Source of the DNA: Chloroflexota bacterium
GTDB taxonomy: Bacteria; Chloroflexota; UBA11872
NCBI GenBank assembly: GCA_022824865.1
Contig: JAJDZD010000022.1
Location: 36,115-100,114, forward strand
DNA: 64,000 nt
Direction of reading: 5' to 3'
This document shows, piece by piece, positions 1 through 64,000 of the stretch. Each line of letters begins with the position of its first letter. Within the stretch, counting starts at the first letter, position 1. The notes under the pieces were generated by a model. The model saw only the letters and a list, made by a program, of their open reading frames with translations. It made no database searches and was not told the DNA's origin. The position numbers were made by a program, and so were the translations under genes.

Positions 1-494
1 AACTCAGGAATGACGTTCATCTCTCCGAAGAGACCGTCGTACCCGGTGAAGTCGGCGAACATGTGGGCCTCATCCGGAAATTGCCAGCCGCCTTGGTGGA
101 GGGCGGCCTTATTCAGCGAGGCGTAGCAGATAGCGTCAAGGGCTCCCGCCGACGCGAGACCGATCATCTGCTTCAGCGTCTCGCCGCAGACTCGGCCGGA
201 CTCGGGTGAGACTCTGCCTCGCTCGATTTGGTCCGGATCTAGGTTTCCGAGGTCGACTACCGGCACGGTGCGGCGGGGCCAGGTCACTTCCGAGAGCGTC
301 TCGTAGACGTCGTAGGCGAATCTCAGGTTGGCGTCCCGCATGCCCTGCTCGAGGACGCGCACGTCACCGACGATCGCAACGCGAGCACGATCGCCGACGG
401 CCTTGGAGGCCATCGCTTTTACGGCAACCTCGGGCCCGATCCCCGCGCAATCGCCGAGCATAAGCCCGATCAGTGGCGGGTTGTTACCTGTCAC
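1..494 (-). CDS. PdxA-family dehydrogenase (4-hydroxythreonine-4-phosphate / D-threonate-4-phosphate dehydrogenase-like). Partial: the 3' end runs off the window, start is GTG at 494.
   Basis: Own translation of the minus strand from GTG (492-494): VTGNNPPLIGLMLGDCAGIGPEVA...GALDAICYASLNKAALHQGG..., with no stop before the window edge. This matches the conserved PdxA N-terminus (GDPAGIGPE) and the HK/NK region. It is absent from the ORF track because it lacks an ATG and is truncated by the window. Confidence 0.6.
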   Translation of the reverse strand, partial: MTGNNPPLIGLMLGDCAGIGPEVAVKAMASKAVGDRARVAIVGDVRVLEQGMRDANLRFAYDVYETLSEVTWPRRTVPVVDLGNLDPDQIERGRVSPESGRVCGETLKQMIGLASAGALDAICYASLNKAALHQGGWQFPDEAHMFADFTGYDGLFGEMNVIPE

Positions 495-654
495 ACCCGG
501 TCGCCTTTCGGTGCTGGCTCGCGTCTCCGTCGCGAGGGAGACGGGCCGATTCGGACACAGTTCGATAGTCGCTGACCGGACCGGCGCTTACAAATCCTCG
601 CGCGCCCGCTAAGGTGACGCGCGCCTGGAGGCCAGCCCAGCAAAGACGCAGCCC

Positions 655-2304
655 ATGCCACGCCTGGATCCTACGGAACTCGTGATCGGCGACGCGCCGC
701 AGTATTTCTTCGACAACGGCGTGGTCAGCGCCGTCGCCAACATCACCCGCACCGTGCACAGGCCCAGCAAGTCCCCGGCCAACCCCGTGATTCGGGCCGA
801 TCGACCCTGGGAGCACATCACCTACTTCTCGTTCAACGGCTGGCAGACCTGGCACGACGCGGAGACCGGGCGCACTCACTGCATGTACGAGGACTGGTGG
901 CTGGATCGCGACAAGCTAGCCCGCGGCGCAGGCGGCACCATTCACGCCTGGGCCAACGCCCGCATGCGCTACCTATACGCGCATTCCGACGACGGCGAGA
1001 CCTTTACCAAGCCACCCATGGGCGTGTTCAGCCACGACGGTGAAGACACCAACATCGTGATGGGATCGGAAGTCGACGGCTCGCCCCACTCGATGGGCCT
1101 GGTGCGCGACCCCTGGGAAAGCGACGACTCTCGTCGCTTCAAGGCCCTCTACTTTCACGTACCGCCCAGCGAGGAGGAGGTCGGCGGCGGAGTCGTTCGC
1201 CACGGCGTCTCGCCCGACGGCATTCACTGGACGCCGCTGGATGAGCCCCCGGTGGTCGGCGCCGAGCGTGCGCGCCTGGACGACACGGCCATCGTGGCCG
1301 TCAATCCTGAATCCCGCGCCTATCTCGCGATCACCCGCCATCCCTTCATGGTTGGCGCGCCCGATCCGATGCGTCTTCCGCCCCTGGGCCCAACCGGCGG
1401 CACGCCCACCTACGACGTTGCCACCGACCAGCCGGGCGGTCGCAACCGCCGCCGGGTCTTCATGATGGAAAGCGCCGACTTTCACCACTGGACCCGGCCC
1501 CGACTCGTGCTGGCCCCCGACCCCGACATCGACAATCTCGATACGTCGTTCTACGGCATGTCGCTCTACCGCGTCGGCGCCCAGTGGCTCGGCTTCATGG
1601 GCGTGTTCAACATGGTCAGCAACACCATGCACGTGGAGCTGACCCACAGCCGGGACGGGCGCAGCTGGCGGCGCGTGTGGCCGGGTCGCCCGTGGCTGGA
1701 ACCCGGACCGCCCGGCGCCTGGGATCAGTTCATGGTCAACGTCTCAAGCGCACCCATAACCGCAGACAACGGTGAACTCCGTGTCTACTACGGCGGTTCC
1801 CGCAATCATCACGACTGGTGGTTCGCCGGGCCGCCCGAGCAGTATGCCGGATCCAAGGCATGGGACCACCTGCCCGAGGTCAATGACATGAGCAAGGTCG
1901 GCTACGCCCTGGGCCTGGCCCGCATGCGGCGCGACGGCTTCGTGTCGTTGGACGCGGGACGCGAACGCGAAGGCCTCATCGTCACCGAGCCCATGGTCGC
2001 CCCCGGCGACCGCCTGCGCATCAACGCTTGCTGCCGCCCGGGCGGCTATCTGCGCGTTGAAGTCACCGACGCGCAGGACCGACCACTCACCGGCGCAGCC
2101 GAAGCCGACTGCGACGTGTTCGCCGGCGACGCCCTGGACCACATCGTCACCTGGAACGGCAGCCCAAACGTCCCCCACGCCAATCCCGGCGACCTGGATC
2201 CCCGCCGCCCCGGCGCTCCCTACCGCCGCCTCCGCTTCACCCTGCGGAACGCCGAACTCTACTCTTTCCAGTTCACCGCAGAGGACGCCGACTCGACCGG
2301 CTGA
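655..2304 (+). CDS. hypothetical protein, possibly a glycoside-hydrolase-like beta-propeller protein
   Basis: 549-aa ORF with protein-like composition (not Arg-rich). Motifs include VRDPWESDD and DRPWEH, and it is rich in W and D. I cannot assign a family confidently. Confidence 0.5.
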   Translation: MPRLDPTELVIGDAPQYFFDNGVVSAVANITRTVHRPSKSPANPVIRADRPWEHITYFSFNGWQTWHDAETGRTHCMYEDWWLDRDKLARGAGGTIHAWANARMRYLYAHSDDGETFTKPPMGVFSHDGEDTNIVMGSEVDGSPHSMGLVRDPWESDDSRRFKALYFHVPPSEEEVGGGVVRHGVSPDGIHWTPLDEPPVVGAERARLDDTAIVAVNPESRAYLAITRHPFMVGAPDPMRLPPLGPTGGTPTYDVATDQPGGRNRRRVFMMESADFHHWTRPRLVLAPDPDIDNLDTSFYGMSLYRVGAQWLGFMGVFNMVSNTMHVELTHSRDGRSWRRVWPGRPWLEPGPPGAWDQFMVNVSSAPITADNGELRVYYGGSRNHHDWWFAGPPEQYAGSKAWDHLPEVNDMSKVGYALGLARMRRDGFVSLDAGREREGLIVTEPMVAPGDRLRINACCRPGGYLRVEVTDAQDRPLTGAAEADCDVFAGDALDHIVTWNGSPNVPHANPGDLDPRRPGAPYRRLRFTLRNAELYSFQFTAEDADSTG

Positions 2305-2446
2305 TCCTACGGTCGCCTCCAGGCCCTCGGATCGCTCTTCGGTCTTGGTAAGCCAACAAAACTCGGCTAATTCAAAATCAGACTTTGAATCAGCCGACAC
2401 GCTGCCTTAGCAATCGCGTTGTTGCCCAGGCCGAGAATCGCTGCGG

Positions 2447-3181
2447 CTAGAGAGCTGACGCAGCGAGCAGCCGTCCTCGCTCAGGCCTGCTCATTCCGAC
2501 TCCCGCGAGTTGACTCACGTGCCACAACGTCGCCTGATTCGCCGTAATTACCGGCTTGCCCAGCGAGGCTTCCATGTCGCCGATGACCTCCGCCGTCCGC
2601 ATTCCCGTGCAGCTGATAAAGATAGCGTCCGCGTCGAGCCTGTTCACCCGTGACTCCACGATCTCCCGCGTCTCCGCCGGATCCACGGCTTCGATATCGC
2701 AACTGAGGTTCAGTCCAACCATGGCGGCCACCCGGAATCCAGAGGCTTCCAGGTAGGCGCGTAGCCGTTCGTTCAGGGCGTCGATATGCGGCGAAAGCAC
2801 AGCAACCGACTCTGCTCCAAGCGTTTGCAGGGCCTGCACGACGGCGGATGACGTCGTCGTCGCAGGCACGCCCGATGCAGTCGCCATCTGGTCAGTGATG
2901 GCCGCGTCGCCGCTGGGACCCAGCACGTAGCTGCCCGACGTGCATCCGTATGCCACGGCCCGTGCCCCGCGTTCAGCCAGACGCCGCGCCGCGCGCCCGT
3001 TCTCGGGATCCCGCGCCAGCCCCTCCACCAGCGCCAGTGTGATGTTCTGTTCCGGTTCCGGGTCCCTGCGGACGGATTCAATGTCCAATCGGACTCTTTG
3101 CGCGACAAACGCCTGGAGTTCCGCCCGGTGCCCATCCTGCACCGGCTCCGGCCAGACGATTCCGATTTGGCAACTATCCAT
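2447..3181 (-). CDS. Asp/Glu/hydantoin racemase superfamily protein (maleate isomerase / arylmalonate decarboxylase-like)
   Basis: The C-terminal 243 aa of ORF 2447..3727 (MDSCQIGIVWPEP...) are protein-like. The upstream 183 aa are Arg-rich junk. ATG 3181 lies 3 nt after the TAG of the upstream peptidase gene. The fold is a two-domain racemase-like fold (CTSGSY...ISCTG). Confidence 0.6.
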   Translation of the reverse strand: MDSCQIGIVWPEPVQDGHRAELQAFVAQRVRLDIESVRRDPEPEQNITLALVEGLARDPENGRAARRLAERGARAVAYGCTSGSYVLGPSGDAAITDQMATASGVPATTTSSAVVQALQTLGAESVAVLSPHIDALNERLRAYLEASGFRVAAMVGLNLSCDIEAVDPAETREIVESRVNRLDADAIFISCTGMRTAEVIGDMEASLGKPVITANQATLWHVSQLAGVGMSRPERGRLLAASAL

Positions 3182-3186
3182 GGCAG

Positions 3187-4392
3187 CTACCGCTCGATCA
3201 GCTCGCGCGGCCCGTGCGTCAGCACCTCGCAGCCGTCCTCGGTAATCACGCTCGTCTCGCTGAACGCCACCCCAAACTCCCCCAGCCGCCGCACGGCGAC
3301 CGGGTGGTGAAACACGACTCCTGGCTCCAGCACGCTGTCCGCGTCGCTTCGAATGAAGCCGGAACCGTCGGCCCAGTTCGGCGGGAATCCCGCCCCGATG
3401 CCGTAGCCGAACGTCCCGTGAAACACCAGGTCTTCGCCCGCGGCCTTCAGCTCGCGCCAGCCCGCGTCCGCCGCGTCGCTGGCGGCCACGCCCGGCCCCA
3501 TGGCCTCCAGGACAGCGTTGAGGGCGGCAAGGCACGCGTCGGCGGCCCCGCGAACCTCTGCCGAAGGCGGGCCGATGGTCAGCGTGCGCATCTGCGGCGC
3601 GGTGTAGCGCTGCACGCAGCCGCCGACTTCCAGCAGCACGTTGTCGCCCGACTGGATCGTGTGGCGCTTGTGCGTTGTGTGGAGCATCCCCGAGCGTCGG
3701 CCGCTGGTGACGATGGGCGAGAGGCACGGGTACTCGCTGCCGGCCCGTGCCATGGCTGCGAACGCAGCTCCCGCGACCTCGCCGTCAGATACGCCGGCCG
3801 CCGCGGTGGAGTTCGCGGCTGCCACCGCCGTCTGGGTAGCCACCGCCGCGCTGCGGATGTGCGCGATCTCGGCCGACGACTTGCGCCGCTTCAGCTCGAT
3901 CAGCAGGTCGGTCGCGTCGATGAGTTCCGCCAGCGGCAACGTGTGTGCCAACTCGGCGTAGAACGCTGTCGTCGCACCCCAGACGGCGCCGTCAAGTCCA
4001 ATGCGACCGCGTGTCAAACCGCGCTCGGCCAGGATTTGCGCCGCGTACGCCGGTCGCTCGATCTCCGGCGGGTACCCGTGCAGGTCGTCGAACCAAACGC
4101 CCAGCAGTGCCCCGCCGAACTCCGGCGGATCCATAGCGAGGGCCGGCTCGCCTTCCAGCGGCACCACCAGACACGCGCCGCCATCCACCGCGAATGTCTG
4201 ATATCCGGAGAGATAGAAGACGCTCGCCGGGTTCATTACCACCAGCGCGTCCAGCCCCTGCCCGTCCAGCGCATGTTGCGCCCGCGCCAGCCGTTCCCTG
4301 TACTCGGCCTTAGTGAACGCCGGCTCCGGCTCCAGGCCCGTCAGGCTCGTTTTGGGAAACGGTCCACCGCTCAGGCTGGCATGCACCCGCAT
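3187..4392 (-). CDS. M24-family metallopeptidase (Xaa-Pro aminopeptidase / creatinase-like)
   Basis: It has the creatinase/prolidase N-domain plus the pita-bread catalytic domain (HGTFGYGIGAGFPPNW, LEPGVVF). The likely start is the internal Met (MRVHASL...) at 4392. Confidence 0.7.
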   Translation of the reverse strand: MRVHASLSGGPFPKTSLTGLEPEPAFTKAEYRERLARAQHALDGQGLDALVVMNPASVFYLSGYQTFAVDGGACLVVPLEGEPALAMDPPEFGGALLGVWFDDLHGYPPEIERPAYAAQILAERGLTRGRIGLDGAVWGATTAFYAELAHTLPLAELIDATDLLIELKRRKSSAEIAHIRSAAVATQTAVAAANSTAAAGVSDGEVAGAAFAAMARAGSEYPCLSPIVTSGRRSGMLHTTHKRHTIQSGDNVLLEVGGCVQRYTAPQMRTLTIGPPSAEVRGAADACLAALNAVLEAMGPGVAASDAADAGWRELKAAGEDLVFHGTFGYGIGAGFPPNWADGSGFIRSDADSVLEPGVVFHHPVAVRRLGEFGVAFSETSVITEDGCEVLTHGPRELIER

Positions 4393-4411
4393 CGCTACGT
4401 CCTTCCGTGGG

Positions 4412-5419
4412 CTACCGATACTTGCGCGGTCCCCATTGGGCCTCGTAATAGGGCGCAATCATGCCTCCGGGCGGCGCGACAACGTCTAGCCGCTTGCGGT
4501 CGGCGTCGGTAACCGAAACTTCGAGGGCACCCAGGTTGCCCTTCCAATGCTCCAGGGTCCGCGGTCCAACGATCGGTGCGGTGATTCCGGGCTGCCCCAG
4601 GTTCCAGGCCAAAGCCACCTGACCGGGACTGCATCCCTTCTCGCTGGCGATGGCCGCGACCTCATCTAGCACCGCAAACGCCGCTTCGCTGTGCAGGTTT
4701 CGCTGCTCTTGCGTCTCCGGGTTCTTCTCGAACCGCGTGCCTGGCGGTGCGGCCTTGTCGCGCTGGTAGATTCCGGTCAGAAACCCGCTGGCCAGCGGGG
4801 CCCACGGGATGATGCCGATTCCGTATGTCTGCGCCATCGGTACCAACTCGCGCTCGATCCGCCGATCCAGCAGGTGATACGGCGGCTGCTCGCAGATCGG
4901 CCGGTTGAGACTCAGTTTCTCGGCCACCCACAGCGACTCGACCACCTGCCAGGCCGGCCACGTGCTTGTGCCGATGTAGCGCACCTTCCCGCTCTGCACC
5001 AGGTCATCCAGCGCCCGCAGTGTCTCGTCGGGCGGCACGTCAGGCGACGGACGGTGAATCTGGTACAGGTCGATGTAGTCCGTCTGCAGCCGTCGCAGCG
5101 ACGCCTCGCACTGCTCCAGGATGTGGCGGCGGCTGTTGCCCTGCGCGTTCGGGTCTTCGTCGTCCATCGCGAAGTGGACCTTCGTTGCCAGCACCGCCCG
5201 CCCACGCCGGCTCGGCTCCCGCAGCGCCTCCCCCACTATCGTCTCGCTCGTCCCGCGACCGTACATATTGGCCGTGTCGATAAAGTTGACCCCGGCGTCC
5301 AACGCGTGATCGATGATCGCCAGCGAGTCCTCGCGGCTCGTCGCGTTCCCGAAGTTCCAGCAACCGAGGCACAGGGGACTGACTTTGACGCCAGTGCGAC
5401 CGAGATTTCGGTAGTCCAC
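4412..5419 (-). CDS. aldo/keto reductase
   Basis: Carries LGCWNFG, IDTANMYG and IGTSTW motifs. The GTG start is preceded by AAGGAGG. Confidence 0.85.
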   Translation of the reverse strand: MDYRNLGRTGVKVSPLCLGCWNFGNATSREDSLAIIDHALDAGVNFIDTANMYGRGTSETIVGEALREPSRRGRAVLATKVHFAMDDEDPNAQGNSRRHILEQCEASLRRLQTDYIDLYQIHRPSPDVPPDETLRALDDLVQSGKVRYIGTSTWPAWQVVESLWVAEKLSLNRPICEQPPYHLLDRRIERELVPMAQTYGIGIIPWAPLASGFLTGIYQRDKAAPPGTRFEKNPETQEQRNLHSEAAFAVLDEVAAIASEKGCSPGQVALAWNLGQPGITAPIVGPRTLEHWKGNLGALEVSVTDADRKRLDVVAPPGGMIAPYYEAQWGPRKYR

Positions 5420-5626
5420 CGTGACCTCCTTGCGTCGGTGACGTCTGCCGCAGCCGACGTGAGTGTGTCACGTTGACCGCGGAAACGCAGCTTTCTCGGT
5501 TTGACGCGGCGCCGGGCGCAGTGCGTCCGCGGCCCGGCGCCGTGCAGCGCGTATCCGCCCATCGAAATAGGCGGCCACATCGGCTTCGCTAGACTCCGTT
5601 GGCTTTCCCTCAAGTGGAGGACGCGC

Positions 5627-7027
5627 ATGGCCAGTCGCCCGAACATCCTGTGGATCGTCATGGACTCGCAGCGGCCCCACAACATCGGAGCCTACGGCGA
5701 TCCGAGAGGGGTCACCCCGGTCCTGGACCAGCTGGCGGCTGAGGGCGCTGTCTTCGAGCGCAACATCACCTCCGCGCCGTGGTGCCTACCCTCCCACGCC
5801 TCGATGATGACCGGCCACTACGCCAGCACTCACGGCGCCGACGGCCGGCACGAACGGCTGAGCGAGGAATACCCAACGATCGGCGAGGAGCTGACCGAAC
5901 TCGGCTACGCAACCGTGGGAATCTCCAACAACGCCTACATGAGCGCGTCGTCGGCGTTGCATCGCGGCTTCATGGACTGGAGCTACGTACTGCCGCCGCT
6001 GGGCGCGGCCGACCAGGACAAGGGCGGCGCCCAGGTGGTGCGGCAGATGCTGGACTGGCTGCGGGGGCACGAGGAGGACGAGCGCCCGTTCTTCATGTTC
6101 GTGAACATCAACGACACGCACACGGCGTACATCGCGCCGGAACCCTGGCACTCGCGCTGGGCGCCGGACGTCAGTCGCGAGGAGGCCCGCGAACTCAACC
6201 GGTCGCAAGGCGGTTTCGCCGATCCTTCGCGGATGGACGGGATGCCGGATGACGTGCGGGACAAGCTGTATGCGCTGATGGACGGCGAAGCGGCTTATGT
6301 GGACGACCTGATTGGCCGGGTGGTCAGCTACCTGCGGGATGCCGGGACGCTGGACGACACGATGGTGGTGGTGACGTCGGATCACGGCGACGTGATCGAG
6401 GAGCACCCGCCGTACTGGAACCACCAGTTGACGGTGTTCGAGGCCGTGGCGCACGTGCCGCTGATCGTGCGCTATCCGGCGGCGTTCGAGGCGGAGACCC
6501 GGATCTCGGCGCTTACGCAGACTCATGACGTGGTCGCCACAATTTACGACCTGATCGGGGCCGAGCGGCAGCTCGAGTGGCTGGGCGAGAGCAGCCACAG
6601 CCTGCTGCGCGCCCGCGACGGCGACGCTCGCAGCTATGCGCTGTGCGAGTTCGCGTTTCCCGTGAACATGCTGGAGCGCGTCACGCGCCAGGGCCGGGCC
6701 TTTGAGCTACGCCGCTTCTTCCGGGCGCAGCGGGCCTACTACCGCGACGAGTGGAAATACATCTGGACCAGCGACGGCCGCGACATGCTGTACAACCTGG
6801 CGGATGACCCGACCGAACAGGTAAACCTGTTTGAGAGCGAGAACGACCGGGCTCGGAAGTACTACCTGGAGCTGGAAGCCGTGCTGGGTCGCATCCCGGT
6901 GAACGATTACGGCGACTGGATGGTGACCGAGTACATGAAGGGCACGCCGAAGGAGAGCTGGGAGAAGATCCGGCGCTGGGGCTACCTACGACCGGGTCAG
7001 GCCGACAAGCCGGCGTTCCGCAACTAG
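5627..7027 (+). CDS. sulfatase-like hydrolase (alkaline phosphatase superfamily) with a divergent active-site motif
   Basis: NILWIVMDSQRP...APWCLPSHASMMTGHY...DTHTAY. GGAGGA lies 5 nt upstream of ATG 5627. The upstream in-frame part of the ORF (5501-5626) is Arg-rich. Confidence 0.8.
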   Translation: MASRPNILWIVMDSQRPHNIGAYGDPRGVTPVLDQLAAEGAVFERNITSAPWCLPSHASMMTGHYASTHGADGRHERLSEEYPTIGEELTELGYATVGISNNAYMSASSALHRGFMDWSYVLPPLGAADQDKGGAQVVRQMLDWLRGHEEDERPFFMFVNINDTHTAYIAPEPWHSRWAPDVSREEARELNRSQGGFADPSRMDGMPDDVRDKLYALMDGEAAYVDDLIGRVVSYLRDAGTLDDTMVVVTSDHGDVIEEHPPYWNHQLTVFEAVAHVPLIVRYPAAFEAETRISALTQTHDVVATIYDLIGAERQLEWLGESSHSLLRARDGDARSYALCEFAFPVNMLERVTRQGRAFELRRFFRAQRAYYRDEWKYIWTSDGRDMLYNLADDPTEQVNLFESENDRARKYYLELEAVLGRIPVNDYGDWMVTEYMKGTPKESWEKIRRWGYLRPGQADKPAFRN

Positions 7028-7050
7028 GTCAACCGTCGGCGGCTCGTCGG

Positions 7051-7950
7051 TCAGGGCGCCCGGGCCTCCATGATCCAGGCGTGGCGGATGTCGAGAGGCA
7101 TCCGCAGACCGTCGTGGACGGCGTGGCGGCGAAGGAGACGTTCGCGGTCGTAGTCGAAGCGTTCGATCCTGGGCTGGAGCCGGCCGTTCGCTTCGGTGAT
7201 CGTGAGGAACGAGGGACGGTTGTCGTTGACTGAGAGATCCGGGTCGTCCACGCGCCGGTCGATCTCCCGTCCGCTCGGGTCTCGGTAGCGGAACAGCGGC
7301 GCCGCGACCGTACCCGGGTTGGCCAGCGCCCCGTCGGCGCCCTGGCTGATGAAGGGATAGTGGGTGTGCCCGATCACGGTCAGATCCACGGCGGGATCGG
7401 CAAAGATCTCCGACAGCTCGGCGGGCCGAAGCCGCCAGTTGGTGGTCTCCGGCGTACGCAGATTGAAGTGGCCATGCATGAGGCGCAGGGAGTGGCCCCG
7501 CCAGCGCACATCCAGGATGTCGGGCAGGCACTTCACGAACTCCAGCTGGTCGGGCGTCATCTCACGGTAAGCCCCGAGTTCGGTGTCGTCGGGCGCGCCT
7601 TCGCCTGAAGGCGGCTCGGCCTTGAGGTACTCGAAGATTGCGCTGTCGTGGTTGCCGCGGGTCGTGCGCCCGGCAGCGCGGCGCATCGTCCATTCGAGCG
7701 TGAAGCAGCCGTCGATCCCGCCTTCGAATATGTCGCCGTTGACAAAGACGAGATAGGGCTCGGCCAGCTGGTCGAGCCAGCGGTCCAGGGCGTCCAGCGG
7801 CTCCTTGTAGCCATGCAGGTCGCTCACGATCACCAGGCGCTGGATTGAAGGATTGACTTCGACCTGGGCGGTCAATCTGCCAGCGGTAGGCGCGGACGCG
7901 CCCACGTCCGGGGCGCTGGCGTTGGTGCATCTAGAGAGCATCTGGGTCAT
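7051..7950 (-). CDS. metallophosphoesterase (calcineurin-like phosphoesterase)
   Basis: Carries VSDLHG, GDIFEGG, GNHD and GHTHYP motifs. Confidence 0.75.
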   Translation of the reverse strand: MTQMLSRCTNASAPDVGASAPTAGRLTAQVEVNPSIQRLVIVSDLHGYKEPLDALDRWLDQLAEPYLVFVNGDIFEGGIDGCFTLEWTMRRAAGRTTRGNHDSAIFEYLKAEPPSGEGAPDDTELGAYREMTPDQLEFVKCLPDILDVRWRGHSLRLMHGHFNLRTPETTNWRLRPAELSEIFADPAVDLTVIGHTHYPFISQGADGALANPGTVAAPLFRYRDPSGREIDRRVDDPDLSVNDNRPSFLTITEANGRLQPRIERFDYDRERLLRRHAVHDGLRMPLDIRHAWIMEARAP

Positions 7951-8131
7951 TCACTTGCGATGACACGGACAGGCTACGTCGCCGGTGTGCGTTGTGGCAC
8001 CGGACTGCACCTCCCGCACCATGAGGTCCCAAGTGTCGATCCGCGCTGGCCAAGAGCATCTGAATGTGCCTATCCAGTAGGCTAAACGTTCGAGAACGTC
8101 CGACGCCCTCACGTTTCCAGGAGCCGCCGCC

Positions 8132-9487
8132 ATGACCATGACAATGAGCGCCCCACCGACGGCCGCCGAAATTGCCGAACTCAACCGGGAATACACGTTC
8201 TTCGACTGGGCGGCGCAGGGAGCGGTGAATCCGGTGGCGGTGGAGCGCGCCGAGGGGTCGTACCTGTATGACCACGACGGGCGACGGTTCCTGGATCTGA
8301 ACGCCCAGTTGATGAATGTCAACATCGGGCACCAGCACCCGGCGGTGGTGGCGGCCATCAAGGCGCAGGCCGACAAACTGTGCTACGTGAATCCGCGCTT
8401 CGCTTCGCAGCCGCGCGGCGAATTGGGCCGCGAGTTGGCCGAGATCACGCCGGGATCGCTGTGCAAGAGCTTCTTCACGCTGGGCGGCGCGGAGGCGACG
8501 GACCATGCGGTGAAGATCGCGCGTCTGGCGACGGGGCGGCAGAAGATCATTGCGCGACGCCGCTCGTACCACGGGTCCACCTATGGGGCACTCACGCTGA
8601 CGGGCGAGGCGCGGCGCTGGGCCACCGAGCCGGGCATTCCCGGCATTGTGCGGGCCGCCGACCCCTACCAGTACCGCTGCCGGTTTTGTTCGGGGCAAGC
8701 GCAGTGCGACCTGCGTTGCGCCGACGACATCGACGAGGTGCTTCGGGTAGAAGGACCGGACAATGTGGCGGCTGTGATCGTGGAACCGATCGCCGGGGCC
8801 AATGGCGTGGTGGTTCCGCCGGACGGGTATCTGCCGCGCGTGCGCGAAATCTGCGACGAGTACGGTGTGCTGCTGATCGCCGACGAAGTGATGACCGGCT
8901 TCGGGCGCACCGGCCGCTGGTTCGCCGTGGAGCACTGGGGCGTGGAGCCCGACATCATGACCATTTCGAAGGGTCTGACGTCGGGAACGGTCCCCCTGGG
9001 CGCGGTGGTTGTCACGGACGAAATCGCTCATCACTTTGAGGACAACCCCTTGTGGGCCGGGCTGACCTACGGCGCGCACACGCTGGCGTGCGCGGCGGCG
9101 CTGGCCACGATTCAGGCCTACCGCGACGAGGGAATCCCGGAACGCGTGGTCGAAATGGGCGAGCTGCTCAAGGACGAATATGCGGACATGTCGGCTCGCC
9201 ACCCGAGCATTGGCGAGGCGCGCAGCCTGGGCCTGTTCTCGGCGCTGGAACTGGTGCGCAACCGGGAAACCCGCGAGCCGCTGGTGCCGCAGATCGATCC
9301 GGCGTTCGAGAACTACGGCGTCATGAAGGAGATGTTCGCCTACATGCTGCAGCGGGGCGTGGTGACGATGACGCGCTGGAACTGGCTGATGGTGAACCCG
9401 CCGCTCACCATCACGGCGGAGGAACTGCGCGAAGGCTTGGCCGTTGTGGACGAGGCGCTGGACCTGGCCGACCAGGCCATGGTCTGA
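8132..9487 (+). CDS. class III (omega) aminotransferase, PLP-dependent
   Basis: Carries SYHGSTYG and IADEVMTGFGRTGRWFA with the downstream Lys, and is about 450 aa long. Confidence 0.85.
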   Translation: MTMTMSAPPTAAEIAELNREYTFFDWAAQGAVNPVAVERAEGSYLYDHDGRRFLDLNAQLMNVNIGHQHPAVVAAIKAQADKLCYVNPRFASQPRGELGRELAEITPGSLCKSFFTLGGAEATDHAVKIARLATGRQKIIARRRSYHGSTYGALTLTGEARRWATEPGIPGIVRAADPYQYRCRFCSGQAQCDLRCADDIDEVLRVEGPDNVAAVIVEPIAGANGVVVPPDGYLPRVREICDEYGVLLIADEVMTGFGRTGRWFAVEHWGVEPDIMTISKGLTSGTVPLGAVVVTDEIAHHFEDNPLWAGLTYGAHTLACAAALATIQAYRDEGIPERVVEMGELLKDEYADMSARHPSIGEARSLGLFSALELVRNRETREPLVPQIDPAFENYGVMKEMFAYMLQRGVVTMTRWNWLMVNPPLTITAEELREGLAVVDEALDLADQAMV

Positions 9488-9540
9488 GGGGCTGCGGAAC
9501 GGGCGTCGAATCGCGGCGAAAACGGCGCTCTCGCGCGAAT

Positions 9541-9568
9541 AAGAGTTTTTTCCAAACGCGATTATCCC
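9541..9568. repeat. left terminal inverted repeat of the IS1595-like element
   Basis: Reverse-complement match to 11818-11845 (2 mismatches in 28). A weaker match continues about 16 bp inward. Confidence 0.55.
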
Positions 9569-9627
9569 TTCTTGACAAGTACGGCCGAAAGCCTTAAAAT
9601 GGTGGCATCAATCGAGAGGAACCGCCG

Positions 9628-10494
9628 ATGCCGCAGACGTACACCTTGCTCGACTTTATGCGCGACTATCCAGACGACGAAACCTGCCTCGACAAGATTC
9701 TTGAACTGCGCTACGGCACTGACCCGGTTTGCGAATCCTGCGAACGCGAGACGACCTATCACCGCATCAAGAAACGGCGCGGCTATGCCTGCCAATGGTG
9801 CGGGTCACACGTCTTTCCCTGCGCAGGGACACCGTTTGCGAAGTCACGAACACCGCTGACGAAGTGGTTCTATGCGATGTATCTCTTTACGACAACCCGG
9901 CATGGCGTACCTGCAAAGGAACTTGAACGGCAGCTAGGCGTGACCTACAAGACGGCTTGGCGCATGGGTCACATCATTCGAGACCTTATGTCGAATATCG
10001 ATATCGGGATGCTGGTTGGCGAAGTCGAAGTTGATGAATCCTACGTCGGCGGTCACCGCCCCGGCACAACCGGACGCGGCGCACAAGGCAAGACCATCGT
10101 GCTCGGTATGAAGCAACGCGGCGGGAACATGCGCGCGATGGTGATACCTGACGTAAAAGGCGCGACGATTGAACCGCTGATTCAACAACACGTCGCACGC
10201 GGTACAACCGTGCATACCGACGAATGGTGGGCATATCGGTACTTACACTGGCTCGGCTACGATCATCGCACGGTTCGGCACGGCAGAGGGCAGTACGTCA
10301 AAGACGGCAGTCACACGAATAGCATTGAAAACTTCTGGGCACGGCTGAAGCTATCGATTCGTGGGACGCACATTCATGTTTCCCGACAATACCTGCCGAA
10401 GTATCTGACCGAGTTTAGTTTTCGTTACAACTATCGGAACATGCCTGATCGGATGTTCGCGGTTTTGATGGCAACCTTGGCACAGCCTGTTTAA
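9628..10494 (+). CDS. IS1595-family (ISXO2-like) DDE transposase
   Basis: The N-terminal zinc ribbon (CESCERETTYHRI...CQWCG) plus an ISXO2-like DDE domain (VHTDEWWAYRY...) are typical of IS1595 transposases. Confidence 0.85.
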   Translation: MPQTYTLLDFMRDYPDDETCLDKILELRYGTDPVCESCERETTYHRIKKRRGYACQWCGSHVFPCAGTPFAKSRTPLTKWFYAMYLFTTTRHGVPAKELERQLGVTYKTAWRMGHIIRDLMSNIDIGMLVGEVEVDESYVGGHRPGTTGRGAQGKTIVLGMKQRGGNMRAMVIPDVKGATIEPLIQQHVARGTTVHTDEWWAYRYLHWLGYDHRTVRHGRGQYVKDGSHTNSIENFWARLKLSIRGTHIHVSRQYLPKYLTEFSFRYNYRNMPDRMFAVLMATLAQPV

Positions 10495-10684
10495 GCAAGG
10501 CGTCGAACAATGCTTTGTTACCGGGTTGCTTCGGTTTGGGTTTCGACTTTCTGCCTTCAGTTTTCTTCTTATTCATAAGACACCCCTATTTCTTGTGCAT
10601 AAAGCGAGTAGCCCAATTTGCACTTACATTCCGTTGCAGCATAATGCTATAATTAATCATATCATATCAATGGGAAGCTATAGC

Positions 10685-10807
10685 ATGAAAAACAATTCTC
10701 GCAAAACAGTAGAACCTCTCGACACTCAGTCATTTATGCTAATGATGGGCACATCTTTATTCGCAGTTACCTTTATGACTATTCTCGTTCTTTTTGCGGC
10801 AGGCTAA
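10685..10807 (+). CDS. small hydrophobic peptide (40 aa) in the AT-rich cargo, hypothetical
   Basis: MKNNSRKTVEPLDTQSFMLMMGTSLFAVTFMTILVLFAAG has a single TM. A sigma70-like TTGCAC-16-CATAAT sits about 50 nt upstream. GC content is about 40%. Confidence 0.2.
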   Translation: MKNNSRKTVEPLDTQSFMLMMGTSLFAVTFMTILVLFAAG

Positions 10808-10821
10808 GCAATTTACTTAAC

Positions 10822-11181
10822 TCACTTAGCCGTGTCTATGACAGACTTTACAACTGTCGATAGTATTCCTGTCAGCGCTGTAATCAGGGAAAGCATCGGC
10901 GCAACGATAAGAGCTATTAGTCCAAGTGCCTCTTGTCCGCGAGTCTTCGCAATCAGATAGCCGGTTACTACAGCACTAAATGCCGCGAAGAATAGCACCC
11001 AAACAAGAAAGGTAAATAGGACGAAAGCTTGGTTAAGATTCAATTTGCTTATTTCTGGGCCGATCATACTTCCCAGGGTAAGTGCGACAGTTACAGCTAC
11101 AAGTATCGCAATCCCAGTTGCGACAATTTTCCAAGGGATTTCTGGTAGTGGTTTAGGGTCGTCTTGAGTCTGATCGGCCAA
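10822..11181 (-). CDS. hypothetical integral membrane protein (~4 TM) in the AT-rich cargo
   Basis: 119 aa with hydrophobic helices separated by charged loops. AT-rich codon usage differs from the host. Confidence 0.4.
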   Translation of the reverse strand: MADQTQDDPKPLPEIPWKIVATGIAILVAVTVALTLGSMIGPEISKLNLNQAFVLFTFLVWVLFFAAFSAVVTGYLIAKTRGQEALGLIALIVAPMLSLITALTGILSTVVKSVIDTAK

Positions 11182-11432
11182 TTCGCAGCCTCCGTCGCTG
11201 TTTGTGCTTATACCGTACAGAATCCTAACACAACCGTTCTGGACACGGTACCGCCCGGCCAGCTAGGGTCACTGCGACTCGCCACAGTCACCCTACGCGC
11301 TAGCGCAATCGCGCGGTTTGGCGTCTGCGCTCCCCCGCGTATCGTCTAGCGCGTATTGACTTGTGGCGAGTCTGACACCTAGCCGCGCGACGGGGGAGCA
11401 CCTGTATCGCGCTTGCGATTCGGAGCGCCACT

Positions 11433-11750
11433 ATGAATCGCCGGACTGTTGCCGCTGCGGTCACCGCCCTGGCCCTTGCTGCCTGCGTCAAGGTCAGCGA
11501 CACGTCAACCGGGATCGAACACCTGCCGCCGGAGTTCAGCGTCGAAACCACGATCTATACGCAGGGCAGCGCGCGGTTGCCGCTGCCGTGCTTCGCGTCC
11601 CTGACGATTGACGCGGCAGGCGGGGAGACCATCATCAACTACGTCGAAATCACTGAACCTGCGTCCTACACGGTTCCGATCAGTGTGGACGGTCAGCTAG
11701 TCACCGAGTTCAATACGCAAGGGTGTCAGCCATGGACACTTGAACCGTAG
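11433..11750 (+). CDS. putative lipoprotein
   Basis: MNRRTVAAAVTALALAACVK is a signal peptide with a lipobox (LAAC). The protein is 105 aa. Confidence 0.45.
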   Translation: MNRRTVAAAVTALALAACVKVSDTSTGIEHLPPEFSVETTIYTQGSARLPLPCFASLTIDAAGGETIINYVEITEPASYTVPISVDGQLVTEFNTQGCQPWTLEP

Positions 11751-11817
11751 CGGTTCGGGCGGGATTGACGGCTGCGCAGGCGGCAAGATCAGCGGATTCT
11801 ATCGTACTTGTCGTCAG

Positions 11818-11845
11818 GGGATAATCGCGTTTCCAAAAAACTCTT
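11818..11845. repeat. right terminal inverted repeat of the IS1595-like element
   Basis: Reverse-complement match to 9541-9568. Confidence 0.55.
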
Positions 11846-12196
11846 GAGGCGCGGCGGGGTGCATTTTGGCGGGTCCGAGGCGCGCCGAGGATTGCGGCTG
11901 AAGACGACGAAACGGCGGGGCCACCGTGGAACGGCGCGTCCTGGCGAGGGGACGGAGGCGCGGTTCAGCGGGCGCGGCAGCGGACATTCGAGAACTCGGT
12001 TACGAAGACATCAGGCAGATTGTACACTGATGGCACACGACAGGCAAGCACCGCTCGTTTCGTGAACCGGCGAGGGATCACGAGAGCGCGGCGGGGGCTG
12101 GCCCGCACCGACACGCACATGCTCGGGTCGCCGTCCCGCTGTGAGGCGGGCAGACGATGAGCCGGGCTATTTCACCTGTTAGGGAGTGCCGCGCCT

Positions 12197-13066
12197 CTAG
12201 CCGACGAGGGCTTTCTCCTTCTCGATCTGCTCGTGTTCCTCGAGCCAGACCTTGAGGGGCACGTCGGCGTCGGAGGGTGAGGAGCGTCCGAATTCGTTGG
12301 TAGAGTGGCCCATCATCTGCTTGAGGATGGGGTGCGACTCGTCGTACCACTCCTGCGGGTATTCCATGTCGTCGCGGGTGCGAATCCAGCGATAGCCGTA
12401 GCCGTAGAACAGCACCCGGCGAGTCACGTCGGAGAAGTTTGGCGTGGCGGCGTGCCAGATGCGGCGGTCGAAGATGACGGCCGTGCCGGCCTTGACCTTG
12501 ACGGGGATGGCACCTTCGGGCTGGACGTCGCCTTCGCCGGGCTCGGGGAGGGTGTTGGAGAGCTGACTGCCCGGGACGACCCAGAAGTTGCCCATGCCTT
12601 CGTTGCTGACGTCGGTGAGGAAGTAGCCGACCTTGAGTGAAATGCGCGGGCGCGGGCTGGTTTCCATGTCCCGGTTCATCTGGCCGGAGTCCTGGTGCCA
12701 GCCCCAGGCGCGCTCGGACGGATCGTAGGTTCCTGGTTCCCTGCCAGTGACGGCCAGATGGGTGTGGTAGAGGTAGACGTTCCAGCCGAGGATGCCCCAG
12801 ACCTTGGGCAGCAGGCGCTCGTAGGCGACCATGTCGAAGAACGAGCGGTCAAGATGCACGAAGCCCAGCTTGTTGATGCGCTGGGTGATGGTCTTGTCGG
12901 TGCGCCCGCCTTCCAGGACGCCACTTTCGTAAAGGTCGTCGATGGTCTCAATCAGGGACTCGCGCAGGTCCTCGGGAACAGCGTCTTCGACGACCAGGAA
13001 GCCGTCGCGCTCGAACGATTCGCGCTCGTCGTCGGTCAGGGCGTATTGGAGACAACTGGGATCCAT
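12197..13066 (-). CDS. phytanoyl-CoA dioxygenase (PhyH) family Fe(II)/2-oxoglutarate oxygenase
   Basis: Carries the WHQDSG (HxD) ... IWHAATPN (His) facial triad. GAGGA lies 6 nt upstream of ATG 13066. The longer ORF to 13129 has a poor N-terminus. Confidence 0.8.
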   Translation of the reverse strand: MDPSCLQYALTDDERESFERDGFLVVEDAVPEDLRESLIETIDDLYESGVLEGGRTDKTITQRINKLGFVHLDRSFFDMVAYERLLPKVWGILGWNVYLYHTHLAVTGREPGTYDPSERAWGWHQDSGQMNRDMETSPRPRISLKVGYFLTDVSNEGMGNFWVVPGSQLSNTLPEPGEGDVQPEGAIPVKVKAGTAVIFDRRIWHAATPNFSDVTRRVLFYGYGYRWIRTRDDMEYPQEWYDESHPILKQMMGHSTNEFGRSSPSDADVPLKVWLEEHEQIEKEKALVG

Positions 13067-13150
13067 GTCCGTCCTCGATCCGTCCGGGTGCGGCGCTTCA
13101 GTATAGAAATAGCGGGGGCGGGCGGTCACCTGGCAGGGTTGCCGCCGCCC

Positions 13151-13635
13151 CTAGCCCGCGCCGCCCGCGTCGCCCGGCTGGGCGATGGTGACGACCCACT
13201 CGCCCTCGGCGCGTTCGACGTTCACTGCGAACCTGCCAGCCCTGGTTACCTGGGCGGAGGCCCCGCCCTCGCGACTGAGCGGCGGGATGATGCTGACCGG
13301 CGCGATGGGTTCGGCGTTGGGATCGTCCAGGGATTTAAGGGATGCGCTGAAGGGTTCGACGGTCCCGTCGTAGACGGCCTGCACGATGACGAGGCCTTCA
13401 CGCAGGCCGAAGGCTTCGGTTTGACCCTGGCGCAGGCCGTCGAACGAGATAGGGCGGTCAATGGCGGTGACGGTTGGCGCGGGGGGCGATGGGGGCGTCG
13501 TGGATTCGTCGGCGAGCAGCGCACCGAGGACGGACGACCGTTCCGCCGGAATCACGCCCACCACCGTGAGCGCCACAACGACGGCCAGCGCCAGCAGAAC
13601 AAGCCCGAGCAAATAGGAGTGCATTCGCAGCATGG
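13151..13635 (-). CDS. hypothetical membrane-anchored protein
   Basis: The internal start MLRMHSYLLGLVLLALAVVVALTVV (a signal anchor) is followed by a soluble domain. The upstream part of ORF 13151..13993 is S/T/R/P-rich junk. Confidence 0.4.
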
Positions 13636-13739
13636 TTCGAGCGTGCGACGCCGAAGAGATGTCCGTCAACGGCTGGACGGACCGCACGGGGCCGTCCGCC
13701 GCAGCATGAAGATCGGGCGGCGGGCCGGGATTCGTCAGT

Positions 13740-15566
13740 GTGCGCCCGGCGCTGCCACAATCGGATGACACTCGCAGCGGGAGGGACGCGGTGCGGTACA
13801 TAGCCGTCCTGGCCCGTCGCGAGGTCCTTTTTGGGGCGTTGGCCGGGTTGCTGGCGGGGGTCGTGTTCGCGCTGGCGATGCAGGCCGAGCAGATGCGCGT
13901 GGAGGTGACCGGGCTAGCCGGGGTGTCGACCTCCGGCGCCGGGCTGGTTGTGCACCTGGTGCTTGCAACGCTGATTGGCGCTGTTGTTGGCATGCAGTAC
14001 CGGCACGAACCGGGGAGCTATGCGGCGCAGATCACGCTGGGCGTCACGTTCGGGCTGTTGGGCTGGATCCTGGGGCCGCTGACGATTCGTCCGCTGGCGG
14101 AAGGACAGATTCCCGACTGGTCCATCGCGGTGGCGTCGGCCGGGTTTCCCAGCCTGATGGGGCACATGCTGTACGGGGCGCTGACCATCGGCGGCCTGTA
14201 CTGGGCCGTGGACCGCTGGGGAGGCGGCGCCGTGCTGGCACGCCCGAGCGAACGCGCGGCGGATCGCGTGCAGCGGATCGTGGTGCTGGGCGGCGGGTTC
14301 GGCGGGATGAGCGCAGCGCAGACGCTGGAGCGGATGACGCGAAAGCGGCGTGACCTGGACGTGACGCTGGTGAGCCAGAGCAACTTCCTGCTGTTCACGC
14401 CGATGCTGGCCGAGGTGGCTTCGGGCGCGCTGGAAGCGCAGCACATTGCGGCGCCGATTCGCGCGGCCTGCCCGTTCACCAACTTCATTCACGGCGACGT
14501 AGAGCGAATCGACAGCGAGCAGCGGCAGGTGCTAGTGCATGGGCGGCGCTCGGCGGAGCCGCAGGCGGTGCCCTACGACCACCTGGTGCTGGCGATGGGG
14601 TCGGTGCCGAACTTCTACGGCCTGCCGGGCCTGGCCGAGCACGCGATCACGCTGAAGACGCTGGAAGACGCGGTGGGCCTGCGGCACCGGGTGCTGTCGC
14701 AGTTGGAGCGCGCCGACCATGAGACGGACGCGGAGGTTCGACAGCGGCTGCTGACGTTTGTGGTGGCGGGCGGCGGGTTTGCCGGCGCGGAGACGATTGC
14801 CGAACTGTTCGACCTGGTGTCGAGCGTTCGCCGCTACTACCAGCATCTGCGACCGGGGGACGCGCGATTCGTGCTGGTGCATTCGCGCGACCGCATCCTG
14901 CCGGAACTTAGCGCGGAACTGGGCGAGTACGCGCTGGAGAAGCTAAGCGCGCGGGGGATCGAGTTTCGACTGGGGCGCCGGGTAGCGGCAGCGGCCGAGG
15001 GGTCGGTGACGCTGGACGACGATACGGTGATCGCCTGCGGGACGTTCGTCTGGACGGCTGGGAACCAGCCGAACCCGTTGCTGGGAACCATGGACTGTGA
15101 GACGAACCGGTCGGGCCAGATCGTGGTGGACGCCACGCTGGGGGTGCAGGACAGGCCGGGGCTGTGGGCCGTGGGCGACGGCGCGCAGATTCCGGATCTC
15201 ACCAACGAGGGTCGGCCCTGTCCGCCGACAGCCCAGCACGCGCTGCGCCAGGGTAAGCGGGTGGCCCTGAACATCCTGGCGATGATCGATGGCCGGGCGT
15301 TGAAGCCATTCCGATACCGGGCGACCGGATCACTGGTGGGGCTCGGGCACCGGACGGCGGCCGCGGAAATCTGGGGTCGCAAGTTCTCCGGGCTGCTGGC
15401 CTGGTTCATGTGGCGGACGATCTATCTGAGCAAGCTGCCGGGCCTGGAACGCAAGTCGCGCGTGGCGCTGGACTGGGCGCTGGACCTGGTGTTTCCGCGA
15501 GACATCGTGCTGACGACGGCGACCGACGGCCGATTCGGATCCGACCACCCGGAGCGCGAGTCATGA
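13740..15566 (+). CDS. type II NADH dehydrogenase (NDH-2) with a fused N-terminal ~180-aa 4-TM domain
   Basis: The C-terminal ~430 aa are NDH-2 (VVLGGGFGGM...VVAGGGFAGAE...AVGDGA). The N-terminal region has a GLLGWILGPLTIRPL...DWS...FPSLMGHMLYG domain homologous to the repeats in the downstream gene. The exact start is uncertain. Confidence 0.8.
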   Translation: MRPALPQSDDTRSGRDAVRYIAVLARREVLFGALAGLLAGVVFALAMQAEQMRVEVTGLAGVSTSGAGLVVHLVLATLIGAVVGMQYRHEPGSYAAQITLGVTFGLLGWILGPLTIRPLAEGQIPDWSIAVASAGFPSLMGHMLYGALTIGGLYWAVDRWGGGAVLARPSERAADRVQRIVVLGGGFGGMSAAQTLERMTRKRRDLDVTLVSQSNFLLFTPMLAEVASGALEAQHIAAPIRAACPFTNFIHGDVERIDSEQRQVLVHGRRSAEPQAVPYDHLVLAMGSVPNFYGLPGLAEHAITLKTLEDAVGLRHRVLSQLERADHETDAEVRQRLLTFVVAGGGFAGAETIAELFDLVSSVRRYYQHLRPGDARFVLVHSRDRILPELSAELGEYALEKLSARGIEFRLGRRVAAAAEGSVTLDDDTVIACGTFVWTAGNQPNPLLGTMDCETNRSGQIVVDATLGVQDRPGLWAVGDGAQIPDLTNEGRPCPPTAQHALRQGKRVALNILAMIDGRALKPFRYRATGSLVGLGHRTAAAEIWGRKFSGLLAWFMWRTIYLSKLPGLERKSRVALDWALDLVFPRDIVLTTATDGRFGSDHPERES

Positions 15567-17107
15567 CGCGGCGCAACGACCTGATTGCGTGGCTGCTGGC
15601 CGGCGCGGTGGCCGGGCAGGTTGGCGGGGTGGTCTACGGCCTGGTGATGCGGCACCTGGGCGTCATTGAGTCCATTGCCGCGCTGGTCCGGCTGCCTCCG
15701 TCGGCGGTGGGCGGGTGGGTCGTGCACATGATCGTGGCGGGCGTCATCGGCGCGGGGTTTGCGGCGTTGATCCGCCGACAGGAGCACAGCGCGGGCGACC
15801 TGCTGTTCTGGGGTCTGATCTACGGGGCGGTGTGGTGGATCATCGGACCGCTGACGCTGGCGCCATTGCTGATTCGCCGCGAGGCGCTGGCGTGGGATCT
15901 GACCTCGGCACAGGAGACCTTTCCGATGCTGCTGGGTCACCTGCAGTACGGCGTGACGACCAGCCTGGCCCTGCTGGTGTGGCGGCGGTCAGCCTTCGAG
16001 CGGCCAACGGTTGGATGCGCGGTGCGAGGCGTCCTGGCGGGGGTGGTCGCCGCCGGGCTGACCGGGAAGGCGCTGGTTGACCAGGGGTTGCTTGGCCACT
16101 TTGTCGGAATCGGCGATCACGCCCCCTCTGCCTCGCTGTGGTTAGGAGTACTTGCGACCGGTGCGGTGAGCGGATTGGCGTTCGCGGCGGTGGTGCCCAC
16201 GGTGCGCGATAGCGCGGGCGCAGCGCTGGTGCGGGGGGTGGTGTTTGGCTTCCTGGCCTGGATCCTGGTGCCGATGACGATCGTCGGGCTGGCCACCAGG
16301 GGCATGCTGCCGTGGGGGATGGGTTTCGCGCACGACGCCTTTCCCGGACTTCTGGCCTACCTGCTCTACGGCGGAATCCTGGGCCTGGCGTACCAGTGGC
16401 TGAGCGTGGCGTGGCGAGTGCTGTTCGCCGAGACGACGACGGACGAGGATGAGGGTTACGGCACGGAGGGGCTGCGGGCGCTCGGCCGCGGATCTGCGGC
16501 GGGAATCGCGGGTGGTCTGCTGTACACCGTGATGCTGGCGCGGCTCGGCTCGTTCGAGGGCATCGCCCAGCTGATGCGGGCCGACAACGCAGCCGTCGGA
16601 GTGCTGGTGCACGCCCTTGTCTCCGTGATCTGGGGCGCGGTTTATGGCCTGCTGTTTCGGCGGCAGACGTACGGGATCGGGTCGGCGGTGGGCTGGGGCG
16701 TCGCGTTCGGGTTCTTTATCTGGGTGGTTGGACCGAACACCCTATTCGCCGTGCTGACGGGGCAGACGCCGGACTGGTCGGCGGACAGCACGGCGCCGCG
16801 GACGGCTTCGCTGGTTGGCCACCTGGTGTACGGGGCGGTCCTGGGGGTGGGATTCCACTACTTCGAGTCGCGTCACAACCCCTGGTGGCAGCCGCGCCGC
16901 GAGCGGCTGGAAGCTCGCGCGGATCAACGCCGGCGGCAGTTGCAAACGTCCGCGCCGGCGATCTGGGCGCTGGTGATGCTGGTTGCGCTCACGCTGCCGA
17001 TTATCTTCGGCGGGTCCGACGAGATGGGACGCAACGCCATGAGGGCGGAGTCCACCTCGAGCGAGGAACGCGGGCCGCCGATGGATGACATGCAGCCGAT
17101 GCGGTGA
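15563..17107 (+). CDS. integral membrane protein made of three tandem ~130-150-aa repeats of an uncharacterised 4-TM domain
   Basis: The ATG overlaps the NDH-2 TGA (ATGA). Each repeat carries G..YGLVM...W..GP.T..PL....DW......FP.LLGHL.YG. The same domain forms the N-terminus of NDH-2. Confidence 0.65.
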   Translation: MTRRNDLIAWLLAGAVAGQVGGVVYGLVMRHLGVIESIAALVRLPPSAVGGWVVHMIVAGVIGAGFAALIRRQEHSAGDLLFWGLIYGAVWWIIGPLTLAPLLIRREALAWDLTSAQETFPMLLGHLQYGVTTSLALLVWRRSAFERPTVGCAVRGVLAGVVAAGLTGKALVDQGLLGHFVGIGDHAPSASLWLGVLATGAVSGLAFAAVVPTVRDSAGAALVRGVVFGFLAWILVPMTIVGLATRGMLPWGMGFAHDAFPGLLAYLLYGGILGLAYQWLSVAWRVLFAETTTDEDEGYGTEGLRALGRGSAAGIAGGLLYTVMLARLGSFEGIAQLMRADNAAVGVLVHALVSVIWGAVYGLLFRRQTYGIGSAVGWGVAFGFFIWVVGPNTLFAVLTGQTPDWSADSTAPRTASLVGHLVYGAVLGVGFHYFESRHNPWWQPRRERLEARADQRRRQLQTSAPAIWALVMLVALTLPIIFGGSDEMGRNAMRAESTSSEERGPPMDDMQPMR

Positions 17108-17174
17108 TTCGTGTGATCGCTGACCTGCGAGCGCGCCAACACACGCGTTGACGCCGCCAGCGTCGATAGTCCGC

Positions 17175-17792
17175 CTACGGTCGTCCGGCGCGTGTGTAGT
17201 CCGTCGGGTCGCTCACCGCTTTGTAGTCGTCGAGGTCCAGCCAGTGGCACCAGATTCGCCGAGGAGCTTCCACATGAATCCGGCGATTGCTGGTTGGGCT
17301 TTTCCAGGCCGCCAACTCAACGCGAGGGCCGGGACTGGTCCGCAAGGCGACCCATTCGAGAGCCGGACGAAGATCGGTATCGGTGGAAACGACAATCGCA
17401 ATGTCGAAATACCGACTGACCGCGTGCGTCACCAGATCAACCGCCAACTGAACATCAATGCCCTTTTCCTGCGGTTTGGAGGCTGGAAAGTCGGGGGGAT
17501 ATCGCAAAGGCCGCCACGCGACGTGGACTCCCGCCGACTCCCACGCGGCGCACTGACTCATGTGCGCTCTGTAGTTCTTCGGATGCTTCCGCGCGTCGGG
17601 CCTGCCCAAGTACATGCGCACCTGCATGAGTTCGCGATCAAAGCCGCCGGGTGCCCGTTGGACCAGAAGATCGCCAATCGCTAGCGGGTCGAACTGGCCG
17701 TCGGTGAAGTGCGTGCCATCAGGGAAGAATGCGTTTCTTGCGCCCATCCGCGTGTTCTCGGCGTCGACATACACGACGACGCGATCAGGCAC
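17175..17792 (-). CDS. NYN-domain (LabA-like, PIN-like) ribonuclease family protein
   Basis: VVVYVDAEN...IAIVVSTDTDL motifs are characteristic of NYN/DUF88. Confidence 0.7.
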   Translation of the reverse strand: MPDRVVVYVDAENTRMGARNAFFPDGTHFTDGQFDPLAIGDLLVQRAPGGFDRELMQVRMYLGRPDARKHPKNYRAHMSQCAAWESAGVHVAWRPLRYPPDFPASKPQEKGIDVQLAVDLVTHAVSRYFDIAIVVSTDTDLRPALEWVALRTSPGPRVELAAWKSPTSNRRIHVEAPRRIWCHWLDLDDYKAVSDPTDYTRAGRP

Positions 17793-18041
17793 AGAGTCCT
17801 GCCAAAAAATAACCCCGCCAATTCACTGCCTCAAGGCAGCGAAGGGCGGGGAACATTGAGGAAAGTATCAGTCAGGCGCTCCCGCCTGTCAATGGCATTG
17901 CAACTCGTCCGCCAGTCGTCTCGGCGACGCACGAACCGGGCAGCGCGCATTCAAAATGGGGCACCGCAGGGGCTCCAGCCCCCGCGGCACCCCAATTTCA
18001 CTCCATCTGCGGGTCGAGCAATCCCTAAGCGGAGGCTCGCC

Positions 18042-18815
18042 TTACTCGGGGTAGCCGACGGTGTTGCTCAGGGTGCCGTTGCCTTCCAGCTCGACTTCGG
18101 TTACGTCGCCGCTCTTCATGGGCTCGGTGCTGCCGGAAGTGCCGGTGAAGATGGCGTCGCCAGCCTCGAGCGTCATGTAGGTCGAGACGAAGCTGACGAT
18201 CTGCTCAACGTTGAAGATCAGCTCGCTGGTATTGGTGTGCTGAACCACTTCGCCGTTGACGCGGGTGGTCATCTCCAGGTTGCCGTAGTCCAGGCCGGTG
18301 GTGACCCAGGGACCGAACGGCGAATATGTGTCGGCGCCCTTGCCGCGCCACCACTGGCTGTCCGGCTCGCCGTTGGTCTCACCGTTCTGCCAGATGCGCT
18401 CGCTGATGTCGTTAGCGGCGCAGACGCCCAGGACGTAGTCCTTGACTTCGTCCTCGCTGACCCGCGAACAGCGCTTACCGATGATGACGGCCATTTCGCC
18501 TTCGTAGTCGAGTCTCTCGCAGCCCTTCAGCCAAGCGATGGTTCCGCCGGGTTCGAGGACGGACGACGGCGGCGCCAGGAACGGCTGAGGTCGCGAGAAA
18601 GGCGGCGAGTCGCCCATGTGGCTGAGGTAGTTGCCCGCCAGGTTGACGATCTTGGTGGGCGAGGTGGGCGTGAGCAACTGCACGTCGGCCAGGGCCACCG
18701 TGTTGCCGGTGCGCTCCAGGTCGCCGAAGAGGTCGCCCGAGATTTCGGCGATGGTGTCGCCTTCAACGATTCCGTGGTGGACTTCGCCGTCCACGCTGTA
18801 ACGCGCAAGGTGCAT
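18042..18815 (-). CDS. fumarylacetoacetate hydrolase (FAH) family protein (2-keto-4-pentenoate hydratase / HpaG-like)
   Basis: Carries KIVNLAGNY, DYEGEMAVIIG and TGTSGS motifs. GGAGG lies 6 nt upstream of ATG 18815. The remainder of ORF 18042..19022 is Arg-rich. Confidence 0.8.
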   Translation of the reverse strand: MHLARYSVDGEVHHGIVEGDTIAEISGDLFGDLERTGNTVALADVQLLTPTSPTKIVNLAGNYLSHMGDSPPFSRPQPFLAPPSSVLEPGGTIAWLKGCERLDYEGEMAVIIGKRCSRVSEDEVKDYVLGVCAANDISERIWQNGETNGEPDSQWWRGKGADTYSPFGPWVTTGLDYGNLEMTTRVNGEVVQHTNTSELIFNVEQIVSFVSTYMTLEAGDAIFTGTSGSTEPMKSGDVTEVELEGNGTLSNTVGYPE

Positions 18816-18930
18816 GCTCTGCCTCCGAGTGCCATATCCGACAGTGACGGCGAAAGGATACCGCGCAATCCTCGGACGCTCTGTGCCGAGTGGCCAAAGC
18901 CCCTGCGAAAGCGGCGCTAGAGGCTCCTGA

Positions 18931-19950
18931 TCAGACCGGCCAGGCGCCGATCTTGCGCAGCGTGGCGTAGATCTCCAGCTGCTGGCGTTCCAGCGTTTCC
19001 CACTGCGCGGCGAAATCCACATCCGACCAGTCGAAGAAGCCGCGGCCGGTTTTCAGCCCGAAATGCCCTTCCTCGACCAAGCGGCGAAGGACGGAGTGCC
19101 CGCTGTCGGCGTTGCACAGGTCGGGCCAGACGCTCTCGGTGCCGTTGAGGGCGATTTCCAGGCCCGCAAGATCGCGATCCTTGATCACACCCATGAGCGG
19201 CATGCGCGGCGAGAACGAGAACGCTGTGAGTTCGTCGATGTCCTCAGCGGAAATGACGCCCCGGTCCACCAGGTCCAGCGCTTCGCGAAACAGGGCCTGG
19301 CGCAGCCGGTTGGCCACCTGGCCGGGCAGGTCCACGTTGATTCGCACGGGTCGCAGGCCAGCGCCGCGCAGCAGGGCCAGCACGGCTTCCACGGTGGCCT
19401 CGCTGGTCAGCTCGCCCTTCGTCACCTCAACCATTGGGCACAGATAAGCCGGTCGAAAGAAGTGGGTGGTGGTGAAGCGATCGGGGCGGCTGGTGGCGTC
19501 GGCCATGAGATGGATCGGAATGCTGGACGTGTTGGAGGCCAGCAACGTCTCCGGGGACAGATGAGAAGCAAGGTCGGCGTAGACGGCGCGCTTGACGTCT
19601 ACCGATTCGGTGACCGCCTCGATGATGAGCGCGGACTGGCCGACGGCGGCCAGGTCGGACGTGAAGTGAAGGCGAGTTGGAACCGCTTCGGCCTGCCCGG
19701 ACGTGACCAGGCCGTACTCGATCATCAGTTCGAGGTTGCGGGCGACCTTGCCGCGGGCGGCGTCGAAGGCGGCGGGGTCGGCGTCGAGAACCGTGACCTG
19801 GTGCCCGGCCAGGGCGAACACCTGGGCGATGCCGTGGCCCATGAGGCCGGCGCCGAGTACCCCTATGGGGGCGCGTGAATCGGAGATGGGCAAACCCTCA
19901 GGCAGCGACCGTGTGGCGGTCATGCTAGTCGCGAAGCCAGCCGCCGACAA
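18931..19950 (-). CDS. 3-hydroxyacyl-CoA / 3-hydroxybutyryl-CoA dehydrogenase
   Basis: IGVLGAGLMGHGIA Rossmann motif plus the HFF.P C-terminal dimerisation domain. The true start may be the internal Met at 19923. Confidence 0.8.
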   Translation of the reverse strand: MSAAGFATSMTATRSLPEGLPISDSRAPIGVLGAGLMGHGIAQVFALAGHQVTVLDADPAAFDAARGKVARNLELMIEYGLVTSGQAEAVPTRLHFTSDLAAVGQSALIIEAVTESVDVKRAVYADLASHLSPETLLASNTSSIPIHLMADATSRPDRFTTTHFFRPAYLCPMVEVTKGELTSEATVEAVLALLRGAGLRPVRINVDLPGQVANRLRQALFREALDLVDRGVISAEDIDELTAFSFSPRMPLMGVIKDRDLAGLEIALNGTESVWPDLCNADSGHSVLRRLVEEGHFGLKTGRGFFDWSDVDFAAQWETLERQQLEIYATLRKIGAWPV

Positions 19951-20065
19951 TCCCCGCGGGGCCGTCCGTGAGCTGCCAGGGTTGACACCGGGGGGCGGTC
20001 AGTTCGGGCGCCCGCGGCCGCGACGGGTAGCCGATAATCCGGCGGCAGGCGCCGGAAGCACCACC

Positions 20066-20440
20066 ATGTCGCTCGAAGCCATCGCGACGAAGCTCGATCA
20101 GGGAATCGCGGAGTTGCGCGCCGGAACGTTGCAGGAGTCCACGCTCGCGGCCATTCGGGAGGAACTGAGGTCCGCGCGCAACGCGCGACAGGATCTGCTG
20201 TACGTGCAAGCGGCCGGTACGGCGCTGGACACCCAGGTGATTGGCATGCGCATGGTCACCGACGGTGAACTCTCGGACGGCGCGGACGATCCCGACGACT
20301 GGCCGTACCAGACGGTCCTGGATGCGATCCGCGACGGCTGGCGCATCATCGAGTTTCCCAATCTCGCCCTGCTGCTCGACGAGTCCCGAACCTACGCCTA
20401 CGGTGCCGAGTTCGTACTCGAGAAGATTCGGAGCGCCTGA
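20066..20440 (+). CDS. small conserved hypothetical protein, partner of PhyH (paralog of 40456-40740)
   Basis: 124 aa. The stop overlaps the PhyH start (TGATG). It shares DG.L...PY..VLDA.RDGWR....EF.LE with the ORF at 40456. The upstream part of the six-frame ORF is antisense to the dehydrogenase gene and was trimmed. Confidence 0.5.
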   Translation: MSLEAIATKLDQGIAELRAGTLQESTLAAIREELRSARNARQDLLYVQAAGTALDTQVIGMRMVTDGELSDGADDPDDWPYQTVLDAIRDGWRIIEFPNLALLLDESRTYAYGAEFVLEKIRSA

Positions 20441-21276
20441 TGGACGCCTCGCACATCGCGCCCACGCTGAGGGACACCCAGGTCCTCGACTTCTGCAAGC
20501 GCGGCTACCTCCTGCTCGACGGCGTCGTGCCCGAGGAGATCAACCGCAAGACGGTCGACTTCGTCGACAACAACCCCTCCCTCGAGCCGACCGACATCCT
20601 GGCCGAGGACTGGTTTGTCGAGAACGTCATCCTCAATCCCGCGGCCGCCGGCGCCATACGCTCGCTGCTGGGTGCGGGGTTCGAGACCCCGGTGCTGATG
20701 AGCAACCACCGCGTGCACATGCCGGCGCCGGCGCAAGGCTGGCATCGTGACGGCGGGTCGCGCTATGGGCCTACGCTGCACTACTTGCAGGTCTTCTATT
20801 ACCCCGAGGCCTGCACGGCTGACATGGGGCCCACCGAGGTGCTCCCGGGCTCGCACTTCCTGTTTCAGCACTCCAGCATGATGGGGCACTACGGAAACCT
20901 GCGGCACGGTGTCAAAACCGTCGCATCCGCCGGCTCGATATTCCTGACCGTCTACTCCATCTGGCACCGTCGTTCCGTGTCGACGGCGCGGGGGACTCGC
21001 AACCTCCTGAAGTACAACTACTGGCGCACGGCGCCGCCGACCCGCGACTGGGTGATTGAGCCGGACTTCGACTTTGCCCTGGCCGACTACACGTTCACGC
21101 GGCGAGGGATGCGGCAGCAGTTCCGGGACACCGTGGATGCGGCCGAGATGTTCTACTGGCTGTGCGGCAAGGCCGGCGAGTACCGAACGATGGGCGGTCA
21201 GGGCTGGCCCATGCCGGGTCACCGCAACGCATCGCCCAGGGGCTTTCCCGGGGAGCCAACTTCAGCCACCTATTGA
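20440..21276 (+). CDS. phytanoyl-CoA dioxygenase (PhyH) family oxygenase
   Basis: WHRDGG (HxD) ... IWHRRS (His). Confidence 0.8.
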   Translation: MDASHIAPTLRDTQVLDFCKRGYLLLDGVVPEEINRKTVDFVDNNPSLEPTDILAEDWFVENVILNPAAAGAIRSLLGAGFETPVLMSNHRVHMPAPAQGWHRDGGSRYGPTLHYLQVFYYPEACTADMGPTEVLPGSHFLFQHSSMMGHYGNLRHGVKTVASAGSIFLTVYSIWHRRSVSTARGTRNLLKYNYWRTAPPTRDWVIEPDFDFALADYTFTRRGMRQQFRDTVDAAEMFYWLCGKAGEYRTMGGQGWPMPGHRNASPRGFPGEPTSATY

Positions 21277-21324
21277 GATGCGCTGGTCGCCGCGGAAACT
21301 CCAGTGAGGCGCGAGCTTACGGCC

Positions 21325-22158
21325 TTACGTGGACGCGGCCGGGAGATACTCGCGGAGATAGCGGACCCCGAGGGGGATTACCTCGATGGGATCGTCGCGG
21401 CCTTCGTAGACCAGGCTGATCCAGCCGTTGTAACGAACCCCGCGGATGGTCTGGAAGATGGTGTCGTAGTCCAGCGACTCTTCCCGGCCCGTGGCGATGC
21501 GGTAGAGCTTGGCGCGGACGGCGGTGGCCAGCGGCGCCGTGAGGGCAATGCTGTTCAGGTAGTCGTGGCGCTCACGCTGCTCGTCGGCGGCGAAGCCCGA
21601 GGCGCCGGGGGACCCGGCGTACTGGCCGGTGTCGAGCACGTGGCCCAGGTTGGGATGGTCGACCTGGCGGATCAGGCGCAGCACGTCTTCGCCGTCGGGG
21701 GCAATCTGCTTGTGATTGTGGTTCTGCAGGGAAACCACGACGCCTACCTCGGCGCCAAACTCGGCACATTCGCGCAGCGCGTCGGCGCAGCGGTCCCAGG
21801 AGGCGGCGCGGTCTTCTTCAGTGGCAGGGCTACCGCTGAACACGCGAACCTGCGGCGCGCCGAACAGAGCCGCACGTTCGATCCAGGTCTTGGTGCGCTG
21901 GACGTCGGCGGCCAGGTCGTCAGCGGGGCGGGCGAAGTTGTTGGAAATGGCGATGCAGGGGATATCCAGACCGCGGTCCAGACACTCGCGCTTGACGGCG
22001 AGCAGTGAGGTCCGGTCCACCGCCGGAAACGCGGAGTCGTGCAGGTCTACGCCCTCCACGCTCAGTTCGCGACAGGTGTCCAGGAAGCTCATCAGGTCCA
22101 TCCGGCCATCGTCGAAGGCCTGACGGTAAGACAGGGTGAGGATGCTGAGCCTCAGCAT
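21325..22158 (-). CDS. sugar phosphate isomerase/epimerase (xylose-isomerase-like TIM barrel)
   Basis: VSLQNHNH, HVLDTGQ and WISLVYEG motifs are typical of the AP-endonuclease-2 / xylose-isomerase-like family. Confidence 0.75.
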   Translation of the reverse strand: MLRLSILTLSYRQAFDDGRMDLMSFLDTCRELSVEGVDLHDSAFPAVDRTSLLAVKRECLDRGLDIPCIAISNNFARPADDLAADVQRTKTWIERAALFGAPQVRVFSGSPATEEDRAASWDRCADALRECAEFGAEVGVVVSLQNHNHKQIAPDGEDVLRLIRQVDHPNLGHVLDTGQYAGSPGASGFAADEQRERHDYLNSIALTAPLATAVRAKLYRIATGREESLDYDTIFQTIRGVRYNGWISLVYEGRDDPIEVIPLGVRYLREYLPAAST

Positions 22159-22323
22159 GGGTGCGCCTCGCCGTTGGGACGGTAGGGCTTAGCGTAAGGC
22201 GGCGGGGCGAGTGGGTCGAACGGCGGACTCATGAGGTGGGAGGCTGGCTGTGCGTGATGTCGTGATCGTCGAGAATCGGAACATTGATTACGGGCTCCAA
22301 GCGCTGGTTTATCCGCCCGCGAA

Positions 22324-22584
22324 TCATTCAGAACGAGCCAGAATCCCGCCCTGTAAGTTGTATGCCGCCGGAAAGCCAACACGCTCCGCCCAGGTGATGG
22401 CATCCGGTCGCCGCTCCATCAGCCGCATCGTTGCCGTCACGTCGTCGGAATCGACCTCAAAGTCCCCGCTGCGTATGTCGATCACGACGAAGTCGCCCTT
22501 CGCCGTCCCGCGGGTCAGGTCGCGGATTTTCGTCAGATACAACTCCTTGCCCCGCGACGCCACGCTCTCCTCACCGATAGGCAT
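22324..22584 (-). CDS. small hypothetical protein (~87 aa)
   Basis: The internal Met start MPIGEESVASRGKELYLTKIRDL...GDFVVIDIRSGDFEVDSDD has protein-like composition. No family assigned. Confidence 0.35.
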   Translation of the reverse strand: MPIGEESVASRGKELYLTKIRDLTRGTAKGDFVVIDIRSGDFEVDSDDVTATMRLMERRPDAITWAERVGFPAAYNLQGGILARSE

Positions 22585-22738
22585 CAGGGGCTCTCCTTTG
22601 GCCGAGTGCCAACACGAACCCGGCACAGCGGCTCGATCGCATTCAGGCCGGAAGTCTCCAGAACTCTAGCAATGCACCGCTTCATGTGGCCTCGCAGCCA
22701 CACCGCTGCCTATTGGAGCCGGGCAGGACTTGCCTCGG

Positions 22739-23754
22739 TCAGCTGTTGCCAGACGTGAGGCTGAGCACGCGTCGAATCTGCGCGCCCAGGCCGTCGGCCA
22801 TCGCGGCAAAGCCGGCGTCGTTGGGGTGGACGTGGTCGGCCAGCAGGTCGCCCTGGCCGGGGCCGATGAGACCGTGGCCTTCCAGCAGGATGAGGTTGGC
22901 GTCGCCGAAGCTCTGGCGACGGTAGACGACTTCGCGGATGACGCGGCGATACTCCTCGAGCTTGGCGCCGCCGCGGGTGGTCTGCTCGAATTCACAGGTG
23001 TGGAAGAGGGGGGTGACCATGAGGATGGGAACCTCGGGCTGGTGCCAGCGGAGGATCGCCAGAAACGTGTCGTAGGTGCGTTCGAAGGCGCGCGGCTCTT
23101 CGTAGCTGGAGCCGAAGGTGTTGACGCCGTAGGCCAGCACGACGACGTCGGCGCGCAGCGAGGCGGCGATTTCGGCCATGGCCGGTTCGCCGCGGGCCGA
23201 GCCGCCGACACCGAGGTTGACAAAGTCCACTCCAAGGGTACGAGCGATGCGCGCCGGATAGGTCGTGCCCGGCCGCACGGTGGTGCTGCCGTGGGTGATG
23301 GAATCGCCGTAGAACAGCAGCCGCGGACCGTCCAGCGGCGGAGGCGTCTGAACGCAGGCGTCTTCGGCCACGCCGACGCCGGCAAACCTGACTTCGCCGT
23401 AGGGGGGCATATAGAGTTCGACGCAACGGTCGCGGGCCGGCCCGTCGTAGATCACGCCCTCAGCGGCGCCCAGATCCTGGCAGCGAAGTTGACCGTAGAA
23501 CTCACCGTTCTGGTAGAGGTCGATTTCGGCGTTGGCCCGGTTGGTCTGTTGGGACAACCATTCCGCGCGAACGGCGATGGTGGGACTGTCGGTGCGGAAG
23601 GCGACGCGCACGCCGGAAGCGGCGCAGAGACGCATCCAGGTGTCCGCCGGCAGGCGTTCGCGCCAACTGACGGGCACACGATGGAGCAAGGCGCGGCGTT
23701 CGCCGACCAGGCCGCGGTATTCGAGCTCGGGGGCGAGCGCGTCCAGCCACTTCA
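22739..23754 (-). CDS. SGNH/GDSL-family hydrolase
   Basis: LLFYGDSITHG block I, GVNTFG, and DHVHPND block V. The real start is MKWLDAL. The upstream 291 codons of the ORF are junk. The frame count versus the ORF track is off by 1 nt; coordinates are approximate to within ±1. Confidence 0.7.
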
Positions 23755-23839
23755 TAGAGCGAATGCTACGCCGCCTGCGCGCTGCGCGGGCAATCGGTGA
23801 CAATGCGATGAGCCCGTACCAGCCGGAAAGCCCCGCAGG

Positions 23840-25585
23840 ATGCTGAACAAGGCGGCCGCCGAATTGCTGGAGGGCTTTGCCGACGCGCTGGAGATTCGGG
23901 GGGCCAATACGTTTCGGGTGCGGGCGTTTCGGAACGCGGCGCGGCGGGTGGACTCGCTGACCACGGACGTGGCGGAACTGGTCGAGAGCGGTGAGATCTC
24001 CAAGGTGCGCGGGATTGGCAAGGGCATCGCGGGGGTGCTGGGCGAGTTCGTAGAAAAGGGCCGCGTGGACGAGTACGAGGAGATGCGGGCGGAGATTCCC
24101 GACAGCGTCTTCGAGATGCTGCTGATTCCGGGGCTGGGTCCCAAGACGGCCGCGACGCTGTACAACAAGCACGGGATCGACAGCGTGGACGCGCTGGAGG
24201 AAGCGGCCCGCGAAGGGCGGCTGGCGGGTATCCGCACGATTGGCGCCAAGCGCCAAGCGCGGCTGTTGCGGGAACTGGGCCGGTTTCGAGAGCGGATTGC
24301 GCGGCGGCGGCTGGGCGACGTGCTGCCGATCGCGGAGCGGCTGATCGCGCACGTGGAGGCGGCGCCGGGGGTTCAGACCGTGCAGTACGCGGGCAGCCTG
24401 CGACGGGGTCGGGAGACGATCGGCGACCTGGACATCCTGGCGGCCGCCGACGAACCCGGACCGGTGATGGAGCACTTTGTGGCCGCCGACGATGTGGAAG
24501 AGGTCGTGGGTACCGGCGGGACCAAGACGGCAGTCCTGGTGGGCGGCGGGTTCCAGGTGGACTTGCTGGTGGTGGCGCCGGACGAGTTTGGGGCAGCGCT
24601 GGCGTATTTCACGGGATCGAAGGAACACAACATCGAGATCCGGGCGCGGGCGCTACAACGGGGGTTGTCGCTGAACGAGCGGGGGTTCCTGGACTCGGAA
24701 AGCGGGCAGCGACGTCCGGCGGCGACCGAGCAGGATGTCTATGCGGCGGTTGGACTGCCCTGGATTGACCCGGCGCTGCGCGAGAACCGGGGCGAGATCG
24801 AGGCGGCCGAGGCGGGGGCGCTGCCGGACCTGATCGAGCTTGGCGACATCAAGGGCGAGTTGCACGGGCACTCGCTGTGGAGCGACGGAGCGGGGTCAAT
24901 CGCCCAGATGGTCGATGCCGCCAGGCGGCGCGGATTGGCCTACTTTGCGGTGACCGACCACTCGGGCAGTCTGCCGGTGGCCAACGGCCTGAGTCAGGAG
25001 CGGCTGGCGGAGCAGGCTGAGGAGGTCGCGCGGGAGCGGGGAGCGTCGCAGGACGTACGCGTGCTGCACGGCAGCGAAGTGGAAATCCTGGCCGACGGCA
25101 GCCTGGACTTCAGCGACCAGATCCTGGCCGCGCTGGACGTGGTGGTGGCCTCGATTCACAGCAATTTCAACCAGCCGCCGGAGCAGATGACGGAACGGCT
25201 GATCGCGGCGATCGAGAACCCGCACGTGGACATCATCGGGCACCCAACCGGACGCATGTTGGGGCTGCGGGACGGCTATACGTTTGACGTGGAAGCGGTG
25301 CTGAAGGCTGCGGCCGCCACCGGCACCGCGCTGGAGATTAACGCGGCGCCGGAACGCCTGGATCTTGATGACACGACCGCCCGCCGGGCTGCTGAACTGG
25401 GCGTCCCAATCTCGATCAACAGCGACGCCCATCACCCCGCTAGCCTGGCCTATATGCGCTATGGGGTGCTGACGGCGCGTCGGGCCTGGCTGCGGGCCGA
25501 AGATGTGATCAACGCGCTGTTGCTGGACGACCTGCTGGCCTGGCTGGCGCAGCCAAAGCCGCGGCGTTGGAAGGCTGGGGCGTAG
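23840..25585 (+). CDS. polX: family X DNA polymerase (PolX) with a C-terminal PHP phosphoesterase domain
   Basis: N-terminal HhH (GIGKGIAG), a pol-beta-like nucleotidyltransferase core (GSLRRGRETIGDLDIL), and a PHP domain (HGHSLWSDG...VTDH...HPTGR). Confidence 0.85.
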   Translation: MLNKAAAELLEGFADALEIRGANTFRVRAFRNAARRVDSLTTDVAELVESGEISKVRGIGKGIAGVLGEFVEKGRVDEYEEMRAEIPDSVFEMLLIPGLGPKTAATLYNKHGIDSVDALEEAAREGRLAGIRTIGAKRQARLLRELGRFRERIARRRLGDVLPIAERLIAHVEAAPGVQTVQYAGSLRRGRETIGDLDILAAADEPGPVMEHFVAADDVEEVVGTGGTKTAVLVGGGFQVDLLVVAPDEFGAALAYFTGSKEHNIEIRARALQRGLSLNERGFLDSESGQRRPAATEQDVYAAVGLPWIDPALRENRGEIEAAEAGALPDLIELGDIKGELHGHSLWSDGAGSIAQMVDAARRRGLAYFAVTDHSGSLPVANGLSQERLAEQAEEVARERGASQDVRVLHGSEVEILADGSLDFSDQILAALDVVVASIHSNFNQPPEQMTERLIAAIENPHVDIIGHPTGRMLGLRDGYTFDVEAVLKAAAATGTALEINAAPERLDLDDTTARRAAELGVPISINSDAHHPASLAYMRYGVLTARRAWLRAEDVINALLLDDLLAWLAQPKPRRWKAGA

Positions 25586-25591
25586 CTTGCG

Positions 25592-26923
25592 ATGACTGCG
25601 ACAGTCGGGACGCCCACCACAGCTGCCGGCGGAATCGCCCAGAACCGAGTTAGGCATGAAGACCGGGCGGTGCATGACTGGTACCGGTTCGTCCTGTCAT
25701 TCCCGCCACACCTGGTCCAGACATACGTCGAGCGCTTTGGCCTGAATTCATCCAGCACGGTGCTCGATCCGTTCTGCGGAACCGGAACAACCCTGGTGGA
25801 GTGCAAGAAACTCGGCATCCCGAGCGTGGGACTCGAGCCGAACCCTATGGCGCATTTCGCGAGTGCGGTGAAGGTCAACTGGAATGTTGAACCCGCGGAA
25901 CTTGAGGCGTACGCGCGAGCAGTGGCCGGGATAGCCCGGAAAACCATCGAGGACGGGAGCGTCGATCAATGGGCGGGGCTACCGCTCCTGGCCGGAAACG
26001 GGGATTCACAGGTTCTGTTGCGAGCGCTCTCTCCTGAACAGACGCGGCTGTTGCTGAAAGACTCGATAAGTCCGTTGCCGCTGCACAAGACGCTGGTGCT
26101 GCTGGAGGCCATCGAGAGCCACGGCAACCGACATTTGCAGCGGTCTGGGCGGCTGGCGCTTGCCAACGCGCTGGTACGGCGCATCGGCAACTTGAAGTTC
26201 GGTCCCGAAGTCGGGGTCGGCCAGATCAAGGACGACGCTCCCGCGATCGAGTCCTGGACTGAGGGCATGCGGGCAATGGCCGATGACATACGTTCCGTTC
26301 AAGGACAGACCAGCGTTCCGGCCAGAGCACTCAAGGGGGACGCTCGGCAGGCCGATGAGGTCTTGGAGCCCCAGTCGATCGACGCCGTCATTACGTCGCC
26401 GCCATATCCCAACGAGAAGGACTACACGCGAACGACGCGACTTGAGTCCGTGATTCTCGGGCTGATCCGTGATCGCCCTGAACTGCGCGAACTCAAGCAA
26501 AGCCTGGTTCGGTCAAACACCCGGGGCGTTTACAAGGCCGATACGGACGATCAGGCGGTGGCCGACCACGCGGTGATTCGCAACATTGCCGAGACTATTG
26601 AGCAACGCCGGATCGAGTTGGGCAAGACGTCCGGCTTCGAACGCCTGTATCCGCGAGTCACGCAACTCTACTTTGGCGGCATGGCGCGGCACTTAGCCAG
26701 CCTGCGGTCGGTACTTCGGCCGGGCGCCAGGCTGGCGTATGTGGTCGGTGATCAGGCGTCGTACCTGCGAGTCATGATCCGCACGGGACAAATCCTTGCG
26801 GATCTGGCCCAATCGCTGGGCTATCGGGTTTCCGGCATCGACCTCTTCCGAACAAGGCCTTCGACCGTTACGGGCGATCAGCTTCGGGAGGAAGTCGTGT
26901 TGCTGGAATGGCCAGACAACTGA
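25592..26923 (+). CDS. DNA methyltransferase (N6-adenine / N4-cytosine type, motif I before motif IV)
   Basis: DPFCGTGTT (AdoMet motif I) near residue 60 and SPPY (motif IV) near residue 262. GC content is somewhat lower than in the neighbouring genes. Confidence 0.85.
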   Translation: MTATVGTPTTAAGGIAQNRVRHEDRAVHDWYRFVLSFPPHLVQTYVERFGLNSSSTVLDPFCGTGTTLVECKKLGIPSVGLEPNPMAHFASAVKVNWNVEPAELEAYARAVAGIARKTIEDGSVDQWAGLPLLAGNGDSQVLLRALSPEQTRLLLKDSISPLPLHKTLVLLEAIESHGNRHLQRSGRLALANALVRRIGNLKFGPEVGVGQIKDDAPAIESWTEGMRAMADDIRSVQGQTSVPARALKGDARQADEVLEPQSIDAVITSPPYPNEKDYTRTTRLESVILGLIRDRPELRELKQSLVRSNTRGVYKADTDDQAVADHAVIRNIAETIEQRRIELGKTSGFERLYPRVTQLYFGGMARHLASLRSVLRPGARLAYVVGDQASYLRVMIRTGQILADLAQSLGYRVSGIDLFRTRPSTVTGDQLREEVVLLEWPDN

Positions 26924-27091
26924 ACCCGAGAGGATCTGGAGATCCCTTCTAGCAATCGCTACGTCGCCATCATTGAGGCGATCTTCGGCTCCAAGCACGT
27001 TGCCGGTGATCGCGCGGTTAACTTCGAGCGTGAGGACATCATCGATGTCGCGGCAAGGCTTGGCATCGATCTGCCTAGAAATCTAGGCGAC

Positions 27092-27739
27092 TTGATCTAC
27101 AGCTTCCGCTACAGGATGAATCTTCCGCGCAGCATTCTGGATGCCGCGCCGAGCGGGGAAACCTGGATCATCAGACCCGCAGGACGGGGAAAGTATCGTT
27201 TCGTTCTGGTAAGCGACATTCCGCTGACGCCGAATCCAAACCTTGCCGTCACCAAGATTCCCGACTCCACGCCAGGGATCATTGCCAAGTACGCGTTCAG
27301 TGATGAACAGGCTTTGCTGGCCCGCGTTCGCTATAACAGGTTGGTCGACGTGTTTCTCGGCGTTGCCTGCTATTCGCTTCAGAATCACTTACGCACGACC
27401 GCGCCTGAGATGGGACAGGTCGAAACTGACGAGATCTACATCGGGGTGGACAAGCGGGGCGCTCACTATGCGGTTCCCGTCCAGGCCAAAGGCGGATCGG
27501 ACAGACTCAGCAGAGTCCAGATTGAGCAGGACTTCGCTGTATGTGAATCCAAGCTTCCTTCGCTGATCTGTCGGCCAGTTGGTGCGCAGTTCCTGGTGGA
27601 CGATGTGATTGCGCTCTTCGAACTCGAGCAGGTCGGCGACGACATTCGCATCGCCGCCGAGAAGCACTATCGACTGGTACCGCCGGATGCGGTGACCGAT
27701 GAGGATTTGGGCAGGTATCGACAGCGGCTCGCGGAATAA
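27092..27739 (+). CDS. putative type II restriction endonuclease (PD-(D/E)XK-like), possibly longer at the N-terminus
   Basis: TDEIYIGVD...VPVQAKGG resembles a PD...(D/E)xK core. The annotated start is TTG at 27092. The reading frame is open back to the MTase TGA (26921-26923) with protein-like sequence. Confidence 0.45.
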   Translation: MIYSFRYRMNLPRSILDAAPSGETWIIRPAGRGKYRFVLVSDIPLTPNPNLAVTKIPDSTPGIIAKYAFSDEQALLARVRYNRLVDVFLGVACYSLQNHLRTTAPEMGQVETDEIYIGVDKRGAHYAVPVQAKGGSDRLSRVQIEQDFAVCESKLPSLICRPVGAQFLVDDVIALFELEQVGDDIRIAAEKHYRLVPPDAVTDEDLGRYRQRLAE

Positions 27740-27790
27740 GACCGGACCGGCAGGCCGACACGGACTGCCCGTCATAGGAGGAGTGAACGT

Positions 27791-28564
27791 ATGGACCTGG
27801 GACTGAGCGGGAAGGTTGCGTTGGTGACTGGGGGGAGCCGGGGGATTGGGCGGTCGATTGGGCTGGCGTTGGCGGCTGAGGGCTGCAATGTGGCGATTAC
27901 GGCGCGGGGGCGAGAACGGCTGGAGCAGACGGTGGGAGAGATCGAGGCGGCGGGCGTGAGGGCGGCCGGGTTTCAGCTGGACATGGCCCACGAATCGGCG
28001 TCCGCGCAGGCGGTCGAGCAGACCGCTGAAGCCTTTGGGCGGCTGGACGTGCTGGTGAACAACGTCGGCGGCTCGACCGGCGGCGGGACGTTTCAGGCGG
28101 CCACGGACGACGATTGGGCGGCGACGCTGGACGTGAACCTGTGGCCGGCCATCCGGGCGAGCCGCGCGGCCCTGCCGCACATGCGGGCGCAGGGGGCGGG
28201 GCGGATTATTCACATCACGTCCATCTACGGGCGCGAGCAAGGCGGTCCGCCGACGTACAACGCGGCCAAGTCGGCCATGAACAGCCTGTCCAAGACCATG
28301 GCGCGCGAGCTGGCGCCGGAGGGCATCACGGTGAACGCGGTGGCGCCCGGGTCGATCATCTTTCCGGGCGGCGGCTGGGAACAGCGGATGCAGGCGGATC
28401 CGGAGGGAATGGCGGAGTTCCTGCGGCAGGACTTTCCGATGGGGCGCTTCGGGCACCCCGAGGAAGTGGCGGCCGTGGTGGCGTTCCTGGCGTCGGACCA
28501 GGCCAGCCTGGTCACGGGGGCCTGCCTGAACGTGGACGGCGGGCAGACGCGCGCGAACGTCTGA
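27791..28564 (+). CDS. SDR-family oxidoreductase
   Basis: TGGSRGIG, NNVG and YNAAK (YxxxK) motifs. Confidence 0.85.
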   Translation: MDLGLSGKVALVTGGSRGIGRSIGLALAAEGCNVAITARGRERLEQTVGEIEAAGVRAAGFQLDMAHESASAQAVEQTAEAFGRLDVLVNNVGGSTGGGTFQAATDDDWAATLDVNLWPAIRASRAALPHMRAQGAGRIIHITSIYGREQGGPPTYNAAKSAMNSLSKTMARELAPEGITVNAVAPGSIIFPGGGWEQRMQADPEGMAEFLRQDFPMGRFGHPEEVAAVVAFLASDQASLVTGACLNVDGGQTRANV

Positions 28565-28615
28565 GGCAGCGACCCCTATACTTCGAGTCGCCGACCTGAC
28601 TGGGGCGCCCAGACC

Positions 28616-29539
28616 ATGACTCGATTCCAGGAACGCCTGCACGGCGTGATTCCAGCTTTGCTCACGCCGTTGAACGCGGACCTGGCGGTAGACGGCCCCG
28701 CCATGCGTCGGCTGGCGCGACGGGTTCTGGACGCGGGCTGTCACGGCTACGTGATCCTGGGCACGACGGGCGAGTTCGCGGCCATCGACGACGATCAGCG
28801 TGCGGTGGCGATCAGCGCAGGGGTGGAGGAAGCCGACGGCGAGGTGCCCGTGATCGTGGCTTGCGGTCAGCCGTGTGTTGAACGCACGCACCGCCAGGCG
28901 GTCCAGGCCGGCGACCTGGGGGCCGACGGCCTGCTGGTCAATCCGCCGTTCTACTTTCCGATGAGCGACGACGAGGTCGTTCGCTACTTCGAGGACCTCG
29001 TGGCGGCATCGCCGGTGCCGGTGCTGCTGTACAACATTCCCGGCATGACCAAGGTGTCGGTGACCGCGGCCACGCTGCTGCGTCTGCGGGACGTTGGTGT
29101 GCAGGGCACCAAGGACAGTTCGGGCAGCCCGCAGAACCTGCTGGACTACCTGGACGCGATGCGCGGGGACGACTTCCGAGTGATCGTGGGCGGCGACGCG
29201 ACGCTGCTGCACGCGCTGAACTCCGGGGCCGCCGGCACCACCGGTCCCGCGCCGAACGTGGCGCCGCAGCTGGTAACGGCTATCTACAACGCCTGGTGCG
29301 ATGGCGATCTGGGCGCCGCGGCAATGGCCCAAAACCGGCAGCATGCATTCCTACGCGCGCTGAGCGGGGCCTCGCCGTTCCTGCAGGCCACCGCCAAGGG
29401 CGTGCTGAGCCGGCTGGGGATCATGGAGCCCTGGGTGGCGGCGCCGAAGACTTCGCTGGATGACGCGGCCATTGACGCTGCGTTTGAGGCCGTGAAGGAA
29501 TACCTGCCCGAGTACGAGCCGGCGGCGGTTGGCGTCTGA
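28616..29539 (+). CDS. dihydrodipicolinate synthase / N-acetylneuraminate lyase (DapA) family class I aldolase
   Basis: GTTGEF, LLYNIP and GTKDSSG (Schiff-base Lys). Confidence 0.8.
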   Translation: MTRFQERLHGVIPALLTPLNADLAVDGPAMRRLARRVLDAGCHGYVILGTTGEFAAIDDDQRAVAISAGVEEADGEVPVIVACGQPCVERTHRQAVQAGDLGADGLLVNPPFYFPMSDDEVVRYFEDLVAASPVPVLLYNIPGMTKVSVTAATLLRLRDVGVQGTKDSSGSPQNLLDYLDAMRGDDFRVIVGGDATLLHALNSGAAGTTGPAPNVAPQLVTAIYNAWCDGDLGAAAMAQNRQHAFLRALSGASPFLQATAKGVLSRLGIMEPWVAAPKTSLDDAAIDAAFEAVKEYLPEYEPAAVGV

Positions 29540-29633
29540 ACGCCGGCGCCAACGGATTTGTTCGACACGCCCAGCGGGCTCGCGTCACCATAGGGTTGCC
29601 GTGCGTCCGCCCGCCTGAGGGAGCTTTGCCGCC

Positions 29634-30560
29634 GTGAATCGACCGCCCGAGGCCTACATGCACATCGGGATCGTGCAGTTCATGCTGCACCCCGAACTCC
29701 AGAGCGGCGACGGACCCGCCGTGGAAGCCGCCGAGGCGTTGGCGGCGGACGGGTTCTTTCATGCGCTGGAGATCGCACACATCAATGACCCCGCTGAGCG
29801 CGCCGCCATGCGCCGGCTGGCCGAGTCCGCGCACCTGACGCTGGGCTACGGGGCGCATCCGCTGATCCTGAGCGGCGGGCTGAACCTGGCCTCGACCGAC
29901 GCGGCTGCCCGTGGCGACGCGGTGACCCAGGTCAAGGGCGCCATCGACCAGGCGGCCGAACTGGGCATCACGATGGTGACGCTGCTGGACGGGCCAAACT
30001 CGGCGCCGGCGCCAGGCGGCGAGGAAGCCGCCGTGGCGAGCGTTGTGGAGTCGCTGACGGAACTGTGCGACTACGCGGGCCGGCAAAACATCTGGATCGC
30101 GCTGGAGCAGTTCGATCGGGCCATCGAGAAGAACTCGTTGCTGGGACCGATCGACCTGTGCGTGCGGGTCAGCGAGATGGTGCGCGCCTCGACCCCGAAC
30201 TTCGGGCTATGCCTGGACCTGAGCCATCTGCCGTTGCTGGACGAAGATCCGCCGACCTCGCTACGGGAGGCCGGCGAGCACCTGATCCAGGCGCACATCG
30301 GCAACTGCGTCATGCGCGACCGCAACCACCCGCAGTACGGCGACCAGCACCCCGTGTTTGGAGACCCGGCGGGCGAGAACGACGTGCCGGAGCTGGCCGC
30401 GTACCTGAAGACGCTGCTGGAGATTGGGTACTTTGAACGCGACTTGCCGACGCCGATGCCGCTCGTCTCGTTCGAGATGAAGCCGGCCCCGGACCAGTCG
30501 GCAGCGGCGATAATCGGCAACTGCAAGCGCACGTTCCAACTCGCCTGGGCGCAGGTCTAG
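29634..30560 (+). CDS. sugar phosphate isomerase/epimerase (TIM-barrel) family protein
   Basis: IALEQF, LCLDLSHL and HIGNC motifs. The start may be the Met at 29658. Confidence 0.6.
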   Translation: MNRPPEAYMHIGIVQFMLHPELQSGDGPAVEAAEALAADGFFHALEIAHINDPAERAAMRRLAESAHLTLGYGAHPLILSGGLNLASTDAAARGDAVTQVKGAIDQAAELGITMVTLLDGPNSAPAPGGEEAAVASVVESLTELCDYAGRQNIWIALEQFDRAIEKNSLLGPIDLCVRVSEMVRASTPNFGLCLDLSHLPLLDEDPPTSLREAGEHLIQAHIGNCVMRDRNHPQYGDQHPVFGDPAGENDVPELAAYLKTLLEIGYFERDLPTPMPLVSFEMKPAPDQSAAAIIGNCKRTFQLAWAQV

Positions 30561-30592
30561 CGCCGGGCAGGGCAGCGAGGGAGCACTCCGAC

Positions 30593-31492
30593 ATGCAAAT
30601 CGGCTACATCGGTCTCGGAAAGATGGGCATGCCCATGGCGGTCAACCTGCGCGCGGCGGGGCACGACCTGATCGTGCACAACCGCAGCCGCGGCAAGGTT
30701 GACGACTTCGTGGCCGACGGCGGCGTGGCCGCCAGTTCGGCGGCCGACGTGGCGGCGCAGTCGGACGTGGTGTGCGTGAACGTACCGACGCCTGAGATTT
30801 CGCTGGAACTCCTGCTTGGCGCGGATGGCGCGATTGAGAGCGCCCGCGAGGGGCAGTTGTGGATCGACTTCGGTACCAACGGCCCGGACACGGCCCGGAC
30901 CTGCGCGGAGGCTGCCGCCGCCAAGGGCGTGAACTACCTGGACGCACCGGTTAGCGGCGGACCGGGCGGCGCCCAAGCCGGGACGCTCGCAGTGTTCGTT
31001 GGTGGCACCGAAGAGTCGTTCGCGCAGGGCAGCGAAGTCCTGGACATCATCGGCGGCAAGATCGAGCACTTCGGTCCCGCGGGCACCGGCTGCATCGCCA
31101 AGCTGACCAACCAGATGATCATCGCCAGCGTCCGCCAGGCCAACGCCGAGGCCTTTGTGCTGGCCGTCAAGAACGGCCTGAATCCGCGGCAGCTCTACGA
31201 GACGCTGATGGGCGCGTTTGCCGCCAGCCGCTGCATGGAAGTGGACATCCCGAACCTGGTTCTTCCGCAGGACTACAGCGCCAACTTTGCCGTGGACCTG
31301 CTGCTGAAAGACCTGGGCCTGGCGCTGGACGTGGGTCGCCAGAGCGGCGTGCCGCTGGTGGCCACGGCCCAGGCGGACGCGATCTACCAGGAGATTCGGT
31401 CAATGGGCTGGGGCGACCTGGACGCGGCCGCCACGTTCAAGCGCCTGGAGACAATCGTCGGCGTGGAGGTGACGGAACCGGACGCGGGTTAG
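30593..31492 (+). CDS. NAD(P)-dependent 3-hydroxyisobutyrate dehydrogenase / 2-hydroxy-3-oxopropionate reductase family
   Basis: IGYIGLGKMGMPMA Rossmann motif plus KL.NQ catalytic-Lys region. Paralog of 56116-57009. Confidence 0.85.
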   Translation: MQIGYIGLGKMGMPMAVNLRAAGHDLIVHNRSRGKVDDFVADGGVAASSAADVAAQSDVVCVNVPTPEISLELLLGADGAIESAREGQLWIDFGTNGPDTARTCAEAAAAKGVNYLDAPVSGGPGGAQAGTLAVFVGGTEESFAQGSEVLDIIGGKIEHFGPAGTGCIAKLTNQMIIASVRQANAEAFVLAVKNGLNPRQLYETLMGAFAASRCMEVDIPNLVLPQDYSANFAVDLLLKDLGLALDVGRQSGVPLVATAQADAIYQEIRSMGWGDLDAAATFKRLETIVGVEVTEPDAG

Positions 31493-31629
31493 CCTCAACT
31501 GTCGCGGGCCCGGTTAGTCGAGGGAGGTTGTGGGTGAAGAGCCTCGCCCTGCCACCTCTCACCCGCACACTGAACAACCCGTTTCCGAGCAGGGCGCCTA
31601 AACTCATCGACGGCCTCGGCGTATAGGAC

Positions 31630-32040
31630 ATGGGCTGGCTTAGTCGCGAAATCAGCTTCCTGCTGGCCCGGCTCGTCACGAATTTCTTCGCGGTCCTGGC
31701 GGTGACGCAGCTGCTGGAAGACGGCATCGTGCTGCCTGAGCGCGGCAGCGACCGGTTCTGGCTGTCGATATTTGCCCTGGCGGTGGCGCTGGCCATTCTG
31801 AATTCCTATGTGCGCCCGGCGTTGGAGCTGGTTCTCAAACCGATCAGCTGTCTGTTGAAGTTGCTGACATTTGGGCTGTCGCACTTCGTGATCAGCGCGC
31901 TGGTGTTTTGGGGCGCGACGATGTTGGTTGACGACTTCACCATCGTGGACCTCGGTACCGCCCTGCTTGGGACCGTGATCGTGGCGGCGGTCGGCGCCTT
32001 CGGGTCGCTGGTGTTCGGCGGCCGCTCCACCGACGAGTGA
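31630..32040 (+). CDS. small 4-TM membrane protein (DUF360 / phage-holin-family-4-like)
   Basis: 136 aa with four hydrophobic helices. The stop overlaps the GTG of the downstream nuclease gene (GTGA). Confidence 0.5.
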   Translation: MGWLSREISFLLARLVTNFFAVLAVTQLLEDGIVLPERGSDRFWLSIFALAVALAILNSYVRPALELVLKPISCLLKLLTFGLSHFVISALVFWGATMLVDDFTIVDLGTALLGTVIVAAVGAFGSLVFGGRSTDE

Positions 32041-33836
32041 GCGAGGCCAGGGCCGCCGACGAAGCCGCGCCGGGCCGGCGCAGCGTGCTGGTCGAGGCGG
32101 CGGTAGCGACGCTGGAAGACGCGGGGCGTCCCATGACCCTGCAGCAACTGGCGCGCGCCGTGCTGCACGTGGAGGCCGGCGGCGCCCACATTGGCGCTCG
32201 GATTCTGGCGCCACTGCTGGAAGCCGACGATCGATTAGCAACGGTGGCCGCGGGACACTGGGGACTGGTGGCCTGGTCGCAGCGCTCCGATGCCATCGAT
32301 GACACCGAGTTCGTGGTATTCGATATCGAAACCAACGGCGGGCGCGGCGGGCGGCACCGGATCCTTGAAGTCGGAGCGTTGCGTCTGCGGGCGGGCCAAG
32401 AGATTTCACGCTACGCCTCGCTGGTACACGTGCCCGGACGGGTCTCGAAGTTCGTGACGCGCTACACGGGCATCACGGACGAGATGCTGACCGACGCGCC
32501 GCCCATCGAGACGGTGCTGGACGAATTCCGGGAATTTCAGACCGGCGGAGTGCTGGTGGCGCACAACCTACCCACGGACCTTGGCTATCTGAACCGCGAG
32601 GCCGTGTGGTCGCGACGCGCGCTCTTTCCCGGCGACGGCCTGGACACCATGGAGTTGAGCGCGGCGTTGATGCCCAATCTGCCGGGCACAGGGCTTGCCA
32701 CGGTGCTGGAGTCGGCCGAGTTAGCCGACACGCCCACGCACCGTGCGCTCGACGACGCTGGGGTCACCGCGAAGTTGCTCGAGTACCTGCTGGACCGCGC
32801 GGCTCAACGAGACGTCAGCACCCTCGGCGACCTTCGGCAACTCGCGGCGAGAGCCGGGCCCGAAGGCCGCCACCCGCGACGGGCTCGTCAACTGGCTCGC
32901 TGGGCCTCGCGCAATCTTCCGCCGTCGCCCGGCGTGTACATCTTTCGCGACTCGGCAAACCGGCCACTTTATATCGGCAAGTCCACGTCCTTGCAACGGC
33001 GCGTGCGCAGTCACTTCACGGACTCAGCGGGGTTCGTTCGGCGGCGTGACGGGATGCTGGAGCAGATCGACGCCATCGAGTGGGAGCCCACCGGCTCGGA
33101 ACTGCGCGCTCTGGTGCGCGAAGCCGAGCTGATCACCACGCTATCCCCGACGTATAACCGGAATCGGCGCTGGCGAATTGGCCGGCGGTTCGTTCGGGTC
33201 GGACCCGCCGAGTCCGCGGTGACGCATGCGGCCGCCGCGCCACGGGATGACGGAGCCGACTACCTGGGACCGTTTCCGACATCGCGGGACGCGAGGCTGG
33301 CAAGCGACGCGGCCCGGCGGATCTTCGAACTGCCCTCGCGGCGCAGCGTCGACAAGCAAGTTCCCGCGTGGCAGCGCGACGCGGCCGTTGCTTTCCTGGG
33401 CGTGGGCCGCGAGGCAGCTTTGCGAATCGTGGATGCCGCCGAGGCCGCGGAGGGCGGAGCGTTTGCCCGCCGCATTCGGCGCGCGCGCGTCCTGCGGCAC
33501 CCGCTGCGCGGTGGCCTCGGTGCCGCGCCCGTGCTGGCGATTTCACCGGGCGCCACGCCGGGAGATGCAGAGCTGGTTCGAATCGAGAACGGCGCTATTG
33601 CCGCCATCGAGTCTGTCGCCCGTCCGCGCCGGCCTGCGCTGCGCGCCGCCCTGCAACGCCTTGGGCGTGCGGACGCGCCGGGCGCCGACACGAGCGACCA
33701 CGAACGGCACATCGTGACCGCGTGGCTACATACGCATGCCGATGATCCGGACGCGATTGCGTGGGATCCCGACCTGTCGCGCGCATTCGTGGACCGCGTG
33801 TGGCGGCGCGTGCGTCAGGCAGCCAGCGCCGGCTGA
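32037..33836 (+). CDS. DnaQ-like DEDDh 3'-5' exonuclease fused to a GIY-YIG nuclease domain (Cho / Rv2191-like)
   Basis: FVVFDIETNG (Exo I) and HRALDDA (Exo III), then GVYIFRDSANRPLYIGKSTSLQRRVRSHF (GIY-YIG), followed by a long Arg/Ala-rich tail. Confidence 0.7.
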   Translation: MSEARAADEAAPGRRSVLVEAAVATLEDAGRPMTLQQLARAVLHVEAGGAHIGARILAPLLEADDRLATVAAGHWGLVAWSQRSDAIDDTEFVVFDIETNGGRGGRHRILEVGALRLRAGQEISRYASLVHVPGRVSKFVTRYTGITDEMLTDAPPIETVLDEFREFQTGGVLVAHNLPTDLGYLNREAVWSRRALFPGDGLDTMELSAALMPNLPGTGLATVLESAELADTPTHRALDDAGVTAKLLEYLLDRAAQRDVSTLGDLRQLAARAGPEGRHPRRARQLARWASRNLPPSPGVYIFRDSANRPLYIGKSTSLQRRVRSHFTDSAGFVRRRDGMLEQIDAIEWEPTGSELRALVREAELITTLSPTYNRNRRWRIGRRFVRVGPAESAVTHAAAAPRDDGADYLGPFPTSRDARLASDAARRIFELPSRRSVDKQVPAWQRDAAVAFLGVGREAALRIVDAAEAAEGGAFARRIRRARVLRHPLRGGLGAAPVLAISPGATPGDAELVRIENGAIAAIESVARPRRPALRAALQRLGRADAPGADTSDHERHIVTAWLHTHADDPDAIAWDPDLSRAFVDRVWRRVRQAASAG

Positions 33837-33901
33837 GGCGTTACAACTCTCCGCAGGAACCTGCCGACCGACGCCGCGTGCTCGCCTGGCGTGTGGATAT
33901 T

Positions 33902-33920
33902 GGAGGCGACGCTGGGAGTC
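33902..33920. repeat. direct repeat (19 nt, 1 mismatch) of the tRNA-Cys 3' end; att-like boundary of a ~2-kb islet
   Basis: ggaggcgacgctgggagtc at 33902-33920 versus ggaggcgacgctgggaatc at 35918-35936 (tRNA-Cys 3' end plus 3 flanking nt). Confidence 0.5.
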
Positions 33921-34344
33921 AGGCCGGGGGTGTGTCGAGGCAGATGCCGTACGCCGGTTCGCTTCGAGTGGACGCGACCTTGCCGGCCTGCACGTTCGAC
34001 TCGATCTGTGCCGATCCGCGTCAAAGTCTGTACAGCGAACTGCACGGGCGTGGCACCAAGGCAGGGGTGCTGAGCCGCCAAATCGCCGGGCGCGCGGCGT
34101 GAGTTGGCCACACCGAGCGCTCCGGCGGCGTGGGCCGGCCGTCCGGATGGCCAGGGCGTCGGTCTGCCGCCGGAGCCGCTGCCCCTGGTCACGTAGCATG
34201 CCCGCCTGCAAGCCCGGCAACTCGCGCCGGGGAATCCAGCTGAGCGGCCCGGGCGAGCCGATCGCCATCTGGGTTGGGTCCTAAACCGCGTCTGCCCGAT
34301 GGCCGCCTCCGTAGGCAGGCGGTTCTGGAGGCCTTGGAACAGGG

Positions 34345-34390
34345 CGCTGGGGTCTGTGGGCGTGGCGGAATGTGGGGCCCGAGCGGGGCT
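34345..34390. repeat. G-rich ~44-bp direct repeat, copy A
   Basis: gcgctggggtctgtgggcgtggcggaatgtggggcccgagcggggc. About 90% identical to copy B at 35177-35220. Confidence 0.6.
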
Positions 34391-34651
34391 GACAACTCGA
34401 CTGTGACGCCAGACGTGCTGCTGCGGCTGCTTCGTGAGCGTCAGGGAATCCAGTACCAGCGATGCAAGGTCGAGGCTCAGCGACGCGAAGCTCAACGCGC
34501 GTGGCGTGACACCCAGCGCCAGCGGCAAGCCATCGAGCGCCAGCGACGGCCGGATCTCTGCGCAGGCCGGCTGCAAGGTCCCAACGTTGCTGGCGCTTTA
34601 ATCACCGCAGACTCCATGGCGGTGTCGTAGACGACCGTAGAGCAGACGGCG

Positions 34652-35017
34652 TCAGCCGTCGACGTGCTGGCGAAGTTCGAAGCCGTTTCCCTCGGTGTCC
34701 CGCACGAGTGCCAGCCGGACGGGTATGCCGGGGCGAGCCTCCCGCACGCCAAGTATCTCTCCCCCGCCCGCCTCGACCTCTTGGATAGCGGCATCCAGAT
34801 CGTCGACGCGAAGGTTCAGTCCTGCGTGGGGCATCATGCTCTCGTCCATGCCCTGACTCCAGCTGTGGAGCGCCAACGTCAGACCCTCGCAACTCAGAGT
34901 GCTCCAGTGGGGCGACTCTTGCTCCACCCTCAGACCGATGACGTCGCGGTAGAAGCCCAGAGCCCGGTCCATCTCCTTTATGTAGAGAATGACCATCGGA
35001 TCGGTGGCGTTCACCAC
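34652..35017 (-). CDS. VOC-family protein (glyoxalase / bleomycin-resistance fold)
   Basis: 121 aa, carrying HW...L...W......H.GL....DDLD...E.GG.I. Confidence 0.7.
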   Translation of the reverse strand: MVNATDPMVILYIKEMDRALGFYRDVIGLRVEQESPHWSTLSCEGLTLALHSWSQGMDESMMPHAGLNLRVDDLDAAIQEVEAGGGEILGVREARPGIPVRLALVRDTEGNGFELRQHVDG

Positions 35018-35176
35018 TCCCTCCCTGCAGCGTGCAGGCTCAGACGTTGAAGCCTGAACTTCCCATACTGTGAGCCTACAGGCTCACCGAGCAGCCCGAA
35101 CGAGAACGTGGTTGCACTCTCCCTCAGCTTGGCGCCGTGAAACTCCAACCGTACACGGCGGTCAAAACGGAGCGTG

Positions 35177-35220
35177 GCGCGGGTCTGTGGGCGTGGCGGA
35201 ACGTGGGGGCGGAGCGGGGC
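35177..35220. repeat. G-rich ~44-bp direct repeat, copy B
   Basis: gcgcgggtctgtgggcgtggcggaacgtgggggcggagcggggc. Confidence 0.6.
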
Positions 35221-35919
35221 GGCTAGCCGCCGCTTCTCTTCCGCCGCCCCTACACCGACCGCCCCTTCCAGCGCACCTGGCCGATGGTCTTGTCGGTTCA
35301 CGTCCAGAGCACCGGCGGCCTGATGCGGCGTCAGGCCGCTCTTGCGGCAGCAAGCTCAGCGTCTGCTTCGCCAATCAATCTGAAGTACGCCGTAAAGGCT
35401 CCTCGTGCAGCGTCGAACAGCCCGGCGTCACCAGACTTCAAGGCGGATGCAATGGAGAGTTTCGCGCCCAGCGCGGCTTCAATTGCCTCGGAATAGAGTT
35501 GGTGAATTCGTAGCGACGGCGGTCCGCGAGAACCTCGCAGCCGTAGGACAACCTGGTCTCCATTGACTTCTGGCTGGGGCGGATGAGTCTTCGCAGACGC
35601 GGTCAATCCCGTGGTGGCGAATCAGCTGGCCTGGAAGGACAAACGGAAGGCGGTCACCTCGCCCACCATCTCGCCGCAGTTGCCAGCGACGGCGGCGATT
35701 TCCACGACCGGGAAGTCGCAGGTCCTGCAGGCGTACGGGAGCTGTCGGTCGGGGAGGAATTGGCGGTGCCATTCAGCGGCGTTCGGACTACTTCGAATGC
35801 TGACGTCGGGTCGTCCCCGGCACCAGTTGGTCGCCGCATTGGCGGGCAGGGCGGAAAAAGCACCGGCACGGCAAGGCAAAACCGGCTTTTGGCTACCAGG
35901 ACTGACCCATGTCCTCGGG

Positions 35920-35990
35920 AGGCGACGCTGGGAATCGAACCCAGGATAGGGGTTTTGCAGACCCCCGCCTTACCACTTGGCTACGTCGCC
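35920..35990 (-). tRNA. tRNA-Cys (GCA)
   Basis: The minus-strand sequence GGCGACGTAGCCAAGTGGTAAGGCGGGGGTCTGCAAAACCCCTATCCTGGGTTCGATTCCCAGCGTCGCC folds as a cloverleaf with a 7-bp acceptor stem. The anticodon loop is CUGCAAA, giving GCA. CCA is not encoded. Confidence 0.85.
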
Positions 35991-36073
35991 GAGAAGCGTT
36001 CGGCGCTTGTCAAAGGATATCCAGAGCACCGCGCCGCGGCCAACACACGGCGGCCGGGATCCGAAAGAGCCCG

Positions 36074-37300
36074 CTAGCCGACCGCGGCGCGCTGCACCAC
36101 GCGCCATCTTTGATCGGCGGTACGCGCGAGGAAAAAGCCGACATCCTGGCTCAGAGGTCCGCGCTGAATAGTCTCACCGTCCGCCCTGCGTCGAGTTGCC
36201 AGGTTTCCGGACTCGCGAACCAGAACCGCGGCATTCTCGCCATCAATCCTGGCGTCAATAGCCTGAATCGAAACATCGCTTTCCAGGTACACCCCGCTGG
36301 CGCGTAGTTGCTGGACCCGTGCTTCGATCTCCTGTGCCACGGCTTCGTCGTACACCGAACGCAGCGCACTTGAGTCGAGCGACTGATAGGCCTCGAACTC
36401 AAGCCGCGCGGCTCGCACGGCCGTGTCGGTCGCCCGGTCCAGGCTGGCCGCCTCGGCATCCTGCCGTCCGCGCACCACGAAGACCGCGATCAGCACGGCA
36501 AATAGCGCCGCCAACATGAAGCCTGTCCGAATCAGACGCAGGCGCCTCGCCTCGGCCTGCTCAAAGGCCTCCGTTTCAGCGAACGACTGCTCGTGGGACT
36601 CGATGTTTGAGCGAATCGTCGTAGGGATCGGTTCGGGGTCACGCCGCCGCCCGGAACTCACATCCCATATGTCGGGATTGTCGACCCGCCCGGCGTCGCC
36701 TTCGTCGTGCGGTGAGGGCATGTCATCGACGTTTGAGCGCAGGACCTCACCGTCCTCCGGACGAAACTCGGACTCGGCCTCGTCCGGCAAGTCGGCCGGG
36801 GGCGCCACACGCAGAGATATGAAGCGTCCGTGCGCGGCCTGTTCGCTGTGCTTGAACCGCACGGCCTGCCCGAGCGTCCAACGGCCTTCCAGCAGGAGCG
36901 TCAGGTCGCGGCCGTCCAGCAGCGCCAGCTCTCTGGCCCACTCGGCGTCCACGGCCATCTGCAGCGGGAAGCCCTGGACGACGATCAGGATGTCGACCTG
37001 GCGCTCAAGCGCCGCCTCGGCCAGCGCCGCGTGATCGTCGCAATCAAACCACAGCGCGATTCGACGCCGCACACGTTCCAGGCGCACTGCGCCTTCTATG
37101 TGGTCACCCATCTGAGCAAGCGGCCCGAGCGGTTCGGCATCGGACGCCATGGCCAGCGCTTCGACCACGTTGGCCAGCTTGGCCAGGCGGTCGGCCTCGT
37201 CGGTCAGCGCTTCGTTGAAGAGCTCGGCATGCGCGGCCAGAACCCGACGCCGACGCGCGCCGGCGTCGCCGCCCGCTGTCGAGTCATTCGTGGGTGACAT
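36074..37300 (-). CDS. hypothetical protein with a central acidic region and one TM helix
   Basis: 408 aa with protein-like composition and the TM segment LIRTGFMLAALFAVLIAVFVV. No confident family. Confidence 0.5.
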   Translation of the reverse strand: MSPTNDSTAGGDAGARRRRVLAAHAELFNEALTDEADRLAKLANVVEALAMASDAEPLGPLAQMGDHIEGAVRLERVRRRIALWFDCDDHAALAEAALERQVDILIVVQGFPLQMAVDAEWARELALLDGRDLTLLLEGRWTLGQAVRFKHSEQAAHGRFISLRVAPPADLPDEAESEFRPEDGEVLRSNVDDMPSPHDEGDAGRVDNPDIWDVSSGRRRDPEPIPTTIRSNIESHEQSFAETEAFEQAEARRLRLIRTGFMLAALFAVLIAVFVVRGRQDAEAASLDRATDTAVRAARLEFEAYQSLDSSALRSVYDEAVAQEIEARVQQLRASGVYLESDVSIQAIDARIDGENAAVLVRESGNLATRRRADGETIQRGPLSQDVGFFLARTADQRWRVVQRAAVG

Positions 37301-37407
37301 AGACGTTAGGTGAGACCGCGACGCACCGCCCTCGCACGGTGCTTCCTAGTTTCATCGTACGACAAGCGGCCGCTCAACTCATCGGGGCCTTTGCTTTTTC
37401 GCTGCAT

Positions 37408-38136
37408 CTAGCTGATCGGAGGAACGCCCATGGGCACGGCCGAGGCGATAACCGGCATGAGGTTTGTGAACACAATCACGCCCAGCGCGATTAGCAACAC
37501 GCCGCCACCGGCGCCGGCAACCTGAAGCGCGCGGCCGTAGCGCCGCAGCAATACACGAGTCCAGCCGGAGAACACGCCCGCCAGCACGAACGGCAGCATG
37601 ATTCCCAGGGAGTACGAGGTCAGGAGAATGGCGCCTGACGCGGCGGATGCCGTAGTTGCCGCCAGCACCAGGATCGCGCCCAGGATCGGACCCACGCAGG
37701 GAATCCAACCCACCGCAAACGTGCCGCCCACGATGAGCGAACCCGCGTAGCGCAGACGCCGGGCGAAACCGTCGTCAACGGTGAAGCCGCGCTCGAGGAT
37801 CGGTACGCGGAGAAGCCCCAGTGTCATCAGACCGAATCCGATGATCAGAAGGCCTCCGATACGGTTGAGCCAAACGGCCTGGTCTCCGGCAAAGCTGGAA
37901 AGCGCCCCGAGCGATGACCCGAGTACGACGAAGACGGCCGTGAACCCCACAGCAAACAGGGCAACGTTCAGCACAGTGGCGGCCTGCAATCGCCGCGGGC
38001 TGGCGGCGCGCGGATCGGTCAGCGTGAATCCGGCCAGGTAGGCGAGATAGGCCGGTACCAGCGCCAACGTGCAGGGTGCAATGAACGAGGCGATCCCCGC
38101 GACGAACGCAAGGCCGACGTTGAGGGGCTGTTCCAC
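37408..38136 (-). CDS. ccdA: cytochrome c-type biogenesis protein CcdA (DsbD-family transmembrane thiol-disulfide transporter)
   Basis: IAPCTLALVP and WIPCVGPILG paired-Cys motifs in a 6-TM protein. Confidence 0.85.
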   Translation of the reverse strand: MEQPLNVGLAFVAGIASFIAPCTLALVPAYLAYLAGFTLTDPRAASPRRLQAATVLNVALFAVGFTAVFVVLGSSLGALSSFAGDQAVWLNRIGGLLIIGFGLMTLGLLRVPILERGFTVDDGFARRLRYAGSLIVGGTFAVGWIPCVGPILGAILVLAATTASAASGAILLTSYSLGIMLPFVLAGVFSGWTRVLLRRYGRALQVAGAGGGVLLIALGVIVFTNLMPVIASAVPMGVPPIS

Positions 38137-38166
38137 GCTACGCGCCCAGCACCTGCGTGCCGAATC

Positions 38167-39522
38167 TTAGGTCAGCGAGACGGCGTATAGCGCCAGCCCG
38201 GGCGCACCAACGCTGAACTGCAATTCGCCAACGCTCTCCGAACCGTTCCGCAGAATGTCGTACAGGCGAAACTGGTCCACGAAAAAGTGCGTCTCGCCGC
38301 CAGGCCCGACCATGACATCGCCGCCCCTGCGGTCCGCTGGAATGGGCTCGCCGTCGACGGTGACTTGCACGCGAACCGGTTCTTCGCCCGCCGCCCTAAA
38401 ACTCACCGAGACGTTCTGGGCGTGGAATGGAACGCTGACCCGCGCCGTCTCATCGGCCTGGGGCTGCGCCAGCGCGGCGTTCGGCACCCAGTCCCAGCGA
38501 CCGTGCAGGTAGAGGCGCTCGGCATCGTGTTCGACGTTGTCAGTGAACACGCGCGCTCCATCCTCGGGCGTCCCAATCGGATTGCCCAGGTAGGAACCGA
38601 ACGCGAACCCGCTGCCCGCGAAGAGCGACCGAGGCCCGGTGGACGGCGAAGGCGTCGTCTTGCGCGGGATGGACGCGCTGGAGAGCGGAATGTGCGAAAG
38701 GTCCGTTCCGTCTTCGGCCAGCAGCGCGCGGATAGCCTTCTCGGTCTCCTGGTAGGCGCCCTCGCCGATGTGGTGAAAGCGGATCTGGCCTTCCTGGTCG
38801 ATCAGGAACTTGTGCGGCCAGAAGCGGTTGTTGTAGGCGCGCCACGTCTTGTAGCCGTTATCCATGGCGACCGGCCAGATGACGCCGCGCGAGGGAAGCG
38901 ACTCGCGCACGTTCTCTTCCTCGTACTCGTGCCTGAACTCCGGCGTGTGCACCCCAACGATCACCAGCCCGTGCGGCGCGTAGGCGTCGTGCCAGGCGCG
39001 GACGTGGGGCAGCGTGCGGATGCAGTTGATGCAGCCGAAGGTCCAGAAGTCGATCAGGACAGGACGCCCGCGCAATTCGTCCATCGTCAGCACCTCGCTG
39101 TTCAGCCAGGCGGTTATTCCGGCGAATTCCGGCGCGGTGCCTATGACCGGCAAGTCGGGCAGTTGGCCCACGACGACCTGCGGCGTGGGGGCTGGCGTGG
39201 GCGCGCTGGTGACAGGAGCCGGGACGCTTGTCGGCGCGATGGGCGCACTGGTCGCCGCTGCAGGCGCGCCGGTTGCCAATGGCGGCGCGGTCTGTGCCGC
39301 CGTGGGAGCACTGGCAGCAACTGCAGTGGTACCGGCGGCAGCAGCGGGTGGACTCGCCACGACGGCCTGGGTTGGAGCAGCTGTCTGAGCCTCGTCCGCG
39401 CCGGGGAGTCCGACGCCAACCGTCGGATCAGGCGGCGATACCACGATCTCGATCAACGCAATGGCGCCGATCACCGCAACAACCACAAGAGCCAGCGCCG
39501 CATAACGCTGCCGGCCGGTCAT
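38167..39522 (-). CDS. TlpA/ResA-like thioredoxin-family thiol-disulfide oxidoreductase with a C-terminal extension
   Basis: N-terminal TM anchor, an Ala/Pro/Thr-rich linker, FWTFGCINCIRT (CxxC), and a C-terminal ~200-aa domain. The start is taken at the internal Met (MTGRQRY). Confidence 0.75.
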   Translation of the reverse strand: MTGRQRYAALALVVVAVIGAIALIEIVVSPPDPTVGVGLPGADEAQTAAPTQAVVASPPAAAAGTTAVAASAPTAAQTAPPLATGAPAAATSAPIAPTSVPAPVTSAPTPAPTPQVVVGQLPDLPVIGTAPEFAGITAWLNSEVLTMDELRGRPVLIDFWTFGCINCIRTLPHVRAWHDAYAPHGLVIVGVHTPEFRHEYEEENVRESLPSRGVIWPVAMDNGYKTWRAYNNRFWPHKFLIDQEGQIRFHHIGEGAYQETEKAIRALLAEDGTDLSHIPLSSASIPRKTTPSPSTGPRSLFAGSGFAFGSYLGNPIGTPEDGARVFTDNVEHDAERLYLHGRWDWVPNAALAQPQADETARVSVPFHAQNVSVSFRAAGEEPVRVQVTVDGEPIPADRRGGDVMVGPGGETHFFVDQFRLYDILRNGSESVGELQFSVGAPGLALYAVSLT

Positions 39523-39586
39523 CGGGTCACTCCCGCGAAGCCGATCGGTGTCGGCACGCGCGATCGGCACAAAGACATCTCATGGA

Positions 39587-40351
39587 CTAGGCCGCCCGGT
39601 TCCTTTTCTGGCCGCGCACCATCAGCCCGTCTCGCCCCAGTCCCTGGCCCGACGACTGAACGTTGTCCGGGTCGCGGTAGCCGAACCTGACGAGGCGCCG
39701 CCATTGGTCCGTGCGGTTGGGCGCCGAACCATGGATGGTGTAGTAGCTGAAGAACACCACGTCGCCGGCGTCGGCCGGAACCGACACGGCGTCCTCCAGG
39801 CGGTACTGGTCCGTGGGCAAGTGCGGGCTCGATTCGGGGCCGCGTATGTGCTGGAGCGGCCCCAACTTGTGGCTGCCTTCAAGAAATTGTAGGCAGCCGT
39901 TTTCTTCGCTTGCCGTATCGATATGCACAATCGCGTCCACGTAGGCGGGACCCTCGTGCGCGTAGAACGGATGGTCCTGGTGCATGGGAAACGGCGTCCC
40001 CATGTCCGGGGCCTTGGCGTGCAGCGTGGTGTGGTGCAGCTCGACGTCCGGCCCGATCAAATCGGCCACGGCGCCGGTGAGCCGGTCGTTAACGACCGCC
40101 CGCGCGAAGGCCTCGGAGTAGTTCTGCAGCTCGTGCATGGCCGTCAGGCGGGCGCGCTCGTCCTCTTCGGCGGTCATGTACGCCTTGCGCCAGGGGCCGC
40201 GCCAGCCCGGGGTCTGCTGCGCCCATTCCAGCATCAGCCGCTCGAGTTCGACGGACTGAAACTCGACCTCGTCGGGCGAGAAGACGTTCTCCAGTCGCAG
40301 GTAGCCGCGCTCGTTGTAGAACGTGACCTGCTCTTCGGTCAGGGTGAACAT
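39587..40351 (-). CDS. phytanoyl-CoA dioxygenase (PhyH) family oxygenase
   Basis: MHQDHPFY (HxD) ... YTIHGSAPN. Confidence 0.8.
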   Translation of the reverse strand: MFTLTEEQVTFYNERGYLRLENVFSPDEVEFQSVELERLMLEWAQQTPGWRGPWRKAYMTAEEDERARLTAMHELQNYSEAFARAVVNDRLTGAVADLIGPDVELHHTTLHAKAPDMGTPFPMHQDHPFYAHEGPAYVDAIVHIDTASEENGCLQFLEGSHKLGPLQHIRGPESSPHLPTDQYRLEDAVSVPADAGDVVFFSYYTIHGSAPNRTDQWRRLVRFGYRDPDNVQSSGQGLGRDGLMVRGQKRNRAA

Positions 40352-40455
40352 GGCCGCACTGCCTCCCCCACTCGCTCCACTTCTCGATTATAAGGAGGCG
40401 GCGTCAGCGACAGCCTCGGTACCATAAGCCGCGCGCTTCGCCGCAAGGGGACGGA

Positions 40456-40740
40456 ATGTCGCCAGTTCGGCAGCAGATTCTGATTCTGCATCTCCAGTCG
40501 GGCGACCTGGGGTCGCCGACCGTGGCCTGGGCGCTCTACGACGGCGCGCTGCCGGCGGATGCCGTGCAGATGCAGACGGGCAGCGAGTACCAGGCGCCGT
40601 ACGAGTCCGTGCTGGACGCCATGCGCGATGGCTGGCGCGTGTTCCAGGCCAGCCCGCAGCCCGAGCGCAGCGCGGCCACGGGTACCGGCCAGTTGGCGAA
40701 CGAGTTCTGGCTGGAGCGCAACGTCGAAGTCGAGGGGTAA
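40456..40740 (+). CDS. small conserved hypothetical protein, partner of PhyH (paralog of 20066-20440)
   Basis: 94 aa. GGGGA lies 6 nt upstream. It ends with PYESVLDAMRDGWRVFQ...NEFWLER, the same motif as ORF 20066. Confidence 0.5.
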   Translation: MSPVRQQILILHLQSGDLGSPTVAWALYDGALPADAVQMQTGSEYQAPYESVLDAMRDGWRVFQASPQPERSAATGTGQLANEFWLERNVEVEG

Positions 40741-40784
40741 ACGTCACCGGCGCCGCCCGGGCGCCGAAACGGAAGGGGCGAACG

Positions 40785-41654
40785 ATGGCGATCGCAGAAA
40801 CCGAGGTCGTGGCGCAGAGCGAACTCCTGGACGTGCACCAGATGGCGCGGTTCGTCATCGATGGCTTCATTGAGTTCGACGACTTGATCCCCGACGAATT
40901 GAGCGAGGCCGTCCACGCCGACGAACTGGCATCGGTTAACGACGAGGGCCCCATTCCCGAGGTGCGCTGGCACATCACGGACAACCCGCACGGGTTCTAC
41001 GAACGCTCCGCCGCCGTGCGCGCCGTGCACAACCTGCCGCGCGTGAAGGCCGTGCTGCAGAGCCTGCTCGGCCCCGGGCATGTCGCCAGCCACTCGGCGC
41101 TGCACTGCACCGGGCCGCGCCAGGAGACGGCGCAGCAGTGGCACGTGGACGCCGGCGGTCGGCGCCAGGTGCGGTTGCCGGGCGTGCACCCCTGGTCGTT
41201 CGACATCCTCACGGCCTACTTCGCCCACGACACCCCGCACGAGATGGGTCCCACGCTGGTGCTGCCCGGCTCGCACATGCGCTCGGTGCTCGGTCCCGAC
41301 GTGGCCCGCTACAAGAACATCGCCGGCCAGAAGCGCCTTTCAGGCAAGGCCGGACGCATTGTCTTCATGCACGAGGCGCTGTGGCACTGCGCCCAGACCA
41401 ACGAGATCGACCAGTGGCGGTTCATGTTCAAGATTCGCTACAACCCTCGGGTCCCCCAGCGCGGCATCTTCAACGCCGACGGCTGGGACAGCGAGGAGAT
41501 CCGGCGCTACTTCCGCATGAACAAGAACGCCCACAACCTCACCGGCGAATCCTCGGCCGTCGCCCAGGAACGCGCCGACTGGTGGCGCTACCTCTGCGGC
41601 GCGGACGAACTGGCCGACCCGAGTGGGACCGGGGCGCACGGGGACTACGCCTAG
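40785..41654 (+). CDS. phytanoyl-CoA dioxygenase (PhyH)-like oxygenase
   Basis: WHVDAGG (HxD) ... LWHCAQTN. Confidence 0.7.
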   Translation: MAIAETEVVAQSELLDVHQMARFVIDGFIEFDDLIPDELSEAVHADELASVNDEGPIPEVRWHITDNPHGFYERSAAVRAVHNLPRVKAVLQSLLGPGHVASHSALHCTGPRQETAQQWHVDAGGRRQVRLPGVHPWSFDILTAYFAHDTPHEMGPTLVLPGSHMRSVLGPDVARYKNIAGQKRLSGKAGRIVFMHEALWHCAQTNEIDQWRFMFKIRYNPRVPQRGIFNADGWDSEEIRRYFRMNKNAHNLTGESSAVAQERADWWRYLCGADELADPSGTGAHGDYA

Positions 41655-41665
41655 ACCGCTAGTCC

Positions 41666-43240
41666 TTACCCGCTGACGTCCACCACGATGGTGTGGTGAC
41701 CCGTCGCGCCGTCGGGGTCGGAGCGCTGGACGACCGCGGTCTGCGGTTCGCCGGTGGTGTCGGTCGCGCGCACTGAGATCACGTGGCTGCCCGGGGTGGC
41801 GTCCCAGGGCAAGACCCACTGGCGCCAGGTGTCCTTGGAGATCGCCTCGCCCAGCTGGGCTTCCTGCCAGTCGGTGTCGCCCACCTTGACTTCGACCTTG
41901 GTGATGCCGCGATCCTGCGCCCAGGCCACGCCGGCAATAGGCTGCAGGCCGGGGTTCAGGGTCTGACCGCGACGCGGGACGTCAATTCGCGACTGCGTCT
42001 TGATCGGTCCTTCCTTGGACCAGCCGCGCGGAATCCAGTAGCCGTCGAATTCCTCCCACCGGTTCACCACGATCGCGTCCAGCCATTTCGTGGCCGAGAC
42101 GTAGCCGTAGAGACCCGCGACGACCAGCCGGGCCGGGAAGCCATGCTTCGGCGGCAGCGGCTCGTCGTTCATGCCCACGGCCACCAGCGCCTGGCGCCCG
42201 TCGTAGACGGTGTCCACCGGGAACCCTGCGGTAAAGCCGTCCACCGACATGCCGACGATCTGGCTGGCCTCCGCTTGCAAGCCGGCTCGGTCCAGCAACT
42301 CCGTCAGCGGCACGCCCAGCCACTTGGCGTTGTCCACCAGGTCGCCGCCGACTTCGTTGGAGACGCAGCAGAGGGTGACATGGCGCTCGACCCGCGAGAG
42401 GTCCAGCAATTCGTCGTAGGTCAGCTGGTAGGGCCGGTCCACCAGGCCCTCGATCTTGAGCGTCCAGGTCGACAGGTCGACCTGGGGAATGCTCAGAGCC
42501 GTGTCGATCCGGTAGAAGTCCTCGTTGGGCGTGACGATGGGGCCGATGCCCGCGGCGTCGACCATGGCGCCCTCCGGCACCGGCCTCGCGGCGTCGCGCG
42601 GCTTGGGCAAGATCACGTCAAGCCGGCTTGAGGCGATCGTTCGCGCCCGTTCCAGCATGACTCGTCCGCCGGCGGCGGTTCCGACCGCCAGAACCGTGAA
42701 CGCCCCGGCCATCCGCATGAATGAGCGGCGGCCGAGTCCCATCAGCCGCGGGTCGCGAACGGGCTGGGGCATTGCTTGCGCTTCGAGGAGCTTCAGCAGC
42801 ATCGCCAGCGTCCACATGCCGGCCGAGGCCGCCAACAGGGCGCCGATCAGCGCCAGCACGGGCGACAGCTGCGGCTCGGCGATTCCGGCGATGGCCGCCA
42901 ATATCCCGAACGCCACGAAGCCAAGCTGGGCAATCCAGAACTTGCGCGTACCGGCCACGCCGACAACCGCGCCAACGCCTAGACCGATCACGACGATGGA
43001 AATCAGCAGCGCCAGCTTGTCGTTGGTGCCGAACACGGCGATCGCGAAGTCCTTGGCGAACTTCGGCGACAGGTCGATGACCCCGGAGCCCACCGCGATG
43101 ATGAGCGATGGACCGCCGGAAATGAGTCCGGCGAAGATTTCGGTGATTCCAAACGACACGCCGGCGGCAATCAGGCCGGCCAGCGCCGGTCGCGCCTCGC
43201 GCCTGAGCACGGGGCCTAGACCCTTACGAGCGTCGTACAT
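41666..43240 (-). CDS. sulfite-oxidase-family molybdopterin oxidoreductase with an N-terminal multi-TM domain
   Basis: Moco-binding domain (HVTLCCVSNEVGG) with a C-terminal Ig-like dimerisation domain. The N-terminal ~200 aa are hydrophobic. The start is taken at MYDARKG (43240). Confidence 0.75.
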   Translation of the reverse strand: MYDARKGLGPVLRREARPALAGLIAAGVSFGITEIFAGLISGGPSLIIAVGSGVIDLSPKFAKDFAIAVFGTNDKLALLISIVVIGLGVGAVVGVAGTRKFWIAQLGFVAFGILAAIAGIAEPQLSPVLALIGALLAASAGMWTLAMLLKLLEAQAMPQPVRDPRLMGLGRRSFMRMAGAFTVLAVGTAAGGRVMLERARTIASSRLDVILPKPRDAARPVPEGAMVDAAGIGPIVTPNEDFYRIDTALSIPQVDLSTWTLKIEGLVDRPYQLTYDELLDLSRVERHVTLCCVSNEVGGDLVDNAKWLGVPLTELLDRAGLQAEASQIVGMSVDGFTAGFPVDTVYDGRQALVAVGMNDEPLPPKHGFPARLVVAGLYGYVSATKWLDAIVVNRWEEFDGYWIPRGWSKEGPIKTQSRIDVPRRGQTLNPGLQPIAGVAWAQDRGITKVEVKVGDTDWQEAQLGEAISKDTWRQWVLPWDATPGSHVISVRATDTTGEPQTAVVQRSDPDGATGHHTIVVDVSG

Positions 43241-43325
43241 GCTTGCGCTCCCCCTTGAGCCCTCGGTCTCAGGATACGCGCCCTGAGCCTCGCGAGTTAG
43301 TGTGTTTTCTTGCTTCGAGCGGTCT

Positions 43326-44312
43326 TCAGCCTCGAAGCAGGCGCGCCAACGGCCCAGCCGTGCGGTAGGCGCGTGACGCGGCATCCAGTTCGCGCAGTGC
43401 TTCTTCATCCAACTCGATCAGCGCGGCATCCGCATTGGCCTCCGCCTGACCGGCCGTGCGCGCGCCCACGATGGGCAGCAGGGCCGAATCGCGCAGGGTC
43501 CAGGCCACGGCGACCTGGCCCGCCGTGGCTCCCACGGAATCGCCGATTCGCCGCAGGGTGTCGAGCAGCGGCATCACGGTTTCCGGTGTCTTGGCCCTGA
43601 GCACTCGCCGCAGAGGCCGCGACCGCGGCTGGCGGCCGCCGGGTCCGTACTTGCCGCTGAGCAGACCCTGGGCCAGCGGGCTGTAGGCGATCAGCGTGAT
43701 GTCCAGTTCGTGACAGGCGTCCAGCACGCCGTTCACCTCGGGCGCCCGGCGCAGCAGGCTGTACGACACCTGGTTTGAGACCAGCGGCACGCCGGCATCG
43801 GCAAACACCGCGTGGGCGCGGCGCATCTGCGGTTCGGTGAAGTTGCTGACGCCGACATAGGCAACCCGTCCGTCGTGAACAGCCCGCGCCAGCCGCCCGA
43901 GCAGGCGCCGGTGCGGAATTACGCTGTACGGCCAATGCACCTGGTAGTGATCGATCCGGTCCACGCCCAGGCGCTTGAGACTGCCGTCGATAGCCGCGTC
44001 CACCGAACGCACGCGCCAGCGCGTGGGCGCGGGCATGTACTTGGTGGCCACCACGGCCGACCGCGTGTCGCCCGCGCGCAGCTTGCCGATTACCCGTTCC
44101 GATTCGCCGAAGCCGTAGAGCTCCGCCGTGTCCAGGAAGTCGGCGCCGCGCTCCATGGTCGCGTGATAGGTCGCAGGGATGTCGGTGGGTTCGCGGCCGT
44201 CGTGGTCGTCCCAATAGCGCCGGTCGCCCCACTGCCAGGTGCCGACGCCGACGGCGCCGGCCTCAAGATCTGAAGCCCCAATGCGACGACGCGGGACCCG
44301 GTCGTCAGTCAT
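43326..44312 (-). CDS. aldo/keto reductase
   Basis: GVGTWQWGD, LDTAELYG and GVSNF motifs. Confidence 0.85.
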   Translation of the reverse strand: MTDDRVPRRRIGASDLEAGAVGVGTWQWGDRRYWDDHDGREPTDIPATYHATMERGADFLDTAELYGFGESERVIGKLRAGDTRSAVVATKYMPAPTRWRVRSVDAAIDGSLKRLGVDRIDHYQVHWPYSVIPHRRLLGRLARAVHDGRVAYVGVSNFTEPQMRRAHAVFADAGVPLVSNQVSYSLLRRAPEVNGVLDACHELDITLIAYSPLAQGLLSGKYGPGGRQPRSRPLRRVLRAKTPETVMPLLDTLRRIGDSVGATAGQVAVAWTLRDSALLPIVGARTAGQAEANADAALIELDEEALRELDAASRAYRTAGPLARLLRG

Positions 44313-44350
44313 GCGAGTCAGGCGACGCCTTCAAGCTGAAGATTGTTGGG

Positions 44351-44424
44351 CGACCCCGAGAGGACTCGAACCTCCGGCCTTGTGGTCCGCAACCACACGC
44401 TCTGTCCAACTGAGCTACGGGGTC
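44351..44424 (-). tRNA. tRNA-Arg (anticodon reads GCG)
   Basis: The minus-strand sequence GACCCCGTAGCTCAGTTGGACAGAGCGTGTGGTTGCGGACCACAAGGCCGGAGGTTCGAGTCCTCTCGGGGTCG folds as a cloverleaf with anticodon loop UUGCGGA. It resembles tRNA-Arg(ACG) apart from position 34. Confidence 0.8.
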
Positions 44425-44462
44425 AGGAAAAATCAGTCTAGCAATGGGTTGCCGCTGCGGGA

Positions 44463-45056
44463 TTACGACGGCTGCCCGATGGAGGCGGGCGACGGCGGCT
44501 GGGGAAGCCGCAAACCCACACCCAGGCGTTCAAGGATCGGCGCGGCGGCAACGAAGATCACGGCGTCGGCGGCGATGTGCAGCACGATGGCCGGGGCCAC
44601 GGATTCGAAGTGCGCCGCCGCGATGCCGAACAGCAGCCCGCCCAGCGTGCCCAACACCAGGAACGAGCGCGGGAACTGCCGGTCCAGCCCGTGGTGCAGG
44701 CCGAATACCAGTGACGTCACGACGATCGACCACGGCATCCCGATCAGGTTGGCCAGGCCGAACATGGCAGCGCCCCGGAAGAACAGTTCTTCGGCGACCG
44801 GATTGAGCACCAGGAAAAACGGCAGGTTCAGCAGCAGGGCCGAGCGGTCCCCGGCGGCCCGTACCGGCCAGAGCCAGCGGCGGTAGCTGAGCGTCACCAG
44901 CATCACGCCAATCGACCACAGGCCTATCAGAATCCAGTCCAGCAGCCCCAGCCCCAGTTGCAGTCCAATGGCCGACGGGTCGATTCCGGCTACCGCAATC
45001 CATATCAGCGGCGCGCCGATAAGGAATGCAACGCGGGTCGGCACGTCCCAGCGCAT
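44463..45056 (-). CDS. CPBP-family intramembrane metalloprotease (CAAX protease-like)
   Basis: EELFFRG, FGLHH and HIAAD motifs. The start is taken at the internal Met. The longer ORF to 45206 would overlap rmlB. Confidence 0.7.
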   Translation of the reverse strand: MRWDVPTRVAFLIGAPLIWIAVAGIDPSAIGLQLGLGLLDWILIGLWSIGVMLVTLSYRRWLWPVRAAGDRSALLLNLPFFLVLNPVAEELFFRGAAMFGLANLIGMPWSIVVTSLVFGLHHGLDRQFPRSFLVLGTLGGLLFGIAAAHFESVAPAIVLHIAADAVIFVAAAPILERLGVGLRLPQPPSPASIGQPS

Positions 45057-45126
45057 CCAGCGCCAGGCCTCCCGCCAGGTGTAGCGGGGGAGCCGCGCCT
45101 GTCCGGGGGAGGCCGGTTCGGCCCCG

Positions 45127-46152
45127 CTAGCCGCGAAAGGCCTCCGCACCGGCCAGCCGTTCGCCGTATTGGCGCTCGTAGTAGTCCTGGAAGTCGCCGT
45201 CCACAATCGGCCCCCACCAGTCCTGGAACTCCAGGTACCAGTCCACGGTGGCGTCCATGGCCGACTCGAAGTCGTAGCGAGGAGACCAGCCCAGCGACCG
45301 GAGCTTTCGGTTGTCCAGCGCGTAGTTCCAGTCGTGCCCGGTCCGGTCCTCCACGAAGTGGATCAGGTCCTGCGGCGCCCCGACGCGTTCGCAGATGCGC
45401 CGCGCCACGCTCAGGTTGTCTTTGTTGTTGTCGGCGGCGACGTTGTAGACCTCGCCGGGCTCGCCGCGCTCCAGCACCGCCAGGATGGCGCTGGCGTGGT
45501 CCTCCACGTACAGCCGGTCCCGCTGCTGTTCGCCGCGCCCGTACAAGGGCAGCGGCTGGCCGCGCATGGCGTTGATGGTGAACAGCGGCACGGCTTTCTC
45601 CGGGTGCTGCCAGGGACCGATGGTGTTGACGCCGCGGGTGATGCACACGGGGAACTGGTGGGTCTGCCAGGCCGCCAGGACCATCAGATCGCCGGCCGCC
45701 TTGGAAGCCGAGTAGGGGTTGCGGGGCGCCGGCGGGTCGGTCTCCACGAAGGCCGCGCCGCGGGTCTCGCCGTAGACCTCGTCCGTGCTTACGTGCACGG
45801 CCTTGGCCACGCCGGCCTGCCGCGCCGCCTCGAACAGCCGGTAGGTGCCGGTGACGTTCGTTCGTAGGAACGGCTCGGCGTCCAGCAGCGAGCGGTCCAC
45901 GTGGGTCTCGGCCGCGAAGTTCACCAGCCAGGTCGCCCCGGCCAGCGCGGACTGCGCGGTTTCGGTATCCGCGATGTCCCCAACGATCAGGTCGCAGCCG
46001 GCGCCCGCCAGCCGTCGACGGTCGCCCGCATAGGTCAGCGCATCCAGCACGCGCACGTCCCACTCGGGACGCATGGCGCGCACGTGATGCACGAAATTGG
46101 CGCCGATAAACCCGGCGCCGCCGGTGACCAACAGGATGGGACGCGCGGACAT
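45127..46152 (-). CDS. rmlB: dTDP-glucose 4,6-dehydratase
   Basis: LVTGGAGFIG, YSASKAA (YxxxK), and a C-terminal region typical of RmlB. Confidence 0.85.
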   Translation of the reverse strand: MSARPILLVTGGAGFIGANFVHHVRAMRPEWDVRVLDALTYAGDRRRLAGAGCDLIVGDIADTETAQSALAGATWLVNFAAETHVDRSLLDAEPFLRTNVTGTYRLFEAARQAGVAKAVHVSTDEVYGETRGAAFVETDPPAPRNPYSASKAAGDLMVLAAWQTHQFPVCITRGVNTIGPWQHPEKAVPLFTINAMRGQPLPLYGRGEQQRDRLYVEDHASAILAVLERGEPGEVYNVAADNNKDNLSVARRICERVGAPQDLIHFVEDRTGHDWNYALDNRKLRSLGWSPRYDFESAMDATVDWYLEFQDWWGPIVDGDFQDYYERQYGERLAGAEAFRG

Positions 46153-46263
46153 CGGGCACCTCGGGGGGCTGGAATTTCAGTCTAGCAACGGGCCCATTCA
46201 CGTCGGTGTGACGACGGCTGCCTAGACTGGATCGTCGGGCACAGAACCGAGCCGGGAAAACGC

Positions 46264-47292
46264 ATGCACGTCGCGCTGGTTATGGAGGCCGACGAACAGG
46301 GCCACAGGGCCTTCTTTCTGCAGGCGCTGCGCGACCTATCTCTGGTGGACTCGGTCACGGTCGTCGACGAATCCGGCGGCACCTTCGCCGAGGCGCGAGA
46401 GACGCTGGGACCCAAGCTGCGCGGAACGCACCACGAATTAGCGGACGGGCTGGCGAGCGCCGCGCCCGACCTGGCCATCGTCTCGCTAATCGCCGCGAAA
46501 GCGCCGCCAGCGGTTCGTCAATGTCTCGAAGCCGGCTGCCACGTCATGGTGGAGAAACCGGCCTGCACGCATCCCGACCAGTTCGCGGAACTGGTCGAAC
46601 TTGCCGAGCAGCGCGACCGCCACCTGATCGTTCCCCTGGCCCGGCGCCTCTGTCCCTGGGTCCAGGACGCCCGCCGCATCTTCGCGAGCGGCGCGCTGGG
46701 CCGGGCCTATGCGCTGCGGGGCGCGGTGATCGCCGACCAGGCGCGCATCTGGCCCGCGAACGGGGTGCGCGACTGGACCTTCAAGCGCTCGCTGGCGGGC
46801 GGCGGGCACCTGGTCTGGCTGGGGATTCACTGGATCGACATGATGACCTACATCACCGAGTCGCCGGTGGTGGAAGTCCAGGCCATGACCGATGTCGTGG
46901 GCGGCGCGCCCATCGACGTGGAGGACCTGGCGCTGGTCAACCTGCGCTTTGCCAACGGCGCCTACGGCTCGCTGGTCTCGGGCTATCTGCTGGACAAGCC
47001 CTACCAGCTGGACCTGAGTCTCTGGGGCTCCGATGGCTGGCTTCGCTTCGGAGCCTCCGACCGGCACCTGCTGGAGTGGCACTCCGCTTCGCCGGATCCG
47101 GGCGGCGTGCCGGACCGCCGCATCGCCTACAGTGGCCCTGACTTCGCCAACTACACCCCGTGGATCGACCGCACACTTCGAGCCTGCCTGGGCGAGCCGG
47201 CGCCAATCACCGGCGCCGAAGCCCTTGCCGCGTTACGGGTCGTTCACGCCGCCTATGAGTCGGCTGACGGCGGGCGGGCGGTTCGTCTCTAG
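46264..47292 (+). CDS. Gfo/Idh/MocA-family oxidoreductase
   Basis: N-terminal Rossmann region plus EKP motif (VMVEKP). Confidence 0.8.
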   Translation: MHVALVMEADEQGHRAFFLQALRDLSLVDSVTVVDESGGTFAEARETLGPKLRGTHHELADGLASAAPDLAIVSLIAAKAPPAVRQCLEAGCHVMVEKPACTHPDQFAELVELAEQRDRHLIVPLARRLCPWVQDARRIFASGALGRAYALRGAVIADQARIWPANGVRDWTFKRSLAGGGHLVWLGIHWIDMMTYITESPVVEVQAMTDVVGGAPIDVEDLALVNLRFANGAYGSLVSGYLLDKPYQLDLSLWGSDGWLRFGASDRHLLEWHSASPDPGGVPDRRIAYSGPDFANYTPWIDRTLRACLGEPAPITGAEALAALRVVHAAYESADGGRAVRL

Positions 47293-48092
47293 GCGCTGTC
47301 CCAGCGTCGCGGGCTGATGCCCGGGGCGCTGGTTCGCGGATCGATAGGCGGCATGCCCGGCTCGGCGTGCGTGGCCCGCTGGTTGCGGTCGCCGCACAGC
47401 TCGAGGACAGCGGGCGGGAGACTCGCCAGGACTTCGTCCGGCCACGGTTCCAGGTCCTGAACGGTCGGTCCGCACCAGGCCGGGCGGTACGACAGCGCGA
47501 TCATTTCGCGCGCCCGGCTGCCCGTGTTCGGCCCGTTGGCGTGGAACAACGCCAGGTTGATCACCACGGCCGTGCCCGCCGGCGCGGTGATGACAACCTC
47601 GTCGGGATGCGAGGGGTAGCGCTTGTAGGGGTTGGCGTCCGGGTGCATGGACAGGTGCGACCGTGGAATCACCCGCAACGGCGCAACCTCCGTCGTCAGG
47701 TCATCCAGGTAGTACAGCACCCGCACCTGCCGCGGCGCGCTGAAGGCGTAGCCCCAGTCGCTGGTCCCGTAGGGGTGGGAGTCGGTGTGCAGGTTCATGC
47801 CCGGATGCCCCGGCGCCGAGATGGCGTAGTGCGCATGCATGAACACCAGGTCAGGCCCCAGCGCCGCCCGCAGAAAACCGATCACCGGCGGGTGCGCGAT
47901 CAGATCCGTCACCGCCCCGCCAGCAAACTGCACGTCCGACTGCGTGCGCTGATGCTGGCTGTAGTGCACGGGCGTCGGATCCCAGGCCGCCGCCTGCGCC
48001 TTGAGTTGTGCCACGGTTTCAGCATCGAGCGTGGCGGGCAGCACGACGTAGCCCTCGACCTCCAGGCTGCGGATGCGCTGGCCGGTACTCAA
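47289..48092 (-). CDS. phytanoyl-CoA dioxygenase (PhyH) family oxygenase
   Basis: LHTDSHP (HxD) ... LFHANGPN. Confidence 0.75.
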   Translation of the reverse strand: MSTGQRIRSLEVEGYVVLPATLDAETVAQLKAQAAAWDPTPVHYSQHQRTQSDVQFAGGAVTDLIAHPPVIGFLRAALGPDLVFMHAHYAISAPGHPGMNLHTDSHPYGTSDWGYAFSAPRQVRVLYYLDDLTTEVAPLRVIPRSHLSMHPDANPYKRYPSHPDEVVITAPAGTAVVINLALFHANGPNTGSRAREMIALSYRPAWCGPTVQDLEPWPDEVLASLPPAVLELCGDRNQRATHAEPGMPPIDPRTSAPGISPRRWDSA

Positions 48093-48190
48093 TTCGGCCT
48101 AGGCCTGTTGATCTGCCAGCGGTTTGGCGCTCACTGCACGTCCTTGCTACGGGCGGGCAAGTAGGACCAGGGTAGGTATTCCAAGGGTCC

Positions 48191-48214
48191 CAGGCTACGC
48201 ACAGCCTGGGCCAC
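48191..48214. repeat. 24-nt conserved hairpin repeat, copy 1 (caggctacgcacagcctgggccac)
   Basis: Stem caggct/agcctg. Matches 50779-50802 at 22/24, and the 2 mismatches are in the loop. Confidence 0.55.
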
Positions 48215-48340
48215 CTGCCTGCCTGGCGAACCCCCATGGTCTGTCCCGTCCCTCGAATCTATACAAAGGTCTCCGAAGGCGGGAATCTTGCGGCCGGTGA
48301 ACCTGTGAGCCCGCGAGCGGGGGCGGTTCGCGAACCGCCC

Positions 48341-48706
48341 CTACATCGGGATGTTCTTCACCAGGCCGATCACCTGGCCCTCGGGGTCGGCGAAGATCCC
48401 GATGACCACCTCCTCCATCACTTCCATCTCCGGCATGATCACGCTGCCGCCCATGCTCGCGGCCTTCTCCAGGTACTCGGTCACGTCGTCCACGCCCACG
48501 TAGAACGTGACCCTGGTCGGTGGCTCGACATCCCCCATGCCCATGATGCCGCCACCGATGCCCGGACCCTCGCTGGGCGCGCTGACCACCCCGTAGCCCA
48601 TGGGATTGGCGACGTTGATCTCCCAATCGAAGAGATCGCCGTAGAACTTCTGCATCGCCGGCCCGTCCTTGGCGTTGATTTCCCAATGCACCACGCTATT
48701 CGCCAT
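48341..48706 (-). CDS. VOC-family protein (glyoxalase-like)
   Basis: The internal start MANSVVHWEINAKD is preceded by AGGAG. The protein is 121 aa. The upstream part of the ORF is poor. Confidence 0.7.
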   Translation of the reverse strand: MANSVVHWEINAKDGPAMQKFYGDLFDWEINVANPMGYGVVSAPSEGPGIGGGIMGMGDVEPPTRVTFYVGVDDVTEYLEKAASMGGSVIMPEMEVMEEVVIGIFADPEGQVIGLVKNIPM

Positions 48707-49128
48707 TTGAATGCTCCTATTCCGCGAGCTCACGGTCCGGTCCGATGCGGCCCGTGTGGCCGGCTTGCGCATGTGCGCCGTTCCGCGCGGAAACGCCCAT
48801 CCTATAGGGCCAACGCGCGTCAAGTGGTCGACACGGCAGGCACGATGCAGACCCTAAATCAGTTGGCTGACCCGTTCAGTAGGTAAACCCACGGAGTCGG
48901 TATGAGACGACCTTTGTGTCGTCGTTCATCGTGCCTGCTCCGTTGGTCGTTACGGCGTCCCTGGAGCGGCCCGGCTTCCCTCTCCTGTGGAAGAGGCCTT
49001 TGCGTAACCCAAGCTTGGTTGCCCGGAAGACCCCTCACCCCAACCCTCTCCCCCAGGAGAGGGATTAAGAGCGGACGCGCTTTCGAGATCGAGAGGCGCT
49101 TTGCAAAGGTCTCGTGGAAGGGATACGG

Positions 49129-49383
49129 CTAGGGTCTGCCCCGGACTCGATCCGGGGGGTGAGGGCAGTCGTGCATGGCCCGGTACACGTCTTCGCCGGT
49201 GATGGGCTCGGCATCGGGCGGCACGGCGAACATGCTGCCGTCTCCGCCGTCAGCGGCGGCCGCCGCGTTTCTGAACCCGCGCCGCGCCAACTCCGACAAG
49301 GCGCTGCCCAGGCTGATGCCACTCCGCTCAGCCAGCGCCCGCGCCACCGCCAAGACGTCGTCGATGGTTACTGTCGTTCGCAT
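49129..49383 (-). CDS. ribbon-helix-helix VapB-like antitoxin family protein
   Basis: MRTTVTIDDVLAVARALAERSGISLGSALSELARRG resembles the Rv0626-type VapB N-terminus. No PIN-domain partner lies downstream. Confidence 0.5.
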   Translation of the reverse strand: MRTTVTIDDVLAVARALAERSGISLGSALSELARRGFRNAAAAADGGDGSMFAVPPDAEPITGEDVYRAMHDCPHPPDRVRGRP

Positions 49384-49476
49384 ATCAACACCATTGCACC
49401 GCAGCATGGATTGTCCCTCCCGTCGGCGGGAGATAGATGCCGTGGACGCGGCGGCTCTCCGGTAGTTGAGTCACGT

Positions 49477-49923
49477 TTAGTTTCGGGGTGCTGATGGCCT
49501 TGGCCCACGCGATGGCAGATTGCGTGCTCCCTTGCTGAGATTGCAGCGGTCATGCGTCAGTTGCAGGTTGGAGACACGATCTGATCCGCCGTGGCTCCAC
49601 GGCTTGATGTGATCGATGTGGACGCCACGCGGATGCAACGGCAAGGGGCGGCCACATATCCCGCAGCGCCCACCATCTCGCCTGAGAAGCGTCAGGATAT
49701 GCCGGCGAATGAACCGGTCACGTCGCCGTGGTTTGGTAAGGATCCGACGATCCGGCGCAATTTGGGAAGGCTTCGGCTGTTCTGGCGCTCTCGGCCTGGA
49801 GGTTTTCTTCGGGGCGACTGTTTTCAAAGCCATCCAGAGAAACGCCCACAGTCCGGCAGAGGCCGCTCCCGCCTCGAAGCCTTCAGCCGCTGTTCCAGAC
49901 TGCGTCATGACCACGTATGTCAC
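49477..49923 (-). CDS. HNH endonuclease
   Basis: CGICGRPL...HIDHIKPWSHGGSDRVSNLQLTHDRCNLSKG is a complete HNH motif. The exact start is uncertain. Confidence 0.6.
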   Translation of the reverse strand: MTYVVMTQSGTAAEGFEAGAASAGLWAFLWMALKTVAPKKTSRPRAPEQPKPSQIAPDRRILTKPRRRDRFIRRHILTLLRRDGGRCGICGRPLPLHPRGVHIDHIKPWSHGGSDRVSNLQLTHDRCNLSKGARNLPSRGPRPSAPRN

Positions 49924-50316
49924 GTACGCAGCAGCGACAGCGACAATGGAGCACGGACACGCCTCGACCAGAGAGCAGGTCCGAATCCTGGGTCACCGAG
50001 TGATCAGATCCGTCCCACTTCGACTTCAAGGTTGCCGTTGACACGCCGAAGGCCGGTTCGCCATAGTTCGGGCACCGTGGGCGGCGGACACGCCGTTCGA
50101 GGCCTATCCTGGAAAGGACGGACCTTTCTGCACGGAGGATCGAGCATGGCCAGGGAAAGGGATACTGGTCAGAAGGACTTCAGCCATCTCGCACGGTCGC
50201 TGGTCGGCCATATGACGGACGACGAAGGCGCGGTGACCAAGGCGCTAACGGCTGCCGACCGAGCCGCCATCGCCCGTCGGGGCGAGCAGGCTCGGTGGGC
50301 CTAGCCGCCGGCATAC

Positions 50317-50505
50317 GTGCCAGTTCGAGTCCGTGAGGCGATTCGTCGCGTGGAACGCAAGGGTTGGAAGCACGACCGGACGAACGGAAGTCACCGGCAA
50401 TTCGTGCACCCCGTGCAACCTGGCACCGTGACGATTTCCGGAAAACTGTCTGACGAACTCCATCCGAAGACATGGGCCAGCATCAAGCGTCAGGCTGGCC
50501 TCTAA
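50317..50505 (+). CDS. hicA: HicA-family toxin (mRNA interferase)
   Basis: 62 aa, with GWKHDRTNGSHRQFVHP...GTVTI typical of the HicA/YcfA fold. Confidence 0.8.
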   Translation: MPVRVREAIRRVERKGWKHDRTNGSHRQFVHPVQPGTVTISGKLSDELHPKTWASIKRQAGL

Positions 50506-50515
50506 GGGAACCGAC

Positions 50516-50767
50516 ATGCGCTACCGAATTGAAATTGAACGGGGGTCGCGGAATTTTTCGGCGTACTCCCCTGACGTCGATGGCTGCGTTGCCACCGGGG
50601 CGTCGGAGGATGAGTGCCGTCTCAACATGGCCGAAGCCCTGGCATTCCACTTCGACGGGATGCTGCGACAGGGTCTTCCGCTTCCGCAGCCGCGCCCTTC
50701 GACCGATGTGGCTGGTGATTTGGTTGAAGTCTCATTGCACGCGGTCCCGGTGCCAATCACGGCGTAA
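50516..50767 (+). CDS. hicB: HicB-family antitoxin
   Basis: RYRIEIER...NFSAYSPDVDGCVATGASEDECRLNMAEALAFHFD is typical of HicB (UPF0150). It lies 10 nt after hicA. Confidence 0.8.
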   Translation: MRYRIEIERGSRNFSAYSPDVDGCVATGASEDECRLNMAEALAFHFDGMLRQGLPLPQPRPSTDVAGDLVEVSLHAVPVPITA

Positions 50768-50778
50768 GTGAATCAGGT

Positions 50779-50802
50779 CAGGCTGCGCGCAGCCTGGGCC
50801 AC
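50779..50802. repeat. 24-nt conserved hairpin repeat, copy 2 (caggctgcgcgcagcctgggccac)
   Basis: Direct repeat of 48191-48214. It begins 12 nt after the hicB stop. Confidence 0.55.
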
Positions 50803-51237
50803 ATGGCGCTTGCTAGTTGTCGCGACGCCCAGACGCAAACTGGCTCAACGCTGACCTACCATTCACTCGAGTCATGTCTGCTAGCAAGCCATACGCCTCG
50901 ACTGACGGACTTGCCAGCTCTGAGGGAGCTGACTGACATGCGTCCAGACTCCGATTCGAGGGCGATGCTGACAGCGTGGCGGCGAGAGAACCGCAAGGCG
51001 TGCCTCACCATCTTGGCTCTAGCGGCTGCGCTTCCGGTCTTCGCCTTCATCATCTTCGTCGTCGGCGCAATCGTCAGTGCCTGCGGAGCATGAGGCCAAA
51101 AGGTGTCCGTGGTTGATCGTTCTAGCGCCACCACGAGACGCTTCAGTTAGCGTCTATCAGACTCTCTCGCCCGCCTGTGTCCGCTCGTGGAGTCTCGATA
51201 GCCTCGCCGCGATTAGAATGCTGCGGAAATACCTTGA

Positions 51238-53406
<2,169 letters not shown>

Positions 53407-53467
53407 TCGCCAGGTAGACGCTTTCTGGGGGTCTGGCCTCGCCAGACCCCCGGCGCGCCACACTCCC

Positions 53468-54334
53468 ATGCCCTCGTTACCACCCGACTGGCTCAACGCG
53501 CACGGCGACGCCACGCCGGTCATCGACCCTGAATCGCACGTCCGCGAGTACGCCGAGCGCCGCGGCCGCGATCCCAACGAAAACTGCCCGCCGCTCGTCA
53601 TCGGCGGGTTCATCAACCTCATGGTCGATCCCCTGGCCAAGGCCGTGGGCGCCACCGAGTCCGACGTGCGTCTTGGCCTGCAAGGCCCCAAGACCATCGA
53701 TCGTTCGCAAGGCGCCGCCGCGGAAGCCGATTCCCTGCGCCCCGGCTTGCGCATCGGGGAACTGGACGGCCATCCGATCGGCGTCGCTCGCATTCCCGTC
53801 GGCGGCGCGCGTTCCGTCATGACCCTGGAAGAGCTGATGGCGCTCGGAGCCCGCACCTTCCTGATCGCCGGCGCCACCGGCGCCCTGAAGCCGGGGATCG
53901 GCGTGGGCGACTACGTCATCGCTACAAGCGGCCTGCGCGAAGAAGGCGCCTCCTATCACTACCAGCCGCCGGACCACCCGGCCCGCGCCGACGGGCCAGC
54001 TGCTCGCGCTCTAGTCGACGCAGCCGGGTCCAGTGAGCATGGGTCCCACGCCGGCCGCGTCTGGAGCACCGACGCCCCCTACCGCGAGTTCACCGGCAAG
54101 GTCCAGCGCTACGCCCGGGACGGCGTCCTCAGCGTCGACATGGAAGCCTCCGCGCTGATGATCGTCACCGAGTTTCGCGGCGCCGACCTGGGCCTGATCC
54201 TCACCGTCAGCGACCTCGTCTACCGCCGCGACTGGCCCAACATCTTCGGCACCGACGAATACCGGGCTAACTGCGCCGACATGGCCAACGTCATCGTTCG
54301 CGCCGCCCGCGCCCTGCTTGCCGGGACCGGCTAA
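53468..54334 (+). CDS. nucleoside phosphorylase family (PNP_UDP_1-like) protein, tandem copy 1
   Basis: LIAGATGAL...GDYVIATSGLREEG...VDMEASAL resembles the MTA/SAH-nucleosidase / PNP fold. Confidence 0.55.
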   Translation: MPSLPPDWLNAHGDATPVIDPESHVREYAERRGRDPNENCPPLVIGGFINLMVDPLAKAVGATESDVRLGLQGPKTIDRSQGAAAEADSLRPGLRIGELDGHPIGVARIPVGGARSVMTLEELMALGARTFLIAGATGALKPGIGVGDYVIATSGLREEGASYHYQPPDHPARADGPAARALVDAAGSSEHGSHAGRVWSTDAPYREFTGKVQRYARDGVLSVDMEASALMIVTEFRGADLGLILTVSDLVYRRDWPNIFGTDEYRANCADMANVIVRAARALLAGTG

Positions 54335-55157
54335 CCCGGGTCACCTGATGACTGGGCCATCATCGGACTGGCTGCACCACTACGGCGACGCGACGCCGGT
54401 AATCGACCCGGAGTCGCACATGCGCGAACTCGCCGGTCGCGGCGGAGGCGACGCCCAGGCCCAATGCCCCGCGCTGGTGATGGCCGGCTTCATTGATCCG
54501 ATGGTCGCCCCGATTGCGGATGCCACCGGGGCCGTCGAATCCGACCTGAAACCGAACCTGCGCGTCGGCAACCTGGACGGTCACCGGGTTGGCGTGGCGG
54601 ACGTACCCGTCGGCGCCGCCCACGCCACGACGCTGTTGGAAGAGCTAATCGGCCTCGGCGCCCGAACCTTCCTGATCGCCGGCGCCACCGGTGCTTTGCG
54701 GCCGGGAATAGAGGTCGGTGACTACGTCATCGCCACCAGCGGCCTGCGCGAAGAGGGCACGTCGTATCACTACCAACCGCCGGACCACCCGGCCCGCGCC
54801 AACGGCCCGGCTTCACGCGCGCTGATCGAAGCCGCCAGGAACAGCGACCACGCCTCCCACCCCGGCCGCGTCTGGAGCACCGACGCCCCCTATCGCGAGT
54901 CCGCCGGCAAAGTCCGCCACTACGGCGAACGAGGCGTCCTCAGCGTCGACATGGAGGCCTCCGCCCTGATGATCGTCACCGAGTTCCGCGGCGCCGACCT
55001 GGGCCTGATTCTCAGCGTCAGCGACCTCGTCTACCGCCGCGACTGGCCCAACATCTTCGGGACCGACGAATACCGGGCAAACTGTGCGGACATGGCGGGC
55101 ATCGTGCTACGCGCCGCTCGCGCGCTGCTTGCCGGGAAGGACATGACCGATGGCTGA
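54318..55157 (+). CDS. nucleoside phosphorylase family (PNP_UDP_1-like) protein, tandem copy 2
   Basis: About 75% identical to the upstream copy over about 270 aa. The start may be at 54348. Confidence 0.55.
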   Translation: MPGPANPGHLMTGPSSDWLHHYGDATPVIDPESHMRELAGRGGGDAQAQCPALVMAGFIDPMVAPIADATGAVESDLKPNLRVGNLDGHRVGVADVPVGAAHATTLLEELIGLGARTFLIAGATGALRPGIEVGDYVIATSGLREEGTSYHYQPPDHPARANGPASRALIEAARNSDHASHPGRVWSTDAPYRESAGKVRHYGERGVLSVDMEASALMIVTEFRGADLGLILSVSDLVYRRDWPNIFGTDEYRANCADMAGIVLRAARALLAGKDMTDG

Positions 55158-56049
55158 CGCGCCCCGCATCAACCGCTGCATCGAGCTCTACGAGTCCGGC
55201 GAGCCGCTCTACTACACCGGCATGTCGGAGCGCCTGACCTACGAGAGCGGCCGTGAGATGGTCGGAACGTTTGCCGACTTCATCCTCGTCGAGTTCGAGC
55301 ACCACGGCCTGGACACCCGCGGTCTTGTTGACTTCATGCGCGGCCTGCGCGACGCCGGTCCGACTCCCACCGGACACCTCACGCCCACCGTCCTCTGCAC
55401 GCTGCCCGTCAACGGCCTCTCCGAAGACGTCGTGCGAGCCAACGACTGGCAGATTCGCCACATCCTGGCGGCCGGCGTGCATGGCCTGGTGCTTTGCCAC
55501 GCTCGAACGCCGGAAGCGGTGCGGGCCTTTGTGGAAGCCGTGCGGTATCCACACGCCCGGCTCGGCGTCGGCGAGGGCCTGGGCGAAGGCACCCGCGGCA
55601 TGGGCGGCCAGGGCATCGCCGCCGAAATCTGGGGCCTGGATTCCATGGACTACATCCGCAGGGCCGACCCCTGGCCGCTCAACCCGGAAGGCGAGTTGAT
55701 CCTCGGCCTCAAGATCGAAGACCGCCACGGCATGAACCGCGCCTTCGAGATCGCCGCCGTTCCCGGTCTCTTCTTCAGCGAGTGGGGCCCCGGCGACATG
55801 GGCGTCTCCCACGGCAACCCCGACTGGCACGACCCGCCCTACGGGCCAGAGATGGATCACGCCCGCAACACCATCCAGGCCGCCTGCGAAGCCGAGGGGC
55901 TGGCCTTCCTCTGCAGCTGGGCCGACCCGAACATGGACGACGACGCGCGAATCCGTCACCTGTTGCACAACGTTGGCGCGCGCATCGTCAGCGGCGGCGA
56001 GGAAATGGCCCGCATCGGCCGGCAAGTCACCGGCCGGCCCACGCCCTGA
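55150..56049 (+). CDS. HpcH/HpaI-family class II aldolase
   Basis: The ATG overlaps the upstream stop (ATGA). FILVEFEHHG...LGLKIED is typical of HpcH/HpaI 2-keto-3-deoxy-acid aldolases. Confidence 0.7.
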   Translation: MADAPRINRCIELYESGEPLYYTGMSERLTYESGREMVGTFADFILVEFEHHGLDTRGLVDFMRGLRDAGPTPTGHLTPTVLCTLPVNGLSEDVVRANDWQIRHILAAGVHGLVLCHARTPEAVRAFVEAVRYPHARLGVGEGLGEGTRGMGGQGIAAEIWGLDSMDYIRRADPWPLNPEGELILGLKIEDRHGMNRAFEIAAVPGLFFSEWGPGDMGVSHGNPDWHDPPYGPEMDHARNTIQAACEAEGLAFLCSWADPNMDDDARIRHLLHNVGARIVSGGEEMARIGRQVTGRPTP

Positions 56050-56115
56050 CCTTCGCGCGGCTTCCTGCCGAGAGTGGCAAGCTGGCGCCCTGACCACCAC
56101 AACGAGGCACACGCC

Positions 56116-57009
56116 ATGAAAGTCGGATTCATTGGGCTGGGGGCCATGGGCCTGCCGATGGCCCGCAACCTGCGGTCGGCCGGATTTGACGTCGTCGTTC
56201 ACAACCGCAGCCGCGGCAAGGTCGACGACTTTGTGGCCGCCGGCGGCGAGGCCGCCAGCACCCCGGCCGACCTGGCCAGCCGCGTGGACGTGGTCTGCGC
56301 CTGCCTGCCCATCCCGCCCGTCTGCGACGAGGTCTTCCTCGGCGACGACGGCGTCATCGAAGGCGCCAGCGAAGGCCAGCTCTGGATCGACTTCAGCACC
56401 AACGGCCCCGACACCTCCCAGCGCATCAGCGACGCCGCGGCATCGAAAGGCTGCGGCTACCTGGACGCCCCCATCAGCGGCGGCGTCTGGGGCGCGGAGG
56501 CCGGCACGCTGGCCATCATGGTGGGCGGCGAGGCGGCCGACTTCGAGCGGGGCGGACCCGTGTTCGACGCCGTGGGCGAGAACATTCGCCACTTTGGCGC
56601 GTCAGGCAGCGGCAGCGTGGTGAAGCTCTGCAACAACCTGATCGGCGCCGCCACCAACGCCGTGATCTCCGAGGCCTACGTGGCCGCCGTCAAGTACGGC
56701 ATTGACCCTGCCGCCATGTACGAGACGCTGCAAAGCGCCACCGCCGCCAGCCCCGGGCATGAGCGCATGGTCAAGGACAGCGTGCTGGCGCGGGACTTCG
56801 ACGCCAAGTTCGCGCTGGACCTGCACGCCAAGGACCAGCAACTCGCCGCCGACCTTGGCAAGCTGACAGGGGTGCGCCTGGCGGTCACCAGCACCGTCAA
56901 CGAGCTCTACAAGGAAGCCCAGGCCCGCGGCTACGGCGGGCAAAACACCTCCGCCATCATCCGACCGCTGGAAGACCTGCACGGCGTTACGGTGGAGCCG
57001 GCGTCGTAG
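56116..57009 (+). CDS. NAD(P)-dependent 3-hydroxyisobutyrate dehydrogenase / tartronate semialdehyde reductase family (paralog of 30593-31492)
   Basis: VGFIGLGAMGLPMA. Shares the blocks HNRSRGKVDDFVA.GG and GQLWIDF.TNGPDT with the first copy. Confidence 0.85.
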   Translation: MKVGFIGLGAMGLPMARNLRSAGFDVVVHNRSRGKVDDFVAAGGEAASTPADLASRVDVVCACLPIPPVCDEVFLGDDGVIEGASEGQLWIDFSTNGPDTSQRISDAAASKGCGYLDAPISGGVWGAEAGTLAIMVGGEAADFERGGPVFDAVGENIRHFGASGSGSVVKLCNNLIGAATNAVISEAYVAAVKYGIDPAAMYETLQSATAASPGHERMVKDSVLARDFDAKFALDLHAKDQQLAADLGKLTGVRLAVTSTVNELYKEAQARGYGGQNTSAIIRPLEDLHGVTVEPAS

Positions 57010-57089
57010 CTAGCTAGCCGTTTCCCACATCGCGCCCAGGCCCCAGAGCCTCGGGGCGCCCACGCTTCATGCCCTAAGGAGACCCGCCG

Positions 57090-57665
57090 GTGGCCGACGC
57101 GATCAACGTTCTCGGAATCTCAGGCAGCCTGCGCGCAGGCTCGTTCAACAGCGGGCTGCTGCGCGCCGCCGCCTCGGTGCTTCCGCCGAACATGGAGATG
57201 ACGACCATTCCCCTGCACCATATCCCGCTCTTCAACGCGGATGTCGAAGCCCAGGGCAACCCTGAGCCGGTCACTGCCCTGCAACAGGCCATCGGGGAAG
57301 CCGACGGCTTGCTGTTCGCCGTGCCCGAGTACAACTACTCCATCACCGGCGTGCTCAAGAACGCGTTCGACTGGGCCTCCCGCGGCCGGCCCTCAACCCT
57401 GGACGGCAAGCCGGCCGCCGTCATGGGCGTCGGCGGACGTTCCGGCACCGTGCGCGCCCAGATGCACATGCGCCAGATCGCCCTGCACAACAGCATGCGC
57501 GTGATGATCGACCCCGAACTGCTCCTGGTCCGGTCGCGCCGGCGACAAGACCCCGACGGCAACGTCATTGACGATGACTTGCTGGAACGCCTGCGCGAGT
57601 TCATGGCGGCCTTTGACGAATGGATCCGCCACTGCCGCGTGGATCCGACGCTCCGCTACGCCTGA
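57090..57665 (+). CDS. NAD(P)H-dependent FMN reductase
   Basis: ISGSLRAGSFN...AVPEYNYSITGVLKNAFDW is typical of the SsuE / ArsH / ChrR-like flavin reductase family. Confidence 0.8.
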   Translation: MADAINVLGISGSLRAGSFNSGLLRAAASVLPPNMEMTTIPLHHIPLFNADVEAQGNPEPVTALQQAIGEADGLLFAVPEYNYSITGVLKNAFDWASRGRPSTLDGKPAAVMGVGGRSGTVRAQMHMRQIALHNSMRVMIDPELLLVRSRRRQDPDGNVIDDDLLERLREFMAAFDEWIRHCRVDPTLRYA

Positions 57666-58234
57666 GCGTGAGCGCCTTGGGTTCCAAGAAGTCGGATGAC
57701 GCGTCGAAGCGCCACGACCCGCCAGAGCCGCCCCCATTCCGGTTAGTGACGGTGCGCGGCGTTCGACCGCGTCCCGGCGTCGATCTCGACCGGCCGCGGG
57801 AGCTCGATGTCCAGGACGACGAGGCGCAGTTCAGCCGCTTTCCTGGCCTCCGCTGGCAGCATCCACTCGGCCCGGACGAGGTCTAACGCCAATCCGAAGT
57901 CGGAAATGACCGAGCCAAGTTTGGGAACGTTGCCGTCCGCATGCCCTCGCGGCCCCGCCAGCGGCGCCCGCACATCGACCGGGTTGCGTATCCTTGCCGA
58001 CGGAACGCGTTCCGGAGTTTCTGCGCATCCTGCCCACCGGCCCATCTACCCATACGCTTCCAGGGTCCGGGCTCACGCGCCGCTCACCGTCCCACGGCAT
58101 CGGCCGACGGCTCGCGCCTCTGACGACCGCCGGTTTCATCTCGCCGCGAACGCCGTCGTAGCCACTGACATGTCCGCCGCATCGTTCGATTCAACGCTGA
58201 CGCGCCGAGTCAGCGCTCAGCCTGGAGTTAACGG

Positions 58235-59677
58235 ATGAATCAAGCAACCCCCATCACCGTCGCCCACGGCGACGGGATCGGCCCCGAGATCATGCCCATC
58301 GTCCTGGAGATCCTGGACAAGGCGGGCGCGCAGCTTGACATCGAGACCATCGACATCGGTGAGCAGGTCTACCTGCGCGGCAACCCGGCCGGCATCGACG
58401 ACGCGGCCTGGGAATCGATCTATCGCACCCGTGTATTCCTGAAAGCCCCCATCACCACCCCACAGGGCCGCGGCTACCAGAGCCTCAACGTCGCCACCCG
58501 CATCGCGCTGGGGCTTTACGCCAACGTGCGGCCCGCCGCCACGTTCCATCCCTACGTTGAGACCAAGCACCATCCGGACATGGACGTGGTGTTGGTTCGC
58601 GAGAACGAGGAAGACCTTTACGCCGGCATCGAACACCGGCAGACGGCCGACGTCATGCAGTCGCTCAAGCTGATTACCCGTCCGGGCTGCGAGCGCGTCA
58701 TTCGTTTCGCCTTCGAATACGCCCGGCACCACGACCGGCACAAGGTCACCGCCTTCGCCAAGGACAACATCATGAAGCTGTCGGACGGCCTCTTTCACGA
58801 GGTCTTCGACGAAGTGGCGGCGGACTATCCCGATCTGGAAAACGAGTACTGGATCGTCGACATCGGCGCCGCCAAGCTGGCCGACACGCCGGAGATGTTC
58901 GACGTGGTGGTGCTTCCCAACCTCTACGGCGACATCCTGTCCGACGTGGCCGCGCAGATCGCCGGGTCCGTGGGCCTGGGCGGCGCCGCCAATATCGGCG
59001 ACAGCGCCGCCATGTTCGAGGCCGTGCACGGCTCCGCCCCGCGCCGCGCCGGCCAGAACCTGGCCAATCCGTCCGGCGTGCTCACTGCCGCCGTCCTCAT
59101 GCTGGATCACATCGGCCAGCCCGAGGTGGCCGCGCTCGTTCACAACGCCTGGTTACGGACCCTGGAAGACGGGGTCCACACCTACGACATCCACAGCGAG
59201 GCCCACAGCACGGCCAAGGTCGGCACCCGCGAGTTCGGCCAGGCCGTGGCCGACCGCCTGGGCGAAATGCCCAGAACCCTGCGTCCGGCTTCCTTTGGCG
59301 TGGGTGGCCCCATGCCGGTTATCGAAGCAAGCGCGCGCGAGAGCGTCCCCGCCAAGCAGACCGTTGGCGTGGATGTGTTCTTGGACTGGAACCAGGGCAC
59401 GGCAGCCGAATTGGCAACGCGTTTGCAGGCAACCGCAGGCAATGGCCTGACGCTGAAGATGATCAGCAACCGCGGCGCGATCGTCTGGCCGCAAACCATG
59501 GCGGGCGGCCTGCTGGTGGACCACTGGCGCGCCCGCTTCGTGGCCGACAACGGCGCGGCTGTTGACCACGCCGAGATCGTCGCCCTGCTCGGTCGCATCG
59601 GCGACGCCGGCCTCGACTTCATCAAGACCGAAAACCTCTGCACGTTTGACGGCAGGCCCGCCTACTCGCAGGCCTAG
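58235..59677 (+). CDS. isocitrate/isopropylmalate dehydrogenase family protein (probable isocitrate dehydrogenase) with a C-terminal extension
   Basis: NLYGDILSD and GSAPRRAGQN..ANP motifs. The C-terminal ~120 aa form an extra domain. Confidence 0.75.
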   Translation: MNQATPITVAHGDGIGPEIMPIVLEILDKAGAQLDIETIDIGEQVYLRGNPAGIDDAAWESIYRTRVFLKAPITTPQGRGYQSLNVATRIALGLYANVRPAATFHPYVETKHHPDMDVVLVRENEEDLYAGIEHRQTADVMQSLKLITRPGCERVIRFAFEYARHHDRHKVTAFAKDNIMKLSDGLFHEVFDEVAADYPDLENEYWIVDIGAAKLADTPEMFDVVVLPNLYGDILSDVAAQIAGSVGLGGAANIGDSAAMFEAVHGSAPRRAGQNLANPSGVLTAAVLMLDHIGQPEVAALVHNAWLRTLEDGVHTYDIHSEAHSTAKVGTREFGQAVADRLGEMPRTLRPASFGVGGPMPVIEASARESVPAKQTVGVDVFLDWNQGTAAELATRLQATAGNGLTLKMISNRGAIVWPQTMAGGLLVDHWRARFVADNGAAVDHAEIVALLGRIGDAGLDFIKTENLCTFDGRPAYSQA

Positions 59678-59692
59678 AGGAGTAAGACGGCC

Positions 59693-60190
59693 ATGACGGA
59701 TTCCAACGACACCCCGCGCGTCGGCATTGTGATGGGCAGCACGACCGACTGGGACGTGATGCAGCGCACCACGGCCACCCTGCGCGACTTCGGCGTGCCC
59801 TACGAGGTTCGCGTGCTTTCAGCGCACCGCACCCCCGACGAGACCGCCGAGTGGGCCCGCACCGCCGAGGAACGCGGGATGCGCGTCCTCATCGCCGCCG
59901 CGGGCGGCGCGGCGCACCTGGCCGGGGTGGTGGCCGCGCACACGGTTCTGCCGGTGCTTGGCGTCCCCATGCAGGCCTGGTCGCTGGACGGCCTGGACTC
60001 GCTGCTGGCCATGGCCCAGATGCCCCGCGGCATCCCGGTCGCCACCCTCGCCATCGGCAGCGCCGGCGCTGTCAACGCCGCCCTGCTGGCCGTCGAAATC
60101 CTGGCTCTGGGCGACGCCGACCTCCGCCAGAAGCTGCTCGACTTCCGCGCCCAACAGGCCGAAGAGATCCTGGGGTCTTCGCTGGAGTAA
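59693..60190 (+). CDS. purE: N5-carboxyaminoimidazole ribonucleotide mutase
   Basis: [14 protein letters not shown]...SAHRTP...AAGGAAHL is the classic PurE sequence. Confidence 0.9.
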
Positions 60191-60275
60191 TTCGGGCGTT
60201 CGCGCTGCCCGCCAATTCGACACCGCGGCGGCCGCTCAACATACTCAAGCGCCCGGCCGCCCTCGGCAGTTCACT

Positions 60276-61556
60276 ATGGACCGGCAGCTCGCCATCGAAG
60301 GCGGCCCACCCGCCGTAACCGCGCCCATCGACGACCGCTGGGAGGCAGTCACCGAGCGCGAACGCACGCTCGTCAACGGCGCCCTCGAAGCCGGCTCCGC
60401 GGTCTACGACGAAATCGAGAAGTTCGAGGCCGAGTTCCGCGCGTTCGCTGGTACCCGCTACGCGCTGGCCGTCTGCAACGGCACCGCCGCCCTGCACTCC
60501 GCCATGTTCGCCGCCGGCGCGTCGCTCGGACGCGAGGTCATCGTGCCTTCCGTCACCTGGCACGCCTCCATCTCGCCTGCCCTGCACTGCGGCGCCTCGC
60601 CCGTATTTGCCGACGCCGATCCCGAGACCTTCTGCATCGACCCGGCCGACGTGCGCCGCAAGCTGACCGACCGCACCTGCGCCATCGTCGCTACCCACGT
60701 CTACGGCAATCCCGCCGACCTGGATGCGCTGCTCGACATCGTGGACGGCACCGATATCACGCTGATTGAGGACGCCTCCCACGCCCACGGCGCCACCTGG
60801 CGCAGCCGGCAGGTCGGATCCGTCGGCCACATCGGCTGCTTCAGCATGCAGGCCAGCAAACCCATCAGTGGGGTCGAAGCCGGAGTTGCGACGACGAACG
60901 ATCCAAACCTCTACGACCGCATGGCGGCACTCGGCCATTACGGTCGCGTCAACCAGCTTCTGCAGACCGACGCCCTGCGCGACCTCGGCCGCATCGGCCT
61001 GGGCGTCAAGTACCGTGCCAACCCGCTCGGCATCGCCCTGGCCCGCGCCGGCCTCGAACGGCTGCCGAACCTGAACGAGCGCCGGGCCCGCTGGTTCGCC
61101 CGCCTCGACGCCCTGCTGGACGACGTCCCCGGCATCTATCCGCAGCGCCCCTATGCCGAGGCCGAACGCGGCGGCCTCCTGCTCTACACCGCTCGCATCG
61201 ACCCGGACGAAATCGGCGCGCCCATCCAGGCCATCCTTGACGCCCTGGCCGCCGAGGGCGTTGGTATCCACCCGGACCAGCCCTCGGCGCTCTACGGCGC
61301 CATGCACCTCCAGCCGCTGTTTGGCGACTTCCCGTTCGAAGGTCTCGGCGGCCCCTGGGGCGACCTGCCCGAGGACGTGCGCCCGCCCTTCGGCCCGGGC
61401 TCCCTTCCGATCAGCGAACTCCTCAACGCCACCTGCGTCTGGCTTCCAACCCCCGTCGATCCCTCGGACGACTGGGTTGAGCAAGTGGCCGCCGCATTCG
61501 AGAAGGTGGCCTCGCAGGGCGAGCGCCTTCGAAGCTTGGCCCGCGAAGGCTCGTGA
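60276..61556 (+). CDS. DegT/DnrJ/EryC1/StrS-family PLP-dependent aminotransferase
   Basis: The real start MDRQLAIEGG is ATG at 60276. The PLP Lys lies in SMQASKP. The upstream 106 codons of ORF 59958..61556 overlap purE and were trimmed. Confidence 0.75.
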   Translation: MDRQLAIEGGPPAVTAPIDDRWEAVTERERTLVNGALEAGSAVYDEIEKFEAEFRAFAGTRYALAVCNGTAALHSAMFAAGASLGREVIVPSVTWHASISPALHCGASPVFADADPETFCIDPADVRRKLTDRTCAIVATHVYGNPADLDALLDIVDGTDITLIEDASHAHGATWRSRQVGSVGHIGCFSMQASKPISGVEAGVATTNDPNLYDRMAALGHYGRVNQLLQTDALRDLGRIGLGVKYRANPLGIALARAGLERLPNLNERRARWFARLDALLDDVPGIYPQRPYAEAERGGLLLYTARIDPDEIGAPIQAILDALAAEGVGIHPDQPSALYGAMHLQPLFGDFPFEGLGGPWGDLPEDVRPPFGPGSLPISELLNATCVWLPTPVDPSDDWVEQVAAAFEKVASQGERLRSLAREGS

Positions 61557-63748
61557 CAACGGGCACACCCACCACGCTTCCGTATCGGGTACGCGGCGGC
61601 AACGAGCCGGGCAGCTTCGCAGTCACCTTTCACCCGGCCGACGGACCGAGCGTCAGTGGTCCCGACTTGCTCCTCACCGCCGGCGCTGTTGGCACCTGGG
61701 AGTTGCGATTAACGGTTGAGGCGCCGGTGGCCGCGGGCGGCGGCTTCTTCTTCGAGCGCTATGGGTTCCTGCTGTCGCACAGCATCCAGGACACCCGTCC
61801 GCGCGGCCGCGACTTCGTCACCCTGCGGGCCAGGACGGATGCCCGCGTACGCCTGGAACTCAACGAGCTCAATCAGGCCAACTCGCCGCCAATCGCTCGC
61901 ATCGTCGTCGAACACGGAACCCTGGTCCCAGGCGACCAGCTATGCCTGGTGGTCGGCGACACCAGCCGCGGCGGTCCCGGCAGCGAGGTCTACGACGTCG
62001 CCTGCCAGGGCCGCATCGTCCTCTCGGTTGACCGCAGCGGCAGCCTCGCCTATCGCCAACTAAGAGACGGCGAGATTCGCATTCACGTTCAGTCGGACCC
62101 CCAACCAACGCTCCTGCGCCTGCTGGGACCCTCCATCGCCCAACCCGGCGAACCGTTCGCCCTGCACCTCACCGCCTACGACCGCAACCACAACGTCTGC
62201 ACGCAGTACGCCGGAGCGGTGGCGCTGCGCGACGAGACGGCGTTGCTAACCGGCCTCCCCAGCCACATCCAATTCGGACCTGAGAACGCGGGACTCGCCA
62301 TCATCGAGGGCGTCAACGCCCAGGCGCCCGGCCTGATCCGCGTCAAAGCACACGACCGCGAGCACGGGCTCTCCACGCTCAGCAACCCGATCCTCGTCCA
62401 GTCCAATCCCGAGTCGCTCCTGCTCTGGGGCGACCTGCACTCCCACAGCTGGGGCGACGTCAGCATGGGCCTGATGGACGATCCCACGCCGATCCTGCAT
62501 CCCTCGGGTCGCCACGCCCAGGCCCGCGGTCAGGCCCGTCTCGACTTCGCCGCCCCCGGCCCCATGGCGCCACCCGACCAAACGCACCGACCCGCCGTCT
62601 GGGAAGCCCATCAGGCCGCCTACCGCGCCAACGACGAGCCGGGAACTTACGTCCCGTACCTGGCCGCGGAAGCCCACCCCGGCGTCGGCGGCGATCGCAA
62701 CGTCATCTTTCGCGACTGGGAGGAGCGACACGCGCCAGCCTGGGCCGACATGGACGACCTACTTGAGACTTACGGCGACCGCCAGGATGTCCTCCTGGAA
62801 GCCCACGTCGGCGGCGGCCCGGCCGACTGGGAGGCCTATCCGACCACGCACGAGCCTGTGGTCGAAGTCGCCAGCGGCCACGGATCCGCCGAGTGGCTGT
62901 TGCAACGCGCGCTCCATCACGGCCACCGCCCCGCGGTCATCGCCTCCGGCGACACCCACCTGCCCCTGCTCGCCGCGCCCATGGCCGCCCACCTCTTTCG
63001 CGGACGCTTCGGCAGCCACTTGAACATCCGCGACTGCGCCATCGGCTGCGGCCCCGTGGCCGCCGTCCGCGCCCCCCGCTGCGAGCGCCACGCCATCTGG
63101 GACGCGGTGATGAGCCGCCGCACCTACGCCACAACCGGCGCTCGCATCATCCTGGACGTGCAGGCCAACGGCCGCCCGGCCGGCAGCGAGATTGAGACTG
63201 AAGACAAGCCCCGCCTGACCATCACCGCGCACGCCTGCGGACCAATCGAGCGGATCGACCTGATCCGCGATGACCGCACCCTGGCGGCCTGGCGCCCGAA
63301 AGCCCTGGACGCGACGCTCGACTTTGAAGATTCGTCCCCGCTTCCAGAGGCCGCCTACTACGTCCGCGTGCGCCAGTTCGATGGCGAGTACGCCTGGAGC
63401 ACTCCCATTTGGATTTCCTGCAGCGTCGGCGGCTCCGGTGCCGACGCCGACCTGCCCGCCTGGAACCAGCACGATCCCGTCGACCTGGCCGCCATCCGTC
63501 CCAACGACGCCGAGCCCTATGAGGACCATCTGCTCGATTACCTGGCTGCCAACGAGAATCTGGACCTCTTCCACGACCTCACGCCTATCCACATCGTCAA
63601 CGAGGTCCCCGGACGCGCCGCCCTCTTCTACGCCTTCCTGGGCAAATCGCGGGAGCCCATCTCGATTCGCTGGTACTTCGACTTCCCCATGCCCCGTTTG
63701 CGCCTTGACTGGGGGTGGCGCGACTTCGGAACCAGGGACGGCGGCTGA
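61553..63748 (+). CDS. DUF3604-like hypothetical protein (GDLHSHS metal-binding motif)
   Basis: 731 aa. The GTG start overlaps the upstream stop (GTGA). LLLWGDLHSHSWGD suggests a PHP/amidohydrolase-like metal site. Confidence 0.55.
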   Translation: MTTGTPTTLPYRVRGGNEPGSFAVTFHPADGPSVSGPDLLLTAGAVGTWELRLTVEAPVAAGGGFFFERYGFLLSHSIQDTRPRGRDFVTLRARTDARVRLELNELNQANSPPIARIVVEHGTLVPGDQLCLVVGDTSRGGPGSEVYDVACQGRIVLSVDRSGSLAYRQLRDGEIRIHVQSDPQPTLLRLLGPSIAQPGEPFALHLTAYDRNHNVCTQYAGAVALRDETALLTGLPSHIQFGPENAGLAIIEGVNAQAPGLIRVKAHDREHGLSTLSNPILVQSNPESLLLWGDLHSHSWGDVSMGLMDDPTPILHPSGRHAQARGQARLDFAAPGPMAPPDQTHRPAVWEAHQAAYRANDEPGTYVPYLAAEAHPGVGGDRNVIFRDWEERHAPAWADMDDLLETYGDRQDVLLEAHVGGGPADWEAYPTTHEPVVEVASGHGSAEWLLQRALHHGHRPAVIASGDTHLPLLAAPMAAHLFRGRFGSHLNIRDCAIGCGPVAAVRAPRCERHAIWDAVMSRRTYATTGARIILDVQANGRPAGSEIETEDKPRLTITAHACGPIERIDLIRDDRTLAAWRPKALDATLDFEDSSPLPEAAYYVRVRQFDGEYAWSTPIWISCSVGGSGADADLPAWNQHDPVDLAAIRPNDAEPYEDHLLDYLAANENLDLFHDLTPIHIVNEVPGRAALFYAFLGKSREPISIRWYFDFPMPRLRLDWGWRDFGTRDGG

Positions 63749-63855
63749 ATCACGAAATCGATCAACCAAGTGAACCTTCGGCGGCTGTTCAAGCTGCCCA
63801 ACAGCGGTCCCGGTGGCCTATATTCACTCAGGATTCTCGGGCGGAAAGGTAAAGC

Positions 63856-64000
63856 ATGAAACGTCTGGTTCTAGCGATCGTTGGTGTCGTCTCACTCCTT
63901 GGAATCACCGCCGCGGCGGCGTTGGCTGATTGGCCGACCACCTGCGTTGAACTCAACGACCTCATTGAAGCCGGACGCGGCAACGATCAAAACGTTGGTA
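63856..64000 (+). CDS. secreted hypothetical protein (5' partial, runs off the window)
   Basis: MKRLVLAIVGVVSLLGITAAAALA is a signal peptide. GGAAAGG lies upstream. Confidence 0.4.
   Translation, partial: MKRLVLAIVGVVSLLGITAAAALADWPTTCVELNDLIEAGRGNDQNVG

Follow-up and report, generated by a model that had tools for sequence, protein, structure and literature searches.

REPs of a RAYT-associated family at the junctions of small gene cassettes between PhyH and katG in Chloroflexota

In a 64-kb stretch of DNA from a Chloroflexota bacterium (the window hereafter, meaning the whole stretch that was analysed), two copies of a short hairpin repeat enclose 2.6 kb with a number of small accessory genes, which raises the question whether the hairpins are the ends of one mobile island or belong to something else. 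A first-pass annotation, made from the letters alone, had taken the segment for a small defence or toxin-antitoxin (TA) islet delimited by REP- or att-like hairpins. The repeat, CAGGCT[A/G]CGC[A/G]CAGCCTGGGCCAC, is found at 48191-48214 and 50779-50802, both times on the + strand, and the 24-mer has no other match in the window even if up to 3 mismatches are allowed. As shuffled sequences give 0 expected matches, a chance repeat is ruled out, and the direct repeat is confirmed as first described. An nhmmer profile built from 123 copies elsewhere was also run on the window and added no convincing third copy. At 27 nt, the conserved unit consists of TCC and the 24-mer. Both window copies are intergenic singlets, and the second follows the hicB stop codon after 11 nt. 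The features between and beside the repeats are the following.

47289..48092, minus strand: PhyH-family dioxygenase gene, the conserved left flank (Pfam PF05721, E = 6e-18)
48041..48226, no strand given: PhyH 5' end, its upstream region and REP copy 1, a stretch that is duplicated in relatives
48188..48214, plus strand: REP copy 1, all 27 nt, with two changes beside the loop (TCCCAGGCTACGCACAGCCTGGGCCAC)
48341..48703, minus strand: VOC/glyoxalase-family gene (Pfam PF00903, PF18029)
48704..48990, no strand given: conserved non-coding region upstream of VOC (blastn)
48993..49113, no strand given: dispersed repeat of ~110 nt with core hairpin CCCTCTCC-CCCA-GGAGAGGG
49129..49383, minus strand: orphan VapB-type antitoxin gene (RHH), by similarity to the VapB of relatives
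49477..49923, minus strand: small stand-alone HNH endonuclease gene (Pfam PF01844, E = 3e-13)
50038..50067, plus strand: promoter-like site upstream of ORF52-hicAB, TTGACA, 18-nt spacer, CATAGT (consensus match only)
50146..50304, plus strand: 52-aa ORF (ORF52) ahead of hicAB, an open frame in five other loci as well
50317..50505, plus strand: hicA toxin gene (Pfam PF07927, E = 4e-16)
50516..50767, plus strand: hicB antitoxin gene (Pfam PF15919, E = 4e-7)
50779..50802, plus strand: REP copy 2, with a perfect 24-nt core and GGT in place of the 5' TCC
50938..51093, plus strand: 51-aa membrane-like ORF upstream of katG, part of the conserved right flank (tblastn)
51283..53406, plus strand: katG catalase-peroxidase gene, the conserved right flank (Pfam PF00141, E = 5e-72)

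The earlier gene calls for PhyH, VOC, HNH, HicA, HicB and KatG are each backed by a Pfam match. The flanks are well conserved, the PhyH product being 91-94% identical to its homologues in relatives and the KatG product 92-97%, while the 51-aa ORF has counterparts in the corresponding place of L036, L073 and L119 with 47-55% identity (tblastn). The VOC cassette is present in 7 of 8 relatives, with products 96-97.5% identical, and blastn blocks that span VOC and its upstream region are ~90-93% identical in L021, L036, L043, L061, L073 and L095; an 87.5%-identical VOC copy also occurs in L005, in flanks dissimilar to the PhyH-katG locus. Adjacent and only 10 nt apart, hicA and hicB form a type II TA pair of the HicAB kind. 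HicB is short (83 aa) and matches the N-terminal half of its profile only (positions 1-60 of 123), and compared with L021 its gene shows 8 non-synonymous and 19 synonymous codon changes. The 52-aa ORF, listed before as a possible gene, has an open frame in L021, L126, L134, L125 and L136 too. Its N- and C-terminal motifs are conserved and its middle evolves freely (18 non-synonymous and 3 synonymous codon changes against L021); it is probably a real small gene, to which I assign no function. The promoter-like region ahead of it is conserved together with the cassette in L021, L134 and L136.

For the RHH gene, the reading as VapB-like stands on the ~83-84% identity of its product to the VapB that precedes or overlaps a TIGR00028 VapC in L021, L036 and L073, and finds no counterpart in a Pfam or NCBIfam match. 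As VapC is absent from the window by tblastn, this gene is an orphan VapB and not one half of a VapBC pair, and the partner vapC was deleted. The place of the lost vapC is occupied by the dispersed repeat of ~110 nt, which gives 34 HSPs in 21 sources, counting the window's own copy and an identical contig (L124). Inverted-repeat arms are present at 48977-48996 and 49045-49064. Folding of the repeat is not superior to that of shuffled sequence (z = -0.65), and its Rfam match is weak and sub-threshold. What had been described as a structured non-coding stretch of 400 bp is in fact the conserved VOC upstream region followed by this dispersed repeat.

The HNH gene is missing from every syntenic relative examined and has only 3 homologues among 5.8 billion proteins, and it is a rare, lineage-specific addition. 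A 76%-identical homologue (L125) has PIN genes and a weak terminase match in its neighbourhood, which suggests a possible phage ancestry. Every ORF from 46.2 to 53.4 kb was compared with Pfam and NCBIfam, and no integrase or recombinase came to light; the versions of the block carried by relatives are likewise without one. The name defence islet, which draws on the TA genes and one HNH gene only, is not upheld.

The repeat itself is by no means confined to this locus. From 123 copies I derived the full 27-nt consensus, 5'-TCCCAGGCTGCGCGCAGCCTGGGCCAC-3', which is made up of a 22-nt palindrome and a CCAC tail; the other strand reads GTGG and then the palindrome, as does the complementary strand of copy 1 in the window. 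Among the matches listed, exact copies occur at no fewer than 118 loci in ~26 Chloroflexota MAGs, with a maximum of at least 14 in a single MAG, and L127 has 8 REP copies within 6.5 kb. All but four of the exact-copy loci listed carry the label Chloroflexota/Chloroflexi or, in one MAG, 'bacterium', and the host MAGs are mostly sponge-derived Chloroflexota. The 24-nt core is identical across the ~26 species-level genomes listed, the housekeeping genes of which differ by 8-15%. The family is extragenic: 6 of 152 copies fall inside confidently called coding sequences, against a coding coverage of 66% of the DNA (p = 5e-60), where the coding sequences come from a crude GC3-based caller that overlooks accessory genes of low GC content (hicA and HNH among them) and that was used solely for masking confident core genes. 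Neighbouring copies form 29 direct pairs and 8 inverted ones (p = 8e-4). One subfamily consists of inverted doublets, with the partner ~20 nt upstream, which fold at -39 kcal/mol (z = -5.7) and resemble REPINs. Pfam places 9 of 150 non-core ORFs near REPs in TA families, compared with 3 of 150 at a distance from REPs (p = 0.14, not significant), a statistically weak trend towards an association of REPs with TA genes.

Of the gene pairs that flank REP copies, 38 are convergent, 45 tandem and 12 divergent. This bias towards convergent and tandem gene ends could mean that the hairpins mainly serve the small operons as functional signals in RNA or DNA (terminators, insulators or elements that stabilise mRNA, for instance), and that their position at the ends of cassettes is a by-product. 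The location of copy 1 downstream of VOC and of copy 2 directly past hicB would fit such a role, as would the better conservation of the REP than of its surroundings. However, neither hairpin in the window is called as an intrinsic terminator, a T tract is absent at both, and the hairpins, folded singly, do not exceed shuffled sequence in stability (z = -1.2 to 0.06). Moreover, the non-palindromic tail points the same way at both sites, whereas the genes upstream of them lie on opposite strands, and a signal role leaves the association with a transposase, described below, unexplained; I consider it very unlikely to be the main explanation. Of the two variable bases of the 24-mer, which had both been placed in the hairpin loop, one indeed lies there and the other belongs to the loop-closing pair; the loop measures 6 nt in the folded copy 1 and 4 nt in copy 2. 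Rfam returned two sub-threshold matches only (whalefall-1 and a frameshift element), which were taken as noise, and a known RNA family was set aside.

The REP family of the window hairpins has a cognate transposase of the Y1/HUH type, a RAYT. A protein from L039 passes the NCBIfam equivalog REP_Tyr_transpos (NF047646) with 93.3 bits at a cutoff of 80, and has a secondary NCBIfam match to IS200. This RAYT gene and its 75-82%-identical orthologues have the TCCCAGGCTGCGCGCAGCCTGGGCCAC REP on both sides, at ~25-200 nt, an arrangement found in L039, L127, L128 and L129-131, that is, on at least 4 distinct contigs. Some of these flanking copies show compensatory changes in the stem, and a 60%-identical RAYT has another palindrome at its sides, in which the GTGG tetranucleotide is retained. 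All six-frame ORFs of 90 aa or more in the window were screened with a motif pattern and with BLASTP from an E. coli RAYT query, and none turned out to be a Y1 transposase. The window's own genome was viewed through these 64 kb alone, which hold 2 REP copies and no RAYT; judging from its relatives, the source genome would take part in the same REP/RAYT system. Of the two characters first given to the hairpins, REP-like is borne out by the RAYT association and the extragenic location, and att-like is contradicted by the number of loci and the lack of an integrase. A phage att site is also rejected on account of IMG/VR, where the 24-mer is without match in 2.9 million viral contigs.

This arrangement is reminiscent of the REP/BIME-RAYT (TnpA-REP) system of E. 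coli, with which it shares a short extragenic palindrome with a conserved 5' tetranucleotide (GTGG here; the one in E. coli is reportedly GTAG, Messing et al. 2012), what appear to be many dispersed copies biased to the 3' ends of genes, and a Y1/HUH transposase gene flanked by its own REPs. It differs from that system in its occurrence in Chloroflexota, in its sequence, in a core that is a perfect 22-nt palindrome, in an exact 24-mer common to ~26 species-level MAGs among the matches listed, and in copy numbers of tens (a lower bound) and not hundreds. The REPIN-RAYT systems of Pseudomonas and Enterobacteria (Bertels and Rainey; PMC3116915, PMC5581495) are similar in that a subfamily forms inverted doublets with a long hairpin and in that the RAYT loci examined, which come from different MAGs, have ordinary chromosomal genes as neighbours; in contrast to these, the window copies are singlets. 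Group 4 RAYTs are common in Caldilineae, a class of Chloroflexi (PMC5581495). The literature searched does contain work on REPINs and RAYTs, and nothing in it concerned the TCCCAGGCTGCGCGCAGCCTGGGCCAC repeat, REPs in sponge Chloroflexota, or direct-orientation REP arrays between gene cassettes in REPIN-RAYT systems.

How the segment came about can be judged from the same locus in eight related genomes, the layouts of which are as follows.

L119: PhyH, TM51, katG; no REP (empty site)
L095: REP, VOC, vapB remnant
L036 and L073: REP, VOC, vapCB, REP, TM51
L134: REP, VOC, REP, ORF52-hicAB, REP, REP, katG
L021: REP, VOC, vapCB, REP, TM136, ORF52-hicAB, REP, REP, katG
L043: REP, hicB, REP, REP, VOC

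In L119 a small ORF and katG follow ~290 nt past PhyH, without cargo and without a REP within 4 mismatches. Firm homology to L119 ends at window position 48077 and restarts at 50915, and the breakpoints can be placed no closer than ~110 nt to either REP, the intergenic DNA being too diverged. In a PhyH tree L119 splits off outside the seven genomes that carry cargo; this one unbootstrapped NJ tree is the basis for the polarity of the empty site. In the occupied genomes REP1 and VOC are found at the same position in seven species-level relatives: an orthologous REP1 lies between PhyH and VOC in L021, L036, L061/L134, L073 and L095, and in L043 it has PhyH on one side and an inserted hicB cassette on the other. 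No block of the orthologous spacer is better conserved than REP1, and directly 3' of this block the sequence homology switches. Copies of the REP stand at nearly every cassette junction of the relatives in one shared orientation, whereas the vapB-HNH junction of the window is without one. Of the two observations that together were to refute the islet, the first holds, in that the 24-mer is a common dispersed REP, and the second, a lack of any relation to island boundaries, does not.

Diverged second copies of the stretch 48041..48226 (100-186 nt aligned, ~72-76% identical) lie beyond the cassettes in L021, L036, L073, L043 and L134, and the window retains from this second copy the REP core alone. 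The left flank of copy 2, aatc[a/g]ggtCAGG, also precedes a degenerate REP after hicB in L021, L043, L134 and L135.

The empty site and its position in the tree could be the outcome of one site-specific or Campbell-type integration of a unitary islet, of which the hairpins would be the attL and attR remains. The block in L036 and L073, which lies between direct repeats of ~180 nt with a dead copy of the PhyH 5' end, is indeed Campbell-like, and the GC content dips to 0.60-0.65 across ~48.2-51.3 kb between flanks of 0.67-0.71. I nevertheless regard such an origin as quite improbable, since genes for an integrase or recombinase are missing from every version of the block, the repeat occurs genome-wide as a REP and is not specific to the insertion, it is absent from the viral contigs mentioned above, and just 27 nt of repeat are kept in the window. 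Internal REPs divide cassettes that vary independently: vapBC, ORF52-hicAB and HNH have been gained and lost separately. The syntenic comparison that had been called for, with its empty site and differing cassette content, therefore supports one part of the islet proposal, that the DNA between the hairpins is accessory, and speaks against the other, that it is a single unit. The PhyH-katG interval is a variable hot spot for small cassettes, and the 2.6-kb segment is an old composite of such cassettes and not one mobile island. The proposal of REP-like hairpins around a TA islet was right in kind, because the hairpins are REPs that edge accessory, TA-bearing cassettes.

Alternatively, the segment could be a composite moved by RAYT, through single-stranded excision in the style of IS200/IS605 between hairpins of the same orientation and insertion beside another REP. 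The geometry of GTGG-tailed hairpins in direct orientation around cargo fits, the RAYT gene itself is bracketed by same-orientation REPs in L039, L127 and L128, and the hicAB cassette lies on the other side of VOC in L043 than in L021, L134 and the window, each time bounded by REPs. However, the flanking duplications run 100-186 nt past the REP and take in unique sequence, among it part of the PhyH gene, which points to homology-driven events and not to precise Y1 ends. Nor is an identical REP-cargo-REP unit seen at two unrelated loci, no RAYT was found among the ORFs of the window, and ORF52-hicAB also occurs at an unrelated locus in L136 with no REP within 10 kb. Movement of the whole by RAYT appears to me very unlikely. 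IS200/IS605 elements and their palindrome-associated derivatives do share with this locus subterminal hairpins of the same orientation at two ends and the Y1 transposase family; unlike in those elements, tnpA and tnpB are missing inside the segment, the block is not repeated as a unit (single cassettes alone recur), and the flanks carry long duplications that are not made by Y1 transposition.

The reading that I hold to be probable is that of a dispersed REP family cognate to RAYT, together with a hot-spot array of cassettes between PhyH and katG with REPs at its junctions. The space between these genes holds a variable array of VOC, vapBC, ORF52-hicAB and other cassettes with REPs of one orientation at the junctions, and the window is one state of this array, in which REP1 and VOC are the old, orthologous part. 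Deletion of vapC has left the orphan vapB, with HNH and ORF52-hicAB sitting between vapB and REP2. REP2 is the REP of the 3' end of the hicAB cassette, and was probably fused with its neighbour by a REP-to-REP deletion. The data show directly to which family the repeats belong, their link to RAYT, their position outside genes, the empty site and the variation in cassettes. Against this reading speak the weak statistics for TA genes near REPs, the ORF52-hicAB cassette of L136 far from any REP, and the vapB-HNH junction of the window that lacks one. REPs and the 100-186 nt of adjoining duplicated sequence may provide portable homology, ordinary recombination between REPs may insert, delete and reorder cassettes, and addiction to the TA genes may help their retention. 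A second, independent locus shows a comparable arrangement: in L056 a 176-nt repeat with a REP doublet stands on either side of a Phd+PIN cassette, in L089 REP copies are also present on both sides of this cassette, and L054 and L015 have a single doublet at this locus and lack the cassette. The role of the REPs themselves, as sites of recombination or merely as survivors in permissive intergenic DNA, is inferred from these comparisons, which would be compatible with either.

Fixed genes that hold varying cassettes are known from other bacteria. In the minimal mobile elements and repeat-flanked variable regions of Neisseria, a fixed pair of conserved genes holds small cassettes that vary between strains. 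Homologous recombination exchanges these cassettes, the junctions of which carry short repeats. Here, PhyH and katG likewise hold differing small cassettes with repeats at the junctions; in contrast to Neisseria, natural transformation and the neisserial repeat families are not involved, and the mechanism of exchange would be the one proposed above. The chromosomal integron, such as the Vibrio superintegron with its TA cassettes between VCR/attC sites, is similar in its small, often promoter-bearing cassettes (TA pairs, VOC/glyoxalase), in the hairpin repeats of the same orientation that separate them, and in content and order that vary between relatives. It differs from the present array, in which the search for integrases gave no IntI, both strands carry genes, and the repeat is genome-wide and linked to a Y1 transposase. 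An identity with attC or an integron is rejected, as the 27-mer by inspection lacks the R''/R' core motif of attC (no GTTRRRY) and an integrase was not found. It is conceivable, though rather unlikely, that the same-orientation REPs are true portable recombination sites of an exchangeable cassette array, with as agent either RecA acting on the REPs and duplications, or RAYT.

For the annotation of these genomes, the hairpins should not be taken for att sites, and the RHH gene should be named an orphan VapB. The family is a well-documented example of a REP/RAYT system outside the Proteobacteria, in uncultured Chloroflexota. The PhyH-katG locus provides a compact natural series, with an empty site, several combinations of cassettes and one reordering, which could be used to ask whether REPs contribute to the shuffling of such genes or are no more than markers of permissive DNA. 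If REPs do act as portable recombination sites, the array would be a functional analogue of the integron, built on REP and RAYT.

The 24-mer CAGGCT[A/G]CGC[A/G]CAGCCTGGGCCAC occurs at 48191-48214 (REP1) and 50779-50802 (REP2), both on the + strand and with a chance expectation of 0 in shuffled sequence, which confirms the direct repeat pair of the first-pass annotation; no further match is present in the 64-kb window with up to 3 mismatches tolerated. Folding gives a loop of 6 nt in REP1 and 4 nt in REP2, and of the two variable bases, both formerly placed in the loop, one indeed lies there while the other forms the loop-closing pair. The single hairpins are not more stable than shuffled GC-rich sequence, and a terminator check ruled out that they are intrinsic terminators. 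The GC content is 0.60-0.65 across ~48.2-51.3 kb vs 0.67-0.71 outside. Pfam matches bear out the genes previously named between and around the copies:

47289-48092, - strand, PhyH
48341-48703, - strand, VOC/glyoxalase
49477-49923, - strand, HNH
50317-50505, + strand, HicA
50516-50767, + strand, HicB
51283-53406, + strand, KatG

The VapB-type RHH gene has no family match of its own in Pfam or NCBIfam, and since vapC is missing from the window it is an orphan VapB; vapC is also absent from L095 (L-numbers denote fetched loci from other, mostly related Chloroflexota MAGs), which clusters with the window in the PhyH tree. The 400-bp non-coding stretch between the copies, initially described as structured, is not unusually so (fold z = -0.65). 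Another dispersed repeat, ~110 nt long and with the core hairpin CCCTCTCC-CCCA-GGAGAGGG, is represented at 48993-49113; it yields 34 HSPs from 21 sources, including the window and the identical L124 contig, hence 19 other loci, with four copies each in L085 and L059, and in L021 the alignment lies beside vapC in opposite orientation.

When one genome per species was scanned for exact matches with the two variable positions free, the 24-mer was found at no fewer than 118 loci, in ~26 MAGs among the matches listed, a single MAG having as many as 14 exact copies or more. All but four of the 118 listed loci are labelled Chloroflexota or Chloroflexi, or plain 'bacterium' (one MAG), and judged by isolate names alone, many of the MAGs appear to be sponge-study bins. 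Three proteobacterial matches among those listed are coincidences within coding sequence, and L027 (JAJDUK010000074.1), binned as Alphaproteobacteria, is probably a mis-binned contig, because its REP 3' flank is identical to that in Chloroflexota L013 and L106 of the same study. In a stack of 123 copies the conserved block reaches 3 bases further left than the 24-mer, and the full unit, TCCCAGGCTGCGCGCAGCCTGGGCCAC, is a perfect 22-nt palindrome plus CCAC, which on the opposite strand reads GTGG followed by the palindrome. By a crude gene calling, 6 of 152 copies lie within confidently called CDS, which make up 66% of the DNA (p = 5e-60), and the flanking gene ends are convergent at 38 copies, tandem at 45 and divergent at 12. 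One subfamily has a diverged inverted partner ~20 nt upstream (hairpin -39 kcal/mol, z = -5.7), which is the doublet arrangement of a REPIN. Adjacent copies form 29 direct vs 8 inverted pairs (p = 8e-4), pairs that are not phylogenetically independent.

All ORFs of the fetched loci were screened for Y1-transposase-like genes. One such gene, in L039, scores 93.3 bits (cutoff 80) with the REP-associated tyrosine transposase (RAYT) equivalog of NCBIfam and is bracketed on both sides by the window-type REP, with compensatory stem changes in one flanking copy. Its orthologues, 75-82% identical, lie on independent contigs, each with the same 27-mer within ~25-180 nt. At L127 exact copies stand on either side of the RAYT, and 6.5 kb hold eight copies in all; at L128 there are three per side, and at L129-131 a compensatory variant precedes the gene and a copy follows 2 nt past the stop codon. 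A more distant RAYT (60% identical, L132/L133) is flanked by a different palindrome, GTGG-CCCGACCGG...CCGGTCGGG, with GTGG kept, the pattern to be expected if a RAYT and its REP co-evolve. On its palindrome, extragenic location, doublets and RAYT flanking, the repeat is a REP family, one of the two options in the first reading of the hairpins as REP- or att-like. This kind of element is already known in Chloroflexota, since one RAYT group is common in Caldilineae (PMC5581495); a literature search found no descriptions of this particular repeat. Other REP-like families share these genomes (L132/L133 ~2860-3700, L056 ~6010-6050), and a separate hairpin, GGGCGGCCCTTGTGGCCGCCC, adjoins REP doublets (L056 ~6010-6050).

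Syntenic loci with 85-92% nucleotide identity show that the contents between PhyH and katG are modular.

Arrangements of the PhyH-katG locus, all in window orientation. R, REP; r, degenerate REP; LR-R, REP that follows a diverged duplicate, 100-186 nt long, of the 5' end of PhyH and its upstream region; TM51, 51-aa membrane-like ORF; ORF52, 52-aa ORF before hicAB.
L119: PhyH, TM51, katG (neither REP nor cargo)
L095: PhyH, R, VOC, vapB remnant, katG
L036, L073: PhyH, R, VOC, vapC-vapB, LR-R, TM51, katG
L134: PhyH, R, VOC, LR-R, ORF52-hicA-hicB, r, LR-R, katG
L021: PhyH, R, VOC, vapC-vapB, R, TM136, ORF52-hicA-hicB, r, LR-R, katG
L043: PhyH, LR-R, hicA 3' end + hicB, r, LR-R, VOC ...
Window: PhyH, R, VOC, vapB, HNH, ORF52-hicA-hicB, R, TM51, katG

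REP1 is the best-conserved block in the PhyH-VOC spacer, homology between two sub-clades switches directly 3' of it, and it is an old, orthologous copy. The left flank of REP2, aatc[a/g]ggtCAGG, is common to the degenerate REP after hicB in L021, L043, L134 and L135, where a second REP follows 100 nt beyond; REP2 belongs to the end of the hicAB cassette, and is most simply seen as a merger of two REPs by REP-to-REP deletion. The convergent GFO/PhyH junction (~47289-47292) is a second hot spot, without insert in the window. It holds differing inserts of ~2 kb in L043 (2435-4452; a DUF433-like ORF, then a 133-aa ORF) and L036 (4412-6698). Direct duplications of the 3' end of GFO, 232-418 nt long, flank both inserts, and there is no REP.

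The comparison of presence and absence at syntenic loci, with L119 empty and other relatives carrying differing cassettes, upholds the accessory status of the DNA between the hairpins. Relative to L119 the extra DNA spans conservatively 48078-50914, its true edges lying within ~110 nt of each REP. In a neighbour-joining PhyH tree rooted with two 72-73% homologues, a single-gene and unbootstrapped tree, L119 falls outside the seven occupied genomes, which fits one ancient gain of the block; its loss in L119 rather than a gain elsewhere is conceivable. In L036 and L073 the block is enclosed by direct repeats of ~180 nt that contain a dead 5' fragment of PhyH, a mark of integration or duplication driven by homology (Campbell-type) and not of precise transposition. 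A classic island agrees with the whole stretch being extra relative to L119. Against it stand the lack of an integrase in every version of the block, the spread of the bounding repeat through the genome and the independent variation of the inner cassettes. The first reading is thus right on the nature of the hairpins and on the accessory status of the DNA, but wrong to take 48191-50802 for one delimited unit. The search for further 24-mer copies, set beforehand, shows the repeat to be common, but its link with junctions remains, as almost all junctions between cassettes in the relatives carry REPs. The feature is a pair of REPs from a RAYT-associated family, and they edge an old, composite patch of cassettes within an intergenic hot spot prone to recombination.

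The reading I prefer is that a RAYT would disperse REPs into intergenic DNA, that scattered REP homology, with adjacent duplicated sequence, would allow ordinary recombination to delete, insert and reorder small cassettes, and that toxin-antitoxin (TA) addiction would favour their retention. At a second, unrelated locus, L056, a 176-nt repeat holding a REP doublet is present twice, with a Phd+PIN cassette between the copies; REP copies are on both sides in L089 too, L038 has the cassette with the right-hand doublet only, and the relatives L054 and L015 show one doublet and lack the cassette. Other REP pairs enclose antitoxin-family genes (MazE in L110, DUF433 in L044), and a Phd-family gene adjoins a REP in L030. 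Movement of REP-cargo-REP units by the RAYT itself is geometrically possible, but the long flanking duplications speak against it. A strong causal role of REPs in the preferred recombination scheme is weakened, because TA-family matches among non-core ORFs number 9/150 near REPs vs 3/150 far from them (~3x, p = 0.14), ORF52-hicAB is also present at an unrelated place in the chromosome where no REP lies within 10 kb (L136), and in the window a REP is lacking at the vapB|HNH junction. REP copies also lie at ends or joints of tandem duplications of two sulfatase paralogues (L046 2118-5838) and of PhyH-like paralogues with a 108-nt tandem array (L020 ~1-4150), arrangements reminiscent of REP-mediated duplications.

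The HNH gene is absent in every syntenic relative compared, and has only three homologues among 5.8 billion proteins. One, 95% identical, shows the arrangement of the window on a short contig; another, 76% identical (L125), has an ORF52-like gene next to it, and the surrounding region contains PIN genes and no REPs. A weak terminase large-subunit match ~3.5 kb from the L125 homologue (3143-4453 and 8001-8489; ankyrin-repeat genes nearby) hints that the window HNH derives from a prophage remnant. ORF52 accompanies hicAB in L021, L134 and L136 (window 50146-50767; L136 4577-5252), and in L125 (7567-7878) a longer version neighbours the HNH homologue, there without hicAB. ORF52 is conserved at both ends (RDxGQKDFSxLARSLVG... 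and ...ERAAIARxGGxARWA) and varies freely in the middle. As the window HicB has the N-terminal domain only, the small protein might, speculatively, supply the function missing from it. Upstream of katG, TM51 (50938-51093) keeps its place in L036, L073 and L119, with 47-55% identity; in L021 and L095 no homologue turned up there, and none was called in L134. The motif GATAGCCTCGCCGCGATTAGAATGCTG at 51197-51223, ~60 nt upstream of katG, may be a katG promoter or operator; it recurs with few substitutions in L021, L073 and L134, where all sequence upstream of it differs, and the L119 spacer has a weaker look-alike.

Nothing in these observations requires a new mechanism. Their use lies in a REP/RAYT family in uncultured Chloroflexota, and in a clean series of cassette states at the PhyH-katG locus.
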